A stretch of 64,000 nucleotides of DNA from Akkermansia muciniphila (GTDB taxonomy: Bacteria; Verrucomicrobiota; Verrucomicrobiia; Verrucomicrobiales; V1-33). A model generated the notes under the pieces. It was not told where the DNA came from, did not search any database, and was given only the letters and a program-made list of their open reading frames with translations. This document shows, piece after piece, positions 1-64,000 of this stretch (position 1 is its first letter; each line of letters begins with the position of its first letter). The stretch is taken from the NCBI GenBank assembly GCA_945861415.1, contig CAMAUV010000008.1:2944-66943 (forward strand), in the 5' to 3' direction. Both the position numbers and the translations under genes were made by a program.

Positions 1-495
1 GCGGAATACGCAATCATTAGTTGGGGGCCGGACCGCTACAATGAGTTGTATGCGAAATTCAAGAATCTCAACCGCATGCTGGCGTGGGGGCACAGTCAGG
101 TCATTGAGGGTCTGCTAGAGAAACAGCCTGACTGTCCGCGGGCGCTGAGTGACCAATTCGCCCGCGAGGAGGTGCTGCAGAAGGCGCTGGGCAAACGTGC
201 CAGGGCTGCCGGTATGGAACTGCAGCAGCGCACCAAGGGAGAAAGCGACGTGGCCGTAGCGGCAGCTTCCATTCTGGCCCGGGAGAGGTTTATCAATTGG
301 ATGCAAGAGGCCTCCAAAAGACTGGGGGTTTCCCTGCCCCGCGGCGCGGGTCTGGTAAAGACAACCGCAAGGGACCTTGTGGCCCAGCGCGGCACGGACT
401 TTCTGCCAAAGGTGGCCAAAATGCATTTCCGCACAGCCTACGAAGTGCTCGGTCTACCCGTGCCAGAGAAGAGGGAATGGCGGAGAGAAGGATAA
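1..495 (+). CDS. rnhC: Ribonuclease HIII, C-terminal part (5' truncated by window edge)
   Basis: Motifs SDQFA, TKGESDVAVAAASILAR, LPRGAG and KVAKMHFRT are typical of the RNase HII/HIII family; the frame is open from the window start. Confidence 0.85.
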   Translation, partial: AEYAIISWGPDRYNELYAKFKNLNRMLAWGHSQVIEGLLEKQPDCPRALSDQFAREEVLQKALGKRARAAGMELQQRTKGESDVAVAAASILARERFINWMQEASKRLGVSLPRGAGLVKTTARDLVAQRGTDFLPKVAKMHFRTAYEVLGLPVPEKREWRREG

Positions 496-512
496 CGGAC
501 GGGACATCGGGG

Positions 513-743
513 CTAACCCGCAGCACGTCCGGCGATGCGGCCGGTTCCGAAATCGTAGGTGCACAATTCTACCGTCACCCGGTCGCCTGCTGCAAAACTC
601 CAATCGGCCGCTTTCCATTGCGGCACCCATGCGATGAATTCGCATCCGTTGGGCAGGGTCGCCGCCCACGTTCGTTCACCGGTACGGGTCTGCAGGACGG
701 CCGTGGCAATGACAGGGTGGGGCCGGCGAGGAGCTACAGTCAT
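513..743 (-). CDS. Translation initiation factor IF-1-like S1/OB-fold protein (divergent paralog)
   Basis: LPNGCEFIAW...GDRVTVELCTYDFGTGRI aligns with IF-1 LENGHVVLAH...GDKVTVELSPYDLTRGRI; TGATG overlap with the upstream gene. Confidence 0.7.
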   Translation of the reverse strand: MTVAPRRPHPVIATAVLQTRTGERTWAATLPNGCEFIAWVPQWKAADWSFAAGDRVTVELCTYDFGTGRIAGRAAG

Positions 744-1420
744 CAGGCGTTTTCCTTTTTTGACTCCGTTTCGGTAGGGGTCTCGCCGGCATCGCTGTCT
801 CCGGCAGAGGCCTCCGGAGCGGTCTTGGCCAGATCGACGACCTCGCCCTTAAAGTTCGCCTGCAATCTCTCCAGCACCTTCACGGCGCCACCAAAGATCA
901 AATCATCGATCACCGCGCGCTGCTTTTTGTCGCCTGAATCCTTGTAGTATACATAGGCGAGGCCCTTGTGATCCCACTTACGGCGGTCGATCCGGAAGGC
1001 GCTGGAAAACAGCACTCGTTTCCCCCAGTGAGTGGTAAAGCTCTCAGCATCCGCGCTCAGAGTGCCGCGGGAGGTACGGATGTAGAAGTAAAGCATCCCA
1101 AGGCCGATAATCCCGCAGACCGCGGCACTGATTGGTTGCTCGCCTGCAATGGCCTTAGCGTAGTATGCGGAGTCGTGGTCCAGTTTCTCCGGGTAGTCCT
1201 TCTTGCGGGCTAGTTCGAGATATTCGGCTTCCCCGGCTTTCTCCCCCTTGTCTTTCTTTAGCTCCTCCAATTTAGCGGCGGCATCCCGCAGTTTAGGATA
1301 TCCAACCTTCCAGTCGTAGAGGAAGTAACCGCAAAAGAACCAAACCAGCACAAGCATGGGGATCCGGCGCTTGTGATACCAGGGTGTAGAACGGCAAACT
1401 ATTGGGTCGACGGCGGACAT
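743..1420 (-). CDS. Hypothetical membrane protein (two predicted TM helices, acidic C-terminal tail)
   Basis: 225-aa ORF with coding-like composition; hydrophobic segments MLVLVWFFCGYFLY and AAVCGIIGLGMLYFYI; translationally coupled to the IF-1-like gene. Confidence 0.75.
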   Translation of the reverse strand: MSAVDPIVCRSTPWYHKRRIPMLVLVWFFCGYFLYDWKVGYPKLRDAAAKLEELKKDKGEKAGEAEYLELARKKDYPEKLDHDSAYYAKAIAGEQPISAAVCGIIGLGMLYFYIRTSRGTLSADAESFTTHWGKRVLFSSAFRIDRRKWDHKGLAYVYYKDSGDKKQRAVIDDLIFGGAVKVLERLQANFKGEVVDLAKTAPEASAGDSDAGETPTETESKKENA

Positions 1421-1489
1421 GGGCAGATAGCAAACGGTGGCGGCGCGATTTGTCGAGTGGAAATGCCGTAGCGCGGTCTACGCGGACTT

Positions 1490-1930
1490 TCAGCGGTGGT
1501 AGGGCTCCCCGCGCCTGATAGTTTGGACTCGGTATAACTGCTCCAGCAGCACAACGAGCGCCAGTTCGTGCTGGAGGGTCATGGGACTGAGCGCCCAGAG
1601 TTCATGGGCCGCACTGCGCAGTTGCGGCGGATGCCCGTCGGCTCCCCCAATGAGAAAAGCCACGCGCTTGATGCCTGCGTCTATTTCCCAGCGGTCTAAT
1701 GAGGCACGTGCTGCGGCGGTATCGCAAAGACGGCCACGTTCGTCGAGCACCACACGATGGCACCCGTCCGAGGCTTTGAGCAACCGCTCTGCATTCTGCG
1801 CCTGAGTGCCCTCCTTCAGGCATTCCATTTCCGCCCGGCCATAGCGTTGCAACCGATACATGTAGTCCTCCGCTCCAGCTTTGGCCCACACAAGCGAGGG
1901 CTTTCCAATTACGAGAATTTTGAAATGCAT
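1490..1930 (-). CDS. rlmH: 23S rRNA (pseudouridine1915-N3)-methyltransferase RlmH
   Basis: LDERG, FLIGGADG, LSPMTLQHELALVVLLEQLYR and C-terminal GEPYHR signature. Confidence 0.95.
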   Translation of the reverse strand: MHFKILVIGKPSLVWAKAGAEDYMYRLQRYGRAEMECLKEGTQAQNAERLLKASDGCHRVVLDERGRLCDTAAARASLDRWEIDAGIKRVAFLIGGADGHPPQLRSAAHELWALSPMTLQHELALVVLLEQLYRVQTIRRGEPYHR

Positions 1931-1974
1931 CTCCTTCTCATGGGCTGTTGGGAACAGAAAACACCCGCAATCTG

Positions 1975-2045
1975 CTACGTATTAGTTAAATTCTTAAATT
2001 ACTTGAATATTTTTACAATTATTATAATCTCAAGGTATTCTGATT
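1975..2045. promoter_or_regulatory. AT-rich divergent promoter region (rlmH / amidase)
   Basis: Strongly AT-rich island in GC-rich DNA between divergent starts; perfect TATAAT at 2023-2028; repeated TTAAATT at 1986-1992 and 1994-2000. Confidence 0.5.
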
Positions 2046-2051
2046 ACCACC

Positions 2052-2645
2052 ATGCCTCCCAAACTGCGATACCTCCTCATCGGTTTGTTTTTGTGGGCGC
2101 AGTCTGCCGCCGGGAGCGGAACGGTGGTGGTGCTCGATCCCGGACACGGAGGCAAAGATCCGGGCACCATATGGGGAGGCGTCTCAGAGAAAACAGTCAC
2201 CTTGAGCATTGCCCTTAAAGTGGAGAAGCTACTGCGGGCTCGCGGGATTAAAACCGCGCTGACGCGGCGCTCAGACTTATACCGTTCGCTCACATCGCGC
2301 AAGGCGGTGGCCAACAGTTTCAGACGAAGCATTTTTGTGAGCATCCACTGCAACGCCGACCGGAGCCATCGGGCCAGGGGGATAGAAACCTTTTACTGCG
2401 GCCAGCAGGGTTACCGCTTGGCCAAGTCGATTCACAGCATTTTGGACAACAATACCACCACCACTGACCGCGGATTGAAACGGGCCGATTTTTCGGTTCT
2501 GCGCAATACAAACGGTGCCGCTGCTCTCGTGGAATGCGGCTTCCTCACTTGCCCCAGTGAGCGGCGCCTGCTCACCACCGAAATCTACCAACAACGGGTG
2601 GCCAGCGCCATTGCCTCGGGAGTCATTCGCTCACTCAACCGCTGA
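2052..2645 (+). CDS. N-acetylmuramoyl-L-alanine amidase (Amidase_3), single domain, secreted
   Basis: Signal peptide, then VVLDPGHGGKDPG, SEK, FVSIHCNA and LVECGFL zinc-amidase motifs. Confidence 0.93.
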   Translation: MPPKLRYLLIGLFLWAQSAAGSGTVVVLDPGHGGKDPGTIWGGVSEKTVTLSIALKVEKLLRARGIKTALTRRSDLYRSLTSRKAVANSFRRSIFVSIHCNADRSHRARGIETFYCGQQGYRLAKSIHSILDNNTTTTDRGLKRADFSVLRNTNGAAALVECGFLTCPSERRLLTTEIYQQRVASAIASGVIRSLNR

Positions 2646-2648
2646 ACC

Positions 2649-3101
2649 ATGGAAACCAACAAAGAATCCAACCTGCTCTGGGTCTTCGGCGGACTCGCCG
2701 GCATCGTTATCGTATTTCTTTTCTTAACTGACACCAAGCTGAGTCTCCTTACGGCAGAAAGTGAAAGACCTACGCCGGGCAAAGTCTTCCGGCTCGATGG
2801 CGATAACCTCGCCAAGGTAAAGCACCAGGTGCCTTTGCTGGTGGCTCTCTATACCGGCGGCGGCGTCAGTGGTGAGCGCATGGCGCGGAGCCTTGACGGA
2901 CTGGCCAAGGACTACAAGGATACGGCTATTATTGGGGTGGGACCGGCAGACAAAGACGGCGCCCTGCGCACAAGGGCAAAACTTGAGCAGCTTCCTGCTT
3001 ATATCATCTACCGCGACGGCGAGGAAATTCACCGGGCCACCGGCGAAAATGCGGATATCAGCATCCGCCGGCGGATTGCTGAAGCCACCGGCAAGCAGTA
3101 G
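2649..3101 (+). CDS. Membrane-anchored thioredoxin-fold protein lacking CxxC
   Basis: N-terminal TM; PLLVALY-GGGVSG-RMARSLDGLAKDY...LPAYIIYRDGEEIHRATG follows the thioredoxin pattern with WCGPC replaced; 3 bp after the amidase stop. Confidence 0.65.
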   Translation: METNKESNLLWVFGGLAGIVIVFLFLTDTKLSLLTAESERPTPGKVFRLDGDNLAKVKHQVPLLVALYTGGGVSGERMARSLDGLAKDYKDTAIIGVGPADKDGALRTRAKLEQLPAYIIYRDGEEIHRATGENADISIRRRIAEATGKQ

Positions 3102-3118
3102 TCTGGGGCTTAGCCAGC

Positions 3119-4162
3119 CTATTTCCCGGATTGCAGTATTAACTTCGAAAATCCCGCGGTTTCCCTCACTACTGAAGCGCCATCCCCGCCTTTCGCTAAA
3201 ACTCGCGCCTCGGCCTTCGGATGATGCGTAATCAGCCACTCGATACCCTTTTCCGGCCCCATGAGGCAAAGCGTGGTAGCTAACCGGTCTGCATCCACGG
3301 CTAAACCCGCGACGACTGACGCCTGAGTCGGCCGGATCATACCGAGACCGGTCGTTTTATCGATAATGTGACTGTAACCCACCCCGTCGATTTCCACCGA
3401 CTGCCGGAGGTCCCCGGAAGTGGCCACGCAGGTGTTTTCGACTAGGAGGACGATGTCAGGATCTGAGTCGGTGGTTTTACCCAGTTGCACATTCCACCCG
3501 TCGCGGCCCGGCGGCTTTCCGGTGACAGCCACGGCACCGCCGGCATCCAGCAGGGCACTGGTGATGTTGAATTTCGTGCGCAACAGCATGAGGGCTTCAT
3601 CCTGAGCGAATCCCTTGGCGATGCCTCCCGTGTCCAGCCGCATTCCGGGCTTTTTCAGCAGAGCCGTGCGGGCGGTTTCATCCAACGCCAGCGACTCCCA
3701 ACCAGTCGACTGCCGGGCCGACTGGATGTCTTCCGGAGAAGGAAGCGTGTGGGACTTGCGGGATTTGCGCCACAACTGTACGCACGGGCCGATCGTGATG
3801 TCAAAGACGCCGCCGCTCTCTACGGCTGCAGCTTGGGATAGCCGCAGGACCGCTAGGAGGTCCCCTGATACGGTCATGGGCTTGCCTGTCCCTGCAGTCG
3901 CTGAGAGTCGGCTTAGTTCACTTTCCTGAAGGTAGTCGCTGAGAACGGCATTGAGGGCCTCTACCCGGGCAAACGCTGCTTCCGCAGCTTCTTTGGCCGC
4001 ATCTTCATCCTCAGCGTAGAGCTTTAGCCTCCACACAGTGCCCATGCAGGGACGGCGGAAAGTGAAGTCACTCACTTGCTGCGCAGAGACAGGCAACCCG
4101 GCCGCAAGGAAAGTGATAGTGGAGAGAGCGAGCAGGCGCATACTGGAGTTAGGCCGCACCAT
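3119..4162 (-). CDS. apbE: FAD:protein FMN transferase (ApbE family), with signal peptide
   Basis: MGT, SELSRL, FDITIGP, LDTGGIAKG, ATSGD, YSHIID and ADRLAT motifs. Confidence 0.93.
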   Translation of the reverse strand: MVRPNSSMRLLALSTITFLAAGLPVSAQQVSDFTFRRPCMGTVWRLKLYAEDEDAAKEAAEAAFARVEALNAVLSDYLQESELSRLSATAGTGKPMTVSGDLLAVLRLSQAAAVESGGVFDITIGPCVQLWRKSRKSHTLPSPEDIQSARQSTGWESLALDETARTALLKKPGMRLDTGGIAKGFAQDEALMLLRTKFNITSALLDAGGAVAVTGKPPGRDGWNVQLGKTTDSDPDIVLLVENTCVATSGDLRQSVEIDGVGYSHIIDKTTGLGMIRPTQASVVAGLAVDADRLATTLCLMGPEKGIEWLITHHPKAEARVLAKGGDGASVVRETAGFSKLILQSGK

Positions 4163-4305
4163 GCCCGTTCATGATGAAATGCGAAGCGCAAATCTGTGTA
4201 GCAGCCCCGTTTATCTACATTCCCGGGAAGTCGCCGGGCATCGGCATTTGACAAGCCCCCTGCCCCGCTGACACACTCGGCTTGCCGACCCATCCCTCAC
4301 TTCCC

Positions 4306-5445
4306 ATGATTTCAGCTCCCGCAGTGCTCATCGCCTGCGACAAATTTAAAGGAACCCTCACCGCAGCGCAAGCCTGCGCTGCGGTAGCCGCGGGTATCCG
4401 CCGGATTTGGCCCGCTGCCGGCATCACTACGCGGCCCATGGCTGACGGCGGCGACGGTACGGCGCGGGTGATTTGCGAAGCATGCAGCGGGCAATGGCTG
4501 ACGGAAACAGTCACCGGGCCGTTGGGTGATAAAGTGAAGGCAGGCTGGGCGTGGCTGAACTCGGAGAAGACCGCCGTCATTGAGATGAGCGAGGCCTCCG
4601 GCTTGCGCCTCGTGCCACCCGAGCGGAGGAACCCGTGGCGCGCCACCACCATCGGCACCGGGGAACTCATGAAGGCCGCAATCCGCAAAGGCGCGGAAAA
4701 AATTGTCGTAGGTATCGGCGGCAGTGCCACCAATGATGGCGGAGCAGGCATGGCATGGGCACTGGGCTACCGTTTTCTGAATACAGCCGGAGCAGAACTG
4801 GAGCCGCAGCCCGCGAATTTGGAATCGGTGGCAAAGATTGTGCCGCCGCAGGATTTTCGGATGCCCGAAATCGTCGCCGCATGCGATGTGACCAATCCGC
4901 TCCTCGGTCCGCACGGCGCCACCGCGGTCTACGGCCCGCAAAAAGGCGTCCGCCTCGAACGCATTCCTGCGTTCGAATCTGCACTGGCGCACTTCGCCGA
5001 CATCGTCCGGCGCGATCTGGGCATGGACCCCACGGAAACGCCAGGCGCTGGGGCCGCGGGGGGACTGGGCTTCGGACTTTTGACCTTCGCCCGCGCCCGG
5101 ATGGAGCCCGGCTTTGATCTTGTGGCTCGCATCACCGGACTGGAGTCCGCAGTGCGGGCCGCCGACCTCGTCATCACAGGCGAAGGCAGCGTTGATCACC
5201 AAACCCTGAACGGCAAGGGGCCCGCAGGCGTCGCCGGCATGGCCCGCCGCATGGGGAAACCCGCTGTCGCAGTAGGTGGTTTAGTAGACGAATCCGCCAT
5301 CAATGGACTCAATGCTGTCTTCCATGCCGTCATCGCCGCGGCCCGGCGCGATAACATCGAGGAGGCCATCAAATCGCCATCTCGATTCGTAGAGGAAGCC
5401 GTGGCCGCCGCGGGGGCGCAACTCTCGGAGTTGCTGGTCGCCTGA
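4306..5445 (+). CDS. Glycerate kinase (GlxK/GarK family)
   Basis: ACDKFKGTL, MADGGDGT, IGGSATNDGGAGM, YGPQKG, GAGAAGGLG and ITGEG motifs; start placed at ATG 4306. Confidence 0.93.
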   Translation: MISAPAVLIACDKFKGTLTAAQACAAVAAGIRRIWPAAGITTRPMADGGDGTARVICEACSGQWLTETVTGPLGDKVKAGWAWLNSEKTAVIEMSEASGLRLVPPERRNPWRATTIGTGELMKAAIRKGAEKIVVGIGGSATNDGGAGMAWALGYRFLNTAGAELEPQPANLESVAKIVPPQDFRMPEIVAACDVTNPLLGPHGATAVYGPQKGVRLERIPAFESALAHFADIVRRDLGMDPTETPGAGAAGGLGFGLLTFARARMEPGFDLVARITGLESAVRAADLVITGEGSVDHQTLNGKGPAGVAGMARRMGKPAVAVGGLVDESAINGLNAVFHAVIAAARRDNIEEAIKSPSRFVEEAVAAAGAQLSELLVA

Positions 5446-7152
5446 TCACTGCGGAACCTCCCGCACCGCCCTTGCCAGCACCCGGCTGATGAAGGGAAAG
5501 AACTGCTTTTTACGGCTCACCACGCCATCCATTTCAAAAACGCCCCGGCCCAGCGGCGGGTAGTCGATTTCATTATCTACGGCCCGGCTTCCTGCCGTCA
5601 GCAGCACACTGTAGTGGCGCGAAATATCGGTCACGATGAGACACGCAAAATCGCACTCCCGGGCCACCCTGAGTTTCTCCAGTTCCGCCTGGAGTTCCCC
5701 GATGCGGGCGGCCAGATCCTCCAACCCCAGTTCCTCAATCTGACTGATACTGATGTGCCAGCCGTGCTCGTGAAACTCCTTCCGGTCTGTGTTCAGGATC
5801 ACGTCCACTGGTGACGAGCGCAGCAGCGACCCCGCGGCAAAAAAGTCCCGCGCAAAATCATCCACCACGATGCCCCCCTGCCCCGCCAGCCATGCCAGCA
5901 TCTCGCGGTCCATCGTGCGCGCCGTGGGCGATGTGAGCTTCAAAGTATCACTCACGATTCCAGCGCACAAGCACAGCGCCACTCCCGGCGACGGTCGTTC
6001 GCCTACCATTTGAAACAACCGCGCCACAATCGTCGACGTCGAGCCCACCGGTTCATTGATGAAACGGATTGGTTCACGAGATACCAAATCACCGCCCAAG
6101 CGGTGGTGATCGATCACCTCCAGTATCTGCGCATCGCTCGCCCCGGGCACCGCCTGAGAGAGTTCATTGTGATCCACCAGCACCAGCCGCTGGCGAGGGG
6201 GATCAAGCAGGTCGCTTTTGGAAAACACCCCGACCAGATGCCCGTTCTCCTCGCGCACCACGGGGAACAATGGCTGCTGGGAATGCTGGATTTCCTGACG
6301 AATGTGCGCGATGTGCACACGGGATCCGTAGCTTTTAAAGCTCCGGTCCACCGCCTCCTCGATCCGGCGCGAGCAGCGGATTAGTTGCGCAGTGCTCGCG
6401 GTGTCGTGCGTGCAGGAAACGACCGTGCAGCCCTGTGCCCGCGCCACCTCTTGCAGTTCCGGCTGCAGATGCGCCCCCGCCGTTAACACGATAGCGCGCA
6501 CTTTATACTCAAGCGCCATCCGGTGCACCTCCGGACGGTCCCCTACCACCACAACCAGTTCGTCAGGCGCAAACTCATGAAGGCGCGCATCCACCGTGCG
6601 CTCGCTACTAGCGGAAACGGTGAGCACAAAATCCTGCTCCTTATCCAGCCGTGCCCCGCAGTCGATATGTCCCTCGAGCGTCCGCGCCATATTCGCAAGC
6701 GTCGTCCGCACCCGCCGGGCTTGCGCCTTATCTTCGAAGTTGTGCATCAGCAGCTTCAGCAAATCTTGGGCACTGGCCAACCCCGTCACCTGCTGCTGAT
6801 CATCCACCACTGGAATAGCACGAATTCCCGCCCGCACCATCCGCTGATAGACGTCCAGAAAAGTCTCATCCTCACGCGCCACTATCACATCCGCCCGGCA
6901 AATCGTCTCGCACGTCGGCCGTAAATCGATCAAGAGCTTCGGAGCCGGCAGCCCCGCCTGCTGCAACACCCATTCCGTCCGCTGATTGAGCCCTCCGCAG
7001 CAGGCCGCCACCGCATCCGGATACCGCGTCTGCCGCAATAGCTCAGCATAACCGATGGCGCTACAAACCGCGTCGGTGTCAGGATTCTTGTGGCCTATAA
7101 CATAAACCGGCTGCTTACCTGCGCCGGTCTTTTCATACTCAGGATGGATCAT
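5446..7152 (-). CDS. Manganese-dependent family II inorganic pyrophosphatase with CBS-DRTGG-CBS insert
   Basis: GHKNPDTDAVCSAI, LVDHNE, IDHH, EPVGSTSTI and VVSRKKQ; central CBS and DRTGG-like (VVVGDR) region. Confidence 0.93.
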   Translation of the reverse strand: MIHPEYEKTGAGKQPVYVIGHKNPDTDAVCSAIGYAELLRQTRYPDAVAACCGGLNQRTEWVLQQAGLPAPKLLIDLRPTCETICRADVIVAREDETFLDVYQRMVRAGIRAIPVVDDQQQVTGLASAQDLLKLLMHNFEDKAQARRVRTTLANMARTLEGHIDCGARLDKEQDFVLTVSASSERTVDARLHEFAPDELVVVVGDRPEVHRMALEYKVRAIVLTAGAHLQPELQEVARAQGCTVVSCTHDTASTAQLIRCSRRIEEAVDRSFKSYGSRVHIAHIRQEIQHSQQPLFPVVREENGHLVGVFSKSDLLDPPRQRLVLVDHNELSQAVPGASDAQILEVIDHHRLGGDLVSREPIRFINEPVGSTSTIVARLFQMVGERPSPGVALCLCAGIVSDTLKLTSPTARTMDREMLAWLAGQGGIVVDDFARDFFAAGSLLRSSPVDVILNTDRKEFHEHGWHISISQIEELGLEDLAARIGELQAELEKLRVARECDFACLIVTDISRHYSVLLTAGSRAVDNEIDYPPLGRGVFEMDGVVSRKKQFFPFISRVLARAVREVPQ

Positions 7153-7227
7153 GGAGGCATATCTCTTGGCACGCTACCCGCCGGAAACAAGCGCGCGCGG
7201 CAGATTCCTCTGGGCGGCGCGTGAGTC

Positions 7228-7279
7228 GTGGCTCGGGCTTCCAGCGCGCAGAACACTTCGGACTGGAAGCCCGAATCAC
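7228..7279. repeat. REP-like inverted repeat
   Basis: GTGGCTCGGGCTTCCAG (7228-7244) pairs with CTGGAAGCCCGAATCAC (7263-7279) with two mismatches; a partial copy CTGAAAGCCCGA lies near 7308. Confidence 0.6.
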
Positions 7280-7667
7280 TAGCGGCGCAGGCCGGCGAGC
7301 AGGAGGCCTGAAAGCCCGATGAAGCTGGTTAAGGCTTCGGGAGTAGCGGTGCCATTCACGGTGTTAATTGCTTTGAGTCAATGCGTGCATGGGAATCGCG
7401 GAATGAAGAGCTTCCCGGCGCCCTGGGTTTGTGCCAAGCTTGAGGCCAAGTGAGACCCAACCCCACGCCGCCGCCAAATGCCTCCGACGCCGCGCTGTAG
7501 TGCCTCCGCCTTTCCTCATATCGAGAAAAGGAAACAGACCAACTAATCTTCCTTAGGCCCGGAGAAATTAGACGGTGCGGCTGCGAAACGGATTACCAAG
7601 CGCTCCCCGGCGTCCGGTCATCTACAAACATTCCAGAGGGCCTCCCTTCTTCCTATCCTCTGGTCTA

Positions 7668-8816
7668 CTAACCGAGGGCGGCGGTAAGGCTGAGGGCTTT
7701 TTCGCCGGGCATGACGCCTTGTTCCATCTGGTTCATGACGTATGCGAAGGCGAGGTCGAGGGCAGGGGCAGCGAAGGCGAGACTGCCGCCAGCACCGGGA
7801 TGTCCAAAGGCGTTGGGGGAGGAGCCGAAGCGATGGGTGAGCTTTTTGCCGGTGGCGGGGTCCACGGGGTCCATCATGCATCCGGCCGAGAAGGCGGTGG
7901 GCATGAGCAAAACGACGTCGCTGCCCTGAGTAATCGGGCTACTCAGCCAGCGAATGACCGTCTCGGGCACCAGCCTCCGGCCCTGCCACAAGCCTCCAGC
8001 GGCGAGCAGGGCGTAGATTTTCCCCAATCCACGCGCGCTCCCCGCGCCGCCAAACGCAGCGAGGCCGGCGCTCCACGCGGCAGGGAGATTCATGTCGGAA
8101 ATGGCGTGCAGTCCGGCGGGCGAAGTAAAGGCGCGGCGGGTGAGGGAATGGGGCAGGCCAAAGGCGGATAGGAACGCACCCTCGGGGTCGCCGGGTGTGT
8201 GTGTTCTAAGACGACCCGGATAGAGTCGGGCCACGCGATGGTGATGTTCCAAGGGCAGGCCGATCCAGAATTCGGCATCAAGCGGCCCGGTGATACGCTC
8301 GTGCAGGATTTGACCAATACCCCGCCCGCCAGTGAGTCGGCGCGCGCATTCCTCCAGTAAAAATCCGAACGTGCGCGGGTGGTAGCCGTGGGCGGTTCCG
8401 GGCTCCCAGTGCGGGGCTTGCTTAGCAAGGGCAGCCGCGACGGCTTCGTGATGGAAGACAGACGGCGGGGCATCCAGCGCCGGGAGCCCGCCCTGGTGGC
8501 TGAGCATTTGGCCAAAGGTCATGCGGGCGCGTAGTTCCGGCCACACTTCCATCACGGGGGTGTCAAGGTGTAACCCGGCCTCGTGGAGGGTGAGCAGAAA
8601 GGCGAGCGCGGCAGGGCCCTTGGTGACCGACCACACGGGCACGAGGGTGTCGCGGTGCCATGTGACGACTTCGTCCTTCGTGCGAGAGCCATGATGCAGA
8701 GAAAGGATTTCCTCCCCGCCGCTCCAAATGGAAACAGAGGCTCCTATTTCTCCCCGCTCAGAGAAGTTGCGTTCGAAGGCTTCGGCAACGGCGCGAGTGT
8801 CAAGAACTGTGCTCAT
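7668..8816 (-). CDS. Serine hydrolase, beta-lactamase class C/EstA family
   Basis: SxxK (WSVTK), LSHQGGL, PGTAHGYH and FGHPGAGG motifs. Confidence 0.9.
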   Translation of the reverse strand: MSTVLDTRAVAEAFERNFSERGEIGASVSIWSGGEEILSLHHGSRTKDEVVTWHRDTLVPVWSVTKGPAALAFLLTLHEAGLHLDTPVMEVWPELRARMTFGQMLSHQGGLPALDAPPSVFHHEAVAAALAKQAPHWEPGTAHGYHPRTFGFLLEECARRLTGGRGIGQILHERITGPLDAEFWIGLPLEHHHRVARLYPGRLRTHTPGDPEGAFLSAFGLPHSLTRRAFTSPAGLHAISDMNLPAAWSAGLAAFGGAGSARGLGKIYALLAAGGLWQGRRLVPETVIRWLSSPITQGSDVVLLMPTAFSAGCMMDPVDPATGKKLTHRFGSSPNAFGHPGAGGSLAFAAPALDLAFAYVMNQMEQGVMPGEKALSLTAALG

Positions 8817-8966
8817 GGAAGACGGGGGCGTCGATGAACTTCTGCGAGTCTACTCCCGAGCCGATCCATGGCGCACGAGCCCAAGGAGGGGAAAGCGACG
8901 ACGGACCTTCGCAGTCGATAGTGGCTTCGCCACGGACCCAACCGACAAATTGAACTATTGGAACCA

Positions 8967-10634
8967 CTACCTCAGAGCCGGCGTGGTCGGCGCGGCCTTG
9001 GTTGCCGGTTTCACCCTGGTCCTAGTTGCAGGCTTAGTCTCCGGCTTGTTCGCCTTCGTATCCGCCTTCATGGCGGGGTCCACCGTGGCGGGTTTCGCTG
9101 CAGGATCTCCTGCAGGTGCAGGTGCGGAAGAAGGTGCCGAGGTGTTCTTGCCGCCCGAGGCGACAAACGCTTCGGCGATCTTGATTTGCTCGGAATTCAG
9201 GCTCTTCTTGAGTTTTTCCAGACGCTCCTCAGCTGGCTTGTAGCCGCCGTTGGAGGCGAGATGATACTGCATGTAGGCTTGGCGGTAGTCAGCCGGAACG
9301 CCGCGGCCGTTTTCCAACATTCCACCTAGGCCAACCATAGAGGGCAAGTGGCCTTTCCCGCCGAGCTCTTTATAAATTTTAACGGCCATCTCGTAGTTCA
9401 CGAACCCTGCCTCTCCGGACTCTAAGATGGAGGCGTAATTCACCGATGCATTCGGATCGTTGTTTTGCATTGCTCGCTCCAGCCATGCGAGCGCCGCTTG
9501 GGTGTCCTGCATCACTCCTTTGCCCTCACGATAGCGGAGGGCGATCCCGATCTGCGATGGGACGAACGCCTTGAGCGCAGCTTTATAAAACTGACCGAAG
9601 GCTGCTTTATCATCCTTTAAGAGACCGCCTTTGCCTTCTTCATGGAAGATGCCGAGATTGTGAATACACACGGGGATTTCTTTTGCCGCACCTATCTTGT
9701 ACCACTCGAGCGCCTTCACTTCGTTTTTCTTGGTGCCGATTCCATTTTCGTTCAAATAGCCGAGCTTGTTGATGGCATCAATGTCTCCCTCGGCTTCCGC
9801 CTGGGCGTAAAGCTCGAAAGCTTTCTTTTCGTCTTTGGCGAGGCCGATGCCGGTTTCATATACCGCTGCGAGGGCGGTCTTGGATCCCGGAACATTGGCG
9901 GCGATCGCTTTTTCGTATAACGCCTTACCTTTCTCCGGCTCGGCTTTGATCCCTTGGCCGGCTACCAGCTTGGCGGCCAGTCGCAGCATGGCACGCTGGT
10001 TGCCTTTATCCGCGGCGGTCTGGAGCAGACTGGTGGCCCTCGCCTGATCAGCCGTGACACCGGTGCCGTTTTCATACATGAGTCCGAGTGTGAGACTGGC
10101 ATCGTCATCACCCGCGTCGGCAGCTCGCTCAAACCACACACGGGCCTGATCTAAATCGCGCGCGATACCGGCAGGCTGCACGCCATCGAGGAACATCTGG
10201 CCCATGCTGACTTGGGCGGGGGAATATCCAGCATTGGCCGACTCCTCCACCAGAACGATGGCCGCCTTTGCGTCCTCCCCGAGTGCGAGACGCAGCAGGC
10301 CGAGATTGTTTTTGGCACCAGGGACTCCATCTTCGGCGGCCTTTTCATAGGCGGCCTTGGCCTTATCATTGCCCTGCTCCGGAGCGAGTCCAGAATGGTA
10401 GAGAAAAGCCAACATGAAATTTGCCTCCCCGCTCCCCGTGGCGGCGGCAACTGAGATTTCCTTAAAGATGGGCTCAGCGTCTTTCTTGTCTTTCAGTGTC
10501 CGCAGTTTTTCCGCGGCAGCCTTCACCACGGGTTCCTTGGCAATTTCAAACGGCTCAACAAAGCGCGCCCGTGCTGTGGTGGCGACAAATGCGATGGCAG
10601 CAAAAATTGGGCAAAGCTTGAGGCGGAGATTCAC
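8967..10634 (-). CDS. Secreted Sel1-like repeat protein
   Basis: Signal peptide; about 10 SEL1 repeats (e.g. LGLMYENGTGVTADQARATSLLQTAADKG); Lys/Pro/Ala-rich C-terminal tail. Confidence 0.9.
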   Translation of the reverse strand: MNLRLKLCPIFAAIAFVATTARARFVEPFEIAKEPVVKAAAEKLRTLKDKKDAEPIFKEISVAAATGSGEANFMLAFLYHSGLAPEQGNDKAKAAYEKAAEDGVPGAKNNLGLLRLALGEDAKAAIVLVEESANAGYSPAQVSMGQMFLDGVQPAGIARDLDQARVWFERAADAGDDDASLTLGLMYENGTGVTADQARATSLLQTAADKGNQRAMLRLAAKLVAGQGIKAEPEKGKALYEKAIAANVPGSKTALAAVYETGIGLAKDEKKAFELYAQAEAEGDIDAINKLGYLNENGIGTKKNEVKALEWYKIGAAKEIPVCIHNLGIFHEEGKGGLLKDDKAAFGQFYKAALKAFVPSQIGIALRYREGKGVMQDTQAALAWLERAMQNNDPNASVNYASILESGEAGFVNYEMAVKIYKELGGKGHLPSMVGLGGMLENGRGVPADYRQAYMQYHLASNGGYKPAEERLEKLKKSLNSEQIKIAEAFVASGGKNTSAPSSAPAPAGDPAAKPATVDPAMKADTKANKPETKPATRTRVKPATKAAPTTPALR

Positions 10635-10738
10635 ATCGGTCCTTTCACCGACAGACTGCGGGAAGTCAAATGCGGTCCATAGTCCTGCCTCCTCCCCTGC
10701 CCTTCATCAACTCCTTACGCTTCCTTTAGCCTGTCGCC

Positions 10739-11308
10739 TCAGCCGGGGATAGCCCCCGGAGGATGATCCCAAAGTCCGGCAGCATGGACAAAGGTTCGCA
10801 GCACCAGTAGGCTGGCCACTGCATCGTAGAGAGCGTCGTGGAACTTCAGTCGCGGGCAAAGCGCGTCTAATTCTAGGCTAAATCCCAGCGCTTCCGCGAG
10901 GGCCTCCAACGAGTAGTCCGGCAGTCCCGGCCACGCCCGCCGGGCCAGCGTCAGTGTGTCGACCCACGGTCCAAAACCGTGCACCGGAAACAACCGGAGG
11001 AAGCGCTTTTCCGTCCCGGCCGAATGAGCCACCACCACGCGGCCCGCGAGCCGGTTGCGGAACTCCGGCCACAGCGCCGACATTTCCGGGGCACAGTGCA
11101 ACTGCTCTGTCGTGATGCCATGCACCCTCCTCGCCGCCCATGTGACACTCCGGCGCGGATTGAGATAGCTGCGAAAAAACGTGTCAACCATCATCTCAGG
11201 ACCCTTCATGCACGCCATGCCCGCCTGCACCGGAGCATCCGTCTGCCCCGGGGCTTCGCCCGCGCTTTCAAAATCGATCGCCGCGAAAATGGTGTCGCTT
11301 ATGGTCAT
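10739..11308 (-). CDS. 3'-5' exonuclease, DEDDh/DnaQ family
   Basis: ExoI IDFESAG, VHGI, VVAH, ExoII-region WVDTL and ExoIII HDALYDA. Confidence 0.9.
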   Translation of the reverse strand: MTISDTIFAAIDFESAGEAPGQTDAPVQAGMACMKGPEMMVDTFFRSYLNPRRSVTWAARRVHGITTEQLHCAPEMSALWPEFRNRLAGRVVVAHSAGTEKRFLRLFPVHGFGPWVDTLTLARRAWPGLPDYSLEALAEALGFSLELDALCPRLKFHDALYDAVASLLVLRTFVHAAGLWDHPPGAIPG

Positions 11309-11424
11309 TCTTTATTGAGTTAAAGGGTCTCGCGGAATTGGCAATGCGCAAGACTTGCGGGTGCCGACTTTTCCGCGTTGAGTAAAAGGGATTCCTGTGG
11401 ATCGGTTCCGCCAGCCACTGTCCT

Positions 11425-12429
11425 ATGCGATTCACAACTTTCATCCTCCTTGCCTCTGCTGCCTGCGGTCATGCAGAGCCGGGAAACTATTACGCCAGCA
11501 CAGCCGAACTCTCAGGATCGGCGTTGCGCGCGGAATTGCACCGACTGGTGAAGGCCACCCACGTCCCCATGGACTACACCCCCTCGCGCGCGGCGCTTGA
11601 GTCTATCGATGAAGACCCGGCCAATCCTGCGAACCTTATCATGATCTATACTCGCCGGAGCGAACCAAAGACGAACTTTGTAAAGAGCCCGCCGCAAAAC
11701 ACCACGGAATGGAATCGTGAGCACCTCTGGCCAGACAGCCGCGGAATCCTGGGGAACGGAGCGGATTATTCCGACCTCTTCAATTTGCGTCCGGCGGATG
11801 TCACGGTGAACTCCGACCGCGCGAACCTCGCCTTCGAAGAAACCAGCACTGCGGGATCCGGGGCCGTCGTTCCTGGCAGCCCAGAGGCGCCGCAGACCAC
11901 CCGCGATGTCAACTCATGGGAGCCTCCTCCGGAGGTTAAAGGCGACATCGCCCGCAGTATGTTCTACATGGTTCTGCGCTATGATGGCGATGCTTCGCAG
12001 GAACTGGACCTCACGCTCACCGATAACATGGCGCTCGTCACGGGAAGCCAGCCCGTGATGGGCCGGCTCACCACCCTGCTGCTCTGGCATCTCGCCGATC
12101 CCGTAAGCCCGGAGGAATCTATCCGCAATGACCGCGTACAGGCGAGACAAGGAAACCGGAACCCCTTCATCGACCGCCCGGAATGGGTAAAAACCATCTA
12201 CGGCGACCCGATCGCCATGGAGAGCAGTCGCACGGCCACGCAACTTACCATTCGCTGGTGGGCAGGGCTGGAAAACGGCGTGCTGGAGACATCCCCAACA
12301 ATCAGTGGCTCTTGGACCACGGTCATCGGCACACCCACAGTAAGCGGCAATTCCGCCACGCTCATCACTTCCGCCAGCGCCGGGCGGCGGTTCTACCGTG
12401 TGCGGTATCGGGGGATTGAGTCGCCTTAG
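11425..12429 (+). CDS. Secreted endonuclease I / extracellular ribonuclease (EndA/Bsn-like) with C-terminal surface-protein-type tail
   Basis: Signal peptide; WNREHLWP, SDLFNLRP, NSDRAN, KGDIARSMFYM and QGNRNPFID motifs; ends ...RRFYRVRY. Confidence 0.9.
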   Translation: MRFTTFILLASAACGHAEPGNYYASTAELSGSALRAELHRLVKATHVPMDYTPSRAALESIDEDPANPANLIMIYTRRSEPKTNFVKSPPQNTTEWNREHLWPDSRGILGNGADYSDLFNLRPADVTVNSDRANLAFEETSTAGSGAVVPGSPEAPQTTRDVNSWEPPPEVKGDIARSMFYMVLRYDGDASQELDLTLTDNMALVTGSQPVMGRLTTLLLWHLADPVSPEESIRNDRVQARQGNRNPFIDRPEWVKTIYGDPIAMESSRTATQLTIRWWAGLENGVLETSPTISGSWTTVIGTPTVSGNSATLITSASAGRRFYRVRYRGIESP

Positions 12430-12438
12430 AATTCGCGA

Positions 12439-13440
12439 TCAATTCACCGTATCGCCCGGGAAAGGATCCGCGGTGAGACGCAGGTCCACTTCTTTGGCCA
12501 TCGGCGAACCCGGCAGCGGCGGCGGCGGGCGCGGAATGAACGTCGCGGCTGCGGTGGCTAGCACGCCGGCGGTGAGTGTGGCAGCAACGGCCATCCCCTT
12601 CCGACCACCGGGGGGACGTGGCACATAACTAAGGATGCTGCGCACGCGCTGTTCCAATCCAGGACCGGCCATCGCGGCGGAGAGCATCGGACGGTCGGTC
12701 ATGTGGCGGAAGCGGTCGGCGATATCGATGAGGTGCATGGCGTAGCATTTGGGCGCGACGCCGGTGCTCAGCACTAGGGCATCCGTAGCGGTCTCGCGCT
12801 CGCGCATCCAGATGCGGTGAAGCACCCAGACGAAAGGATTGAACCAGTGCAGCGCGCAGGCCAAGTAGCCCAGCGTGGCCATGCCCGGATCGCGGCGTTT
12901 GAGGTGAGCAAGCTCGTGCAGCAGCACCATTTGGAGTTGCTCAGTGCTCCACTCCAGTGCGTCCTCCGGCAGAAAAACGGTGCCGCGCCAGAAGCCGCAG
13001 GCCGCCGGCATTGTGCGCCATTTAGTCAGCCGCACTTCCGGCACGGCAGGAAGGTCCAGAATCATGGCTGCCTCGCGCGTCTCGGCCATGATGCGCATGT
13101 TAGTCGCCCGCGTCGAGCGGCGCAGCCATTGCTGGAGACGAATCCAACCAGGCAACAGGCGACCGGCCACCAGCAAAAACCCCGCAGCCCACACCGTGAC
13201 GGGTAGTTTCCACGATACCGTGAATGCAGCCACGCTATCCACTGCCGTAGCAGCCCGCGGCATGGTCACTTCCCAGCGCGGGAGAAACAGCCCCAGTGGC
13301 AGAGCCAGCAACGCCAAGAGACCAAACGCCGCAGCCACCGTGCGCATTCGCCCACGTAGTTTCCAAACAGCAAATGCGGCCGCGCCGCTGATGACGAGGC
13401 CACGGAGGGCGAGATCAAGGAAGAAAAGTGGCCAGTTCAT
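12439..13440 (-). CDS. M56 family metallopeptidase (BlaR1/MecR1-like) without penicillin-binding sensor domain
   Basis: N-terminal TMs; LLHELAHLKRRD, ALHWFNPFVW, ERETATD and LEQRVRSIL; final TM, Pro-rich linker and 20-aa tail. Confidence 0.92.
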   Translation of the reverse strand: MNWPLFFLDLALRGLVISGAAAFAVWKLRGRMRTVAAAFGLLALLALPLGLFLPRWEVTMPRAATAVDSVAAFTVSWKLPVTVWAAGFLLVAGRLLPGWIRLQQWLRRSTRATNMRIMAETREAAMILDLPAVPEVRLTKWRTMPAACGFWRGTVFLPEDALEWSTEQLQMVLLHELAHLKRRDPGMATLGYLACALHWFNPFVWVLHRIWMRERETATDALVLSTGVAPKCYAMHLIDIADRFRHMTDRPMLSAAMAGPGLEQRVRSILSYVPRPPGGRKGMAVAATLTAGVLATAAATFIPRPPPPLPGSPMAKEVDLRLTADPFPGDTVN

Positions 13441-13490
13441 AGGAGGAAGGCTAAAGGATGAAGGCTATGCGGGGCTAGTGACTGGGAAAT

Positions 13491-13982
13491 CTAATAAGAG
13501 GATCGAGTGAAGGAGTTTTCAGTTTTTGAGGGACTGTTTTTAAATTGCGGCTGACCATCGGGCTCAAGACCAGCCAACCTGAATGATTCGGCGACTACTT
13601 TGTTGTGAGTAGTGGCTCCACGCATCCGTGGTTCCTCTTCAGGGTCCCGTATCCTCCGCTCCCGTCTGCCAGCCGCCACATTAACCAGAGTGAAGTTCAT
13701 GCCACTTATCTCGCAATAAACAATCTTATCCCAGCGAACCGAATCAATCAGCCTTCTTAGTTGGGTCCCCTCGTAAGGCAGAACCTTTTTGACCAGCCCA
13801 GCCCGGTGCTGTCCTGCAGTTATGAACGTCAGTTTGAGATCACCACATGCTCTTACTTCAATCTCTATGGAATCACCTTGATCGTCAAAGCCGATCAGCG
13901 GCGAATCTTGAAAGGACGGCCAGTAGCCGTAAGTGGACGCCGCTTCTTCGTATCCCTTCAAGTATGTCTGGGCAGGCCACAT
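13491..13982 (-). CDS. Hypothetical protein, possibly Imm50-like immunity protein
   Basis: 163-aa ORF, visibly lower GC than its neighbours; YGYWPSFQD resembles the FGYWPSFHD motif I recall from Imm50-family proteins. Confidence 0.5.
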   Translation of the reverse strand: MWPAQTYLKGYEEAASTYGYWPSFQDSPLIGFDDQGDSIEIEVRACGDLKLTFITAGQHRAGLVKKVLPYEGTQLRRLIDSVRWDKIVYCEISGMNFTLVNVAAGRRERRIRDPEEEPRMRGATTHNKVVAESFRLAGLEPDGQPQFKNSPSKTENSFTRSSY

Positions 13983-13997
13983 AGTGCGGGGCGCAGA

Positions 13998-14387
13998 CTA
14001 CTTACCATCCGGCGCGGCGTTCACCAGTGCGCGGATGCGTTCGATTTCCCGGTCTCCCAGTTTTCCGTCATCCGGATCGAGCAGGGCGGCGACGAGTTTT
14101 TCGGCGGAGTTGTCGTAGAAGGTGTCGAGGAGGCGGCGGAGGGCGCTACGTTTGGCACGGTCAGCGCTGACGGTGGGCTTATAAATATACTTGCGGCCGT
14201 CGCGCTCGTGTTTGAGCACGCCTTTGTCCACTAAAATGGCCAAGAGGGCTCGCACGGCGGAATAGCTGGGTGGCTCGGGGATGTTCTCCTGAATTTCCTG
14301 CGCGGATGCCTTACTGAGCCGGTATACGACGTCCATGATCTGGCGTTCACGGCGGGAGAGGTGCTGATTGTCATTCACAGGAGTCAT
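13998..14387 (-). CDS. BlaI/MecI/CopY family transcriptional repressor
   Basis: LSRRERQIMDVVY, PSYSAVRALLAILVDKG, RKYIYKP and LRRLLDTFYDNS. Confidence 0.95.
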   Translation of the reverse strand: MTPVNDNQHLSRRERQIMDVVYRLSKASAQEIQENIPEPPSYSAVRALLAILVDKGVLKHERDGRKYIYKPTVSADRAKRSALRRLLDTFYDNSAEKLVAALLDPDDGKLGDREIERIRALVNAAPDGK

Positions 14388-14405
14388 TAAATTGTATGAG
14401 TATTC

Positions 14406-14518
14406 TGCTAAGTTTTAAGCAACAACTCGGCAACGTCAACCACTCGTCTCGACTTTATGCTAAAATGTTTAACAGAATTCCAGTTGACTCTTTCTGATTA
14501 ATGCTGAAATCTTAGCAT
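14406..14518. promoter_or_regulatory. Divergent promoter region with repeated operator-like palindromes TGCT-N8-AGCA
   Basis: TGCTAAGTTTTAAGCA (14406-14421), ATGCTGAAATCTTAGCAT (14501-14518) and degenerate TGCTAAAATGTTTAACA (14458-14474); -35-like TTGACG on minus (14434-14439) and TTGACT on plus (14484-14489). Confidence 0.7.
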
Positions 14519-14542
14519 AAAATTCCAACTCCTGCAACTTTT

Positions 14543-15382
14543 ATGCTCCGACGTTTTCTGTCACTACTCGCCGTCCTATCCGCCGCTGTCGTCCTTAGCA
14601 ACTGCGCCAGTTCCGGCGGAGCGCCTTACGCTTCTGCCGCAGTAGCGCGCTTCGGAGCAGACAGCTATTCCCGCTCCACGGAAGCCAGGCCAATGGTGGC
14701 ATGCGCCCCGCAGGAACGCTATGGCCTAGCCACCGTCTGGGGCAACAAAGTGGACGACAAGGCGAACAGCACCATCTTTGACCGCGACAGCGGCAAACCG
14801 GTAGGTGTGGCCAAAGTCTTCTACAATAACAACGCCGGTGCCTCCGCCATGGCCGGCTCCGACTACAGCTACAGCAATTCCTTTCGCGACTACGCCGGCG
14901 GCATTTTCCGCCTAGGTCTGCGCAACCACCGCGGTGCCGCGCTCTCCGCCTACCAGACCAACGGCAACCTCGTCTGCATCGGCGAAGAAGGCCAGCGCTA
15001 CTCCATGGAAGTGGAAAACCTCAGCAATCACCGGCTGGAATTTGTCGTCACTGTCGATGGACTGGATGTGCTCTCCGGCCAGTCCGGCAGCTTTTCCCGC
15101 CGCGGGTATGTGCTCGACCCCGGCGAGCGCCGCGAGGTCAAGGGCTGGCGCACTAGCATGAATGAAGTGGCCAGCTTTAAATTCGGCGGTGTGGACGACG
15201 CTTACGTGGGCAAAAAGACCGGCGATACCCGCAACGTCGGCGTCATCGGCTGCGCGGTCTTCTCCGAACGTGGGACCAATCCCAAGCCCTATGCCGGCAC
15301 CGACAGCTACCGCCGCCTGCGCGCCGATCCCTTCCTCGCCAGCCCAGTCGGCAGCGGGTTCGCAACCCCGCCGACGCGCTGA
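14543..15382 (+). CDS. Uncharacterised lipoprotein
   Basis: Lipobox LSNC; conserved-looking beta-rich domain (GQRYSMEVEN...VTVDGLDVLSG...GYVL...GWR...NVGVIGCAVFSE); C-terminal RRLRADPF...FATPP. Confidence 0.85.
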   Translation: MLRRFLSLLAVLSAAVVLSNCASSGGAPYASAAVARFGADSYSRSTEARPMVACAPQERYGLATVWGNKVDDKANSTIFDRDSGKPVGVAKVFYNNNAGASAMAGSDYSYSNSFRDYAGGIFRLGLRNHRGAALSAYQTNGNLVCIGEEGQRYSMEVENLSNHRLEFVVTVDGLDVLSGQSGSFSRRGYVLDPGERREVKGWRTSMNEVASFKFGGVDDAYVGKKTGDTRNVGVIGCAVFSERGTNPKPYAGTDSYRRLRADPFLASPVGSGFATPPTR

Positions 15383-15415
15383 ACCATTCTCTTGTAGCAG
15401 TAACCAGCAAAGCGG

Positions 15416-15462
15416 CCCGCCGGCTGAGATGAAGGCCCCCTCGCAGCCGGCGGGTTTTTGTT
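15416..15462 (+). terminator. Rho-independent terminator after the lipoprotein gene
   Basis: CCCGCCGGCTG / CAGCCGGCGGG 11-bp stem followed by TTTTTGTT. Confidence 0.75.
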
Positions 15463-15572
15463 CGTAATGATCACGCCTGGCAGGAACGCAATTCCTTCAG
15501 CCTGCCGGATAGGATAATAAAGCGGTACCGACGGCCCGGCGTCTATGCCGTCCAGCAGACAGCGACACTCTC

Positions 15573-16454
15573 TTAAACTACACCGAGCCCGGCCAGCACG
15601 CCGCGGAGTTCCTCGCGCTTCGCATCCGACATAGGCACCATCGGCAAGCGCAGATCGCCGCGCATCATGCCCTTCAGCGCCATAGCGGTTTTGATGGGCA
15701 CAGGATTAGTGTCGAGGCGCAGGAAGGCACTCATAAGCGCGTAATACTTGCGGTGAATGGCGCGCGCCTTCGCGTAATCCTCAGCGAGTGCCGCGCTCAC
15801 AAGTTCACTCATTTCCCGCGGGATCACATTGGAGGCAACGCTGATCACCCCTGTGGCGCCCACGGCCATAAAGGAGAGCGTGAGGCTGTCATCGCCGCTG
15901 AGCACTGTGAATCCCGGCGGGCACGCGGCAACCAACTGATTCACCCGCTCCACACTGCCGCCGGCTTCCTTCATGCACACGATGTTCGGACACGCCGCGG
16001 CGAGACGCACCGTGGTATCCACGCCAATCTCAATGCTGCTGCGGCCCGGGATGCTGTAGAGAATGATCTTGCACTTCGTGTTGTCGGCCACGGCCTTGAA
16101 GTGCTGGAAAAGCCCCTCCTGCGAAGGTTTATTGTAATAAGGGCACACTTGGAGCACTGCTTCGCAGCCGGCAGCTTCAGCGGCTTGAGTGAGTTCGATT
16201 GCTTCCGTGGTGCTGTTGCTACCCGTGCCACCGATAACTGGACCGCGGCCGCGCGCATACTCGACGGCCAGCGCGATCGCGCGCTTATGCTCATCATAGT
16301 CCAGCGTTGGAGATTCTCCAGTGGTGCCCACCGGCACGATGCCAGTGACGCCGTTGTCAAACTGGAAGTCGACAAGCTTCCGGAACGCCTCCGTATCAAT
16401 TTGATTATCGGGTGTGAAGGGAGTGACGAGAGCTGTGAAAGTACCGCGATACAT
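15573..16454 (-). CDS. dapA: 4-hydroxy-tetrahydrodipicolinate synthase
   Basis: TALVTPF, GTTGESPTL, GTGSNST, PYYNKP, catalytic KEA, LSGDD and NPVPIK. Confidence 0.97.
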   Translation of the reverse strand: MYRGTFTALVTPFTPDNQIDTEAFRKLVDFQFDNGVTGIVPVGTTGESPTLDYDEHKRAIALAVEYARGRGPVIGGTGSNSTTEAIELTQAAEAAGCEAVLQVCPYYNKPSQEGLFQHFKAVADNTKCKIILYSIPGRSSIEIGVDTTVRLAAACPNIVCMKEAGGSVERVNQLVAACPPGFTVLSGDDSLTLSFMAVGATGVISVASNVIPREMSELVSAALAEDYAKARAIHRKYYALMSAFLRLDTNPVPIKTAMALKGMMRGDLRLPMVPMSDAKREELRGVLAGLGVV

Positions 16455-16493
16455 GAGGAAGGATAGAGGATGGATGCTAAGGGCTAAACGGGA

Positions 16494-17306
16494 TCAGGCG
16501 GGCATTTTGATTTCGCCTTCAAAGACGATGTCTGCCGGGCCGGTGAGGGTGACATTGCTGAACGTGCCATCCGGGTTCTTGTCGAAGGCAATTTCCAGCG
16601 TGTCTCCACCCTTCACTTTGACCTTCACTGGCGAAGCCGCTCCGGCGAGCAGGTGATACACCAGAGCGCAGGACACCATGCCGGTGCCGCAGGCCAGCGT
16701 CTCGTCCTCCACGCCGCGCTCATACGTACGGATGGTGATGCCTTCCGGCGTGACTTTGAGGAAATTCGCATTCGTGCCTTTGGGCTGAAATTCCGCGTGA
16801 TACCTCAGCGCCGCACCCCACTCACGCACCGGCACGGCGTCGAGATCATCCATGATCACCACTACATGAGGCACGCCGGTGTTTAAAAAATGAACCGTCT
16901 TCTGCTGCCCGCAGAGATCGAGGGCGATATTCAACCGGAGCGAATGGGGATCGCTCATGGCGATGCGCACGTTGTCACCGTGATAGCTGGCTTCGATCAA
17001 ACCCGCAGGCGTCTCGAAGTCCACCTTTTCCAGAGACCATCCGCTCAGCATATTTGTAAACCGGCCAAAGCATCGCGCCCCGTTCCCGCACATCTCCGCC
17101 TCGCCGCCGTCAGCATTGTAATACCTCATGCGGAAATCCGCGCCGCTTTGCGCCGGTTCCACGGCGATCAATCCATCCGCCCCAACACCGTGATGTCGGT
17201 CACAAAGCGCCGCGATTTGCTCACGGCCAAGGTCATAGCGGAGAGTTCGGTTATCGATCATTACGAAGTCGTTTCCGGCCCCGTTCATTTTCCAAAAGTG
17301 AATCAT
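16494..17306 (-). CDS. dapF: Diaminopimelate epimerase
   Basis: KMNGAGNDF, GADG, EMCGNGARC, GVPH and ERGVEDETLACGTG; start placed at ATG 17306. Confidence 0.96.
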   Translation of the reverse strand: MIHFWKMNGAGNDFVMIDNRTLRYDLGREQIAALCDRHHGVGADGLIAVEPAQSGADFRMRYYNADGGEAEMCGNGARCFGRFTNMLSGWSLEKVDFETPAGLIEASYHGDNVRIAMSDPHSLRLNIALDLCGQQKTVHFLNTGVPHVVVIMDDLDAVPVREWGAALRYHAEFQPKGTNANFLKVTPEGITIRTYERGVEDETLACGTGMVSCALVYHLLAGAASPVKVKVKGGDTLEIAFDKNPDGTFSNVTLTGPADIVFEGEIKMPA

Positions 17307-17422
17307 GCGTTGGTTCCTAGGCATCCTCCGCGCCGGACTCAAGGGATTTCCCGAGGTGGCACCTTATCCGAAAATGCAGCCCGGGCTTGGCAGCGGGCGT
17401 AACTGGTGGCAACGCACAACAT

Positions 17423-18310
17423 ATGAGAATAGGTATCACTGGCGCGACAGGTTTCATCGGGAGGCATTTGCTCACAGCGGCGCGGAATGCCGGGAACGAT
17501 GTGATCGGCTACAGCCGCCGTCCGGCTCCGCGGGCGGGCTTCGTTGAAATGCGGGCATGGCAGCCAGTTAGGGAAGCAGATTTTAGCGGACTGGACGGGC
17601 TGATTCACCTTGCTGGTGAGAACCTGCTGGGGCTCTGGACAAAAAAGAAACGTGACTCCATCTACCGAAGCCGGGTTGACGACACTCGTGCGCTGATTGC
17701 GAGGCTCCGGGAACTCCCCCAACCGCCCCGCGTGCTGGTAAGCGCCGGTGGCAGCAGTTATTATGGGGACGCCGGTGAGGGGGAACTAACGGAAGCTGCA
17801 GCACCCGGGAGCGGATTTATTTCGGAAGTGGCGCGGGCTTGGGAAGAGGCAGCTATGAAGGGTTCGGATTTCATGCGGGTGGTGACAATGCGCACAGGCG
17901 TTGTTCTGGGCGCGGATGGAGGTGCCGTTCCCGCGCTGCGGCTACTCTTTAAGCTGGCACTGGGCGGGCGGCTCGGCAACGGGCGGCAATGGATGCCATG
18001 GGTTCACGTGACCGATCTCGCGCGGCTGTTTCTCTTCGCCGTGGAAAATGAGGCGCTGAGGGGGCCCGTGAACGGAGCCGCCCCGGGATGTGTGCGAAAT
18101 TCGGATTTTACCCGTTCGGTGGCTGCGGCGGTCAATCGGCCGGCCATCTTCCCGGCCCCGGCTTTTCTACTTCGCCTTCTGCCGGGCGGCATGGGCGACA
18201 TTTTTCTGCACAGTCAGCGTCTGGTTCCGGAAGCCGCGCAAGCCGCAGGCTTCGCATGGCTCTTTCCGGAGATTTCCACAGCCACGAAGGATGTCTTTGA
18301 CCCGGCGTGA
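17423..18310 (+). CDS. TIGR01777 family NAD-dependent epimerase/oxidoreductase (YfcH-like)
   Basis: ITGATGFIG, IHLAGE, SRV, WE, RTGVVLG, GGRLGNGRQWMPWVH and GPVN. Confidence 0.92.
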   Translation: MRIGITGATGFIGRHLLTAARNAGNDVIGYSRRPAPRAGFVEMRAWQPVREADFSGLDGLIHLAGENLLGLWTKKKRDSIYRSRVDDTRALIARLRELPQPPRVLVSAGGSSYYGDAGEGELTEAAAPGSGFISEVARAWEEAAMKGSDFMRVVTMRTGVVLGADGGAVPALRLLFKLALGGRLGNGRQWMPWVHVTDLARLFLFAVENEALRGPVNGAAPGCVRNSDFTRSVAAAVNRPAIFPAPAFLLRLLPGGMGDIFLHSQRLVPEAAQAAGFAWLFPEISTATKDVFDPA

Positions 18311-18337
18311 GGCAACGCCGCCGTGGGGTAGCGGCGA

Positions 18338-19378
18338 TCATTCATGCCAGCCCTGCCAGAGCCAAACGAGCGTATCAGCCAGCGTCTGCTGGAAGACACG
18401 TTTGTCGCAGTGCCCAGTGGCTTTGGAGAAAACGTAGCGGTGGTGATAGCCTTTGGCTTGAAAAGCCTCGGCAGTGCGCTGTCCGGCCATGAGCCAGTTG
18501 TGATAGGTTTCCTCGGCCTCGTGCGCACCGTTGTCATTTTCTGATACGTGCGTGAACACGCGCAGTGGCTTAAGTTCGCTCTTTTCGATAAGCTTCATGC
18601 CAGAGTGGTATTCCCAAGCTCCCAGCGGAAACTGCTTCTCCTCCGGCGCATCGTCATCCTGCTGATCAACAAACGTGCCGGAATAGGCCACGATGCGGCG
18701 GAACATATCCGGTCGGAACCATCCCATGCTCAGCGCCGCAGCACCGCCGGAACTGCAGCCGATGACACCGCGGCCCCATGGGTTCTCAGTCAACTTGAGC
18801 TTCGGATAAGCAGCCCTGATCGCCGGGTTGGCGAGTAGGGCCGGGAGCACTTCGTCGTAAATGAATCGAGCCAAGCGGTCACTCATCGTGTCATATTCCA
18901 AACCGCGCTGGCTGTTCTTGCCGTCGTCGCCACCATTCTCTACAGCGATGGCAATGAATGCCGGAAGCTTGCGCTTAGGGTCTTTGGAAACCGTGAGGTT
19001 ATCGAGAGCATTGCGGATGAGACCGATCTGCCCAGGGCCGTCATGAATGATCATGAGCGGTGCGGGAGTCCCGTCCCTGTATGCGGAGGGAATATAAATG
19101 CTGATGCTCCGCTCCATGCGCACGCCCTTCTTGTCAGGCTCCAGCGTTTTGTCATCCCCCCGGAAAATCTTGCTGTCCGCCAGCTTCATTTTGAAGTCGA
19201 ACGACTTGCCTTTGGGGTTTCCAAGGTCCGTGAGGTCACGGTCCATTTTGTATTCTGGTCCCACAGAGAAGATGCCGTCGCCCTCTTTGCCCGGAGACTC
19301 AGCGTAGTCTCTAGCGCATGCCGTGCATGACAGCAGGAATGCAAGGAATAGACGTTTTGCAGAAAGCAGAAAATTCAT
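18338..19378 (-). CDS. Secreted alpha/beta-hydrolase, enterochelin esterase-like
   Basis: Signal-like N-terminus; ISIYIP, HDG, RGLEYD, nucleophile GCSSGG and GHCD. Confidence 0.85.
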   Translation of the reverse strand: MNFLLSAKRLFLAFLLSCTACARDYAESPGKEGDGIFSVGPEYKMDRDLTDLGNPKGKSFDFKMKLADSKIFRGDDKTLEPDKKGVRMERSISIYIPSAYRDGTPAPLMIIHDGPGQIGLIRNALDNLTVSKDPKRKLPAFIAIAVENGGDDGKNSQRGLEYDTMSDRLARFIYDEVLPALLANPAIRAAYPKLKLTENPWGRGVIGCSSGGAAALSMGWFRPDMFRRIVAYSGTFVDQQDDDAPEEKQFPLGAWEYHSGMKLIEKSELKPLRVFTHVSENDNGAHEAEETYHNWLMAGQRTAEAFQAKGYHHRYVFSKATGHCDKRVFQQTLADTLVWLWQGWHE

Positions 19379-19399
19379 AAGTGTCTTCTCATAAGTGGC

Positions 19400-19650
19400 G
19401 GACACTCCCCGGCAAGGCCGCTGCCCGCCGGAAGTGCGGACGTCACCATCATCGGCAACGTGCTCACCGGCAGCGGGTCGAAATTTGGCAACGCCGCGGG
19501 CGGCGACCTCAGCGATTTCACTGCAGTCACGTGGGATGGGCTGAACCACGATGTTACTCCATCGAAAACCGGAGCGCTGAACCGGGCCGACCCCATAAAT
19601 CTAGTGCCGGCGGATCTAAGGAGAAATGCCCGGGCACCTCAAAACACTTC
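19400..19650 (+). pseudogene. Possible remnant of the 3' end of a secreted protein gene
   Basis: Frame reads SADVTIIGNVLTGSGSKFGNAAGGDLSDFTAVTWDGLNHDVTPSKTGALNRADP, protein-like but with no convincing start. Confidence 0.25.
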
Positions 19651-19679
19651 ATGTGCCATCGCGCGCAAAAACCAGCCTC

Positions 19680-19994
19680 TCAGGTCGCGGCCTTTTCCTT
19701 TTTGGCAGGTTTTTCTGCAGGCTTTGACTCCGATTTAGGGGCACTTTCTGCAGCAGGTTTACTCTCGCCGCCGCCGGAGTCCTTCTTCGCAGCCGCTTTG
19801 TAGCCCTCGCTGCGATAGTCAGTGATGTAGAAGCCAGAACCCTTGAAAACAAGCCCTGCGCCCATTCCAATCTTGCGCTCCACTTTTCCGCGGCAGCCTT
19901 TCTGCGGGCATTTGGTTAGGCGCGCGTCATTCATGCTTTGAAAAATCTCAAATTCATGACCGCATTTGGGGCAGGCGTAATCGTAGGTGGGCAC
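19680..19994 (-). CDS. FmdB family zinc-ribbon protein
   Basis: GTG start; PTYDYACPKC...FEIFQSM...CPQKGC...FKGSGFYITDY; Lys/Ala-rich tail. Confidence 0.93.
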   Translation of the reverse strand: MPTYDYACPKCGHEFEIFQSMNDARLTKCPQKGCRGKVERKIGMGAGLVFKGSGFYITDYRSEGYKAAAKKDSGGGESKPAAESAPKSESKPAEKPAKKEKAAT

Positions 19995-20120
19995 GGAAAG
20001 TAAGACAGTGAATGGATTGGAAGAACCGCGACAGTGGATGCCCTTTGGCGGAATGCAAGGCCCCGGCGGACAAAGGCAACGGACTTGCACACGGCCAATT
20101 TCTCCTAGAAAGTCTGCCGC

Positions 20121-20816
20121 ATGTCAGTCGAATCTACTCCACCCACCACCGTAGCCGCGAGGCGCACATTTTGGTTCCGCCGTCGCAGTATTCCGCTGCC
20201 AACATGGCGCACGTGGTTCGTCGTGCTTTCCTCCATAGGAATCGCGTCATGGCTACTGCTACCGCGAGTCCACGCCTGGCTGGCTGTGATTGAGCCTCTC
20301 GATAAGCCGCCCTACATGATCGTGGAAGGTTGGCTGCCGGACTATGCCCTAGAGGAGGCGATGGCGGACGCCAACGGGCAGCCGGTGAGGCGGATTTTCA
20401 CCACCGGCATTCCATTGGAAAGAGGAACCTTTCTTTCTGGATTCCGGGACTACGCCACCCTCTCCGCCGCCTCTCTCGCCAAGATGGGCATCAATTCCGA
20501 ATTGATCTGTCCGGTACCGTCTAATGAAGTGAACACTGAGCGTACCCGCGCCATGGCAAGGGCTCTGAAAAAGGTGCTCGATGCCGAAAACATCCCCGCT
20601 GCGGAGCGCCGCATCAATCTTTACACCCTAGGCGCCCATGGACGGCGCAGTGCCCGCATTTACCGCGATGTCCTTGGCAGCTCATGGCAGGTGGGTGTGA
20701 TATCCGTGCCCAGCAAAGACTACGATGAAACCAAGTGGTACCGCAAAAGCTCCGGAGCAAAAAGCGTGCTTAGCGAACTCGTGGCGCTCACCGTGCAATC
20801 CGGCGACGGGGATTGA
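20121..20816 (+). CDS. YdcF/DUF218-like membrane-anchored protein
   Basis: N-terminal TM; IVEGW, IFTTG, ERT and T-x3-HGRRS motifs. Confidence 0.7.
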   Translation: MSVESTPPTTVAARRTFWFRRRSIPLPTWRTWFVVLSSIGIASWLLLPRVHAWLAVIEPLDKPPYMIVEGWLPDYALEEAMADANGQPVRRIFTTGIPLERGTFLSGFRDYATLSAASLAKMGINSELICPVPSNEVNTERTRAMARALKKVLDAENIPAAERRINLYTLGAHGRRSARIYRDVLGSSWQVGVISVPSKDYDETKWYRKSSGAKSVLSELVALTVQSGDGD

Positions 20817-21132
20817 AGCATTCAGCGGATGCCGGCAAGAGTTCGGAAATGGACGGACTGCGCCGCATCCCTTCCAATGATCCCGCTGCCCCCCGCGAAT
20901 ATTTGATCCGGAGCAGCCCACTCAGACCGGTCATCCCCTCAACCCGGCCAGCCTATTAGCCGAAAGCAGCACGCCCCGCCCACCCATGCGTAGCACTTCC
21001 GCAAGGCAGCAGTCGGTTCCCCATTGCACCGCAAAGCCGCTTGCGCCCCGCAGACCCGCAAGGCACGGCACATACTCCGAAAAGGCGCATTACCGACGCT
21101 CTTCGGTTCTTAACCTCTCCCGCTCACCCGCC

Positions 21133-22665
21133 TTGGACTCGATCAATCCTTTCCGCGAAGACCTCTCGACCCGCTGCAGGCCGGAGCCCTGCAGCGTCGT
21201 CATCTTCGGTGCCAGTGGGGACTTGACCGGGCGCAAACTCATCCCTGCGCTCTACAATATCGCCGCCGATGGCGACCTACCGCCCACTCTCAAGGTGGTA
21301 GGTTTTGCACGCCGCGAGAAATCCCATGAGTCGTTCCGGGCCGAACTGGAAACAATGAACCGTAAAGTTTCCCGCCAGGGACACAATGACGACCTGTGGC
21401 GCACCTTTTCCCAAAACATCTGCTATCATTGCAGCGAATTTGAGGAAGCCGAAGGATACCGAAAACTGGCGGAGTTCCTTGAGGAACTGGACGCTCAGGG
21501 TGCCGGTGGAAACCGGTTGTTCTATCTTTCCACCGCTCCGGAATACTTTCCGGTAGTGCTTCAGCAACTCGCCGCCGCGGGTTTGCACAAGGCGAAGTCT
21601 GGAAAGTGGGCGCGCGTCGTCATTGAAAAACCCTTTGGCACCGACCTCGCTACCGCCCAGTCCCTCAACACAGCCGCGAACGAAACTTTCGATGAGGCAG
21701 ACACCTATCGCATAGACCATTACCTTGGAAAGGAAACTGCGCAGAACATAATGATCCTGCGCTTCGCCAATTCCATGTTCGAGCCGCTCTGGAACAACCG
21801 GTTCATCGACCACGTCCAGATTTCCTGCGCGGAAAATCTGGGCATGGAAGGCGGCCGCGGCGGCTACTATGACAAGGCCGGATGCCTCCGCGACATGGTG
21901 CAGAATCACCTACTGCAACTCGTCATGCTAATCGCCATGGAACCGCCCGCCGATCTGACCGCGGACGGCATTCGCGACGAAAAAGTGAAGGTGCTTAAGA
22001 GTCTCCGGCACTACAAGGACGCCGACGATGTGGCGCGCAATGTAATCCGCGCCCAATACACCGCAGGCACTGTAGCCGGCAAGGCAGCCAAAGGGTATCG
22101 CGAAGAGGACCGTATCCCCCCCGACAGCATGACCGAAGCCTACGTGGCCATGCGCATCAACATCGACAACTGGCGCTGGGAAGGCGTGCCCTTTTATTTG
22201 CGCGTCGGCAAGCAACTGCCAAAGAAGGCGACGGAGATCAGCATTCATTTCCGGAGACCGCCTCACGTACTTTTCAATCGCGGCACGGCGGACGATCCTG
22301 CGAATGTCCTCGTCATCCGCATCCAACCGGACGAAGGCATAAGCCTGCGCGTGCAGGTCAAGAAACCCGGACCAAGTGTGGTCACAGAGCGTGTGAAGAT
22401 GGACTTTCACTACGCAAACAGCTTCGGGAAAGGCAGCCCGGAAGCCTACGAGCGCCTGCTCCTCGACGCTATGGCAGGCGACGCTACGCTCTTCGCCCGC
22501 CGGGACGAGGTGGAGAATGCGTGGCGCTATATCGACCTCATTGAGCATGCATGGCACCAGAGCCCTAATAGCCCGCCCATGCGCGAATACCCTGCAGGAT
22601 CGTGGGGACCGGAAGAAGCCGACCGCCTAATCGAAGAGGACGGTAGAAACTGGCGGCGCATCTGA
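21133..22665 (+). CDS. zwf: Glucose-6-phosphate 1-dehydrogenase
   Basis: VIFGASGDL, EKPFG, RIDHYLGKE, DMVQNHLLQ, RWEGVPFYLR and AYERLL; TTG start assumed (ORF open from 20986). Confidence 0.97.
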   Translation: MDSINPFREDLSTRCRPEPCSVVIFGASGDLTGRKLIPALYNIAADGDLPPTLKVVGFARREKSHESFRAELETMNRKVSRQGHNDDLWRTFSQNICYHCSEFEEAEGYRKLAEFLEELDAQGAGGNRLFYLSTAPEYFPVVLQQLAAAGLHKAKSGKWARVVIEKPFGTDLATAQSLNTAANETFDEADTYRIDHYLGKETAQNIMILRFANSMFEPLWNNRFIDHVQISCAENLGMEGGRGGYYDKAGCLRDMVQNHLLQLVMLIAMEPPADLTADGIRDEKVKVLKSLRHYKDADDVARNVIRAQYTAGTVAGKAAKGYREEDRIPPDSMTEAYVAMRINIDNWRWEGVPFYLRVGKQLPKKATEISIHFRRPPHVLFNRGTADDPANVLVIRIQPDEGISLRVQVKKPGPSVVTERVKMDFHYANSFGKGSPEAYERLLLDAMAGDATLFARRDEVENAWRYIDLIEHAWHQSPNSPPMREYPAGSWGPEEADRLIEEDGRNWRRI

Positions 22666-22746
22666 TCGGCTTTAGAGGCGCCAATGGCTGAGCGCTAGAT
22701 CACATAGCAAAATTTGCCGCGCCAAACCGCTTAGCCAGCATTCTTC

Positions 22747-23781
22747 TCAAAACAACTCCTGCTGCCGCTCGGTGTTTACGGGTGCGGGGACGCCGAGTTT
22801 TTCGTAGGCGGCAGCGAGGGCAACGCGGCCCCGGGGGGTCCGTTTGAGGAAGCCTTTCATAATGAGGTACGGCTCGTTCACTTCCTCCAGCGTAGTGGAG
22901 TCTTCGCCCACGGCCACAGCCACCGTGTTGAGGCCCACGGGGCCACCGTCGAAGCGGTGAATAATGGCCTCGAGGATGCGCTTGTCCATTTCATCTAGGC
23001 CGTCGGCATCGATCTCGATTAAGGTGAGCGCTGCGTCTGCGACATCGCGCGTGATGATGTTATCGGCGCGCACCTGAGCGTAGTCGCGCACGTAGCGAAG
23101 GAGCATGTTGGCTACCCGAGGGGTGCCACGAGCCCGCAAGGCGATCTCATCGGCGCCGCCGCGCTCGATTTGCATATCAAGGAGACTGGCGCTACGCTCA
23201 ATGATGTTAGTGAGTTCCGTGGCGGGGTAATAGTCCAGCCGGTTCACCATGCCAAAACGGCTGCGCAGCGGCGCGGTGAGCATCCCGCTGCGCGTCGTTG
23301 CGCCTACGAGCGTGAACCTCGGCAGCGGAAGTTGAATGCTGCGCGCGCTGGGCCCCTGGTCGATGATGATGTCCAGCTTATAGTCCTCCATCGCCGGGTA
23401 GAGATACTCCTCCAGCTTCGGGTGGAGTCGGTGGATTTCGTCAATGAAAAGCACATCACTGCGTTCCAGCTTAGTGAGAATGGCTGCGAGGTCGCCGGCC
23501 TTTTCGATCTGCGGTCCGTTGCAAGTATGGATACGGCTGCCTATACTGGCGGCGATGATGTGCGCGAGGCTCGTCTTCCCAAGGCCCGGAGGCCCGCACA
23601 GCAGCACGTGGTCCAGCACATCCCCGCGCTGTTTGGCCGCCTCCACGCGCATGGTCAGCAATTCTACCACCTTTGCCTGCCCCACGAAGTCCTCAAACCC
23701 GGGAGGGCGCAGCGAAATATCGAACACCGTTTTGGGTGACTCGCTGACCTCCTCGTAGAAATGGTTGCCGGATTCTGACAT
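22747..23781 (-). CDS. ruvB: Holliday junction branch migration helicase RuvB
   Basis: [36 protein letters not shown] and RTPRGR. Confidence 0.97.
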
Positions 23782-23955
23782 GATTACCATGCTTATGCGG
23801 CCCACAGAGCACTTTTCCAGCAAAGAATCAGCTTAAGGTGAAATCCGGGCCCAAAAAGGGTTCTGCCCGTAGTCCCTGCTCGGTGGTCAGAATAATCATT
23901 CCGCAGGCTTAGCGGTCCAATGCAGCGAATCAAAAACGCGCCCCTGATCCGCGAC

Positions 23956-25284
23956 CTAAGGATTGCTGTCCTGCAGGATCAGCCGTTCGCGGAACTTTAC
24001 AGCAAAAGGAATAAACAAAACCGCCGCCGCAAGCATGCATCCCGAGAAGAACAGGTAATAGGAGGCACCCGTAAGCTGTGACGCTCCGAAAATATTCACC
24101 AGGGCGGTAAATGCATTCCCTAGAGCCACGCTGGCCATATTCACCCCCAACATGAGTGACTTTCCGCTCTTTGCCGCCTGCGTGTAGGAGAACTCCAGTA
24201 AGGTGGGTGAGATCATCACCTCCGCCATCGTGATGAATACGTAGGCTAAAATCTGCCATGCAATCGATGGGGTAGCTCCATCGGCAATGCGGTGCTCGAG
24301 CCACGCCGGAATAAGAAACGATATCACGGCGAGGAAAAAGCCGATACCGATCTTTCGCAGAGGAGTGAGGGGAAACGCCCGACTGATTGCCGGATAGATA
24401 ACGAAAGCGCAGAGCGGCAGAAAGAGCATGACCATGATCGGGTTGGCGGCCTGCATTTGAGCTGGAGTAATTTTGATTCCTAGCAATATTTGGTCAAGAT
24501 GCTTACCCTGCAATACCCACCGGGATCCGCACTGATCAAAGAGCGCCCAGAATAAAGCCACAAAGATAAAAAGAAGGGCCATTCGCCCCACCGCCGCGAG
24601 GTTTTCTGGGCTGAAGGTCTCTCCCCAATAAGCAGGGCCCCGGGCAGGTATGTGCGCGTAATTCCTGCGCCCAAGCCAAAAGATAAAGGTCGCCACCGCC
24701 ATAAGGATGCCCGGTATGCCGAAAGCAAGATGGGGACCGTGATGGTTCAGCACGCGTGGAATGATCAGAAATGCCAGTGTAGAGCCAAGATTAATGGCAA
24801 AGTAGAACATCTGATACACGCGGGGCAGCAGGTGCTGATTTTGCGAGGAGAACTGATCCCCCACGTGCGCAGACACGCAGCCCTTGATCCCTCCCGACCC
24901 AAAAGCAATAAGAGCCAGTCCTGTAAACAGCCCCACCCTTGAGGTATCCAGCGCCAGAGCAAGATGCCCGGCGCAGTAGACAATAGAAAGCAGCATGATG
25001 GTCGTGTATTTACCCAGCCACCTGTCGGCCAAAATGGCACCGAGGAGCGGCGTAAAATAGACCGCTGTAATGAATGCGTGATACCATGATGTTGCCTCTC
25101 CGTCGCTCATCGCTGCGAGGACACCCCCTGCCATGAGGTGCAGCGTCATGAAGTCGAAAAGGATCCCCCTCATGCCGTAAAAGCTGAACCTTTCGGCAGC
25201 CTCGTTGCCAATGATTGGCGGAATGCCTGATGGCATTTTTGACGTCGGTTCCGGAGTGGTGCGGTAAGAGGTAGCGGCTGACAT
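23956..25284 (-). CDS. POT/PTR family proton-dependent oligopeptide transporter
   Basis: ExxERFSFYG (EAAERFSFYGM), ADRWLGKY, GSGGIK, GDQF and FYFAINLG. Confidence 0.93.
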   Translation of the reverse strand: MSAATSYRTTPEPTSKMPSGIPPIIGNEAAERFSFYGMRGILFDFMTLHLMAGGVLAAMSDGEATSWYHAFITAVYFTPLLGAILADRWLGKYTTIMLLSIVYCAGHLALALDTSRVGLFTGLALIAFGSGGIKGCVSAHVGDQFSSQNQHLLPRVYQMFYFAINLGSTLAFLIIPRVLNHHGPHLAFGIPGILMAVATFIFWLGRRNYAHIPARGPAYWGETFSPENLAAVGRMALLFIFVALFWALFDQCGSRWVLQGKHLDQILLGIKITPAQMQAANPIMVMLFLPLCAFVIYPAISRAFPLTPLRKIGIGFFLAVISFLIPAWLEHRIADGATPSIAWQILAYVFITMAEVMISPTLLEFSYTQAAKSGKSLMLGVNMASVALGNAFTALVNIFGASQLTGASYYLFFSGCMLAAAVLFIPFAVKFRERLILQDSNP

Positions 25285-25535
25285 GAACTCCGGTATCGGC
25301 TGGACTGTCCGGGGCTGCAAACAAAATTCGCCGGTGCGCCGGGGATCACACAGCGGAGTCGACAATCTAGCGAGCCCGCAGGCGCCCGCTCCAAAATCCT
25401 TTTGCTCTGTTACGGCGATAGCCCGCGCTTTCGGGGCTGTCCGGCCTACAATTATCGCCCGCCAGGGACACGGAGTCGCACAGACTCCCACAATCCCCTT
25501 GCCAATCTTCCAGAAATTTGAAATGGGATTGAATC

Positions 25536-25550
25536 TGAGACGTAATCTCA
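25536..25550. promoter_or_regulatory. Fur-box-like palindrome upstream of feoAAB
   Basis: TGAGA-CGTAA-TCTCA inverted repeat (7-1-7 geometry) 15 bp before the first feoA start. Confidence 0.6.
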
Positions 25551-25565
25551 ACACATCAGTAATCC

Positions 25566-25820
25566 ATGCTTTCACCTTCCTGCCCCGACGATGGCTGCAT
25601 TTGCAAGCCGCTAACCTCCGCCCGAAGGGGCGATCGGGTGGTGGTCAGGCACTTGCAAGGCGCGGAGGCTGACCGCACGCGGCTTCGGGAAATGGGAATC
25701 CGCGAAGAAGTAGAAGTCCACATGGTTTGCGGAGGCGGACCGGTGATTGCCCACGTGCAAGGCGCGAAAGTTTGCCTTAGCGTGCGCTTGGCTGAGACCA
25801 TCCTTGTGGCCCCGGCCTGA
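25566..25820 (+). CDS. feoA: Ferrous iron transport protein A (FeoA) with Cys-rich N-terminus
   Basis: RLREMGI...EV...GPVI...V-GAKVCL...AETILV SH3-like FeoA pattern; directly upstream of the second feoA and feoB. Confidence 0.8.
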   Translation: MLSPSCPDDGCICKPLTSARRGDRVVVRHLQGAEADRTRLREMGIREEVEVHMVCGGGPVIAHVQGAKVCLSVRLAETILVAPA

Positions 25821-25824
25821 CGGC

Positions 25825-26061
25825 ATGAAACGCACGCGCCTTTCCGACCTCAAGCCCGGAGCTCGGGCTGTCATCGCCAGCCTGCCGGAAGGCATCCCTA
25901 GCCTGACGCGGATCCGTGAATTGGGCCTGCTGCCCGGCACACGAGTGCAATTTGTTCGCCGTGCCCCGCTGGGAGATCCTGTGGAAATCTGTGTACGGGG
26001 TGCTTTGCTCTCGCTGCGCGACAGCGAGGCCATACACATTGAAGTTGACCCCCTGCCATGA
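25825..26061 (+). CDS. feoA: Ferrous iron transport protein A (FeoA)
   Basis: LSDLKPG, RIRELGLLPGT and APLGDPVEICVRGALLSLR. Confidence 0.93.
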   Translation: MKRTRLSDLKPGARAVIASLPEGIPSLTRIRELGLLPGTRVQFVRRAPLGDPVEICVRGALLSLRDSEAIHIEVDPLP

Positions 26062-28184
26062 CCGCAACCACGATGCTCACCCCACTCAAGGAAGGCATGG
26101 TCTACGCTCTGGTAGGGAATCCCAACTGTGGGAAAACCACACTGTTCAATGCCCTCACTGGCCTCAAGCAGCGCGTGGGCAACTACCCGGGGGTGACGGT
26201 GGAGCGAAAGGAGGGTGAGTGCTTTTCGCAACACGGCGTGCGGCTGAAAGTGATCGACTTGCCCGGTGCCTACAGCCTCAACGCCCGCTCGCCGGACGAA
26301 GCCATTCTGCGCGATGTCCTGCTCGGCCGCCGAAAAGACACCCCTCGGCCGGACCGCATCATTTGCGTGGTAGATGCCTCCAATCTGGAGCGCAATCTCT
26401 ACCTCTTCACTCAGATCCTTGAGTTGGGCGTTCCCTGCATTCTCGTGCTCAATATGGTGGATGTGGCGGAGAAAGCCGGGACGCGATTTGATATCGACAG
26501 GCTCTCCGATAGGTTCGGCATGCCGGTTATCCCGATGGTGGCGAGTCAAAAGAAGGGGCTGGTGGAATTAAAAATGGCCATGAGCCGCCCTGATCTCACG
26601 GCACCCAAACCGCTCCTTGATGCCATGCCCGTGCCTATACGCGGAGCGCTCGTGCGCAGCCGGGAAAATCTGGCCACGTCGGGCATCGTCAGCGCCACGG
26701 CCTCCCCGCTGGAGCCGCTTTATCTAATTTCCGGCCACGATCCCACGCATTACGGGATCGAAGCCTCGGCGGTGAAGGCCATAGAGCAGGCCCGCGAACA
26801 GGTGGAGCGTGAAATCCCCGGATGGGAAGATCGTCTGGTGGCAGCCCGCTACGATGCCATTCACGCGGCTCTCGACGGCATTATCCGGCGTCCGGACAAT
26901 GCCTCTGCGACGCTCACCGACAAACTCGACACTTTTCTGCTCCACAAATTCTGGGGCTGGCTCACGCTCGTGAGCACTCTCGGGTTTCTCTTCTACCTGA
27001 TCTTCTCCGTGGTGGAAATCCCGGTGGGCTGGATCGAGGGACGCTTTGAGTGGCTCAATGATATAGTGAAGGGCTGGATGGCCGATGGCGATCTGCGCGG
27101 TCTCATTACCGATGGAATTCTTGCGGGTGTGAGCGGAGTTCTGGTCTTCCTTCCACAGATTCTCATCCTGTTTTTCTTCATCGGGTTCATGGAGGACACG
27201 GGCTATATGGCCCGAATTGCCTTTCTAATGGACCGCATCATGAGCCGCGTAGGACTCACAGGGAAAAGCTTTCTGCCGCTGCTAGGCTCGCACGCCTGTG
27301 CAGTGCCCGGCGTCATGGCCACGCGAACGATTGAGAGTCCGCGGGACAGGCTCATCACCATCCTCGTATCCCCGCTCGCAGCGTGTTCGGCCCGACTTCC
27401 GGTGTATCTGCTGCTCATTGCGGCTCTAGTACCCGGTGAAATGGTGCCGCCACTGACTAAAGCCAGCATTTTACTCGGGCTCTATGCGATGGGCATCATC
27501 GGGGCTTTTCTCTTTGCCTGGCTATTCAACAAGAAACTTCTTCCCGGCGCTCCTTCGGCCATGATCCTCGAGCTACCGGCATATAAGCTGCCCGCTTTGG
27601 GCAACATCGTGCGCCAAATGTGGAGCCGCGCGTGGATGTTCATCCGACGTGCGGGCACTGTCATCATGGGGTTGAGCATTCTTCTTTGGGCGCTGCTCAC
27701 CTATCCCAAACTGGGGGCTGATCCTGCAAAACCTCTCAGCGAAGCAGCGTTTAAGTCCGCTGCGCTTGAGCACAGTCTTGGCGGAAGACTCGGCCAGGCG
27801 ATTGAGCCCGTCGTACGGCCCATGGGTGGCGACTGGAAGATCGGAGTAGGCTTAATCGCATCCTTTGCCGCTCGCGAAGTTTTCGGGAGCACCCTCGGCA
27901 TCATCTACAGCGTCGAGGAAACCGAGGATGAGGATGAAAGCCAAACCCGCCTGCGTGACCGACTCGCCCTAGAAAAACACCCCGACGGAAGGCCTGTCTA
28001 TACCCCCGGCCTTTGCGTGGCGCTGCTTGTCTTCTTCGTCTTTGCAATGCAGTGCCTAAGCACCGTCGCCGTCGTGCGCCGGGAGACACAAAGCTGGAAG
28101 TGGCCCCTCTTCCAGCTAGCCTATATGACCGGAACCGGCTACCTGCTGGCAGTGGCCGTGTTTCAAGTGTCGAAGCTGTTTTAG
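26058..28184 (+). CDS. feoB: Ferrous iron transport protein B
   Basis: G1 GNPNCGKTT, VGNYPGVTVE, DLPG, NMVD, EDTGYMAR, ACSARLPVY and AAREV. Confidence 0.97.
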   Translation: MTATTMLTPLKEGMVYALVGNPNCGKTTLFNALTGLKQRVGNYPGVTVERKEGECFSQHGVRLKVIDLPGAYSLNARSPDEAILRDVLLGRRKDTPRPDRIICVVDASNLERNLYLFTQILELGVPCILVLNMVDVAEKAGTRFDIDRLSDRFGMPVIPMVASQKKGLVELKMAMSRPDLTAPKPLLDAMPVPIRGALVRSRENLATSGIVSATASPLEPLYLISGHDPTHYGIEASAVKAIEQAREQVEREIPGWEDRLVAARYDAIHAALDGIIRRPDNASATLTDKLDTFLLHKFWGWLTLVSTLGFLFYLIFSVVEIPVGWIEGRFEWLNDIVKGWMADGDLRGLITDGILAGVSGVLVFLPQILILFFFIGFMEDTGYMARIAFLMDRIMSRVGLTGKSFLPLLGSHACAVPGVMATRTIESPRDRLITILVSPLAACSARLPVYLLLIAALVPGEMVPPLTKASILLGLYAMGIIGAFLFAWLFNKKLLPGAPSAMILELPAYKLPALGNIVRQMWSRAWMFIRRAGTVIMGLSILLWALLTYPKLGADPAKPLSEAAFKSAALEHSLGGRLGQAIEPVVRPMGGDWKIGVGLIASFAAREVFGSTLGIIYSVEETEDEDESQTRLRDRLALEKHPDGRPVYTPGLCVALLVFFVFAMQCLSTVAVVRRETQSWKWPLFQLAYMTGTGYLLAVAVFQVSKLF

Positions 28185-28203
28185 CCCTGCCCGCCCGGAG
28201 GGC

Positions 28204-29673
28204 TTACCTGACTACATAGTCGGACGGAGCAGTAAGCTGAGGCTGGACGCGCTTTTCCCAGATGTAGCGGCGGAAGAGAACCTTGAGTGAGGCCGTGAGC
28301 GGCACCGCAAGCAGGGCCCCCAGCAATCCGCCGATGAGGAGAGACCAGAACAACACGCTGAAAATCACCGTCAGGGGATGTAGTCCCACCGCGTCTCCCA
28401 CGATACGGGGAGCGGTGACAAGAGAATTTAATTTCTGCACCAAAACAAAGATCACTGTGACGATCACCGGATAGGCCCACACTTCCTGGATGCCCCACAG
28501 AGTATTCACCAACTGACCTTCCTTTGTGATACCGAAGTGGGAAATTGATATGCCGACTGCGGCAAACCAGCAGATCACATTGCCAACATAGGGAATGAGA
28601 CCGAGCATCGCCACAAAAACACCAATAAGCATGGCGTAGGGTAGTCCGATCAACGCCAGACTCACACCGACGAGTAGCCCATCAATCATGCTCACTAGCA
28701 TCTGCCCCCGGAAGAACGCGATGAGGTATCCATTGATATCACTGAGCACATCGACCAGTTCAGCCTTGAATCGGGAGGCGCGTAGAGGAATGTAGTGGCT
28801 CCAACCCTGCTTGATAGCCGCGCTCTCCTTGAGGAAGTAATAGAGGTAGAGTGGAACGAGGACAAATCCGACAAGGTAGCCGAACAATCCGACAAACCCC
28901 TGAAAGCTACGGCTTAGCCCGCCACTGATTCTCGCGGCCACTTCGCTTCCATTAACAGCAATCCATGAGTTTACCTTCGCCCGCACCCACGATTCCTTCG
29001 ACCGGCTAACGGCATCCGGAGCCTTTGCTTCCAGAGGCAGGGAAAGAATGAGACCTGGAGCGAAGGTCCGGCCGGTATTGCCATTCTGTAGGGCTTCGGC
29101 CGGGATTGAATAATGTTCGGCGATGCTGGCTATGGTTTCTCCAGATTTGACCGTGTGCGCTCTTAGCTCTTTCGACGGGATCGGCGTAGTGGCAGGATCA
29201 CTTTTTTTCGCCGGCGACTGGCCCTTGATGCGTTCCACCAGACGATCCACACTTTCGATAGTGTCGCTGACAAAGCTGGAAACACTGCTCACCAGTTCCC
29301 CCCGCTTCTCGGGACTTAAATACTGACCTGCGCTGCGAATTGTTGGCACGGCCACCGAGAGAAAGAGCAGCAGCAGAATCCCATGAAAGCTGACCCACAC
29401 CCATATCATGGCACGAAAGCGAGGGGTGCCGCGGGCGGTCAGTTTTTTCACCAGCGGCTCCAGTAGATAAGCGAGAATACCAGCGAAAGCGATGGGCACC
29501 AGCACCGGCTGCAAAAACTGAAGCACATCCGTAAAGATGCCGACAGAATAGACGATTACTGCAGCGACAGCCAGCATCGACACGGCCGTAACCGCCATCC
29601 ACAGCATGCGACGCTGAAATTCATTGGGGTAATCCTTTTTGGGGGGAGTGGCGTCGGAGAGTCCGGTCTTCAC
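28204..29673 (-). CDS. AI-2E family (UPF0118/PerM) transporter with an inserted LysM domain
   Basis: LAYLLEPLV, FFRGQ, LIPYVG, PRIVGDAVGLHP and GALLAVPL; HTVKSGETIASIAEHYSI...N...PGLILSLP at 29035-29157; start uncertain (GTG 29673, ORF open to 29757). Confidence 0.9.
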   Translation of the reverse strand: MKTGLSDATPPKKDYPNEFQRRMLWMAVTAVSMLAVAAVIVYSVGIFTDVLQFLQPVLVPIAFAGILAYLLEPLVKKLTARGTPRFRAMIWVWVSFHGILLLLFLSVAVPTIRSAGQYLSPEKRGELVSSVSSFVSDTIESVDRLVERIKGQSPAKKSDPATTPIPSKELRAHTVKSGETIASIAEHYSIPAEALQNGNTGRTFAPGLILSLPLEAKAPDAVSRSKESWVRAKVNSWIAVNGSEVAARISGGLSRSFQGFVGLFGYLVGFVLVPLYLYYFLKESAAIKQGWSHYIPLRASRFKAELVDVLSDINGYLIAFFRGQMLVSMIDGLLVGVSLALIGLPYAMLIGVFVAMLGLIPYVGNVICWFAAVGISISHFGITKEGQLVNTLWGIQEVWAYPVIVTVIFVLVQKLNSLVTAPRIVGDAVGLHPLTVIFSVLFWSLLIGGLLGALLAVPLTASLKVLFRRYIWEKRVQPQLTAPSDYVVR

Positions 29674-29851
29674 AGGCAGTTGGTATATTGCACGCGGGGG
29701 TGTAGCACTTGACACTGCACTGGCAAGGCACACTTTGCCCTTCAATCTGTAGCTCACTTGCCTGAATCAAAAGACTGATTGTCCGTTGGCCAGTGGCCAA
29801 CACACAATCGCTACAGTAAGCGATTTGATTGAATCCATCCCTCCGCCGACC

Positions 29852-30886
29852 ATGAAGTTGCCCGCAATCGCTCTCTCCTTCGCACTCCTGACGGCCTCCC
29901 TGGTTGCTCAGGATAAACCTACTCCCGACCACCCCCTCTATGGCACCTACTCACTATCATTTGAGAACGACATCATTTCCGAAAAAGATCAGAATTACTC
30001 TAATGGCCTGCGCTACAGTTGGACTTCTCCTTCGCTGAGGAAGTTCTCAGAGCAATCCAGTATGGGGCGGTTTGGGAAATGGCTGGACACCCTACCGTGG
30101 CTCGGACTTTACGAATATGAGCGCAACGTTGCCGTTATCCTCGGCCAGGCCATGTATACACCGGCAGACACCAAGACGACCGCGCTCCTGCCGGACGATA
30201 GGCCCTACTCGGGCTATCTTTACACGGGCCTCGGGCTGATCTGGAAAAATGATCGCGTCAGGAATTCCCTAGTGCTGAATTTCGGCGTCGTGGGGCCATG
30301 GTCTCTTGCGGAGGAAACGCAAAAGCTGGCTCACGAACTCACCGGTTCCGCCGAAGCGCTGGGATGGGACAATCAGTTGGGAAATGAACCCCTCATCGCG
30401 CTTGCCTACGAACGGATGTGGCGACTGCGGCCAACGACCAGAGACACTGGCTGGGACTGGCAGGTCTTTCCCTACGCTGGTTTCACGCTGGGAAATCTCG
30501 CCATAAATGTCCGCGCCGGTAGCGAGTTACGCTTCGGATTTAATCTGCCGGACTCCTATGGCATGGGATCCATTGATCCCGCCTCCACCACCTCCTCACC
30601 TCTCGAAGGGTTTAGCTCCAAACGGTGGCGGCACAGATTCGGTGCCCATCTGTTCATTCGCGGAGAGGCCCGGGGGCTTGCCCATGACATCTTTCTGGAC
30701 GGCAACACATGGCGCGACAGTCACGCCGTGGAGAAGGAACTTTTCGTCTTCGACCTCTCCGCCGGCCTTTCTTTCAACTGGAGAAACACCTCCATGACTT
30801 ACTCCCTCGTGCGCCGCTCGCGCGAATTCGAAACGCAGGGGAATGAGCAAATTTTCGGCTCTGTGACCTTCAACTGGACTTTTTAG
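29852..30886 (+). CDS. Lipid A deacylase LpxR family outer-membrane beta-barrel
   Basis: Signal peptide; FEND...DQNYSNG, GQAMYTP, DRPYSG, GWDNQL and HDIFLDGN; terminal Phe. Confidence 0.9.
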   Translation: MKLPAIALSFALLTASLVAQDKPTPDHPLYGTYSLSFENDIISEKDQNYSNGLRYSWTSPSLRKFSEQSSMGRFGKWLDTLPWLGLYEYERNVAVILGQAMYTPADTKTTALLPDDRPYSGYLYTGLGLIWKNDRVRNSLVLNFGVVGPWSLAEETQKLAHELTGSAEALGWDNQLGNEPLIALAYERMWRLRPTTRDTGWDWQVFPYAGFTLGNLAINVRAGSELRFGFNLPDSYGMGSIDPASTTSSPLEGFSSKRWRHRFGAHLFIRGEARGLAHDIFLDGNTWRDSHAVEKELFVFDLSAGLSFNWRNTSMTYSLVRRSREFETQGNEQIFGSVTFNWTF

Positions 30887-31007
30887 GAGGAGCGCATCAA
30901 ATTACCCTGAGAAACCCGAATGAGCAATGTCCAACCTGATTCGCGGCGACAAAGGGCGGACTGCGTTACACCTTGCGCCCCGCACCTGCACCTGCATCAT
31001 CGCGCTT

Positions 31008-32009
31008 ATGTCTCCGGCTACGGAAAACCTCATTCTCCTCATCTATCTCGGCGTAATCCTGCTCTCGCTGCCAATAGCGGTTGTACTCACAGGGACGCGC
31101 CGCGCCAGTTTTCCTCCAGAGGAGACACAGCTTCTGCCACCGCCGGATGACAGACCCATGTGGATGACGCCCGAAGGACCATTCCCTGCTCCCGTGTCCA
31201 AACTGGCGCCCTCTTACGGAATGGCCAGCCCTTATGCCGCCCCGCAAACTCATATACCAATACTAGCTCCTCATGCCCTTGGAGGCTCCATGCACAATCA
31301 CTGGAATCGCCCGGATGCTTGGTTTGCTATCGTGCTCATGTGCCTCATGGCCGTGCTGCTTGGGCCGCTTGTCTCCGGACCTGCCGCCATGGACGGCGTA
31401 GAATTGGACCTCACCAGCGCACTATTCATTGGCCAGTTGATCTTCCACGGTGCCATCGTCGGTATTGTCCTTGTTTACCTGAGAGTGTTTCGCAAATTGG
31501 ATCCATGGCGCGCCTTCGGCATCGGAAACAAAGGCTTTTTTCTGAGCCTCGGCCTAGCCCTCATGTTGATCGTGCTTTGCACGGTCGCGCTTAGCGTCAT
31601 CGTCGCCGCGCTCATGCCACTGATGGAGCAGATGGCCGGAGGTGAACTCAAGCCGCAGATGATCGTGGAAAAGAGTTCCGCCATCACCGATTCCACGACC
31701 CGCCTGTGGATGCTCATCACGCTGGCCGTCGGCGCCCCGCTGATGGAGGAGATCGTATTCCGCGGAATCCTCTTCAGTGTGGCCGCCCGCTTCACGCATC
31801 CCGTCTATGCGGCCGTGTCCACTGGCGCCTTCTTCGCGGTCATCCACAATAGTCTGTATGCGCTTCTACCCCTCACCCTTCTTGGGACAGCTCTGGCCTT
31901 TGCGTATCACAAAACGAAGACCCTCGCTGTGCCCATCCTGATGCACTCTATCTTCAATGGCCTCCAGTTTGCTGTTCTCTTTTATGGCCCTCCGGCACTC
32001 CGCCATTGA
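31008..32009 (+). CDS. CPBP (CAAX/Abi) family intramembrane glutamic endopeptidase
   Basis: APLMEEIVFRG, FAVIH and PILMHSIFN; multiple TMs; start uncertain (ORF from 30927). Confidence 0.9.
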   Translation: MSPATENLILLIYLGVILLSLPIAVVLTGTRRASFPPEETQLLPPPDDRPMWMTPEGPFPAPVSKLAPSYGMASPYAAPQTHIPILAPHALGGSMHNHWNRPDAWFAIVLMCLMAVLLGPLVSGPAAMDGVELDLTSALFIGQLIFHGAIVGIVLVYLRVFRKLDPWRAFGIGNKGFFLSLGLALMLIVLCTVALSVIVAALMPLMEQMAGGELKPQMIVEKSSAITDSTTRLWMLITLAVGAPLMEEIVFRGILFSVAARFTHPVYAAVSTGAFFAVIHNSLYALLPLTLLGTALAFAYHKTKTLAVPILMHSIFNGLQFAVLFYGPPALRH

Positions 32010-32895
32010 TCCTGTCTCCGCACTGGGCGAGAACGAGTTGGTGCGACTGCTCACAAAGGGTCTCCCGCAATCCGACCGCACCCTGCATGGCCCCGGAGAC
32101 GATTGCGCCGTCATTGATCCCGGTCGCGGGCCGCTGCTTCTTTTTAAAACCGACTGCGTCATCAGCGGCATTCATTTCACGGCGGAGACCGATGCCGCGC
32201 TCGCGGGCCGCAAGGCTCTCAACCGGCTTGTCAGCGACATGGCCTCCATGGGAGGCATACCTCGCGAAGCCCTGATCACGCTCGCTCTGCCGCGTACCAC
32301 TTCCGTGCAGTGGCTACAGCGGCTTTACTATGGAATTAGCAAAGCGGCGAAGGCATGCCGCTGCGGCATCGCCGGCGGAGAAACCTCCTCCCTTCCGGAT
32401 GCATGTCCTGTCGTCATTTCCGTGGCCATGACCGGAGAAGTCCCGCGGCGAAGACTAGTCCTTCGTAGCGGTTCCTCGCCGGGCGATCTCGTCGCTGTCA
32501 CCGGCCGGCTCGGCGGCAGCATCCGAGGGCATCATTTGAAGTTTACTCCGCGAATCGCCGAGTCACACTGGCTCGTGCAGCACGCCCGCCCCACAGCCAT
32601 GATAGACCTCAGCGATGGTCTTGCGAAAGACCTTCCTCGGCTGGCCGATGCCAGCGGCACGGGCTATGAAATCGATCTCTCTTCCCTGCCCTGCAGTCCC
32701 GGCTGCACCGCCGCGCAGGCCGCTGGCGACGGCGAGGATTATGAACTTCTTTTCACACTCCCGCCGCGACGTGCGGTCTCGGCGTTGAAAGCATGGCGTA
32801 GAGCGTTCCCCCGCGTGCCCCTCACTGTCATCGGTATCATGCTTCAGAACAAATCACAGCGCACCCCGCTCCATGGAGGATGGGCGCATTTTTAA
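31984..32895 (+). CDS. thiL: Thiamine-monophosphate kinase
   Basis: GENELV, GDDCAV, HF, SDMASMGG, GGET, IDLSDGL, GEDYELLFT and GWAHF; start uncertain. Confidence 0.93.
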   Translation: MALRHSAIDPVSALGENELVRLLTKGLPQSDRTLHGPGDDCAVIDPGRGPLLLFKTDCVISGIHFTAETDAALAGRKALNRLVSDMASMGGIPREALITLALPRTTSVQWLQRLYYGISKAAKACRCGIAGGETSSLPDACPVVISVAMTGEVPRRRLVLRSGSSPGDLVAVTGRLGGSIRGHHLKFTPRIAESHWLVQHARPTAMIDLSDGLAKDLPRLADASGTGYEIDLSSLPCSPGCTAAQAAGDGEDYELLFTLPPRRAVSALKAWRRAFPRVPLTVIGIMLQNKSQRTPLHGGWAHF

Positions 32896-32953
32896 AGTCC
32901 AGAATTTCCCTGATCAGCAGTTGCACAGGAAACCGTTCCCTTAACTCCAAAGC

Positions 32954-33598
32954 ATGGACATTCTAGCCATCGAAACCTCCACCGCGCTCGGCTCCGCCGC
33001 GCTTTGGCGCGACGGTCGCCTTGTCGATGTGCAGGACTTTCAAAGCGAGCGCAACCACAACGCCGTGCTGTTCGCGCCGCTCGCCGCTCTGGTGAAAGAA
33101 TTACAAGATCTCGAATGCATCGTCTGCGGCACCGGACCCGGTAGCTACACCGGCATCCGGGTTGGTATCGCGGCGGCCATCGGCGTATCCCTCGCCAAAA
33201 ATACCTCCCTCATCGGACTGTCATCCCTGCTCGCTCTGCGCCACACGCAGGGCCTTGAGCGATTTGCCGTGTGTGGCGACGCCCGCCGTGGGTCGTGGTG
33301 GTGGGCCGAAGTAGTAAATGGCCGGCTGGCGGTGCCCCCGCTCAACGGCACCGCGAATGAGGCCGCGGCCCGCGCGTCCGCATGGTGCGGTCAGATTTTT
33401 ACAATCGACCCGGCCTCCCCGCCTTTCTGCGAAGCCACGCACACATGGCCACGCGCTGACATCCTCGCCACCACGGCCGCCGGCCTATCCGAAGCCACCG
33501 TGGCACAACTCGCCGCTCAACCCGTCGAACCCATTTACCTCGGACCCGCCTTCGTCACCCAGTCCAAAAAGTCAGTCTTTGCCTCCCCGTATGCCTGA
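32954..33598 (+). CDS. tsaB: tRNA threonylcarbamoyladenosine biosynthesis protein TsaB
   Basis: ILAIETST, GPGSYTGIRVG, DARRG and EPIY. Confidence 0.93.
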   Translation: MDILAIETSTALGSAALWRDGRLVDVQDFQSERNHNAVLFAPLAALVKELQDLECIVCGTGPGSYTGIRVGIAAAIGVSLAKNTSLIGLSSLLALRHTQGLERFAVCGDARRGSWWWAEVVNGRLAVPPLNGTANEAAARASAWCGQIFTIDPASPPFCEATHTWPRADILATTAAGLSEATVAQLAAQPVEPIYLGPAFVTQSKKSVFASPYA

Positions 33599-34049
33599 CC
33601 TTGCGACCTCACCGAAACCCGGCCTCATTGAAGGGCCGAAAGAATTGACCGGTGCCACACCGGAGCCGGAGCGCGCACCACCGCCCGCCTACGACGCGCC
33701 GCCTCCCGTGGACAAGCTCATTGCAGGCATACGTGATGGCATTACTCTCGCCGTCGCCTGCGGAATCGCGGCCACCGTGCTGAGCGTAGCTCTTGCCACA
33801 CGCGCCTGCCAAAGCGCCAAACTTCTCTGTCGCATGGCTGGCCGGAAATCCCGTGAGTGGGGCAACAAAGCCGCGAACATTTCCCGCAAATCGCTGCAAA
33901 CCCTTCGGCAAAAATTCGCCACCCTGCGCTCCCGTCGCCACGCCCTTTCCTCTCCCTTAGAAACGCCGCCGGCCATCACTTCCGAGAACACCGGACCTCA
34001 GCCAATTGCGGAAAAACACGTTAGCCCGCGAAAAGAAGCCAAGTCCTAG
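33591..34049 (+). CDS. Hypothetical single-TM protein
   Basis: ATG overlaps the 3' end of tsaB; Pro-rich N-terminus, one hydrophobic stretch, basic C-terminus. Confidence 0.5.
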   Translation: MPDLATSPKPGLIEGPKELTGATPEPERAPPPAYDAPPPVDKLIAGIRDGITLAVACGIAATVLSVALATRACQSAKLLCRMAGRKSREWGNKAANISRKSLQTLRQKFATLRSRRHALSSPLETPPAITSENTGPQPIAEKHVSPRKEAKS

Positions 34050-34192
34050 ACGCAGCACGTAGAGAAGACACCGGCCCACCCCTCTCCGCAGCCTCGGGCG
34101 ACAATCCAAGGTGCGCGCAAAGCGCCCGCTTTATTGCTACATGCGCACTCTAAAACGGCGAAAGCACCACTGCCACGATGCTCAGCACGGGA

Positions 34193-34211
34193 AGAAGGCA
34201 CTGTGCCTTCT
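34193..34211. terminator. Perfect 9-1-9 palindrome between convergent genes (possible terminator)
   Basis: AGAAGGCAC-T-GTGCCTTCT. Confidence 0.4.
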
Positions 34212-34252
34212 AAGATAAACTGGGCTAGTTCGCTCTGGCGAAGAATTGCGCC

Positions 34253-36577
34253 TCAGGCTCCGTGGAACTGCATGTTGTAGAGCGTACGGTAAATCTCGCT
34301 GCGGGTGAGGAGCTCGTCGTGGCGACCGGCGTCCGAGATAGCGCCGTTTTCCATGACGACGATGCGGTCGCTCTTGATGACGGTGGCCAGACGGTGGGCG
34401 ATGGCCAGCACGGTCTTGCCTTCGGATAAATCGCGGATGGCTTCCTGGATGGCTCGCTCGGCTTCCGGGTCGAGGGCGCTAGTGGCTTCGTCGAGCAAAA
34501 GGATAGGCGCGTTCTTCAGAAAGGCACGCGCGATGGAAATTCGCTGGCGTTGGCCGCCGCTGAGATTGCAGCCTTTGTCGCCGATGACAGTCTGGTAGCC
34601 TTGAGGCTGGGCGCGGATGAAGTCGTGCGCATGGGCACGGCGGGCGGCTTGATGGATCTCGGATTCCGTGGCGTCGAGGCGTCCGTAGCGGATGTTTTCG
34701 TAGATGCTGTCGTGGAAGAGGAAGACGTCTTGACTAACGACGCCGATCTGAGCACGGAGGCTGTCTTGGGTGACGTGCTGAATATCGTGTCCGTCGATGA
34801 GCACGCGTCCGGCGCCTGCATTGTAGAAGCGGAGAAGAAGATTGAAGATGGTGCTCTTACCCGCACCGCTACGGCCCACGAAGGCGATGGTTTCGCGCGG
34901 GGCGATGTCGAGGCTCACACCGCTCAGCGCGGTGGAGTCCTCGGTGTAGGAAAAGCCGACATTTTCGAGGGTGATGCGGCCTTCCGCAGGCGGGAGGACT
35001 TTGGCAGCGGCGGCGTCTTGCACTTGGGGAACGCTGTCCATGAGGTCGAAGACATTCTGCGTGGAGGTGAGGCAGCGCTGAAGGATGACGGGGATTTTGC
35101 TCAGCCCTTTAGCCGCAGGGTAAAGCATGACGAAGCCGCCATTCAGCGCGATGAACTTCGAGGCGGACATTCCGTTGTAATAGACGTGAACCAGCGCCAG
35201 CGCCACACCAACGGAGGCCATGACTTCGACTGATGGCCCCACGGCTTCGAGCATTTGCCGCCAGCGCTGCATGTTGCGCAGCATTCGCCAGTTGGTGGCG
35301 CGGAAGCGTTCAATCTCGTGTTCCTCTCGGCTGTAGGCTTTCACTTCGCGCACGCCAACGAGCGCCTCCTGCATGATGACGCTCATATTGCCAGCTTCCT
35401 GCTCCTCACACTTGGCGAACTTCTTAACGCGCTTCCCGGCGATGCTGATGGGCACGATGCAGAGGGGGAATAGCACAAAGGCCATGGCAGTGAACACCGG
35501 GTCGATAGCGAAGAGTACGATGAGGGCGCTGAGGATAGCGACGGGTTCCTTCACGACTTCGCTGGCGACGGTGCTCAGGGATTCCTGGGCGGTGCGCGTT
35601 TGCACGAGCAGGGTCTGCATGAGCACGCCGGATTTCCGCCGGTGGAAGAAGTCCATGCTCTGGCCCATGATGCGGGCGAAGAGTTTCCCGCGGATATCAT
35701 TGAGCACGCGCAGGCTGACCCAAGTCATGTTGTAACTGTTGAGGTAGCTGAAGAGTCCGCGCAGCAGCATCAGCAGCGGCAGCAGGGCGCAGAGCATAAG
35801 AATCTGCCAGACAGCTGCGGGGCGCGGGGCGGCCAAGGCGAGATTGAGTTCATCGTTGAATATCTTCCGGTCTGCCTGCGCGTGCATGGCCTCCAGCCCG
35901 GTGCTGCGCTCCTTTTTGTTTGGCTCGGTGTGGGTGAGGAGAAAGTGCGCCCAGAGGGTACGGTGACGGCGCTGAGACTCCGGCAGGTCCAGCAGGGCTT
36001 TCCATTTCGCGCGGGCGGTGCGGATGTTTTCCGGTAGCCCGTCCTCGCTGAGATTTGCAGCGAGGGATTCGCCGTGGTCGCGTTTGAAAAGCAGCTCAGC
36101 CTCGCCTTCGAGGCAGAGGCGAAATTCCTTCGGCATCTTTGCGGGCAGCGGTGGCAGCGCAGGCAGCGGTGTTTCCACGCTGGTGAGGGAATGGTCATGC
36201 AGCATGCTGCGATAGCGTGAGTAGACAGCCACGATGACCTCGTGCTCAGCCTCGGGAAGAGCAGCGGTCTCCGGCGCAGCAGCGAGGGCGGAGCGCAGCA
36301 CGGGCAGTTCCTTCTCCGCGTGCCATGACTCCGCCACGGTGGTTTCATTGCGCCCGGTCACCTCGCCGGAGGGCAGGACTTTCTCGGTGACCTTGTGCAC
36401 TCCGTAGATCATGAGGCCATTGCTGACGCCAAAAAGCGCGCCGCAGAGCAGGGCGAGGAAGAAGCGTTTCTTGTAAGGCAGGATGAATTCGAAGAGCCGC
36501 CGGTAGGGGCCACGGGCAGCAGCAACGAGGTCGCCCGCGCTGATACGTTTACTTTCCGGTTTGGTGTGGTCTGACAT
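34253..36577 (-). CDS. MsbA-like ABC exporter (fused TMD-NBD) with a large extracytoplasmic insert
   Basis: Walker A GRSGAGKS, Q-loop VSQD, LSGGQRQR, LLLDEATSALD and IAHRL; about 186-aa insert between TM1 and TM2. Confidence 0.92.
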   Translation of the reverse strand: MSDHTKPESKRISAGDLVAAARGPYRRLFEFILPYKKRFFLALLCGALFGVSNGLMIYGVHKVTEKVLPSGEVTGRNETTVAESWHAEKELPVLRSALAAAPETAALPEAEHEVIVAVYSRYRSMLHDHSLTSVETPLPALPPLPAKMPKEFRLCLEGEAELLFKRDHGESLAANLSEDGLPENIRTARAKWKALLDLPESQRRHRTLWAHFLLTHTEPNKKERSTGLEAMHAQADRKIFNDELNLALAAPRPAAVWQILMLCALLPLLMLLRGLFSYLNSYNMTWVSLRVLNDIRGKLFARIMGQSMDFFHRRKSGVLMQTLLVQTRTAQESLSTVASEVVKEPVAILSALIVLFAIDPVFTAMAFVLFPLCIVPISIAGKRVKKFAKCEEQEAGNMSVIMQEALVGVREVKAYSREEHEIERFRATNWRMLRNMQRWRQMLEAVGPSVEVMASVGVALALVHVYYNGMSASKFIALNGGFVMLYPAAKGLSKIPVILQRCLTSTQNVFDLMDSVPQVQDAAAAKVLPPAEGRITLENVGFSYTEDSTALSGVSLDIAPRETIAFVGRSGAGKSTIFNLLLRFYNAGAGRVLIDGHDIQHVTQDSLRAQIGVVSQDVFLFHDSIYENIRYGRLDATESEIHQAARRAHAHDFIRAQPQGYQTVIGDKGCNLSGGQRQRISIARAFLKNAPILLLDEATSALDPEAERAIQEAIRDLSEGKTVLAIAHRLATVIKSDRIVVMENGAISDAGRHDELLTRSEIYRTLYNMQFHGA

Positions 36578-36720
36578 GCTGAGTTCGCGCCCCAAGCGCA
36601 TGAAGAATAGGGCTAGACCTTTAGACTTCCCCAACGGCCTGCGCGGCGCAAGGCGTTATCAATTTCCTCCTGCGACCTTCGCGGTCCTGTTTTACAGCGC
36701 CGGTCAGGACAGTTTCATGG

Positions 36721-36990
36721 TCACTGCTCGGGTATAGAAAACAATCGGCAGGTCGCCGTAATGCGTTTCATGGAAAGTGCGGTAGCGACATGAGCCTGAA
36801 GGCATTCGACGAAACGGTCACAGCGGGCGGGATCGCGAGCGAGGTCGATGATGAACGCGGCAAGAGCTATTGGACCGGCGGGCGGGCACAGCAGCACTTT
36901 CCGCTAGCCGGGCGCACGGTATCGGCGGCTTTCTCCAACCGCGGCGCAATCGGGAGTAGAGCGCAGGTTCATCACGACGCTGGAGAGTAA
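36721..36990 (-). pseudogene. Decayed C-terminal remnant of a GT4-like glycosyltransferase
   Basis: Frameshifted pieces SVVMN / LLPIAPRLEKAADTVRP / VLLCPPAGPIALAAFIIDLARDP...QAHVATALSMKR resemble the GT-B C-terminal pattern (VLMEA..LPVV....E.V...GLL.PP.D..ALA.AI..L..DP). Confidence 0.4.
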
Positions 36991-37021
36991 TGGCTTCCAA
37001 TCCGGATGCGCTCGATCAGGG

Positions 37022-38464
37022 TCAGAGCAGACCGAGAATGAGTTGCGGGTAAACCCCCAGCACCAGCGTCGCGGCGATCAAAATGATCAGTAGGGATTTG
37101 GCGACCGGGCTGACGGGAATGGCGGCAGCCCCTTCCGGTGCGGTATTCCAGTAGACGTGCCGGATGACTTTGAAGTAGTAGTAGAATCCCGCGGCGGCTC
37201 CGGCGACGGCGATGCCGATGGCCAGCCATTGCTGAGCACCGGCGGCGGCGATAAAGACGAAGAATTTGCCAAGGAAACCAGCCGTGAGCGGCACTCCCGC
37301 GAGCGAGGCCGCTGCGATGAGAGTGGCGAAACCAAGAAACGGATTTCGCCGGTGCAGTCCGTCGAAGGCTTTCAATTCATCGCTCCCGGTGGATTTGTTG
37401 ATGATGATCAGCACCGCAAAGGCGAGCAGGGTCATGCACAGGTAGGCGCTTAGGTAGAAAGCAATGATCCGGGTGGAGGTCAGTTCACCGGTGTGGCGGT
37501 CGCTGGCCAGTGCGAGCAGAAGGAATCCCGCGTGGGAAATGGAAGAGTAGGCAAGGAGACGCTTGAAATTCCCCTGCGGAATGGCGGCGAGATTTCCGAG
37601 AATGAGCGTGGCACAGGCGACGGCCACCAGAATGGCGATGCAAGTGGTGCGTAAACTTTCGACCGCAAGGAAGGGCTCCATGAGACGAATGGCGACGAGG
37701 AAACCGGCGGCTTTCGAGCCCACGGAGAGAAACGCTGTCACTGGGGTCGGTGCGCCCTGATACACATCCGGCACCCAGAAGTGAAAGGGCACGGCGGCGA
37801 TTTTGAAGCAGAGTGCGATGAGGATGAGCGCGAAGGCAAAGAGCGCCGGCCCGCGAGCGGCACTCGGGAGGGCGGTGCGAATAGCGTCAAGTCCGGTCTG
37901 CCCGGTGGCGCCGAAGAGCCATGAGAGACCGTAGACGAGTATACCGGTGCTCAGCGCGCCAAGGATCAGATACTTGACCCCGGCCTCAAGGCTGCCCACA
38001 TTGCGCCGCATGTAGGCGACCATGATGTAGAAGCCGATGGTGGTGAGTTCGAGGCTCAGGAAAATGGTGGTGATGTCGATAGCGGAGGCCATCCACATGA
38101 GGCCCGCGCAGATGAGCACAGGCAGGGCAAAGAATTCCCCGGTGGCCGGCCCGCCGCCGGCGCGGGCGCTGTATTTTTCTAGCACTGGAAGGTATTCGAG
38201 CCCTAGCATCAAAACGAAGGCCGTGCACAGGAGCGCGAGGCCTTTGAAGAACAGCGAAAGGGAGCTGTCATCATAGAACTGCCACATGGGGGAGTCGCAG
38301 CCGCAGTGGGATTTGACGGTGAGCAGGAGCAGGAAGGTGGCGGCGATGCCGGCGAGAGCGGCCCAGCCGATGCGGCGCTTGTGCTGCGGCGGGGTGAAGG
38401 CTTCGACGAGCAGGAGGACCAGCCCGAGCACCACAACTGCAATTTCCAAATAGTAAGCCGGCAT
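37022..38464 (-). CDS. nuoN: NADH-quinone oxidoreductase subunit N
   Basis: GEF, LEL, SLEAGVKYLILG, FKIAAVPFHFWVPDVYQGAPTP, KRLLAYSSISHAG and SLAGVPLTAGFLGKF. Confidence 0.95.
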   Translation of the reverse strand: MPAYYLEIAVVVLGLVLLLVEAFTPPQHKRRIGWAALAGIAATFLLLLTVKSHCGCDSPMWQFYDDSSLSLFFKGLALLCTAFVLMLGLEYLPVLEKYSARAGGGPATGEFFALPVLICAGLMWMASAIDITTIFLSLELTTIGFYIMVAYMRRNVGSLEAGVKYLILGALSTGILVYGLSWLFGATGQTGLDAIRTALPSAARGPALFAFALILIALCFKIAAVPFHFWVPDVYQGAPTPVTAFLSVGSKAAGFLVAIRLMEPFLAVESLRTTCIAILVAVACATLILGNLAAIPQGNFKRLLAYSSISHAGFLLLALASDRHTGELTSTRIIAFYLSAYLCMTLLAFAVLIIINKSTGSDELKAFDGLHRRNPFLGFATLIAAASLAGVPLTAGFLGKFFVFIAAAGAQQWLAIGIAVAGAAAGFYYYFKVIRHVYWNTAPEGAAAIPVSPVAKSLLIILIAATLVLGVYPQLILGLL

Positions 38465-38470
38465 GGGAAG

Positions 38471-39958
38471 TTAGCGGGAGACGGGTGCAAGGGCTTCGAC
38501 GACGGGACGCACGAGGTCGAGGAGGAGATTCGGGAAGAAGCCGGTGATGAGCAGCGCGGCGACGAGGAGCAGCGCGGGGATGCGTGTGTCCTGACCAATG
38601 TCTGTCACGCCATAGACGGCCTGCCCCGGCTGGCCTTTGAATACGGCCCGGTAGGCGCGCAGCATATAAACAGCGCTCATCACCACGCCCCACAAGGCAA
38701 GGATGGTCGCCCATTCCAGCCAGCCGAGGCATCCGCAGTCGGATTTGTTGGCGAATCCGCCAAAGAAGATGTTCACCTCACCAGCAAAGTTGGCAAAGCC
38801 CGGCAGCCCGATGCTGGCAAAAGCTCCCATGCCGAAAAGTAATCCAAGGACGGGGGCGCCTTTCGCCATTCCTCCCAGACGGTGAAATTGCAGCGTACCT
38901 GTTTTCTCCCGCACCGCCGCGCACAGCGCAAAGAGCAGCGCAATGCTGATGCCGTGGGCGAACATAAGCAGGACCGCCCCCCCGTAGCCGATAGCATTTC
39001 CGCTGGCAATGCCGAGGAAAATGTATCCCATGTGCATCACCGAGGAATTACCCAACACCATGTCAAGTTCCTTCTGGGCGATGGTCACGAGACCGATAAA
39101 GAGAATGTTCCCGAGGAGCAGTATGATCAGAATATGCTGAATCCACTCGGCGCTTTGCCCCAGCGGCAGCATGGGCACCGCAACCCGCAACAAGCCGTAA
39201 AGACCGAACTTTTTGAGCACCCCGGAATGGAGCATGGCGACCGGGGCCGGAGCCGAAGCATAAGCCGGGGCCGCCCATGAATGGAACGGAAAGAGTGAAA
39301 TCAGGATACCGAATCCAATGAGCAGTGTCAGGTAAATATGCTCCTGCGTGCCCCCTTCTATGCCCCTAGCCTGCGCCGCGAGTTTCGCCATGTCGAAGGT
39401 CATCTCCCCTCCCTTCGCAGCAGCTGCAACCACCAGCCATGCAAGACCGGCTAGCAGGACCAGACTCCCGAACCCCAGATAGATAGTGATCTTCCACGCA
39501 GCGTCCTTGTTGTTACCTGTGCCGCGCATCCCAATCATGAGGAAGGTGGGGATCAACGCGAGTTCGTGAAAGGCATAGAAGAAGACGAGATCCGTGGAAA
39601 CGAATGCCCCCATGGCCCCCGCCGCTATCAACAGGGCGCTGCTATACCAAAAGCCTTCGCCGCCCTCTTTTGGAGGCCTGACCCACACGGCAGCCAAAGT
39701 CACCAGCACCGTCAAGAGGACCATGACCAAGCTCAACCCGTCGATTCCGACGTTGAAACCCATGGCCGGAGAATTCAACACGGCCCGTCTGGCCTCAAAC
39801 TGAAAGCCATCACCGGGCACAAAAGTAAACGCAAGGCAGAGAGCGATGAGGAGATTCGCCCCAGCCGCCGCCAGTGCGGCTGAGCGCGCAGGCGCTCCAA
39901 ATGCCATCGCCACAGCGGCGATAATGGGGAGGAAAATCAGCAGGTCGAGCGGACTCAA
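38471..39958 (-). CDS. nuoM: NADH-quinone oxidoreductase subunit M
   Basis: GIDGLS, FFYAFHELALIP, FPFHSW, LHSGVLKKFGLYG, SSVMHMG, MFAHG and GLPGFANFAGE; TTG start assumed (ORF open to 40039). Confidence 0.93.
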   Translation of the reverse strand: MSPLDLLIFLPIIAAVAMAFGAPARSAALAAAGANLLIALCLAFTFVPGDGFQFEARRAVLNSPAMGFNVGIDGLSLVMVLLTVLVTLAAVWVRPPKEGGEGFWYSSALLIAAGAMGAFVSTDLVFFYAFHELALIPTFLMIGMRGTGNNKDAAWKITIYLGFGSLVLLAGLAWLVVAAAAKGGEMTFDMAKLAAQARGIEGGTQEHIYLTLLIGFGILISLFPFHSWAAPAYASAPAPVAMLHSGVLKKFGLYGLLRVAVPMLPLGQSAEWIQHILIILLLGNILFIGLVTIAQKELDMVLGNSSVMHMGYIFLGIASGNAIGYGGAVLLMFAHGISIALLFALCAAVREKTGTLQFHRLGGMAKGAPVLGLLFGMGAFASIGLPGFANFAGEVNIFFGGFANKSDCGCLGWLEWATILALWGVVMSAVYMLRAYRAVFKGQPGQAVYGVTDIGQDTRIPALLLVAALLITGFFPNLLLDLVRPVVEALAPVSR

Positions 39959-40515
39959 GCGGTCGGGATCGTTGGTGTTGGTGCCGCTCCGTGCGGCAGG
40001 TTGCCGATTATTGAATGCGCCCCCCGGCGGCAAGGGCATTTTGTGAAATCTTTCACAAGCTCTGGCGCTGATTCAATATTTGGATCGTGACCACAGCGAT
40101 CGTTGCTCGCTGCGGAATTTTATAACTCGCTGATGAATATTTAACAGGTTCTCGACGAATTTTGGGCTTCATTGTTCTGGCTTCGTCATTCCCGGCGCAG
40201 TGTTCAGAAATCAGACAGTTCCAGCACCGCCGGTCTGGAGACAATGATTTCAGCGTGAGGAATCCTAGCGTGGGCATCTCCACCACAAACTGAACCACCG
40301 ACTTCTAGGCAAGATGACCCGTTACTTTGCCTGCGGCGATTAAATCGGCGTTTCCCAAGAAAGCACCCAAGAAGTGCCACCCAAAAGCTCCGGCAAGGCA
40401 GGACCTCAGGTAGTAAAGTTCGCGCGACCTCGCAGGCACCAATTCAAGAAAAACTCACGCCACTTAGCTTAAATTCCCCAAAAAAGCAGTTTTTCTTTTT
40501 TTTATTGAAATTATA

Positions 40516-40543
40516 TTGACGTGAACCTTTTATGTGCGATAGT
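40516..40543 (+). promoter_or_regulatory. Sigma70-like promoter of the major pilin gene
   Basis: TTGACG (40516-40521), 16 bp spacer, TGc-GATAGT (40538-40543), preceded by A/T tracts resembling an UP element. Confidence 0.5.
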
Positions 40544-40593
40544 CGCATTAACCATACCCACCATAACCAAAGCAACCAGCACAAAACGAAAAT

Positions 40594-40995
40594 ATGAAAA
40601 ACCTAAAAGTCAGCAACAAGAAGGGATTCAGTCTTGTCGAACTCCTCGTGGTCATCGCAGTGATCGGCGTAATCGCCGCTATCGCGATTCCCGCGATGAC
40701 CAACATCTTCGGCAACAGCCGCACGGCTAAGAGCAAGCGCAATGCCCAAAACATCGCCAGCGTTTACTCTGCAGCGCGCGCTGCTGGCGCTAGCTTCATC
40801 GGCAACGGCGGAAATGGAACCACTGTGTCGGATATAACGAGCCAACTAGCATCAGGAATTAACGGTTCCGGAAGCTTCAGCACCAGCAAGTTCCAGATTT
40901 CCCTAGCCCCCACCGAAATCATGGAAGCTACCGCTTTTCTCGATGCTGCTGACATCATCAACGGTGTGCTGAAGTATACCGGCACCGCCCCTTAG
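40594..40995 (+). CDS. Type IV pilin / pseudopilin (probable major pilin)
   Basis: Class III signal KKG|FSLVELLVVIAVIGVIAAIAIP; has its own promoter and terminator. Confidence 0.93.
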   Translation: MKNLKVSNKKGFSLVELLVVIAVIGVIAAIAIPAMTNIFGNSRTAKSKRNAQNIASVYSAARAAGASFIGNGGNGTTVSDITSQLASGINGSGSFSTSKFQISLAPTEIMEATAFLDAADIINGVLKYTGTAP

Positions 40996-41021
40996 TCGTC
41001 AGCTTGAGACTCCCTATCAAA

Positions 41022-41056
41022 CCCCATCCGGTCTAAAGACCGGGCGGGGCTTTTTG
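41022..41056 (+). terminator. Rho-independent terminator after the pilin gene
   Basis: CCCCATCCGGTCT-AA-AGACCGGGCGGGG followed by CTTTTT. Confidence 0.7.
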
Positions 41057-41224
41057 AACCCAATTTGTTTCACGGTTTTGGCGCGCCGCCTAGTAGTCAG
41101 GTAGGCGCAAGTTTGTTTTCTAGGCCTCGGGCCAGACCTACTTCCTTTCGCAGACAAGGTTTTACTGTTTGATCCCCGGGAGGCAATCTACCATGGTTCC
41201 TGCTTTCAGCTTATGGCCATCTGA

Positions 41225-42016
41225 TCTAATTTAGCCGCCAAGTCGCTGGACCTAACCAGCAGAGAGCTGCGCTACCGGCGGTTTACAGACTTCGAACTCC
41301 TGAAGACGGTCGCCATTATGGTAGTTTTCGCTTTGGCTGCCCCCGGAGTCTATGCCGGAATCCACGGCAGTTCCGAGGCAATCAAAGACCTCAAGAACGG
41401 GTTAAAAACTGTGGGCTTTCATGCTGCGGCCTTCCTTGTCTCCATGTGCTGTGTCTGGGGCAATCAGCGCACGCAGGGATGGAGTGACCGGAACAAAATC
41501 CTCGCGGATATTCTCGAAAAATACCCCCCGTAACATCTGGTCCGCACTCAACTTTAGGCTGTTCACATTGACGAGGGACACAACTCCGGGGTGATCCGAC
41601 TGCACGATAAACTCTTTGCTGTGGTTGATAAGCTTGATGCAATTAATGACGCCAGCATATCGGTGAAATTTGAAATGAAGGAAGTGGCCATGGCCCCGTT
41701 CCGCTCTTTCCAGTGGATGATTTACGCCCTCGCCGGTCATGATGTCCGCGGTCCAGCTAAGCAACGGGCCGGAAAGATCATCCCGGCCTTTGAGCGCCGT
41801 TGCCTTCAGCACTTTGACCGCGTGGCGTTTCTCCAGAACCCTCGAAATATGCCAACGGGCTGTCCTCACCCCATAACCTGCAAAACGGTGAGAGACCGTG
41901 CAGCAGAAATCGATGCCCTAGGGAGCGCCAAAGAGGACGATTTGGCACTTGATCCCAGAAATTTAGGCAGAGCCAATACTTTAAATATGGAAATTCTTGA
42001 AATCCTTGCTATTTGA
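41225..42016 (+). pseudogene. Decayed membrane/TPR protein gene within the pilin cluster
   Basis: ORFs 41318-41533 and 41591-42016 share one frame, split by TAA 41531 and TAG 41555; read-through gives TM-RTQGWSD...ILEKYPP*HLVRTQL*AVHIDEG...IRLHDK, a TM-to-TPR junction pattern. Confidence 0.5.
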
Positions 42017-42069
42017 GCTACAGTAGCGTAACTTGCCCCCATCCTGTAACTCCATGCCTTCGCCAGAAT

Positions 42070-42525
42070 ATGCTTAAGACCAAAATGAAACGCGCATTCA
42101 GCCTCGTGGAAATGCTTCTCGTCATTGCTATCATAAGCATTCTGGCTGCTATGGCCATTAGCAATTTCTCAAATGCCTCTCAGGACTCCCGCGACATCAT
42201 CTCCCGGCAGCAGTTGGCCGTGTTGCAGCAAGCGCTAAACCACCACGTGAACAAAGAAATCGGCAGAGTCACTAACTCAGGTGGCTCCCCGCAGACAGTC
42301 TCTCAAGTCATGATCGCCTACAATGCAAAGGCTGGGCAGCAGCGATTCGACACCCTAAAACTTTTCCTTGATGACTCGCTCTGGTCGGGTCCGACGGGGA
42401 CGGAGAATCTTCAGTTCAACTTATCTACCCAGAGGATAACCACCAAGGCCATGCGCGATACGAACAACTACATGACCCTTCCCAACTGGGTCTCAGGATC
42501 CTTTCCCAAAGTCCAACTCAACTAA
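42070..42525 (+). CDS. Prepilin-type N-terminal cleavage/methylation protein (minor pilin)
   Basis: KRA|FSLVEMLLVIAIISILAAMAI. Confidence 0.9.
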   Translation: MLKTKMKRAFSLVEMLLVIAIISILAAMAISNFSNASQDSRDIISRQQLAVLQQALNHHVNKEIGRVTNSGGSPQTVSQVMIAYNAKAGQQRFDTLKLFLDDSLWSGPTGTENLQFNLSTQRITTKAMRDTNNYMTLPNWVSGSFPKVQLN

Positions 42526-42558
42526 TTCGCACCGGCCAACCTTTACCATTATGAGAGA

Positions 42559-42954
42559 ATGACTCGCTCCAGCAAAAAATCCTCCGGCTTTTCACTCGTT
42601 GAAGTGCTCGCAGCCGTGGCCATCATCGGCATTCTCGTTTTCATCGCCATCCCGAACGTCGTGCAATCCCGGCGGGATGCCGAAGAGCACTTCGCCATCG
42701 CCCGGGCTGAGGCCCTGAATTCTGCCGTCAGCCAGTATATTCAGTCCGTGGGCCGCGGCAACGCCGGCACGACATGGACGGGCAAAGACAACGCTGAAAA
42801 ATACGCTCTGGTGAAGGGCTATCTGGCCTATTCTCCTGCAACCGTGGGCAGCTATATGCCTAATGGGTATACCTACAACTTTGGTTTCACGCCGGATACC
42901 AAGGTCACCATCACAAGAGGCAGCGGCACCAGCGCGGAATCCATTTTCTACTAA
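42559..42954 (+). CDS. Prepilin-type N-terminal cleavage/methylation protein (minor pilin)
   Basis: SSG|FSLVEVLAAVAIIGILVFIAIP. Confidence 0.92.
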   Translation: MTRSSKKSSGFSLVEVLAAVAIIGILVFIAIPNVVQSRRDAEEHFAIARAEALNSAVSQYIQSVGRGNAGTTWTGKDNAEKYALVKGYLAYSPATVGSYMPNGYTYNFGFTPDTKVTITRGSGTSAESIFY

Positions 42955-42988
42955 GCTCCTGTACTAGAACCGCATCCTAGGCAATTAT

Positions 42989-43474
42989 ATGCTCCAAACG
43001 CTCATCCAACGGAAGCCTCGCGCCGGTTTCAGCTTTGTTGAATTGATCATCACCCTTGCCATCATGGGCTTGCTGGCTGCCGTCGCCATTCCAGTATATT
43101 CGAACGTGACGAAATCTTCCGGGGAGACGATCGCCACGGACCACGTGGAGAGCCTGAACCGGGCGGTGGCAAAGTTTTCCCAGAACTGCTGGAGGCTGCC
43201 CTCCCCGGCGGATAACTCGGTCACCACCGATGAGTTTGTGGTTCTGCGGAGCATTCAATACAGGTTCCCGATATCCAATCCCAAAGTCGGATCACCCTAT
43301 TTCGACCCACGATACAACCCAACCGCATCCTCCAGCACGAATGATCTGCGGATTCGCTGGAACGGCACTGGTTTCGAACTGCTCAAGACCGGGACAGCCG
43401 GAAGCGGACTGCGATACAACGGCGGCAACGAATACACGCCCCCCTCCAGTTTCCCGAATGGCTACCAGCCTTGA
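42989..43474 (+). CDS. Prepilin-type N-terminal cleavage/methylation protein (minor pilin)
   Basis: RAG|FSFVELIITLAIMGLLAAVAIP. Confidence 0.92.
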   Translation: MLQTLIQRKPRAGFSFVELIITLAIMGLLAAVAIPVYSNVTKSSGETIATDHVESLNRAVAKFSQNCWRLPSPADNSVTTDEFVVLRSIQYRFPISNPKVGSPYFDPRYNPTASSSTNDLRIRWNGTGFELLKTGTAGSGLRYNGGNEYTPPSSFPNGYQP

Positions 43475-43521
43475 ACAGCTTCCTAAGAACAGCCGCCACA
43501 CTCCTTTTTCACCTGTAAAAA

Positions 43522-45714
43522 ATGCCGACCAATCCAGCCAACATCTTACCCGCCGTGTCCTCCCGCTATCCAGTCGAGGATTCGAGCGGCATGGAAGATA
43601 ACTTCTGGAACAAAGTAGCAGAAAGAGGCCGATTCCCTGCCCCGGCTCCAGTTGCCCGTCCGGACAAGGTGGACATTGAGCAACTTGCCTCCTCCATTTC
43701 CGTTGCGCCGGTCAAACTGCCTCGCGGAACCTGTTCCATACCTGCGGAAAACCTCCTGCGCCTTCTTGGCCGTAAACCACGCACATCGGAGCCATGGATA
43801 CCAGTAGGCACCCTTGGTCCACTGCTGATCATGGCGCACTGCCGCACGGATTCTGATGACTTTTGGGGCGTCCCAAAGGCGCTCACAGTGCCCATCATGA
43901 TCGATGTCGCCCAATACGATTCAATCCTCAAAGATCTCTGTTCCCGCATTGGCCATAAACCTCTGGCTGATTCCAATCCAGTGGAAAACCTGCCGGCACC
44001 GCCCGTCGGCGAACCGAAGGCGGCACTGCGCTGGTTCACCGAGAACTACCCGCTCAGCCAGGATGAGAAAGAAAAAATGATGCGGCTTTACGAGGAGAAC
44101 GAGAACAAGCCGCTCGCTTCCCTCGATGACCTCAAGTTCCTCCCCCGCCATTACAACGCGGCCATCCTCCGCATCGCTACCGGACAACTGGCGTTCAATC
44201 CGGAGGAGGCTCCCTCACAAAACATGTTCCCGGACACGCTCTTGGACAAGCATACCGTTTTCCCTCTCTACTGCGGCAGGCGCCATGTATACATGATGTC
44301 TCCGGTGACTTCGAACTATGCGTTCGAGGACGAGTGGCTCTCCGGCGGGAACGACCCCGTCAAAATCATTTCCGTTCTCGCCGATCCGGCCGCCATCCGC
44401 GCCGCTATTGCCCGCAACCGCAGTAAGGCCGCCCGTGAAACCAGCGGCACGAAGGTCGGGGAACTGACCTACTCGGACACCCAGAGCATGGTGGAAATCG
44501 ACCCGGTCGATATCTCCCGAATCAACCCGGCAAATCCCAATAATACCGCCGAGCAACTGGTCCAGTGGGCGATCTACCGTGCGCTGACGATGCGCGCGTC
44601 CGACCTTCACATTGAGAAATTCTACAACACCGCCCGATTCCGCGCCCGCATCGACGGCGAACTGGTAGTCATTCATTCCTGCTCAGAGGAAAGCCTCCCT
44701 CGCTACATCGCGATGATCAAAAACTGGGCCAACCTAGGCCAGGAGCGCCAGACCTGTCAGGACGGTCGCTTTGCAATGCGCATCGGCCAGCGCCGCGTGG
44801 ACGTCCGGGTCGCTGCCGTGCCCCACCGCAAAGAGTTCCAGAAGATCATTATGCGCTTCCTAGACAAACAGGACGGCATCCGCAAACTCAGCGAGCTCAA
44901 TCTCGGCCCGCGCCAGACGAGCATCATCAAAAGTGTCATGGGACGCGACCAAGGACTTGTGCTCGTCACCGGTCCCACCGGCTCCGGCAAGACCACCACG
45001 CTCTACGCCTTTCTCAATTCGATCAACGATGACAACATCAACATCCAAACGATCGAGGACCCCATTGAATATGAAATCGAGGGCATTAATCAAACGCAAA
45101 CGGACGCCTACCATGATCTGACTTTTGCCAATGGTCTGCGGGCACTGCTCCGGGCCGACCCCGATGTCATCCTCATCGGTGAATCCCGGGACGGAGAAAC
45201 TGCCGGTGCCGCCATCAATGCAGCGCTCACCGGACACTTGGTGCTCACCACTTTGCACGCCAACGACTCCCTGCGCGCCATCTCCCGTTTGCTCAGCATG
45301 GGTGTGGAACCTTATCTACTCGCTGACGCACTGTGCATGAGTCAGGCCCAGCGTCTCGTGCGCCGCCTTTGCCCCTACTGCAAGCACCCGCTGCCTGCGA
45401 GCCAGGAGGTCCAGGACTTCCTCTACCATCAGGGAATCATCACCGAACCAATCACTGAACCCATTTACCAGAAAGTGGGCTGTGAGGAATGTAATGGCAC
45501 GGGCTACACCGGACGGATCGCCCTCATGGAAGTTGCCCTCATCACAGCCGAACTCTCCACCCTCATCGCCACGCGAGCCCCGGTGAATGAGTTGCGAAAA
45601 GTCGCAGTGAAAGATGGATTCAAGTCGCTCTATCAGGAAGGGTTGATCCAAGTCCTTGGCGGCCACACCACCTTCGATGAGATCAACTGCCTGAGCTATA
45701 CGGCTATGGAGTAA
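43522..45714 (+). CDS. GspE/PulE/PilB family assembly ATPase
   Basis: ASDLHIE, QDGR, Walker A GPTGSGKTT, TIEDPIEY, LRADPDVILIGE, TGHLVLTTLH, AQRLVR and Zn motif CPYC...CEEC. Confidence 0.95.
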   Translation: MPTNPANILPAVSSRYPVEDSSGMEDNFWNKVAERGRFPAPAPVARPDKVDIEQLASSISVAPVKLPRGTCSIPAENLLRLLGRKPRTSEPWIPVGTLGPLLIMAHCRTDSDDFWGVPKALTVPIMIDVAQYDSILKDLCSRIGHKPLADSNPVENLPAPPVGEPKAALRWFTENYPLSQDEKEKMMRLYEENENKPLASLDDLKFLPRHYNAAILRIATGQLAFNPEEAPSQNMFPDTLLDKHTVFPLYCGRRHVYMMSPVTSNYAFEDEWLSGGNDPVKIISVLADPAAIRAAIARNRSKAARETSGTKVGELTYSDTQSMVEIDPVDISRINPANPNNTAEQLVQWAIYRALTMRASDLHIEKFYNTARFRARIDGELVVIHSCSEESLPRYIAMIKNWANLGQERQTCQDGRFAMRIGQRRVDVRVAAVPHRKEFQKIIMRFLDKQDGIRKLSELNLGPRQTSIIKSVMGRDQGLVLVTGPTGSGKTTTLYAFLNSINDDNINIQTIEDPIEYEIEGINQTQTDAYHDLTFANGLRALLRADPDVILIGESRDGETAGAAINAALTGHLVLTTLHANDSLRAISRLLSMGVEPYLLADALCMSQAQRLVRRLCPYCKHPLPASQEVQDFLYHQGIITEPITEPIYQKVGCEECNGTGYTGRIALMEVALITAELSTLIATRAPVNELRKVAVKDGFKSLYQEGLIQVLGGHTTFDEINCLSYTAME

Positions 45715-45895
45715 GCGGCCCTTTTGATGGCGCGGTCAACCACGCCGCCATCAGGCAATTCCCTAAACAATTGTGAGGAATCCCGACTTGCGGCTTACCC
45801 CCCTTGCCGTACTATCAGACGAGAGGGTTTTCACCGGCATCCCGCATCGGGGGCGTAGTTAAGGTGTCGGCCCTACGCACCCATTTCCTCAAGCC

Positions 45896-48673
45896 ATGAC
45901 CCGATCAATCCTCATCCTCAGCTTTACTGCGCTAACGGTTTCCGCAGACGACGCTTTTTTCAAAGAAAAGGTCCAGCCTCTCCTTGAACAAAACTGCGTT
46001 GGCTGCCACAATCCGGAAAAAGCTAAGGGCAAGTTGCTAATGCACACTGCCGAGGGCATCGGCAAAGGCGGCGACGGAGGTGCCGCCACCGTCGCCGGCA
46101 AACCGGACGAGTCCTCCATAATTCAGCGCATCAATCTTCCCAAAGACCACGATGACATCATGCCTCCTGAGGGCGAACCGCTCACTACCGGGGATATTGA
46201 CATTCTCAGGAAATGGGTCACCGACGGGGCCAAATGGCCGGAAGGAGTGACCCTGACCGCGGCAAAGAAATCACCCACCGAGGTCAAATCCGCGAAGGAA
46301 ACCACCACTAAACTACGCAGCTTGGCCGCCTACCCGGACACCATAACACTGGAAACGGCTAGGGACTTTCACTCATTTGTGGCCGTGGCCACCTTCGAGG
46401 ACGACGTCACCCAAGACGTGACCGCGAAAGCAAAGATATCTCTCGCCGATCCCGCGGTGGCAAAGCTCGACGGGTTCAAACTCCTGCCTCTCAAGGACGG
46501 CGTGACCACACTCACCGTGGAATGGCTGGACAAAAAAGTCGACATCCCGGTGACCGTCAAGGATGCCGCAAAAGACCGTCCCGTCAGTTACAGCATGGAC
46601 GTCATGCCGGTTTTCATGAGGGCCAACTGCAACACCGGCTCCTGCCACGGTTCGGCGCGCGGGCAGGACGGCTTCAATCTCAGTCTCTTCGGCTTTGATC
46701 CAGTAGGCGACCACTTCCGACTCACCAAAGAAATCGCCGGCCGCCGTCTCAATATGGCGCTGCCTGAAGAAAGTCTGCTGATAACAAAATCTATCAATTC
46801 CGTGCCCCACACCGGAGGCAAGAAAATGGAAAAGGACTCCCCGATGTATAAATCGCTGGTGGAGTGGATTACTAACGGTGCCGCCGAGGACAGTGCCACG
46901 GCTTCAAAAGTGGTCGGTGTGGACATTTTCCCGAAAAGTGCCGTGCTCGAAGGAGCAGACTCAAAACTCCGGTTCACAGTACGCGCCCGTTATGCCGACG
47001 GCCATGACCGAGACATCACTCCGCTCGTGGTCTTCTTTTCCAATAACGACCCCACCGCCAAGGCTTCTCCCGACGGCACCGTCACGGCAGCCGCTCGCGG
47101 CGAAGCCTTCGTCATGGCCCGTTTTGACGTCTTCACCGTTGGCAGCCCCGTGATCGTTATTCCCGATGGATTGAAATACACCAAACCGGAATTCCCGGCG
47201 AACAATTACATCGACGCCTTTGTAGCGGACAAACTCCACCGCCTGCGCATCCTGCCCAGCGAGCCATGTGATGATGAATCTTTCCTCCGCCGCGTGTCGC
47301 TGGACATTATTGGCACTCTGCCCACCGAAGAGGAATACACTAACTTCATGGCTGACGCCTCTGCGGACAAGCGCTCCAAACTCGTGGACGAACTGCTGAA
47401 TCGCAAAGAGTTCACCGAAATCTGGGTCATGAAGTGGGCCGAACTGCTTCAAATCAAAACCAACAATACCAATCAGGTTAGCTACAAGGCCACCCTTCTG
47501 TATTTCAACTGGCTCAAGGACCGCATCTCCCAGAATGTTCCGTTCAACAAGATCGTCCAGGAACTCCTCGCGGCTGACGGCGGAACCTTCACTAATCCCG
47601 CCACCAATTATTATCAGATTGAGCGGGATACCCTCAAGGTTTCGGAAAACGTCGCTCAGGTCTTTATGGGCATGCGCATGCAGTGCGCACAGTGCCACAA
47701 CCACCCGTTCGACCGCTGGACCATGAACGATTATTACGGCTTCGCCTCCTTCTTCAGTCAGATCGGGCGCAAACAGGCCGAAGACCCCCGCGAAACCGTC
47801 GTCTACAACAGCGGTGGCGGCGAAGTGAACCACATCGTCACCAAAGCTCCCCAAAAGCCCAAATTCCTTGGAGCCGCAGAGCCGGACACCGCAGGAAAAG
47901 ATCGACGCAAGATCCTCGTCGAGTGGCTTGCCAGTCCGCAAAATCCATACTTCGCGACAAATCTCTCCAACATCACATGGCAGCACTTTTTCGGTGTGGG
48001 CATCATTGAACCCGTAGATGACGTCCGCATTTCCAACCCCGCCAGCAACCGCGAGTTGCTCGACGAGTTGGGCAAAAAACTCACGGAATATAACTACGAC
48101 TTCAAACGCCTCGTCCGCGACATCTGCACCAGCCGCACCTATCAGCTCAGCAGCCGGGTGAATGAAAGCAACGAAGGCGACAAAAAGAACTTCGCCAAAG
48201 CCATCCTTCGCCGCCAGCGCGCAGAGGTCATGCTCGACAGTATCAGCAGTGTCACGGATACGCGGAACAAATTCCAAGGTCTGCCACTTGGAGCCCGCGC
48301 TGTACAGATAGCCGATGGCAATGTGAGCACTTACTTCCTGCGCACATTCGGTCGGGCCGAACGGGCCACGGTTTGCTCCTGCGAAGTGAAGATGGACCCA
48401 AACCTCGGCCAGGCGCTTCACCTGCTGAACGGTGATGTCACCCAAAACCGCATCAACGAAGGTCAGGTGATCAAAAAAATGCTCGATGCCAAAAAGACGC
48501 AGGAACAAGTCTTGGAATCCCTCTACATCCGCTGTCTCTCTCGCAAACCCACCCACGGGGAAATCAAAGCGACGCTTGAAGCTATCGCCGTCACTCCGGC
48601 GGAGACCCAAGCGATTTTTGAAGACACCTTCTGGGCTCTGCTGAACTCCAAGGAGTTCATGTTCAATCACTAG
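45896..48673 (+). CDS. Planctomycete-type cytochrome c / Ig-like / DUF1549-DUF1553 (PSCyt2-PSD1) protein
   Basis: Signal peptide; CVGCH...MPP...W-GAKW cytochrome domain; CNTGSCHG; FLRRVSLD; CAQCHNHPFD; GIIEPVDD; WALLNSKEFMFNH. Confidence 0.92.
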   Translation: MTRSILILSFTALTVSADDAFFKEKVQPLLEQNCVGCHNPEKAKGKLLMHTAEGIGKGGDGGAATVAGKPDESSIIQRINLPKDHDDIMPPEGEPLTTGDIDILRKWVTDGAKWPEGVTLTAAKKSPTEVKSAKETTTKLRSLAAYPDTITLETARDFHSFVAVATFEDDVTQDVTAKAKISLADPAVAKLDGFKLLPLKDGVTTLTVEWLDKKVDIPVTVKDAAKDRPVSYSMDVMPVFMRANCNTGSCHGSARGQDGFNLSLFGFDPVGDHFRLTKEIAGRRLNMALPEESLLITKSINSVPHTGGKKMEKDSPMYKSLVEWITNGAAEDSATASKVVGVDIFPKSAVLEGADSKLRFTVRARYADGHDRDITPLVVFFSNNDPTAKASPDGTVTAAARGEAFVMARFDVFTVGSPVIVIPDGLKYTKPEFPANNYIDAFVADKLHRLRILPSEPCDDESFLRRVSLDIIGTLPTEEEYTNFMADASADKRSKLVDELLNRKEFTEIWVMKWAELLQIKTNNTNQVSYKATLLYFNWLKDRISQNVPFNKIVQELLAADGGTFTNPATNYYQIERDTLKVSENVAQVFMGMRMQCAQCHNHPFDRWTMNDYYGFASFFSQIGRKQAEDPRETVVYNSGGGEVNHIVTKAPQKPKFLGAAEPDTAGKDRRKILVEWLASPQNPYFATNLSNITWQHFFGVGIIEPVDDVRISNPASNRELLDELGKKLTEYNYDFKRLVRDICTSRTYQLSSRVNESNEGDKKNFAKAILRRQRAEVMLDSISSVTDTRNKFQGLPLGARAVQIADGNVSTYFLRTFGRAERATVCSCEVKMDPNLGQALHLLNGDVTQNRINEGQVIKKMLDAKKTQEQVLESLYIRCLSRKPTHGEIKATLEAIAVTPAETQAIFEDTFWALLNSKEFMFNH

Positions 48674-48755
48674 ACATTGTCTCTACACAAAACCGCTCGG
48701 CGGTTCGACAAAGCAGCACGGCAAAAGAGAGTGTAGATGCGCCACCCCAAACAAA

Positions 48756-49361
48756 CTACGGCGCGTTATCCGGAACCCCGCCGCTATTGTCGGGCTGAGG
48801 AACAGGCTGAACATCTTCCGGAACGGAATTTTCTTGCGGTAGGGCTACGGGCGGAGGGGCGTCTCCCGCGCCCGGTGCCAGCGGAGGATGGAGAGTGGGC
48901 CGAGTGAGCCTGCTCCTTCTTTTGTTGAGCCCATAAGTCAGAATCCCGCTGCCGACCTTGCTTACGGAGCCGATCAACCTGCGCGTGTGCTCTTTACGCT
49001 GCCCAGCGGTGAATCCTTTGAGAAATTTTCCCCGCTCGACAACCAGGACTTGATGCTCTGACCTTATGGTATTAAGAGCTTCGTCTGTTTGCTGATCCGC
49101 CGGCAACTTGAGGAATGCATCCCAGCGCTGCGCCAGTTCGTCCGCCTTTCCTGTAAATGTCTGGATTTCCTCAGATGAAATCATAGCCACCTCTTGGGCG
49201 GGCGCCACTGTTCCCGCAAGAATGGCGGTCCGGCGGCCTGAATCCGGCACCATGCGCTTCGAATCTGGCCCCTGCGGTGTTACCGGCGAAGCGGGCTTCT
49301 CTTCCGCTTTATCGCAGGCAGAGAAAAGGATCACGGGCAGAAGGAGGATGGCGAATTTCAT
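48756..49361 (-). CDS. Hypothetical lipoprotein
   Basis: MKFAILLLPVILFSAC lipobox; helical middle region; Pro-rich C-terminus. Confidence 0.7.
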   Translation of the reverse strand: MKFAILLLPVILFSACDKAEEKPASPVTPQGPDSKRMVPDSGRRTAILAGTVAPAQEVAMISSEEIQTFTGKADELAQRWDAFLKLPADQQTDEALNTIRSEHQVLVVERGKFLKGFTAGQRKEHTRRLIGSVSKVGSGILTYGLNKRRSRLTRPTLHPPLAPGAGDAPPPVALPQENSVPEDVQPVPQPDNSGGVPDNAP

Positions 49362-49439
49362 GGAGTTTCTTCTAGCCAGTTTAGCCGTAGGTTCAAGCCA
49401 GCCGTTACCCAAAATGTTGCCGTTAACGAGGAAAATCCT

Positions 49440-51527
49440 TTGTCGCCCGCCTCCAAGCTGCTATATTACCTGATAGACTCGCCAACTTTCGAAATTCCCG
49501 CACCCACCGTGCCCAGCCAAAACTCCGAGGACACCACTTCCGTGCTGCCAGCCCTTGCTGTCGGCTCCCCCATTCAGCTCCTGCGCACTCTGGTCGTGGA
49601 CCCCAACCCGGTCTCGGTTAGCGCCATTCTTTCGCTCCTCGCCGGACGCGGCCATGACTTCGCTCACTGTTCCTCCTTCGCCGCCGCCGCGGAAGTGATC
49701 AACACAGCTATGCCGGATTGTGTCATGGTCCGGCTCAATCACCAGACCGCTCCGGATGCGGCGGAACTTGTGCGCTTCGTCCGTTCCCGCAGCCTGCCGT
49801 GCCTTATCACCGCCGTAACCGATGGCGACGAAAACCCTGCCCGCGTAGAGGCGTGGGTAAAAAGGGGATTTGATGAATTCATGATCGACCCCTCGCGCTC
49901 CGGGGAAGATGCCGCCATGGCCCGCCTAGCCATCGCAGAGCACTCCATCCTGCGTCGGCGGGATCGCGAGCACGTGGACATGGAAGCAGTGCGCCACTCG
50001 CGCCGCTACGAAGAAATCTTCCACCGATCGCCGGAAGGCAATCTTGTCATTTCGGCACGGGACGGCCTGATCCTTGAGGCCAACGTGGCCGCGGAGACAA
50101 CGCTCGGTTTTACCCGCGGCGAAATGCTCCAGCGCTATCTCTCGCTGGTGCTGCCGGACCTTTTTGACCGCGACGACTATGATCCCCGGGTGCTCTCGGT
50201 GAGCGATACCATGCACATCGCCGAGGTGCGCCACCGTCGACCGGACTCCACTTGTGTGTGGATGGATGTGCTGGTCACCCGCATTCCGTGGACCCCCGGG
50301 CAAGCGCTCCTACTAAAATTTCACGACGTCTCCGCCATCAAAGGACGTGAGACCCGTCGGCTACACGAAGCTCGCATGGACACCGCCTCCCGAGTCATGG
50401 CCGGAGCGGCGCGGGAACTGGGCGACTCACTTACCGCCTTGCGCGGCCACCTTGAATTGCTCACTCGCCAACCCGCTCCGCGTCAAGAAACCCGCGATCT
50501 TTTGCTCAGCGCGCAGCAATCCTGCGACGCCGCCGAAGGCCTCGCACGAAAGCTCTCGCGCCTCGCCCGCGCTCCCCACGGCAGCGACCTGCGCAAGCGG
50601 CCAATGCATTTGAAACAGTCACTTGAAAAGGCCGTTCCTTTTGCCCTGCTTCAGACGCAGAGCCGTCCGGTGATTCACCTTCCGGAAGACCTCTGGGTGG
50701 TTGAGGCGGACGAAGCCGCGATCGAAGATCTCGCTACTCGGATTGCTCAAAACGCCGCGGATGCCATGGCGGCTAATGGCACGCTCTTCGTGGATGCCCA
50801 AAATGTGTATGAACCCACCGCCGTGGTCGGCGTAGCGTCCAGCGTCCTGCTCCGCTTCCGGGACCAGGGGCACGGCATTCCGGCAGAGCATCTCGGGCGT
50901 GTGTTTGATCCGTGGTTTTCCACCCGTCAGGGTCGTGAAGGCATGGGGTTGACCCTGGCAGCCGCCATCGTGCGCGCCCACGGCGGGCACATTGAAATCG
51001 ACAGCAACGGCCAGGGCACCACGGTGAGTATCTGGCTGCCGGTCAACCCCGCGCTTGTCTCTGGCGCGCCCGGCCGGATCGCCGCTCTCCCGGACACTGC
51101 AGCTCTGCCCAAAATGCCCTCCCGCCAGAAGCAACGCCGACCGCGCGTGCTCTTTATGGACGACGAGGCTCCCATCCGGAATGTGTTGAAGAAAATCCTC
51201 ACGGCCCACGGATACGACGTCCACTGCACTGCGGACGGCTTAGAGGCTATTGATGCGTGGAGGCGCGCCCGGGACTTCGGCTCACCCTTTGATCTTATCC
51301 TTGTAGACCTCGACGTCCGAGGCGGCATGGGCGGTCAGGAAACCGTGGCCCGGTTGCGCGGGGAATTCCCAGGGCTCAGGGCGCTCCTTACTACCGGCTA
51401 CATCGACGACCAGCTCATGGAAACGTATCGCGACCATGGCTTTCTTGGAGTCATACCCAAACCCTTCCATCTGGACAAACTCGTCCAAGCAATCGGCCGG
51501 ATCGTGGGCATCAAAGTGGAGGATTGA
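49440..51527 (+). CDS. Hybrid REC-PAS-HisKA-HATPase-REC protein with degenerate H-box
   Basis: Degenerate N-terminal receiver; PAS (ILEANVAAETTLGF); NAADAM, DQGHGIP, VFDPWFST, GMGL and HGGHI; intact C-terminal receiver (MDDE, D, T, KPF); start uncertain. Confidence 0.9.
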   Translation: MSPASKLLYYLIDSPTFEIPAPTVPSQNSEDTTSVLPALAVGSPIQLLRTLVVDPNPVSVSAILSLLAGRGHDFAHCSSFAAAAEVINTAMPDCVMVRLNHQTAPDAAELVRFVRSRSLPCLITAVTDGDENPARVEAWVKRGFDEFMIDPSRSGEDAAMARLAIAEHSILRRRDREHVDMEAVRHSRRYEEIFHRSPEGNLVISARDGLILEANVAAETTLGFTRGEMLQRYLSLVLPDLFDRDDYDPRVLSVSDTMHIAEVRHRRPDSTCVWMDVLVTRIPWTPGQALLLKFHDVSAIKGRETRRLHEARMDTASRVMAGAARELGDSLTALRGHLELLTRQPAPRQETRDLLLSAQQSCDAAEGLARKLSRLARAPHGSDLRKRPMHLKQSLEKAVPFALLQTQSRPVIHLPEDLWVVEADEAAIEDLATRIAQNAADAMAANGTLFVDAQNVYEPTAVVGVASSVLLRFRDQGHGIPAEHLGRVFDPWFSTRQGREGMGLTLAAAIVRAHGGHIEIDSNGQGTTVSIWLPVNPALVSGAPGRIAALPDTAALPKMPSRQKQRRPRVLFMDDEAPIRNVLKKILTAHGYDVHCTADGLEAIDAWRRARDFGSPFDLILVDLDVRGGMGGQETVARLRGEFPGLRALLTTGYIDDQLMETYRDHGFLGVIPKPFHLDKLVQAIGRIVGIKVED

Positions 51528-51539
51528 TGCCGCAACGCG

Positions 51540-52310
51540 CTACTCGGTGAAGGCGGTATCCGCCTTCTCGAGGTTCATTTTTTTGATCCATATGTTGCGG
51601 TATCGCACATCATGCCCTTCACACTGAAGCTTCAAGCCTCCGGGCGTGTCGGTGATGCCTTTGCCGCCATCGTTGCCGCCATCAATCCCGGAGTTGGCCC
51701 CCCCGTGCACCTGATTGATGGAGACATTCTCATGAACCTTCTTGCCGTTGAAATACATGCTCACCATCGCTTTCTCCACCAACCTGCCGTCCTTGAAACG
51801 CGCCGCCCGGAAGAGGATGTCGTATGAATTCCACTTCCCGGCCCCGTTGTAGGCCTCGTAAGGAGATTCGGATTCATTGATGACCGCGCCCATTCCGTGA
51901 TTTGTTTTGTCTCCGTCGAGGATTTGAATCTCGTAGCGGTTTTGGAGGTAAACGCCGCTGTTGCCGCCGGGCTTGGCAACAAGGAACTCCACATGCAGCC
52001 GGAAGTCACGATACTCCTCCTTCGTCACGATGTCCGCGGACCCGTACGCGCCACCGGCCGCTGCCGGGTCATCCGATTGGACCGCGGTGCCCTTGTCCAC
52101 TGTATCTTCAACCACCTTCCACTTAATCGGCAGTGAGGAACTGAAGCGCGGCCCCTGCCAATATGTCCATTTTGCGTCCAGCATCTCACGGGTTCCATCA
52201 AGAACAACCTCTGCCCCCTCTATCGGCTTAGCGCCCACACCGACTCCTGCGCGGGTGTTGATTTGGCTGGCTAGAACGAAAAGGGAGAAAATGGTTGCTG
52301 ACAGTTTCAT
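51540..52310 (-). CDS. DUF1080 (3-keto-disaccharide hydrolase family) secreted protein
   Basis: Signal peptide; DFRLHVEF, GNSGVY, YEIQILD, WNSYDI, LQCEGH and YRNIWIK. Confidence 0.9.
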   Translation of the reverse strand: MKLSATIFSLFVLASQINTRAGVGVGAKPIEGAEVVLDGTREMLDAKWTYWQGPRFSSSLPIKWKVVEDTVDKGTAVQSDDPAAAGGAYGSADIVTKEEYRDFRLHVEFLVAKPGGNSGVYLQNRYEIQILDGDKTNHGMGAVINESESPYEAYNGAGKWNSYDILFRAARFKDGRLVEKAMVSMYFNGKKVHENVSINQVHGGANSGIDGGNDGGKGITDTPGGLKLQCEGHDVRYRNIWIKKMNLEKADTAFTE

Positions 52311-52494
52311 GCTGCGCTCTCTACGGAAACTGTCCGCGCACCTTTCAGCCTGAAGCGGATAACTGGCCTTCCCTAGTCCAAATTTCCAGTTGGACGGATT
52401 CTTACGGGACCGCTACAGTATTGATGTTCTTCTGTGGGTTAAGTTAATGCAACCCAACACCACACAAGATTATAAACCCGCTAACGACGAGCTC

Positions 52495-53664
52495 ATGACC
52501 CTTCCCCGCCCCATTTTATTCAGCTCTCTGGCCTGCACGACAGCCCCTGCTCCGGCCTTCACGGCGATACCGCAGCAATACGAATACGCCTTCCAGCTAT
52601 ACGAAGAGGACGGCGAACGCATCAACATCGAGAGCCATTACTTTCGCGGCTGGCTGAGCCTTGATGACGAGACCCAGTTCCGCTTTCAGTGGCTGAGCGA
52701 CGCCATCTCCGGCTCATCCCCTACAGGAGCCCAACCAGGCGGCACCCAACCGTTCTATGCCGAACTGGATGACCTCCGGATCGGGATCATGGGAGCGGTT
52801 TCCCGCAAATTCGGCCGCCATACTGTCGAACTCGAAATCTCCCGCAGCAGCGAGGAGGATTACCTTTCACGGGGCTACGCGCTCAAAGATGTGTGGGAGT
52901 TAAACGAACAGAATACGACTCTCACCTTTGGACTGAACTACCTTGATGACACCGTCACGGTGCCGGAGTTGGGCTTCAGGAATAAGAATACCTACGATGT
53001 GTTCGCCGGCATCAGCCAGATCATTGACAAAAACACCTTCGTGACGGCCAACTTCACCCTCGGATATGCGGACGACTATCTCAACGATCCCTACAAAGTG
53101 GTGCAGCGATCGGGTTTCGTGCAGGTGCCGGATGGCGGCGGCGGTTTCATCTCCGTTCCGGTGACGGATATTCACCGCGAAAACCGTCCGGACAGCCGCC
53201 TGCGTCAAGTGTTCCAGCTTGAAGGCCGCCACTATTTCGAGCGCGTCAACGGAGCCCTCGATGCCATCTACCGCTACAGCCACGACGACTTCGGAGTCAA
53301 CTCACATACTTTCCAGGTGGAGTGGCGGCAGGCTATTGGAGGGCATCTCTACATCACACCGTTCTTCCGTTATTACCGCCAGAGCGAGGCGGATTTCTTT
53401 GTGCAAACTCTGGACGACGTGCCCATTGATGAGCCTTACGGAGACCCATCCGGTCAGGGGCCGCACTACTCGGCGGATTACCGGCTCTCGGCCATGGATG
53501 CCACCAGCATCGGATTGAAACTGCGCTGGCAAATCAACGAGACTTTCTCCCTCAACGCCGCCTACGAGCTCTACGATATGGAAGGCCGCGGATCCGATGC
53601 CGCGCCCTCGCAGGCCTACCCGGACGCCGACATGTGGACTATCATCGTGACAGCCGAATTCTAA
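52495..53664 (+). CDS. DUF3570 family outer-membrane beta-barrel protein
   Basis: DAISGSSPTG, SEEDYLS, YLNDPYK, ENRPDSR, YRYSHDDFGVNSHT, RYYRQSEADFF and SADYRLS; terminal Phe; adjacent to apbE and DUF4266. Confidence 0.85.
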   Translation: MTLPRPILFSSLACTTAPAPAFTAIPQQYEYAFQLYEEDGERINIESHYFRGWLSLDDETQFRFQWLSDAISGSSPTGAQPGGTQPFYAELDDLRIGIMGAVSRKFGRHTVELEISRSSEEDYLSRGYALKDVWELNEQNTTLTFGLNYLDDTVTVPELGFRNKNTYDVFAGISQIIDKNTFVTANFTLGYADDYLNDPYKVVQRSGFVQVPDGGGGFISVPVTDIHRENRPDSRLRQVFQLEGRHYFERVNGALDAIYRYSHDDFGVNSHTFQVEWRQAIGGHLYITPFFRYYRQSEADFFVQTLDDVPIDEPYGDPSGQGPHYSADYRLSAMDATSIGLKLRWQINETFSLNAAYELYDMEGRGSDAAPSQAYPDADMWTIIVTAEF

Positions 53665-53671
53665 CTCCTCC

Positions 53672-54643
53672 ATGCAAGCAGTCCCTCCAGAACCGGATCT
53701 CGCTCCCGACCCCAGAGGCGTGCGCCGGTTGGCCTTTCGCGCCCTAGGCACGCCGTGCAATATTCAGTTCCGGCTGACGGAAGAAAAGGCCGCCCTGCTC
53801 TTCGCGGCCGAGGCCATCAACTGGCTCAGCGACTTCGACGCGAAGTGCTCCCGTTTCCGCCCGAATTCGATGGTCTCGCGAATCAATGAAGCGGCTGGCA
53901 GGGAATGGGTGGCGGTGGATGCGGAAATGGAGCGCCTGCTCGACATAGCGGACGGTCTCTATTTTCTGACCACCGGGCTCATCGATGCGACAATGCTTCC
54001 ACTGCTCCATGTCTGGGACTGGAAGAGAGTCCATACCCGTCTCCCCGCCGCGGAGGAGGTCAAAAACGCGCACGCCCTGACCGGCTGGAAAAAGGTGCAG
54101 CGCCGCAAAGGCGCGGTGTTTCTGCCAACCGCCGGCATGGGACTCGACTTCGGCGGATTCGGCAAAGAGTTTGCCGTGGACCAACTGGCGGCGATTGCGA
54201 AGCGCTTCGGGATTCGCGATGCCCTCATTGATCTCGGACGCGACATCATGGCGCTGGGCGGCAATGGCGTGCATCCTTTCTGGCATGTGGGCGTTGAGGA
54301 CGGGATCCATCCGGGCCAGTGCCGCGGCGGACTGGGCGTCACCAACCGTGCAGTGGCCTCTTCCGGTGACTACGCCAGACATTTCACTCACAACGGCGTG
54401 CGTTACGGGCACATCCTCGACCCGCGCACCGGTTGGCCCGTCGGTAATGAAATGCGCGCCGTGACCGTCATCGCGCCGTCCTGCCTTGAGGCTGGCGTTT
54501 TGAGCACCTCTATCTTCATCCTCGGCGGCAAAGAAGGCATGTTACTCGCCGGACGTTCGCCCCACATAGCTGTGAGCGCCCAGACAGATCGCGGCGTTCT
54601 TGACACCCGTGAGTTTGTCCGCTGGCAGGTCCGAGCAGCCTGA
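53672..54643 (+). CDS. apbE: FAD:protein FMN transferase (ApbE family), no evident signal peptide
   Basis: FRALGT, SRFRPNS, LDFGGFGKE, ASSGDY and GHILDPRTGWP. Confidence 0.93.
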   Translation: MQAVPPEPDLAPDPRGVRRLAFRALGTPCNIQFRLTEEKAALLFAAEAINWLSDFDAKCSRFRPNSMVSRINEAAGREWVAVDAEMERLLDIADGLYFLTTGLIDATMLPLLHVWDWKRVHTRLPAAEEVKNAHALTGWKKVQRRKGAVFLPTAGMGLDFGGFGKEFAVDQLAAIAKRFGIRDALIDLGRDIMALGGNGVHPFWHVGVEDGIHPGQCRGGLGVTNRAVASSGDYARHFTHNGVRYGHILDPRTGWPVGNEMRAVTVIAPSCLEAGVLSTSIFILGGKEGMLLAGRSPHIAVSAQTDRGVLDTREFVRWQVRAA

Positions 54644-54673
54644 TTTTCTCAATCTACAATCACCTAACAATTT

Positions 54674-54901
54674 ATGAAAACGATCCTTTCCAGCTCCGCC
54701 CTCGTTGCCGCTCTCGCGCTCTCCAGTTGCTCCCCCACCCTCGTTAGAGTGAAGCAGTTTGAACGCGGGCGCCTCGCCAAACCCGTGATGAGTAGTGAGC
54801 ACTTTGGCCTTCATATGGCCATGACCGAACACGCCTACTTCTCCCGCGAAGCGAGTTCCGGCGGCGGCGGCGTGGGCGGCGGTGGCTGCGGCTGCAATTA
54901 A
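54674..54901 (+). CDS. DUF4266 family small lipoprotein
   Basis: Lipobox LSSC; VKQFERGRLA...SREASSGGGGVGGGGCGCN. Confidence 0.9.
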   Translation: MKTILSSSALVAALALSSCSPTLVRVKQFERGRLAKPVMSSEHFGLHMAMTEHAYFSREASSGGGGVGGGGCGCN

Positions 54902-55790
54902 AACTTTTCCCCAGCAAAGACCGGACTCGTTCCATGACCACACCCGTTCTCACCGGGCAGTGCGCTCGTGAGCACCGCCACGCTCTTCCTTCCCCCGCCA
55001 ACTCCCTGATCCTTCTCCTTCAACGCTCTCCCCTCGTGAAAATCTTGATGCCGGAACCCCGCATCACCAGCTCCAGTGGATTCCCCGAAGCGATGAGGTC
55101 CGCGGTGACCGCCGTGGCGAGGCTGGGCGCATTTGATTCCGTTCCGGGCGTGACTACCGTTCTTCAGATCGCTCCGGCCCCTCGGTAAAACCCTCTGGCG
55201 ATGCCATGAGAAACGAAGCAGGATTTGTCTTAGGCACACGGCCACTGGTCTTCGACCTCGCGCCGCAACTCTTCATCCTTCCGCGCAGCGGCCCGGGCTA
55301 AGCCAACCGCATTCGCCACCACTCCATTCAAGCAACTGACAATCTCGTGCTCGCAAGCCGATGGAAAAGCTCAATGGCAGCACCGCACCCCCCTGAAACG
55401 ATACTATTCAGCTAATACCAGCCCCGGCTTCTGGTCACCGTTACTTTGGGCTGCAAGGGAGCCTCGTGCCCTGATTCGTCACGACCACCGCCTGAAAACC
55501 AGAGCCGGAAGGGTGCCGGCATACCCGCCGCGGCTTAGCATCCGTCGGTCGCCGGATCGAGCCGCGAAGAACGAAGCCCTATCTGTGCATTCTAGACCTC
55601 TCTTCCTAAGAATCGTTACTCTGCCACGCAGTCGGTTCTTTAAACTACGGAAATGGCGGGAATTTCATAAAATTAGCAGACCTGAAAAAGACCGCGTATT
55701 TCCCAATAAATAATATTGACGACACCGGCGGGATAATCCTAGATGTCATTATTGGCAAATTAAAATACTCCAAAAAAGCACACTCAATCC

Positions 55791-57911
55791 GTGAAATTAA
55801 AAACGAGTTACACCCTGCTCAGCCTGCTTGCGGCGGCACTTCCTGCCAGTGCTGTAGAACAAGTCCTCCTCGACTGGGGAGCCGATTGGGCCTACTTCCA
55901 TCCCATGAGTGATGACCCCGGCGCCGATGACGCCGCCATCCCGAACGCTGGCGACGGCGCAGCTCCTAATGCCGGACCTGATCTGATTCATACCAGCTTC
56001 GATTCAGGTCCTGGTGCATGGTTTGCTCCTGAGGCGGAGTTCATCAGTGCCACGGGCTATCAAAGTGTATTTGCCAGAGGATTTGATATTGACGGCTCCC
56101 TGACCGGGAATCCGGCCAACTACAGTTCCTACGATGGCGGGCGGGGACCGGGACCGTTTGGTTTCGGAGCTATCGTTTACTTTGCGTCTGGACCAGAATT
56201 TTTGATGTTTGGTACGACCCTGACCACTACTCCAGCCAACCGTAGGTGGGCCTCCTACTACCGCACCACGTTCACTACGACTCAGGACCATACAAAGCCA
56301 CGGGTGCGTATACTGATTGACGACAACGCGGTCATTTTCATCGACGGGGTCCTAGTCGCACGGGTCAATCGCACAAATAATCTCCTAACCTACAACGATA
56401 CCGGCAACTCTGACACCACTGCTACGAATAACGAAAACGGTAACGCTGCGGGCAACGAAGATGTCATCCAGTCCTTCCGTCTGGATCAGGCCGGTGGACC
56501 GGCTCCTTCCGCTGACTCCTTCGTCGTTGCAGTCCTCCCGAAGCTCCCTGCCGGCGAGCGCACCATCGCTGTCATGGTTCGCAATAGCGGGGGCAACAGT
56601 TCCGACAAAGTATTCGGAATGCAGTTGCTCGGCGACGACGCGGGCCTCAGCGCGGCAGTAAGCAATGTTACCAGAAACGATAATGGCACTATTCTCGACG
56701 TTTCGGATGACACCTATTCCTTCGACGTAAACGTGACCACCATTAACCTGCCTGATTCCACGACGTGGACGAGTGATGCCGCTGCGCCCAACCCCGTCAC
56801 CGGTATCTACTCGGTGTCCTCCACTTTCACCTACCCTGCTCAGGCAAACAGTGCAGCTCCGGTAAATACCAACACCATCACCTTCACAGACAGCGTCAAT
56901 ACGTTAGTGACTACTTCAGTGACCGTCACCGCCCCTGAATCTCCAAACGGTGCGCCGCTGGTGCTGGCTCCTGCCACTCCCATGTTCAGCACCGGATTCG
57001 AAGAGCCGCCGGTGACGACGCAGAACCACAACCGGAAGGTCTATCATACGGAATTGGGCTTTACTTCAACAGCCGGTTCCGGGCCGCAGTCACCAGGGGG
57101 AACCACGCTCCCGGGCGGCGTCTATCAAGACGCCGCATCAGTCACCCCAGAGACCAACAAGAGCTGGCGCGCCGTCAACGGCACCTGCGCTTTGACCACA
57201 GAGGCCATCGGCCTCGATCCCTCGGTCAAAGGTGTGCAAGTCACCATGAAGGCTCGGGCCTTTACCACCTCCGGAACCAGCTTTGAAACTGCCGACGCCA
57301 TCTCACTGGGAGTGGAAACCAGTACGGACGGCATTACATGGACACTCAGAGGCAACGTTCTGCCGATGCTCAATGGTAGCCCGGATGCCACTGCCAATCA
57401 GGCTGCTGACCGCATCGTCAACCTGCTCGGCGATGATGCCTCCAGCGTAAACAACGGGGCCTACATCACCCTCAGCCGGGAGACAGTTCCAGTTAGCGGC
57501 GGCACCTCTGTGCGCCTGCGCTACACAAATGCTGCTGACCTCTCCACCAGTGAGAACATTCTGCTCGACGACCTTAAGATCGAAATTGCCAGTGCTGATC
57601 CGGACGCAGACTCTGACAACGACGGCGCTACCAATTCACAGGAAGAGGAGTGGGGCTCCGACAGAGGCGATCCTGCATCCCGCCCTGGCTACCTTTCTCA
57701 CAGTATCCGCCCGGGAGCTAACCCGGGAGAAACAGTTCAGCGTCTGGAGTTCTCCACTGGCGGCCCATTCCACAGCTACTCGGTGCGGGCAAGTGATGAC
57801 CTTGTGACATGGGCGGACACACCACCCTACCCCGGCATTGATGACGTGCAGGTGCATGAAGATACCGGCACCGGCTCTCGCCGGTTCTTCCAAATACGGA
57901 GTAATTATTAA
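55791..57911 (+). CDS. Large secreted Thr/Asp/Asn-rich surface protein
   Basis: GTG start and signal peptide; beta-rich domains; DSDNDGATN Ca-binding-like motif; C-terminal YSVRASDDLVTW...RRFFQIR tail. Confidence 0.85.
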   Translation: MKLKTSYTLLSLLAAALPASAVEQVLLDWGADWAYFHPMSDDPGADDAAIPNAGDGAAPNAGPDLIHTSFDSGPGAWFAPEAEFISATGYQSVFARGFDIDGSLTGNPANYSSYDGGRGPGPFGFGAIVYFASGPEFLMFGTTLTTTPANRRWASYYRTTFTTTQDHTKPRVRILIDDNAVIFIDGVLVARVNRTNNLLTYNDTGNSDTTATNNENGNAAGNEDVIQSFRLDQAGGPAPSADSFVVAVLPKLPAGERTIAVMVRNSGGNSSDKVFGMQLLGDDAGLSAAVSNVTRNDNGTILDVSDDTYSFDVNVTTINLPDSTTWTSDAAAPNPVTGIYSVSSTFTYPAQANSAAPVNTNTITFTDSVNTLVTTSVTVTAPESPNGAPLVLAPATPMFSTGFEEPPVTTQNHNRKVYHTELGFTSTAGSGPQSPGGTTLPGGVYQDAASVTPETNKSWRAVNGTCALTTEAIGLDPSVKGVQVTMKARAFTTSGTSFETADAISLGVETSTDGITWTLRGNVLPMLNGSPDATANQAADRIVNLLGDDASSVNNGAYITLSRETVPVSGGTSVRLRYTNAADLSTSENILLDDLKIEIASADPDADSDNDGATNSQEEEWGSDRGDPASRPGYLSHSIRPGANPGETVQRLEFSTGGPFHSYSVRASDDLVTWADTPPYPGIDDVQVHEDTGTGSRRFFQIRSNY

Positions 57912-57943
57912 GCTCCCCTAGCTCCTCAGACTCAAACGAATGA

Positions 57944-57977
57944 CCGGAATCCCCAGAAGATTCCGGCTATTTTCTTT
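57944..57977 (+). terminator. Rho-independent terminator
   Basis: CCGGAATC / GATTCCGG stem followed by CTATTTTCTTT. Confidence 0.6.
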
Positions 57978-58185
57978 GATCTCACCGCGCAGTCTCCAAA
58001 CCTCAAAACAGGTTTGAGGGGATTTTCGGTCTTCGTCATTCTGCATTCCAGGCGCAGCCTATATAATTTAGACGCGTCTCGTGGTTCCGGCTGCGCCGGG
58101 CTATGGATTCACTCCTTTGGAGAGCCTCGCCGGCAGGAATTCCGCTAGGCATCCGTAGTCTTACCGCCAAGACTTAGCCTCAGCC

Positions 58186-58799
58186 TCACCGCGAGGTTAA
58201 GACCAGCCACAGGACTTCCTCCGGCGTTTCCACCGTCTCCGCGCTAACGGACAGCCCCATGGCCGACGCCTTATCTGCATGCGCAACTGGTTACAGCCCC
58301 TGCAAAAGATAAACCTTCGGCCACCCAAAGCAGATCCCCTGCCCCGCCCCCCGCGACAGCACTGTCCTCGCCAAGCGCCGGTCGCAGGGCGTTTCCGGAG
58401 TTTCATGATCGCGCGGTTCTAGTATGTTTCGCCGCCCACGTTCTAGCGCGTCCATGCAGACAATCGTTTTGCCGCTTGCCTGCTTCTGCGTATTGTTGCG
58501 CTTCCATTTCTTCACGAGGAAATGCTTAAGAAACGCCAGCAGACATGAACGGAACATGCCCTTCTGCGGAGCCACCGCGGCGAGTGAATCATCCGCCAAA
58601 ATCTGCGAAAAGAATTCCTGCGTCAGGTCCTGCGCCTCATGCAGACTGTAGGCCGACCGGCGCACATTTGCATGCAACGGGGGCCAGTAGGCAGGGCACA
58701 ACTTTTCCAACCCCTCCGCGCTGCTATCCGTCCACCGTCCCGCCGCCAGCAGTATCGCGCGTAGTCGAAGGTGGTCGCGAACAGTCCACCCCTAGGCAT
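58186..58799 (-). pseudogene. ECF sigma factor pseudogene
   Basis: MPRGGLFATT, then a frameshift into AILLAAG...LEKLCPAYWPPLHANVRR...AQDLTQEFF...KGMFRSCLLA...TPE; in-frame TAA at 58291; region 4 eroded. Confidence 0.8.
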
Positions 58800-58838
58800 A
58801 ATCCGCGAATTCGCCGGATGAAAAAAGGAAATCCATGC

Positions 58839-59807
58839 TCACCCCTCCACTGGCCAACGCTTCTGCTTCAGCGCGAAAACGAGAAACACCGCCCCTATGA
58901 GGATCATGAACGTCGAGTAAAACTGTCCCTCCGTCAGCCCCGCGATGTAAGCATCCGGTTCGCGGAACTGCTCGCCGAAAATCCGGAACGCAGCGTAGAG
59001 CAGAAAAAAGAGCGCGGTCAGCAGCCCGTGCGGCGCCCGCGGCCATTTCTCCCGCACGATGAACAGGATCAAAAAAAGGGCCACCCCTTCCAGGGCCGCC
59101 GCATAAAGCTGCGACGGATGCCGCGACGTTAGAAGCGGTTCCAACCGCGTCGCAAACTCATCATTTTCAAGCACCAGCCGTCCCAGCGAGCCATCGCCCC
59201 CGCCGAACTCATCCAGCAGCGTGCGAATCCCAATTGCCCGGTCGAGATCCTCCGGCCGGGCAGAATTGAGCAGCCGCTCCGCCTCATCCGGAAACTTCAT
59301 CGCCCACGACACATCTGTCGCCCGCCCGTAGAGCTCCCCATTAACGAAATTGGCCATACGCCCGGCAAACAGCCCCACCGGTGCTGCCACCACCAGATTG
59401 TCCCCCAGCCCCGTCCACGACGCCTTGCGCGTCCTGGCCCAGTAGAGCGTGAAAAAGAAAAGCCCGATAATTCCCCCGTGGCTGGCCATTCCGCCTTTCC
59501 ATACCTTTACCCACCACCACGGGTCACTGTTTTCCTCCCGTATTCCGTAGAGCAGCGCCCAGCCCAGCCTTCCCCCCAGTAGCACCCCAAACAGCGCGGC
59601 ATAGGTAATGAAATCCGCCACCTCTTTCTCCTTCAGTCCTCCCACACCCCTCCGCGCCCAGCGCCGAAGCAGCCAAAAGCCCGCAAGAAACCCCAGCACG
59701 TAGGCGAGCCCATACCAGCGCAGTTGGAGGCTATCGTTAAACCGGATGATCACCGGATCGAACCGGTGGATGGAAGCAAGAAGCGAGAACACTCTACTCC
59801 CTGCCAT
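58839..59807 (-). CDS. lgt: Prolipoprotein diacylglyceryl transferase
   Basis: RWYGLAY, GGRLG, WKGGMASHGG, GRMANFVNGELYGR, RHPSQLY and EQFREPD. Confidence 0.96.
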   Translation of the reverse strand: MAGSRVFSLLASIHRFDPVIIRFNDSLQLRWYGLAYVLGFLAGFWLLRRWARRGVGGLKEKEVADFITYAALFGVLLGGRLGWALLYGIREENSDPWWWVKVWKGGMASHGGIIGLFFFTLYWARTRKASWTGLGDNLVVAAPVGLFAGRMANFVNGELYGRATDVSWAMKFPDEAERLLNSARPEDLDRAIGIRTLLDEFGGGDGSLGRLVLENDEFATRLEPLLTSRHPSQLYAAALEGVALFLILFIVREKWPRAPHGLLTALFFLLYAAFRIFGEQFREPDAYIAGLTEGQFYSTFMILIGAVFLVFALKQKRWPVEG

Positions 59808-60343
59808 ACCCCCATCGCCACGGCAACCGTGAGGTATTGCGCCCAAAACCACAAAAGAACCCAACGTGACAAGCCTCCCGAACCAGCAACCAGCGTCGCA
59901 CCACCGCCTTTGGCGGCCTTTGAGCAGGGGGAGTAGAGGTTTCAGGGCCGAAGTGGCTGCACTACAGTTCCCAGTCTTTTCGGTATTCTTTGATCCAGAG
60001 GGTTTCGAATTCTCTGGAGGCTGTGGCGAGTTTGCTAGCGATGGGGTCCACATGGACGGTGCCCGTGGTGCACAAGGCGATCTTGCCCATGTGCCAGAGG
60101 AGAGGAGGCGCTGCCCTTCTTAGGCCGGGCAGTGGAGCGCGATTCCGGTGCGGATGGTATCGGCGGGATTTTGGCTGCTGCGGCACTTCGGTGAACGCGG
60201 GCCCGTCATTATGAATTTCTTTTCCACCGGCCGCGTCAGCGATTTCGCAACAAACCGCGGGCGGAATTGATGGCCATGCTCGACTCCAGTGAGATGGCAG
60301 ACGAAGAAATGACCACCTCTTTACCGCGCTGGTATAAAGCTTT

Positions 60344-60769
60344 TTAGCTACGGCCTTCTTCGGCGTCCATGAGTTGGAAGAATGTGACAATGTCTTCGCG
60401 GTGAGCGAGACCGGCATCTGCTTTTTGTTTTGCCAAACCAGCGCTGGCGGGGTCGTTCCATCCGCGCTTTTGCATGAAGGCGTTCCAGACTTCGATCTGC
60501 TCCGCATCCGGACGGCGACCGGTAGTGAAACACCACTCGAGCATATCTTCATCTGTTCCGCCCTCCAACATACGGCGCGTGAGGTCTTCAAAGGCTACAT
60601 TGAGAAAACGACACACCCGGTCATCAAACGTGCGGCTGCCGGGGAGAAATCCGAGATGGTATCCGGCAGGTAGTTTACCTTCAGCATGGAGGCGGATCTT
60701 ATCAAGGATTCGACCGAAAATGACAATGTCACCGACGGTGACCCCGGGACTGCGAAGAGGAAAAGACAT
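60344..60769 (-). CDS. DUF5069 family protein
   Basis: LRSP...VGDIVIFGRILDKIRLHAEGKLP-Y...FD...FL...D-EE pattern. Confidence 0.8.
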   Translation of the reverse strand: MSFPLRSPGVTVGDIVIFGRILDKIRLHAEGKLPAGYHLGFLPGSRTFDDRVCRFLNVAFEDLTRRMLEGGTDEDMLEWCFTTGRRPDAEQIEVWNAFMQKRGWNDPASAGLAKQKADAGLAHREDIVTFFQLMDAEEGRS

Positions 60770-60928
60770 GCGCCTTCACTGCCTTGTGCAGTCGATTAGT
60801 CCAGCCGGAAATCCTCTGTGCCGCGGGACGTGGCCATATGTCGATTGAGAGAGCGGCCCTTCGCGTTTGACGGTGCCGGAGAATGCACCCAACTGCTGGA
60901 CAATCTTTTTACCTAACGACCCAAGAAA

Positions 60929-61708
60929 ATGCGCAAACCGATCATCGCCGCCAATTGGAAGATGCACAAAACCCCGACTGAGACGGCGGAGTTTTTGAAG
61001 AGCTTCAGCGCCTTGGCCAGGGGCGAAGATCGTGTCGATATTGTGGTCGCGCCTCCCTTCATCAGCCTTGCCGCCGCCAGCGCAGCCCTAACGAACAATG
61101 ACGGCATCCGACTGGGCGCCCAGAACATGCACTATGAACAGAGCGGTGCCTTCACCGGCGAGATCAGTCCGCTCATGTTGCGGGAAATGCTCATCACTTA
61201 CGTGATCCTTGGCCACAGCGAGCGCCGCACTATTTTCGGCGAGTCCGATGACATCATTAACCGGAAAGTGCTGGCCGCCCTGACTTACAAGCTTCGCCCA
61301 ATCCTCTGCGTTGGAGAAACCCTCGAAGAGCGCGACGGTGATAAGATCGAGCAGATACTCACCACGCAGCTCACAGGCGGCCTTGCAGGCGTGACTGCCG
61401 ATCAGTTGTCCAGCCTCGTCATCGCCTACGAACCCGTCTGGGCTATCGGCACCGGACGCACCGCCTCGCCGGAACAAGCGCAGGAGGCCCACGCGTTTAT
61501 CCGCAAGGTGCTCACCGATCTCTACGACGCGGAGACGGCTCGCCGCATGCGTATCCAATACGGCGGCAGTGTGAAGCCTAGCAATATGGCCGAGCTTTGC
61601 GCACAGCCGGATGTGGACGGTGCACTGGTTGGCGGCGCGAGCCTTGAAAGCGGTAGTTTCTGGGAAATCTGCCGTGCGGCGGCAGAGTCCCGCGGCGGCG
61701 GAGAATAA
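60929..61708 (+). CDS. tpiA: Triosephosphate isomerase
   Basis: ANWKM, GAQN, GAFTGE, GHSERR, AYEPVWAIGTG, YGGSVK and LVGGASL. Confidence 0.98.
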   Translation: MRKPIIAANWKMHKTPTETAEFLKSFSALARGEDRVDIVVAPPFISLAAASAALTNNDGIRLGAQNMHYEQSGAFTGEISPLMLREMLITYVILGHSERRTIFGESDDIINRKVLAALTYKLRPILCVGETLEERDGDKIEQILTTQLTGGLAGVTADQLSSLVIAYEPVWAIGTGRTASPEQAQEAHAFIRKVLTDLYDAETARRMRIQYGGSVKPSNMAELCAQPDVDGALVGGASLESGSFWEICRAAAESRGGGE

Positions 61709-61734
61709 GGAGCAACTTTCGCTTTCAAAAGATC

Positions 61735-61772
61735 AAAAAGAAGGACGCCCGTGCGGGCGCCTTCTTCGTTTT
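61735..61772. terminator. Bidirectional terminator between tpiA and the peroxiredoxin gene
   Basis: AAGAAGG-A-CGCCCG / CGGGCG-CCTTCTT hairpin with an A-tract before and a T-tract after. Confidence 0.6.
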
Positions 61773-61800
61773 AATGGAAAAATCTCCGTCGGCTGGGGCC

Positions 61801-62289
61801 TTACTGCAGTTCAACCAGCTTGGCCTTGATGGCTGCGAAGTCAGGCAGTGTGCCGGGGCTGTCGTGGGACTCGCTGTATTGAATCACTCCGTTTTTGTCG
61901 ACGACGAAAGCACTACGCTTGGCCACACCAGCCTGGCCGAGGTTTTTCTCAGGCAGGAAGGCATCATAGGCGATGTCGTAGGCACGGGCAACGCTGTGAT
62001 CGTAGTCGCTAAGCAGGGTGACGGTGATGTTTTCTTTTTCCGCCCATGCCTTCTGAGCGAAAGGATTGTCGCCGCTGATGGCGAGGACGCGGGCATTGAG
62101 TGCGTTGAATTCATTGAGGCCGCCCGAGATTTCGCAAAGTTCCTTAGTGCAGACGCCGGTGAAAGCCATGGGCACAAAGAGGAGGACGGTGTTCATCTCG
62201 CTGCCGCTGAGCGTGACGTATTCCGGGCCGGAGGCGCCGAGGGTGGTGAGCTTGAAATCAGGGGCGGTGGTGCCGGTTGCGAGAGCCAT
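61801..62289 (-). CDS. Peroxiredoxin (AhpC/TSA family, AhpE/BCP-like)
   Basis: APDF, PxxxTxxC motif (PMAFTGVCTKELC), LSD and RSAFVVD. Confidence 0.9.
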   Translation of the reverse strand: MALATGTTAPDFKLTTLGASGPEYVTLSGSEMNTVLLFVPMAFTGVCTKELCEISGGLNEFNALNARVLAISGDNPFAQKAWAEKENITVTLLSDYDHSVARAYDIAYDAFLPEKNLGQAGVAKRSAFVVDKNGVIQYSESHDSPGTLPDFAAIKAKLVELQ

Positions 62290-62364
62290 AGTAGTTGAGG
62301 GATGAGTTGGTGTTTAGTTGTGTCGGGAAAGACGGGGCGCTTCTAGAGGGCAGGCTTCCGCTGG

Positions 62365-63459
62365 TCAATGGAGGAACGGCGGGCAAACGCCTGCGGCTTT
62401 AGCCTGCCGAAGTTCCAATTCCGCAATAGCCCATGCGGCATGTTCTGAGATTAGCGGATCCGGGTCTGCCGCAGCGGTTCGGAGGGCTGGTAAATCGTCG
62501 GTAGTGCCTGTATTGCCGAGCGCGATGCATACGTTCCGCAGGAAGCCCGGACGGCGGATGCGCTTGATAGGCGAGTGCCGGAAGAGCGCACGAAAGCCTT
62601 CCTCGTCGAGGCTCAAAAACTCACGCAGTGTCCATCCGGCCACGAACGGGCGGGCGGCGAAGGCCGTTTCGCGGGAGTCGCGGGCAAAGCGATTCCATGG
62701 GCACACATCAAGGCAGTCATCGCAGCCATAGATGCGGTCACCCATAGCGCGCCGGAATTCGTGCGGGATGGATCCGCGGTGCTCAATGGTGAGATAGGAA
62801 ATGCAGCGCCGGGCATCGACATGTCGCGGTTCCGTAATGGCCTGCGTAGGGCATGCGGCGATGCAGCGCGTGCAACTGCCGCAGTGGTCCCGGGACGGCG
62901 CATCCGGTGCGAGCGCGAGGGTAGTGATGATTTCTCCCAGAAAGGTCCACGTGCCCAGCTTCCGATGAATCTGCACGGTGCTTTTGCCATTCCAGCCAAT
63001 GCCAGCGGCGCTGGCCCACGAACGCTCCAGCACCGGGCCAGTGTCCACGTAAAGCCGCTGGGTGCCGCCCATGTCCTCCATCACGGCGCAGAGGTCGCGC
63101 AGCCTAGTATTGAGGAGGTCGTGGTAGTCGTCCCCCCATGCGTAGCGTGCGATGCGCCCGCGCACACCAGCTTCCGCCGGACGCGGCTGCGGGGCCGGGG
63201 AATGGTAGTTAATCGCGACGACCACCACGGAGCGTGCGCCAGGCAACACTTCGCGCGGATCCATGCGCCGGTGCGGGGTTTTTGCCATCCATGTCATGTC
63301 GCCGTGCTCACCCGCGGCTATCCATTGCGCAAAAGCCCCGTGATGTGGAGCCGGGCCAGTGATTTCCGCGATACGGCAATCATCCAGTCCCAGTGCGGCC
63401 GCAACACTTTTCAAGTGGGCAGCGGCAGCTTCCGGCGCCAGCGGTGAATCACTGCTCAT
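62365..63459 (-). CDS. queG: tRNA epoxyqueuosine reductase
   Basis: IARYAWGDDYH, VDTGPVLER, GIGWNGK, CGSCTRCIAACPT, CISYLTIE and GCDDCLDVCPWN. Confidence 0.95.
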   Translation of the reverse strand: MSSDSPLAPEAAAAHLKSVAAALGLDDCRIAEITGPAPHHGAFAQWIAAGEHGDMTWMAKTPHRRMDPREVLPGARSVVVVAINYHSPAPQPRPAEAGVRGRIARYAWGDDYHDLLNTRLRDLCAVMEDMGGTQRLYVDTGPVLERSWASAAGIGWNGKSTVQIHRKLGTWTFLGEIITTLALAPDAPSRDHCGSCTRCIAACPTQAITEPRHVDARRCISYLTIEHRGSIPHEFRRAMGDRIYGCDDCLDVCPWNRFARDSRETAFAARPFVAGWTLREFLSLDEEGFRALFRHSPIKRIRRPGFLRNVCIALGNTGTTDDLPALRTAAADPDPLISEHAAWAIAELELRQAKAAGVCPPFLH

Positions 63460-63555
63460 GAATGGCTGCGAATGTCCGGAAAGCAAAACTCCCGGAGCGC
63501 TACGGTCCCTGCGGGATGAGCTTCTCCGGGAGCCATGAGTATTCAGAGCGTGAGA

Positions 63556-64000
63556 TTACGCGCCCTTTTCGAAATTCGCGGCGACGGCATCCCAGTCCAC
63601 CACATTCCAAAAAGCGGTAATGTAATCCGGACGGCGGTTCTGGTAGTTGAGATAGTAGGCATGCTCCCACACGTCGCAGCCGAGAATAGGCGTGCCTTCA
63701 CAACCGGCCACAGCCTTACCCATGAGCGGGCTGTCCTGATTGGCCGTGCTGCAGACCCCGAGCTTGCCGCCCTGCACCACGAGCCATGCCCAGCCGCTGC
63801 CGAATCGGGTGGCGCCAGCCTTGGCGAACTCGGCTTTGAAATTGTCAAAGCTGCCGAACGCGGCGTCGATGGCGGCGGCGAGTTTACCGGAGGGAGCGCC
63901 GCCTTTGCCAGGAGCCATGACACTCCAGAAAAATGTGTGGTTCACGTGACCTCCCGCGTTGTTGCGCACGGCCCCGCGAATACCCTCGGGCACCGCGCTC
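63556..64000 (-). CDS. Fe/Mn superoxide dismutase (5' truncated by window edge)
   Basis: [27 protein letters not shown] and DVWEHAYY. Confidence 0.96.

What the first reader, a model, noticed from the sequence alone, without database searches (positions are those of the whole stretch)
12439..15382. BlaI / sensor-less M56 protease / divergent lipoprotein module whose two C-termini share an RLxADPF motif
Seen in sequence: the M56 protease has no penicillin-binding sensor. After its last TM it has only a Pro linker and a 20-aa tail, EVDLRLTADPFPGD (RLTADPF at 12460-12480). The divergently transcribed lipoprotein ends in DSYRRLRADPFLASP (RLRADPF at 15314-15334). The two proteins are otherwise unrelated, yet carry the same motif (6 of 7 residues identical) near their C-termini, both predicted to be extracytoplasmic. 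Established: in BlaI/BlaR1 systems the protease inactivates the repressor to induce the divergent gene. Inference: the protease tail may mimic the lipoprotein's own docking peptide. The lipoprotein, or a shared partner, could then bind the tail and report its abundance, folding or processing, giving a feedback envelope-signalling circuit unlike beta-lactam sensing.
Basis: partly seen in the sequence, partly recalled or inferred. Interest (0 to 1): 0.8.

Follow-up and report, generated by a model that had tools for sequence, protein, structure and literature searches.

The report
Protease tail copies neighbouring lipoprotein's tail
A membrane protease that controls a gene switch has, instead of an antibiotic sensor, only a short tail copied from the lipoprotein it regulates, and that lipoprotein is predicted to grip the tail, which would name a ligand for one group of the poorly understood sensor-less relatives of the penicillin sensor BlaR1.

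Summary
The window holds blaI (13998-14387, -), a sensor-less M56 protease (12439-13440, -) and a divergent lipoprotein (14543-15382, +). Both motifs sit at the stated coordinates.

- The lipoprotein belongs to a large family with no Pfam model. It has 5004 cluster representatives, and its C-terminal R-x-x-A-x-P-F tail is almost invariant.
- Every intact M56 of this subfamily that I read ends in the same peptide. In register, the likeness spans about 17 residues.
- None of 32 M56 paralogues read from related genomes carries it, nor do 33 M56 proteins of other subfamilies.
- A profile built only from lipoprotein tails of loci without an adjacent M56 ranks this M56 first among 38,620 ORFs of the genome.
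- A co-fold places the M56 tail on the most conserved face of the lipoprotein's beta-sandwich: score 0.93, best of 3 controls 0.05.

The lipoprotein tail also occurs in Myxococcota and Chthoniobacterales without an adjacent M56, so I read it as the older of the two and the M56 tail as the copy.

Best reading: the lipoprotein docks on the protease tail and gates BlaI cleavage, giving a feedback loop. Binding and its direction are untested. This is a new variant of the BlaI/BlaR kind.

The parts
12439..13440 (-). Sensor-less M56 (BlaR1-type) membrane metalloprotease, 333 aa
   Evidence: PF05569 at 1.4e-24, 87.2 bits against a cut-off of 31. It is the only M56 match in the genome. Hydrophobic segments at 4-28, 31-56, 79-97 and 282-303.
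12904..12918 (-). HELAH zinc-binding motif (residues 175-179)
   Evidence: Regex on the translation. H175, E176 and H179 are invariant in alignment A2.
12532..12597 (-). Last transmembrane segment (residues 282-303)
   Evidence: Kyte-Doolittle window above 1.5. It is preceded by RPPGGRKG.
12442..12531 (-). Extracytoplasmic tail (residues 304-333): Pro-rich linker plus docking peptide
   Evidence: Everything after the last TM segment. The linker varies between relatives while the peptide is conserved.
12454..12492 (-).
   Evidence: R321, A324, P326, F327 and P328 are invariant and E317 and L322 at least 90% conserved in 20 subfamily members. These residues make the predicted contacts.
13441..13997 (-). 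557-bp lineage-specific insertion between blaI and the M56 gene, holding orphan ORF 13491-13982 (163 aa)
   Evidence: No counterpart in the 20 relatives' loci compared; six same-genus loci have gaps of 12-103 bp there. GC3 is 0.51 against 0.71-0.76 in the neighbouring genes, and it is single-copy in the genome. No homologues beyond itself and one partial hit. Two DNA contigs from other runs span it without gaps.
13998..14387 (-). BlaI/MecI/CopY-family repressor, 129 aa
   Evidence: PF03965 at 2.2e-28. It scores below every NCBIfam equivalog cut-off.
14405..14423 (.). Candidate operator 1 (TGCTAA...TAAGCA dyad) beside the blaI start
   Evidence: Nearly the same sequence is present in the six same-genus intergenic regions shown.
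14456..14476 (.). Candidate operator 2 (degenerate TGCTAA-N5-TTAGCA dyad)
   Evidence: In same-genus loci it is a near-perfect dyad, CTGCTAA-N5-TTAGCAG.
14500..14520 (.). Candidate operator 3 (ATGCTGAAATCTTAGCAT palindrome), 22 bp upstream of the lipoprotein start and just downstream of TTGACT (14484-14489)
   Evidence: It is conserved in position in the same-genus loci.
14543..15382 (+). Lipoprotein of a large uncharacterised family, 279 aa
   Evidence: No Pfam or NCBIfam family. 864 hits; 5004 cluster representatives at E of 0.001 or better.
14543..14605 (+). Signal peptide and lipobox (LSNC, Cys21)
   Evidence: Read from the sequence. C21 is present in at least 90% of 39 aligned homologues.
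14606..14716 (+). Low-complexity tether (residues 22-58)
   Evidence: pLDDT 40-59, no secondary structure. Not alignable among homologues.
14717..15292 (+). Beta-sandwich domain (residues 59-250) with the predicted peptide groove
   Evidence: pLDDT 91-97 over most of it. Predicted contacts at 59-61, 89-106, 142, 170-173, 181-185 and 230-238. 14 of 30 contact positions are invariant or nearly so, against 35 of the other 166 (Fisher p 0.004).
15293..15379 (+). C-terminal tail (residues 251-279) with RLRADPF at 15314-15334 and ...GFATPPTR at the end
   Evidence: A261, P263 and F264 are invariant and R258 at least 90% conserved in 39 homologues. pLDDT 55-67.
15440..15467 (+). Terminator-like hairpin and T-run after the lipoprotein gene
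   Evidence: Pattern scan only; 7 such sites in the region against 3.7 expected.

Best explanation
This is a BlaI/BlaR-type regulated-proteolysis switch. The penicillin-binding sensor has been replaced by a short linear peptide that copies the C-terminal tail of the lipoprotein encoded next door.

The lipoprotein family has a beta-sandwich domain with a highly conserved groove, and a tail of the form [WY]-T-x-x-E-[VI]-x-x-R-x-x-A-x-P-F-P-G.

In class Verrucomicrobiae, one M56 subfamily carries the same peptide as its only periplasmic element. It sits on a Pro-rich linker after the last membrane helix.

I propose that the tethered lipoprotein domain docks on this protease tail. Occupancy would set the activity of the cytoplasmic-face zinc protease towards BlaI. 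BlaI would bind the dyads in the 155-bp divergent promoter region and repress both the lipoprotein gene and its own operon.

The direction I think most likely, by analogy only, is negative feedback. Free lipoprotein holds the protease off. Anything that occupies or removes the lipoprotein's groove frees the tail. BlaI is then cut and more lipoprotein is made.

Shown by computation: gene content; the conservation, specificity and homology of the tail; genome-level co-occurrence; a confident predicted interface.

Inferred: periplasmic location of both partners, real binding, BlaI cleavage, operator use and the sign of the loop.
For: 1. Lipoprotein tail.
- A261, P263 and F264 are invariant and R258 nearly so in 39 homologues down to 36% identity.
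- 81 of 83 lipoprotein ORFs in 80 genome loci carry R..A.[PA]F within 25 residues of the C-terminus.
- So do 140 of 146 new cluster representatives, within the last 40 residues.

2. M56 tail.
- All 14 neighbouring M56 in the first 20 relatives' loci end in R-L-x-A-[DN]-[PA]-F-P.
- 8 more were found.
- 29 of 30 in the genome-contig loci have it; the 30th is cut by a contig end.
- All 34 proteins of the subfamily (P0121-P0154) have R-x-x-A-x-P-F; 31 of the 34 fit the stricter pattern I searched with.
- R321, A324, P326, F327 and P328 are invariant while the linker varies.

3. Specificity.
- 0 of 32 M56 paralogues with intact C-termini read from related genomes have it: 26, 3, 3.
- 0 of 33 M56 proteins of other subfamilies have it (P0155-P0187).
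- In this genome the strict motif occurs only in these two genes.

4. Homology of the tails. In register, the likeness runs from -11 to +5 around the invariant Ala. At -7, E is 100% in M56 tails, and E or D 99% in lipoprotein tails. R at -3, A at 0 and F at +3 are 100% in both. A profile of 52 distinct lipoprotein tails, taken only from loci without an M56 neighbour, ranks this M56 first among 38,620 ORFs of the genome (E 5.2e-4, 21.0 bits). The genome's own lipoprotein comes second (0.019), and the next ORF scores 0.18.

5. Co-occurrence. The module is adjacent in most genomes. Where it is unlinked (G017, G028, G337, G342), the tail-bearing M56 and the lipoprotein are both still in the genome. 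In 4 of 5 genomes whose lipoprotein lacks a neighbouring M56, a blaI-M56 pair with the tail lies elsewhere.

6. Co-fold of lipoprotein residues 55-250 with M56 residues 303-333.
- Scores 0.93, 0.94 and 0.93; best of 3 controls 0.05.
- In the tool's calibration the mark was reached by 58 of 80 solved complexes and 2 of 110 mismatched pairs. These counts hold only roughly, because my own alignments were used.
- The runs agree in at least 96% of contacts, and the partner's pLDDT is at least 82.
- The contacts involve the invariant peptide residues and the invariant R59, G61, G99, D172, G173, N231-V234, G236 and A238.

6a. Groove conservation. The groove residues are kept in all clades. This includes family f58, where the lipoprotein's own tail has lost the motif but the M56 tail keeps it.

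7. Context from papers. Passages of Kurtz et al. [quoted passage not shown]
Against: - No experiment of any kind backs this. The co-fold is a model's confidence, not a measurement, and its calibration counts hold only roughly with my alignments.
- AlphaFold2 monomer models did not place the lipoprotein's own tail with confidence. pLDDT was 55-67 in the window's protein, and 52 and 37 for the last two 10-residue blocks of a relative from the set without M56. So the idea that the groove's ancestral ligand is the family's own tail is unproven.
- Structural searches gave no significant relative, so 'peptide-binding domain' has no support from a solved homologue.
- The lipoprotein with its tail lives without an adjacent M56 in Myxococcota and Chthoniobacterales. 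Its primary function is therefore something else, still unknown.
- In this genome a 557-bp insertion separates blaI from the M56 gene. Co-transcription here is uncertain.
- The promoter scan found no sigma-70-like site for the lipoprotein gene.
- Relatives are not independent. The pairing may go back to one or a few origins, so the many concordant loci amount to fewer independent observations than their number suggests.
Confidence: 0.6

Rival explanations
1. Both tails are ligands of a third, unidentified envelope protein such as a periplasmic adaptor, chaperone or outer-membrane component. The lipoprotein and the protease would compete for it or be brought together by it. The lipoprotein domain would not bind the protease tail directly.
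For: The lipoprotein tail is conserved in phyla where no M56 lies beside the gene, so it must have a partner there. AlphaFold2 does not dock it on its own domain. Short linear motifs are commonly read by dedicated domains (general knowledge).
Against: The co-fold puts the M56 tail on the lipoprotein's most conserved surface with score 0.93 against 0.05 for the best of 3 controls. The mark was reached by 58 of 80 solved complexes and 2 of 110 mismatched pairs, roughly, since my own alignments were used; the runs agree in at least 96% of contacts and the partner's pLDDT is at least 82. No third protein with the motif, and no conserved third gene, was seen in this genome or in the 80 loci. In family f58 the lipoprotein has lost its own motif but keeps the groove, and the M56 keeps the tail. 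That pattern fits direct groove-tail pairing better.
Confidence: 0.2
2. The shared peptide is a processing or degradation signal. A periplasmic protease would cut both proteins there, and trimming of the M56 tail would be the activating step, much like site-1 cleavage of anti-sigma factors.
For: The motif lies close to both C-termini, on flexible segments with pLDDT below 70. Regulated proteolysis cascades often start with a periplasmic cut (general knowledge).
Against: I found no candidate protease linked to the module. A cleavage signal does not explain the equally invariant groove of the lipoprotein, nor the confident docking of the peptide into it. The distance from the motif to the C-terminus varies from 0 to 15 residues in M56 proteins, which fits poorly with recognition of the chain end.
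Confidence: 0.08
3. The similarity has no present function: either a chance match, or a relic of an old recombination between the two neighbouring genes.
For: A 6-of-7 match between two tails is expected now and then in a scan of many windows. BLASTP weakly extends the alignment into the M56 last helix and the lipoprotein's last strand, which could hint at a recombination origin.
Against: The peptide residues are invariant across class-level divergence while the adjoining linker varies freely. The tail is kept even where the genes are unlinked. It is absent from all 32 paralogues read.
Confidence: 0.02

Closest known systems
BlaR1/BlaI and MecR1/MecI of Staphylococcus aureus and Bacillus licheniformis (PMC9834060, PMC3356374: search listing and start of abstract only)
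   Same: A winged-helix repressor gene followed by a four-TM M56 zinc protease with HEXXH in the cytoplasmic loop, transcribed divergently from the regulated gene. The last TM leads to the extracytoplasmic signal-receiving part.
   Different: There is no penicillin-binding domain. The receiving part is a 30-residue tail. The proposed ligand is a protein, the product of the regulated gene, not a beta-lactam. The regulated gene is not a beta-lactamase or a PBP.
Non-canonical BlaIR systems: CenIR of C. difficile (PMC13492132, passages read) and PvmSR of P. aeruginosa (bioRxiv 10.64898/2026.08.03.742534, passages read). The M. tuberculosis and M. abscessus systems are known to me only as cited in the latter.
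   Same: The BlaR homologue lacks the beta-lactam sensor. [quoted passage not shown]
   Different: In those systems no ligand is known, and no likeness between the tail and a regulon product is described in the passages I read. Here a specific, conserved peptide and a candidate binding partner can be named.
Envelope feedback inhibitors that belong to the regulon they control: CpxP-CpxA and MgrB-PhoQ (recalled, not checked here)
   Same: The product of the induced gene returns to the periplasmic face of the sensor. This gives negative feedback that can be relieved by titration.
   Different: Those sensors are histidine kinases with folded periplasmic domains. Here the sensor is a protease bearing a bare linear motif that copies the regulator's own tail. 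The direction of the effect is not known here.
Outer-membrane lipoprotein sentinels RcsF-IgaA and NlpE-CpxA; DegS activation by C-terminal peptides of outer-membrane proteins (recalled, not checked here)
   Same: A tethered lipoprotein, or a C-terminal peptide, reports envelope status to an inner-membrane signalling protein. In the DegS case the result is regulated proteolysis.
   Different: The roles are reversed here: the peptide is on the inner-membrane protease and the binding domain on the lipoprotein. None of the proteins are homologous.
MATH/TRAF-type peptide-binding beta-sandwiches (USP7 TRAF-like domain with p53 peptide, 2f1x; SPOP MATH, 8dws)
   Same: These are the best structural matches of the lipoprotein model, and they are beta-sandwiches that bind short linear motifs on a sheet surface.
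   Different: The matches are weak: Z 5.5 with rmsd 3.9 over 106 residues, and Z 5.2 with rmsd 4.0 over 111. That lies within the range the tool calls a common arrangement. Foldseek found nothing at E of 0.001 or better. No membership is claimed.

Membership tests
BlaI/MecI/CopY repressors (Penicillinase_R) | Winged-helix Penicillinase_R domain above the Pfam cut-off | tested here: met
   PF03965 at 99.3 bits against a cut-off of 22.6, covering residues 10-123 and profile positions 1-114 of 115.
BlaI/MecI/CopY repressors (Penicillinase_R) | Equivalence to a named BlaI, MecI or CopY (NCBIfam cut-offs) | tested here: not met
   CopY_TcrY scores 58.1 against 121.95 and BlaI_of_BCL 40.3 against 180. 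It is a family member but not an equivalog of a characterised repressor.
BlaI/MecI/CopY repressors (Penicillinase_R) | Dyad operators in the divergent promoter region | tested here: inconclusive
   Three TGCTAA-N5-TTAGCA-like dyads at 14405-14423, 14456-14476 and 14500-14520, conserved in the six same-genus loci shown. Binding was not tested, and more distant genera have other sequences there.
BlaR1/MecR1 beta-lactam sensor-transducers | Peptidase_M56 domain with HEXXH | tested here: met
   PF05569 at 87.2 bits against a cut-off of 31. HELAH at 175-179. H175, E176 and H179 are invariant.
BlaR1/MecR1 beta-lactam sensor-transducers | Four membrane segments, with the protease domain between the third and fourth | tested here: met
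   Hydrophobic segments at 4-28, 31-56, 79-97 and 282-303. The orientation is inferred from flanking basic residues and from the BlaR1 topology, not tested.
BlaR1/MecR1 beta-lactam sensor-transducers | C-terminal penicillin-binding (transpeptidase-like) sensor domain | tested here: not met
   Only 30 residues follow the last TM segment. NF000326 scores 73 bits against a cut-off of 400 and matches profile positions 104-304 of 585. So it works like a BlaR but is not a beta-lactam sensor.
Bacterial lipoproteins | Signal peptide ending in a lipobox with an invariant Cys | tested here: met
   MLRRFLSLLAVLSAAVVLSN-C21. C21 is present in at least 90% of 39 homologues. Lipidation and final location were not tested.
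MATH/TRAF-like peptide-binding domains | Significant structural similarity to a solved member | tested here: inconclusive
   Best VIA-align Z is 5.5, with rmsd 3.9 over 106 aligned residues (2f1x_A). Foldseek's best is E 4.1e-3 with TM 0.23.

The most novel reading that the evidence does not exclude
A BlaR-family protease senses a protein rather than a small molecule. Its entire sensor is a short linear motif, most likely taken from the tail of the outer-membrane-tethered lipoprotein whose gene it controls. The lipoprotein's groove and the protease's tail would form a contact across the periplasm that reports how much free lipoprotein there is, and hence its trafficking or ligand load. This would be the first ligand named for the sensor-less majority of BlaR proteins. 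It would also be an example of a regulator evolving by copying a peptide from its own target: in the paired lineages the target's own tail then decays, and in one family it is lost.
Probability: 0.45. Interest if true: 0.85.

Novelty: new variant of a known kind. Interest (0 to 1): 0.78.

Why it matters
Passages of Kurtz et al. [quoted passage not shown] In CenIR, effort to find it failed.

This module offers a concrete, cheaply testable answer for one large subfamily: a defined 13-17-residue peptide, a defined candidate receptor domain, and predicted contact residues.

It also brings to notice a lipoprotein family that matched no Pfam or NCBIfam model here. It has 5004 cluster representatives and spans Verrucomicrobiota, Myxococcota and Pseudomonadota. 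Its invariant tail-and-groove design suggests self-association or autoinhibition.

Last, it shows how a signalling protein can gain a new input by acquiring a short linear motif from its own regulon.

Tried and rejected
Family searches for the lipoprotein. Pfam and NCBIfam gave nothing for the lipoprotein or the orphan ORF. The ESM Atlas gave only unnamed clusters, plus DUF7918 on 11% of one cluster at score 0.89. I make no claim from either.

Structure searches. Foldseek against the PDB found no match at E of 0.001 or better. The wide VIA-align search peaked at Z 5.5. I do not file the domain under any fold family.

Own-tail docking. AlphaFold2 monomers of the window's lipoprotein and of P0080 left the tail at low confidence.

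Search for a third partner. No other ORF of this genome carries the strict motif. In the 80 loci, the loose pattern outside M56 and lipoprotein ORFs hit 39 places in other six-frame ORFs (10 within 25 residues of an ORF end), none in a conserved neighbouring gene, and the strict pattern hit one 78-aa ORF. Neighbours of the lipoprotein in loci without M56 were two Ser/Thr kinases and a UvrD helicase in Sorangium. In Chthoniobacterales they were a PNP-family phosphorylase, a MiaB-like radical-SAM enzyme and a CrgA-like protein. None gave a lead.

Fusions. None of the best 150 representatives is longer than 401 aa, and none carries an M56 part. Only the top 150 of 5004 were seen.

Origin of the pairing. 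A FastTree of 102 lipoprotein domains needs 10 changes of the M56-neighbour label, against 33.8 in shuffles. Deep branches are weak, and several 'no' rows are contig ends or unlinked cases. I dropped L163 (cut) and L047-L049 (the same genomes as L031-L033). I claim neither a single origin nor a direction of transfer from this tree.

Pro-to-Ala covariation. M56 tails with Ala in place of the invariant Pro occur only where the lipoprotein tail also has Ala (L040, L160, L165). But six lipoproteins with Ala pair with M56 tails that keep Pro, and the three cases represent about two events. This is suggestive only.

Promoter scan. One sigma-70-like site was found, on the minus strand (14418-14391). 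That is no more than shuffles give (mean 0.9). None was found for the lipoprotein gene.

Expression. Contigs of two metatranscriptome runs from one study cover parts of the M56 gene, the insertion, blaI and most of the lipoprotein gene. The tool warns that this does not show transcription. The stretch 12414-12735, which includes the tail codons, had no cover in either run, and that proves nothing.

G058. It has a lipoprotein with no neighbouring M56, and its M56 matches were not read. G351 gave no tail-bearing M56, but its completeness is not known. G322 has a tail-bearing M56 at a contig end and no lipoprotein match with this query.

Literature. Four full-text searches found no paper describing this motif, this lipoprotein family or this pairing. 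The library omits most subscription journals.

Full report
**What is there**

The window comes from an uncultured member of Verrucomicrobiales. Its nearest relatives in named records are Verrucomicrobiales MAGs. Near-identical DNA is held by runs labelled freshwater or lake-water metagenomes; 12 rows from four studies hold at least half of the sampled words, and three of those rows may be the source sample.

On the minus strand lie blaI (13998-14387; PF03965 at 2.2e-28) and an M56 peptidase gene (12439-13440; PF05569 at 1.4e-24). On the plus strand, 155 bp from blaI, lies a 279-aa protein with a signal peptide and lipobox Cys21 (14543-15382) and no Pfam or NCBIfam family.

The M56 protein is the only one in this genome. 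It has hydrophobic segments at 4-28, 31-56, 79-97 and 282-303, with HELAH at 175. Only 30 residues follow the last segment. NCBIfam's BlaR1 model matches only positions 104-304 of 585, at 73 bits against a cut-off of 400.

**The observation**

BLASTP finds nothing else in common between the two proteins.

A 6-of-7 match alone could be chance in a scan this large. Within this genome, however, [RK]L.A[DN]PF occurs only in these two genes among 38,620 six-frame ORFs.

**The lipoprotein family and its tail**

The lipoprotein has 864 word-index hits. A full profile search gives 5004 cluster representatives at E of 0.001 or better, and 3944 at 1e-10 or better. The best 150 are all 207-401 aa long and match through to their C-termini.

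- In 39 aligned members down to 36% identity, A261, P263 and F264 are invariant and R258 nearly so.
- 140 of 146 new representatives have R..A.[PA]F in the last 40 residues.
- AlphaFold2 gives a confident beta-sandwich for residues 60-250, with pLDDT above 90. The 22-58 tether is disordered and the tail is at low confidence.
- No solved structure matches significantly. The best rows are peptide-binding MATH/TRAF sandwiches at Z of about 5.

**The M56 tail in relatives**

I took genome searches and fetched flanks through the genus, family, order and class. I also scanned named genomes with the lipoprotein alignment, which gave 80 loci.

- Of 26 related genomes with the lipoprotein, 20 have blaI-M56 divergently adjacent to it.
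- Two (G017, G028) have the pair elsewhere in the genome.
- Two have contigs that end just past blaI.
- G038 has no M56 at all.
- G058's paralogues were not read.

Every M56 of this kind with an intact end carries R-[LWHF]-x-A-x-[PA]-F-P, followed by 0-15 more residues.

- In the 80 named loci, 30 have the adjacent pair. 29 of the 30 M56 proteins have the tail, and the 30th is cut by a contig end.
- The other 50 loci are from Polyangiaceae (including Sorangium and Chondromyces), other Myxococcota, Chthoniobacterales, some Verrucomicrobiae and one Parabeggiatoa. They have the lipoprotein without blaI-M56 and still keep the tail, typically RRxxA[DN]PFPGQFATPP.
- In the subfamily alignment, R321, A324, P326, F327 and P328 are invariant while the Pro-rich linker is not conserved.

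**Specificity**

M56 paralogues in the same genomes are mostly long multi-domain proteins.

- 26 with intact ends were read, 3 and 3. None has the motif. Six more were cut by contig ends and could not be judged.
- Of the protein hits to this M56, all 34 members of its subfamily have R-x-x-A-x-P-F. None of the 33 from other subfamilies does.

**The tails are homologous, not merely alike**

Aligned on the invariant Ala, the likeness runs from -11 to +5: an aromatic residue then Thr/Ser at -11 and -10 (clear in the lipoprotein tails, only a plurality in the M56 tails), Glu at -7, Val/Ile at -6, Arg at -3, Ala at 0, Asp/Asn at +1, Pro at +2, Phe at +3, Pro at +4 and Gly at +5.

I built a profile from 52 distinct 17-residue lipoprotein tails, taken only from loci without an M56 neighbour. 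Searched against all ORFs of the window's genome, it ranks the M56 protein first (E 5.2e-4). The genome's own lipoprotein comes second (0.019) and noise follows (0.18).

So the M56 tail is closer to the version of the lipoprotein tail found where no M56 lies beside the gene than the local lipoprotein's tail is.

Pro at +4 is found in 100% of M56 tails and in 80% of lipoprotein tails without an M56 neighbour, but in only 13% of lipoprotein tails with one. In family f58 (G321, G224) the lipoprotein has lost the motif altogether. Its groove residues and the M56 tail are kept.

This pattern looks like a hand-over of the groove's ligand from the lipoprotein's own tail to the protease's tail. Relatedness among the genomes confounds it, so I treat it as a lead.

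**Predicted binding**

I co-folded lipoprotein residues 55-250 (alignment A1) with M56 residues 303-333 (alignment A2).

- Scores were 0.93, 0.94 and 0.93. The best of 3 controls scored 0.05.
- In the tool's calibration, 58 of 80 solved complexes and 2 of 110 mismatched pairs reached the mark. The counts hold only roughly, because my own alignments were used.
- The runs agree in at least 96% of contacts. The partner's pLDDT is at least 82.
- The least-error contacts put A324-P328 against residues 170-173, 182-184 and 231-238, and put V318, R321 and L322 against 93, 102 and 103.
- Fourteen of the 30 contact positions are invariant or nearly so in the family, against 35 of the other 166 (Fisher p 0.004).
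- The groove residues are constant in clades with and without M56.

This supports binding but does not show it.

**Regulation**

The 155-bp intergenic region holds three dyads of the type TGCTAA-N5-TTAGCA, at 14405-14423, 14456-14476 and 14500-14520. The third lies just after a TTGACT and 22 bp before the lipoprotein start. All three are present in the six same-genus loci compared. More distant genera have other dyads there. Their use by BlaI is inferred.

Contigs from two metatranscriptome runs cover most of the lipoprotein gene and parts of blaI and the M56 gene. That is compatible with expression but does not prove it.

**How it most likely works**

By analogy with BlaR1, the part after the last membrane helix is the signal receiver, and the zinc protease on the cytoplasmic face inactivates BlaI.

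Here the receiver is a bare peptide. Its best-supported ligand is the lipoprotein's conserved groove. The lipoprotein has a tether of about 37 residues and the protease a Pro-rich linker, so a meeting across the periplasm is plausible. This holds whether the lipoprotein sits in the outer or the inner membrane.

Because the ligand is the product of the controlled gene, the circuit is a feedback loop. I favour negative feedback that is relieved when the groove is otherwise occupied, by analogy with CpxP-CpxA and MgrB-PhoQ (recalled from memory). That step is the weakest.

The main rival is an unseen third protein that reads both tails (0.2). A shared cleavage signal (0.08) and no function at all (0.02) are less likely.

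**Comparison with what is known, and novelty**

The repressor and protease are ordinary members of their Pfam families. The system fails the defining BlaR1 feature, the penicillin-binding domain.

Sensor-less BlaR proteins are now recognised as the majority, and their signals are unknown (PMC13492132, passages; bioRxiv 10.64898/2026.08.03.742534, passages).

My four literature searches found no description of this tail, of the lipoprotein family or of their pairing. Supplements were closed, and subscription journals are largely absent from the library.

I rate this a new variant of a known kind: the BlaI/BlaR logic with a new type of input, a short linear motif copied from the regulon's own product.

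**Verdict**

- Binding and signalling are untested.
- Interest 0.78.

Noticed in passing
window 13441-13997 (ORF 13491-13982, minus strand): A 557-bp insertion with low GC3 (0.51 against 0.71-0.76 in the neighbouring genes) splits blaI from the M56 gene in this genome only. It holds a 163-aa orphan ORF with no family and no homologues beyond itself and one partial hit. DNA contigs from other samples span it, so it is not an assembly artefact. It may uncouple M56 expression from blaI here.
   Followed up: partly
L175 (G321:C5) and L176 (G224:C4), family f58: The lipoprotein next to blaI-M56 has lost the A-x-P-F tail motif (its tail ends ...RRTEPKEFPSS... or ...RATASRPGGGAHGFASPP). Its groove residues and the M56 tail (WTxxEIxxRLxADPFP) are kept. 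This is a natural 'tail-less lipoprotein' variant, useful for testing the model.
   Followed up: partly
L040 (G027), L160 (G046), L165 (G054): The otherwise invariant Pro of the M56 motif is Ala (ADAF, AEAF, ANAF) only in genomes whose lipoprotein tail also has Ala at that place. Six lipoproteins with Ala pair with M56 tails that keep Pro. This may be co-variation, but it rests on about two independent events.
   Followed up: partly
L063 3227-5598 (Sorangium) and L060 3281-5670 (Chondromyces): In these two Polyangiaceae loci the lipoprotein gene follows two ORFs of matching size and order on the same strand. In L063 both are Ser/Thr protein kinases by Pfam; the L060 pair was not scanned. This may be a different regulatory context for the same lipoprotein family.
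   Followed up: partly
L083, L087, L094 (Polyangiaceae and other Myxococcales loci): Tandem duplicates of the lipoprotein gene. In L083 and L094 both copies keep the tail motif; in L087 the weaker copy has lost it.
   Followed up: no
L147 (G017), L148 (G028), L168 (G342), L169 (G337), L177-L179, L182: In these genomes blaI-M56 with the tail is not next to the lipoprotein gene. In L147 and L148 the gene divergent from blaI looked to me, by eye only, like a GDSL-type hydrolase with a signal peptide and a HEAT-like protein. So the BlaI regulon may extend beyond the lipoprotein, or differ from it.
   Followed up: partly
window 12282-12327 of M56 against lipoprotein 223-264 (protein coordinates): BLASTP extends the tail alignment back into the M56 last membrane helix and the lipoprotein's last beta-strand (14 of 46 identical, E 0.013). 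This may be a trace of how the tail was acquired, or it may be noise.
   Followed up: no
window 10739-12429: The convergent neighbour of the M56 gene is a secreted Endonuclease I homologue (11425-12429; PF04231 at 5e-35) with a C-terminal extension of about 80 residues. Its stop lies 9 bp from the M56 stop. Upstream of it is an RNase T-family exonuclease (10739-11308; PF00929 at 1.6e-15).
   Followed up: no
L082 (labelled Vicinamibacteria) and L100 (labelled Cryomorphaceae): Two MAGs labelled as other phyla carry the full Verrucomicrobiae-type module, and their lipoproteins nest among Verrucomicrobiaceae and Rubritaleaceae in the tree. Mis-binned contigs seem more likely than transfer.
   Followed up: no
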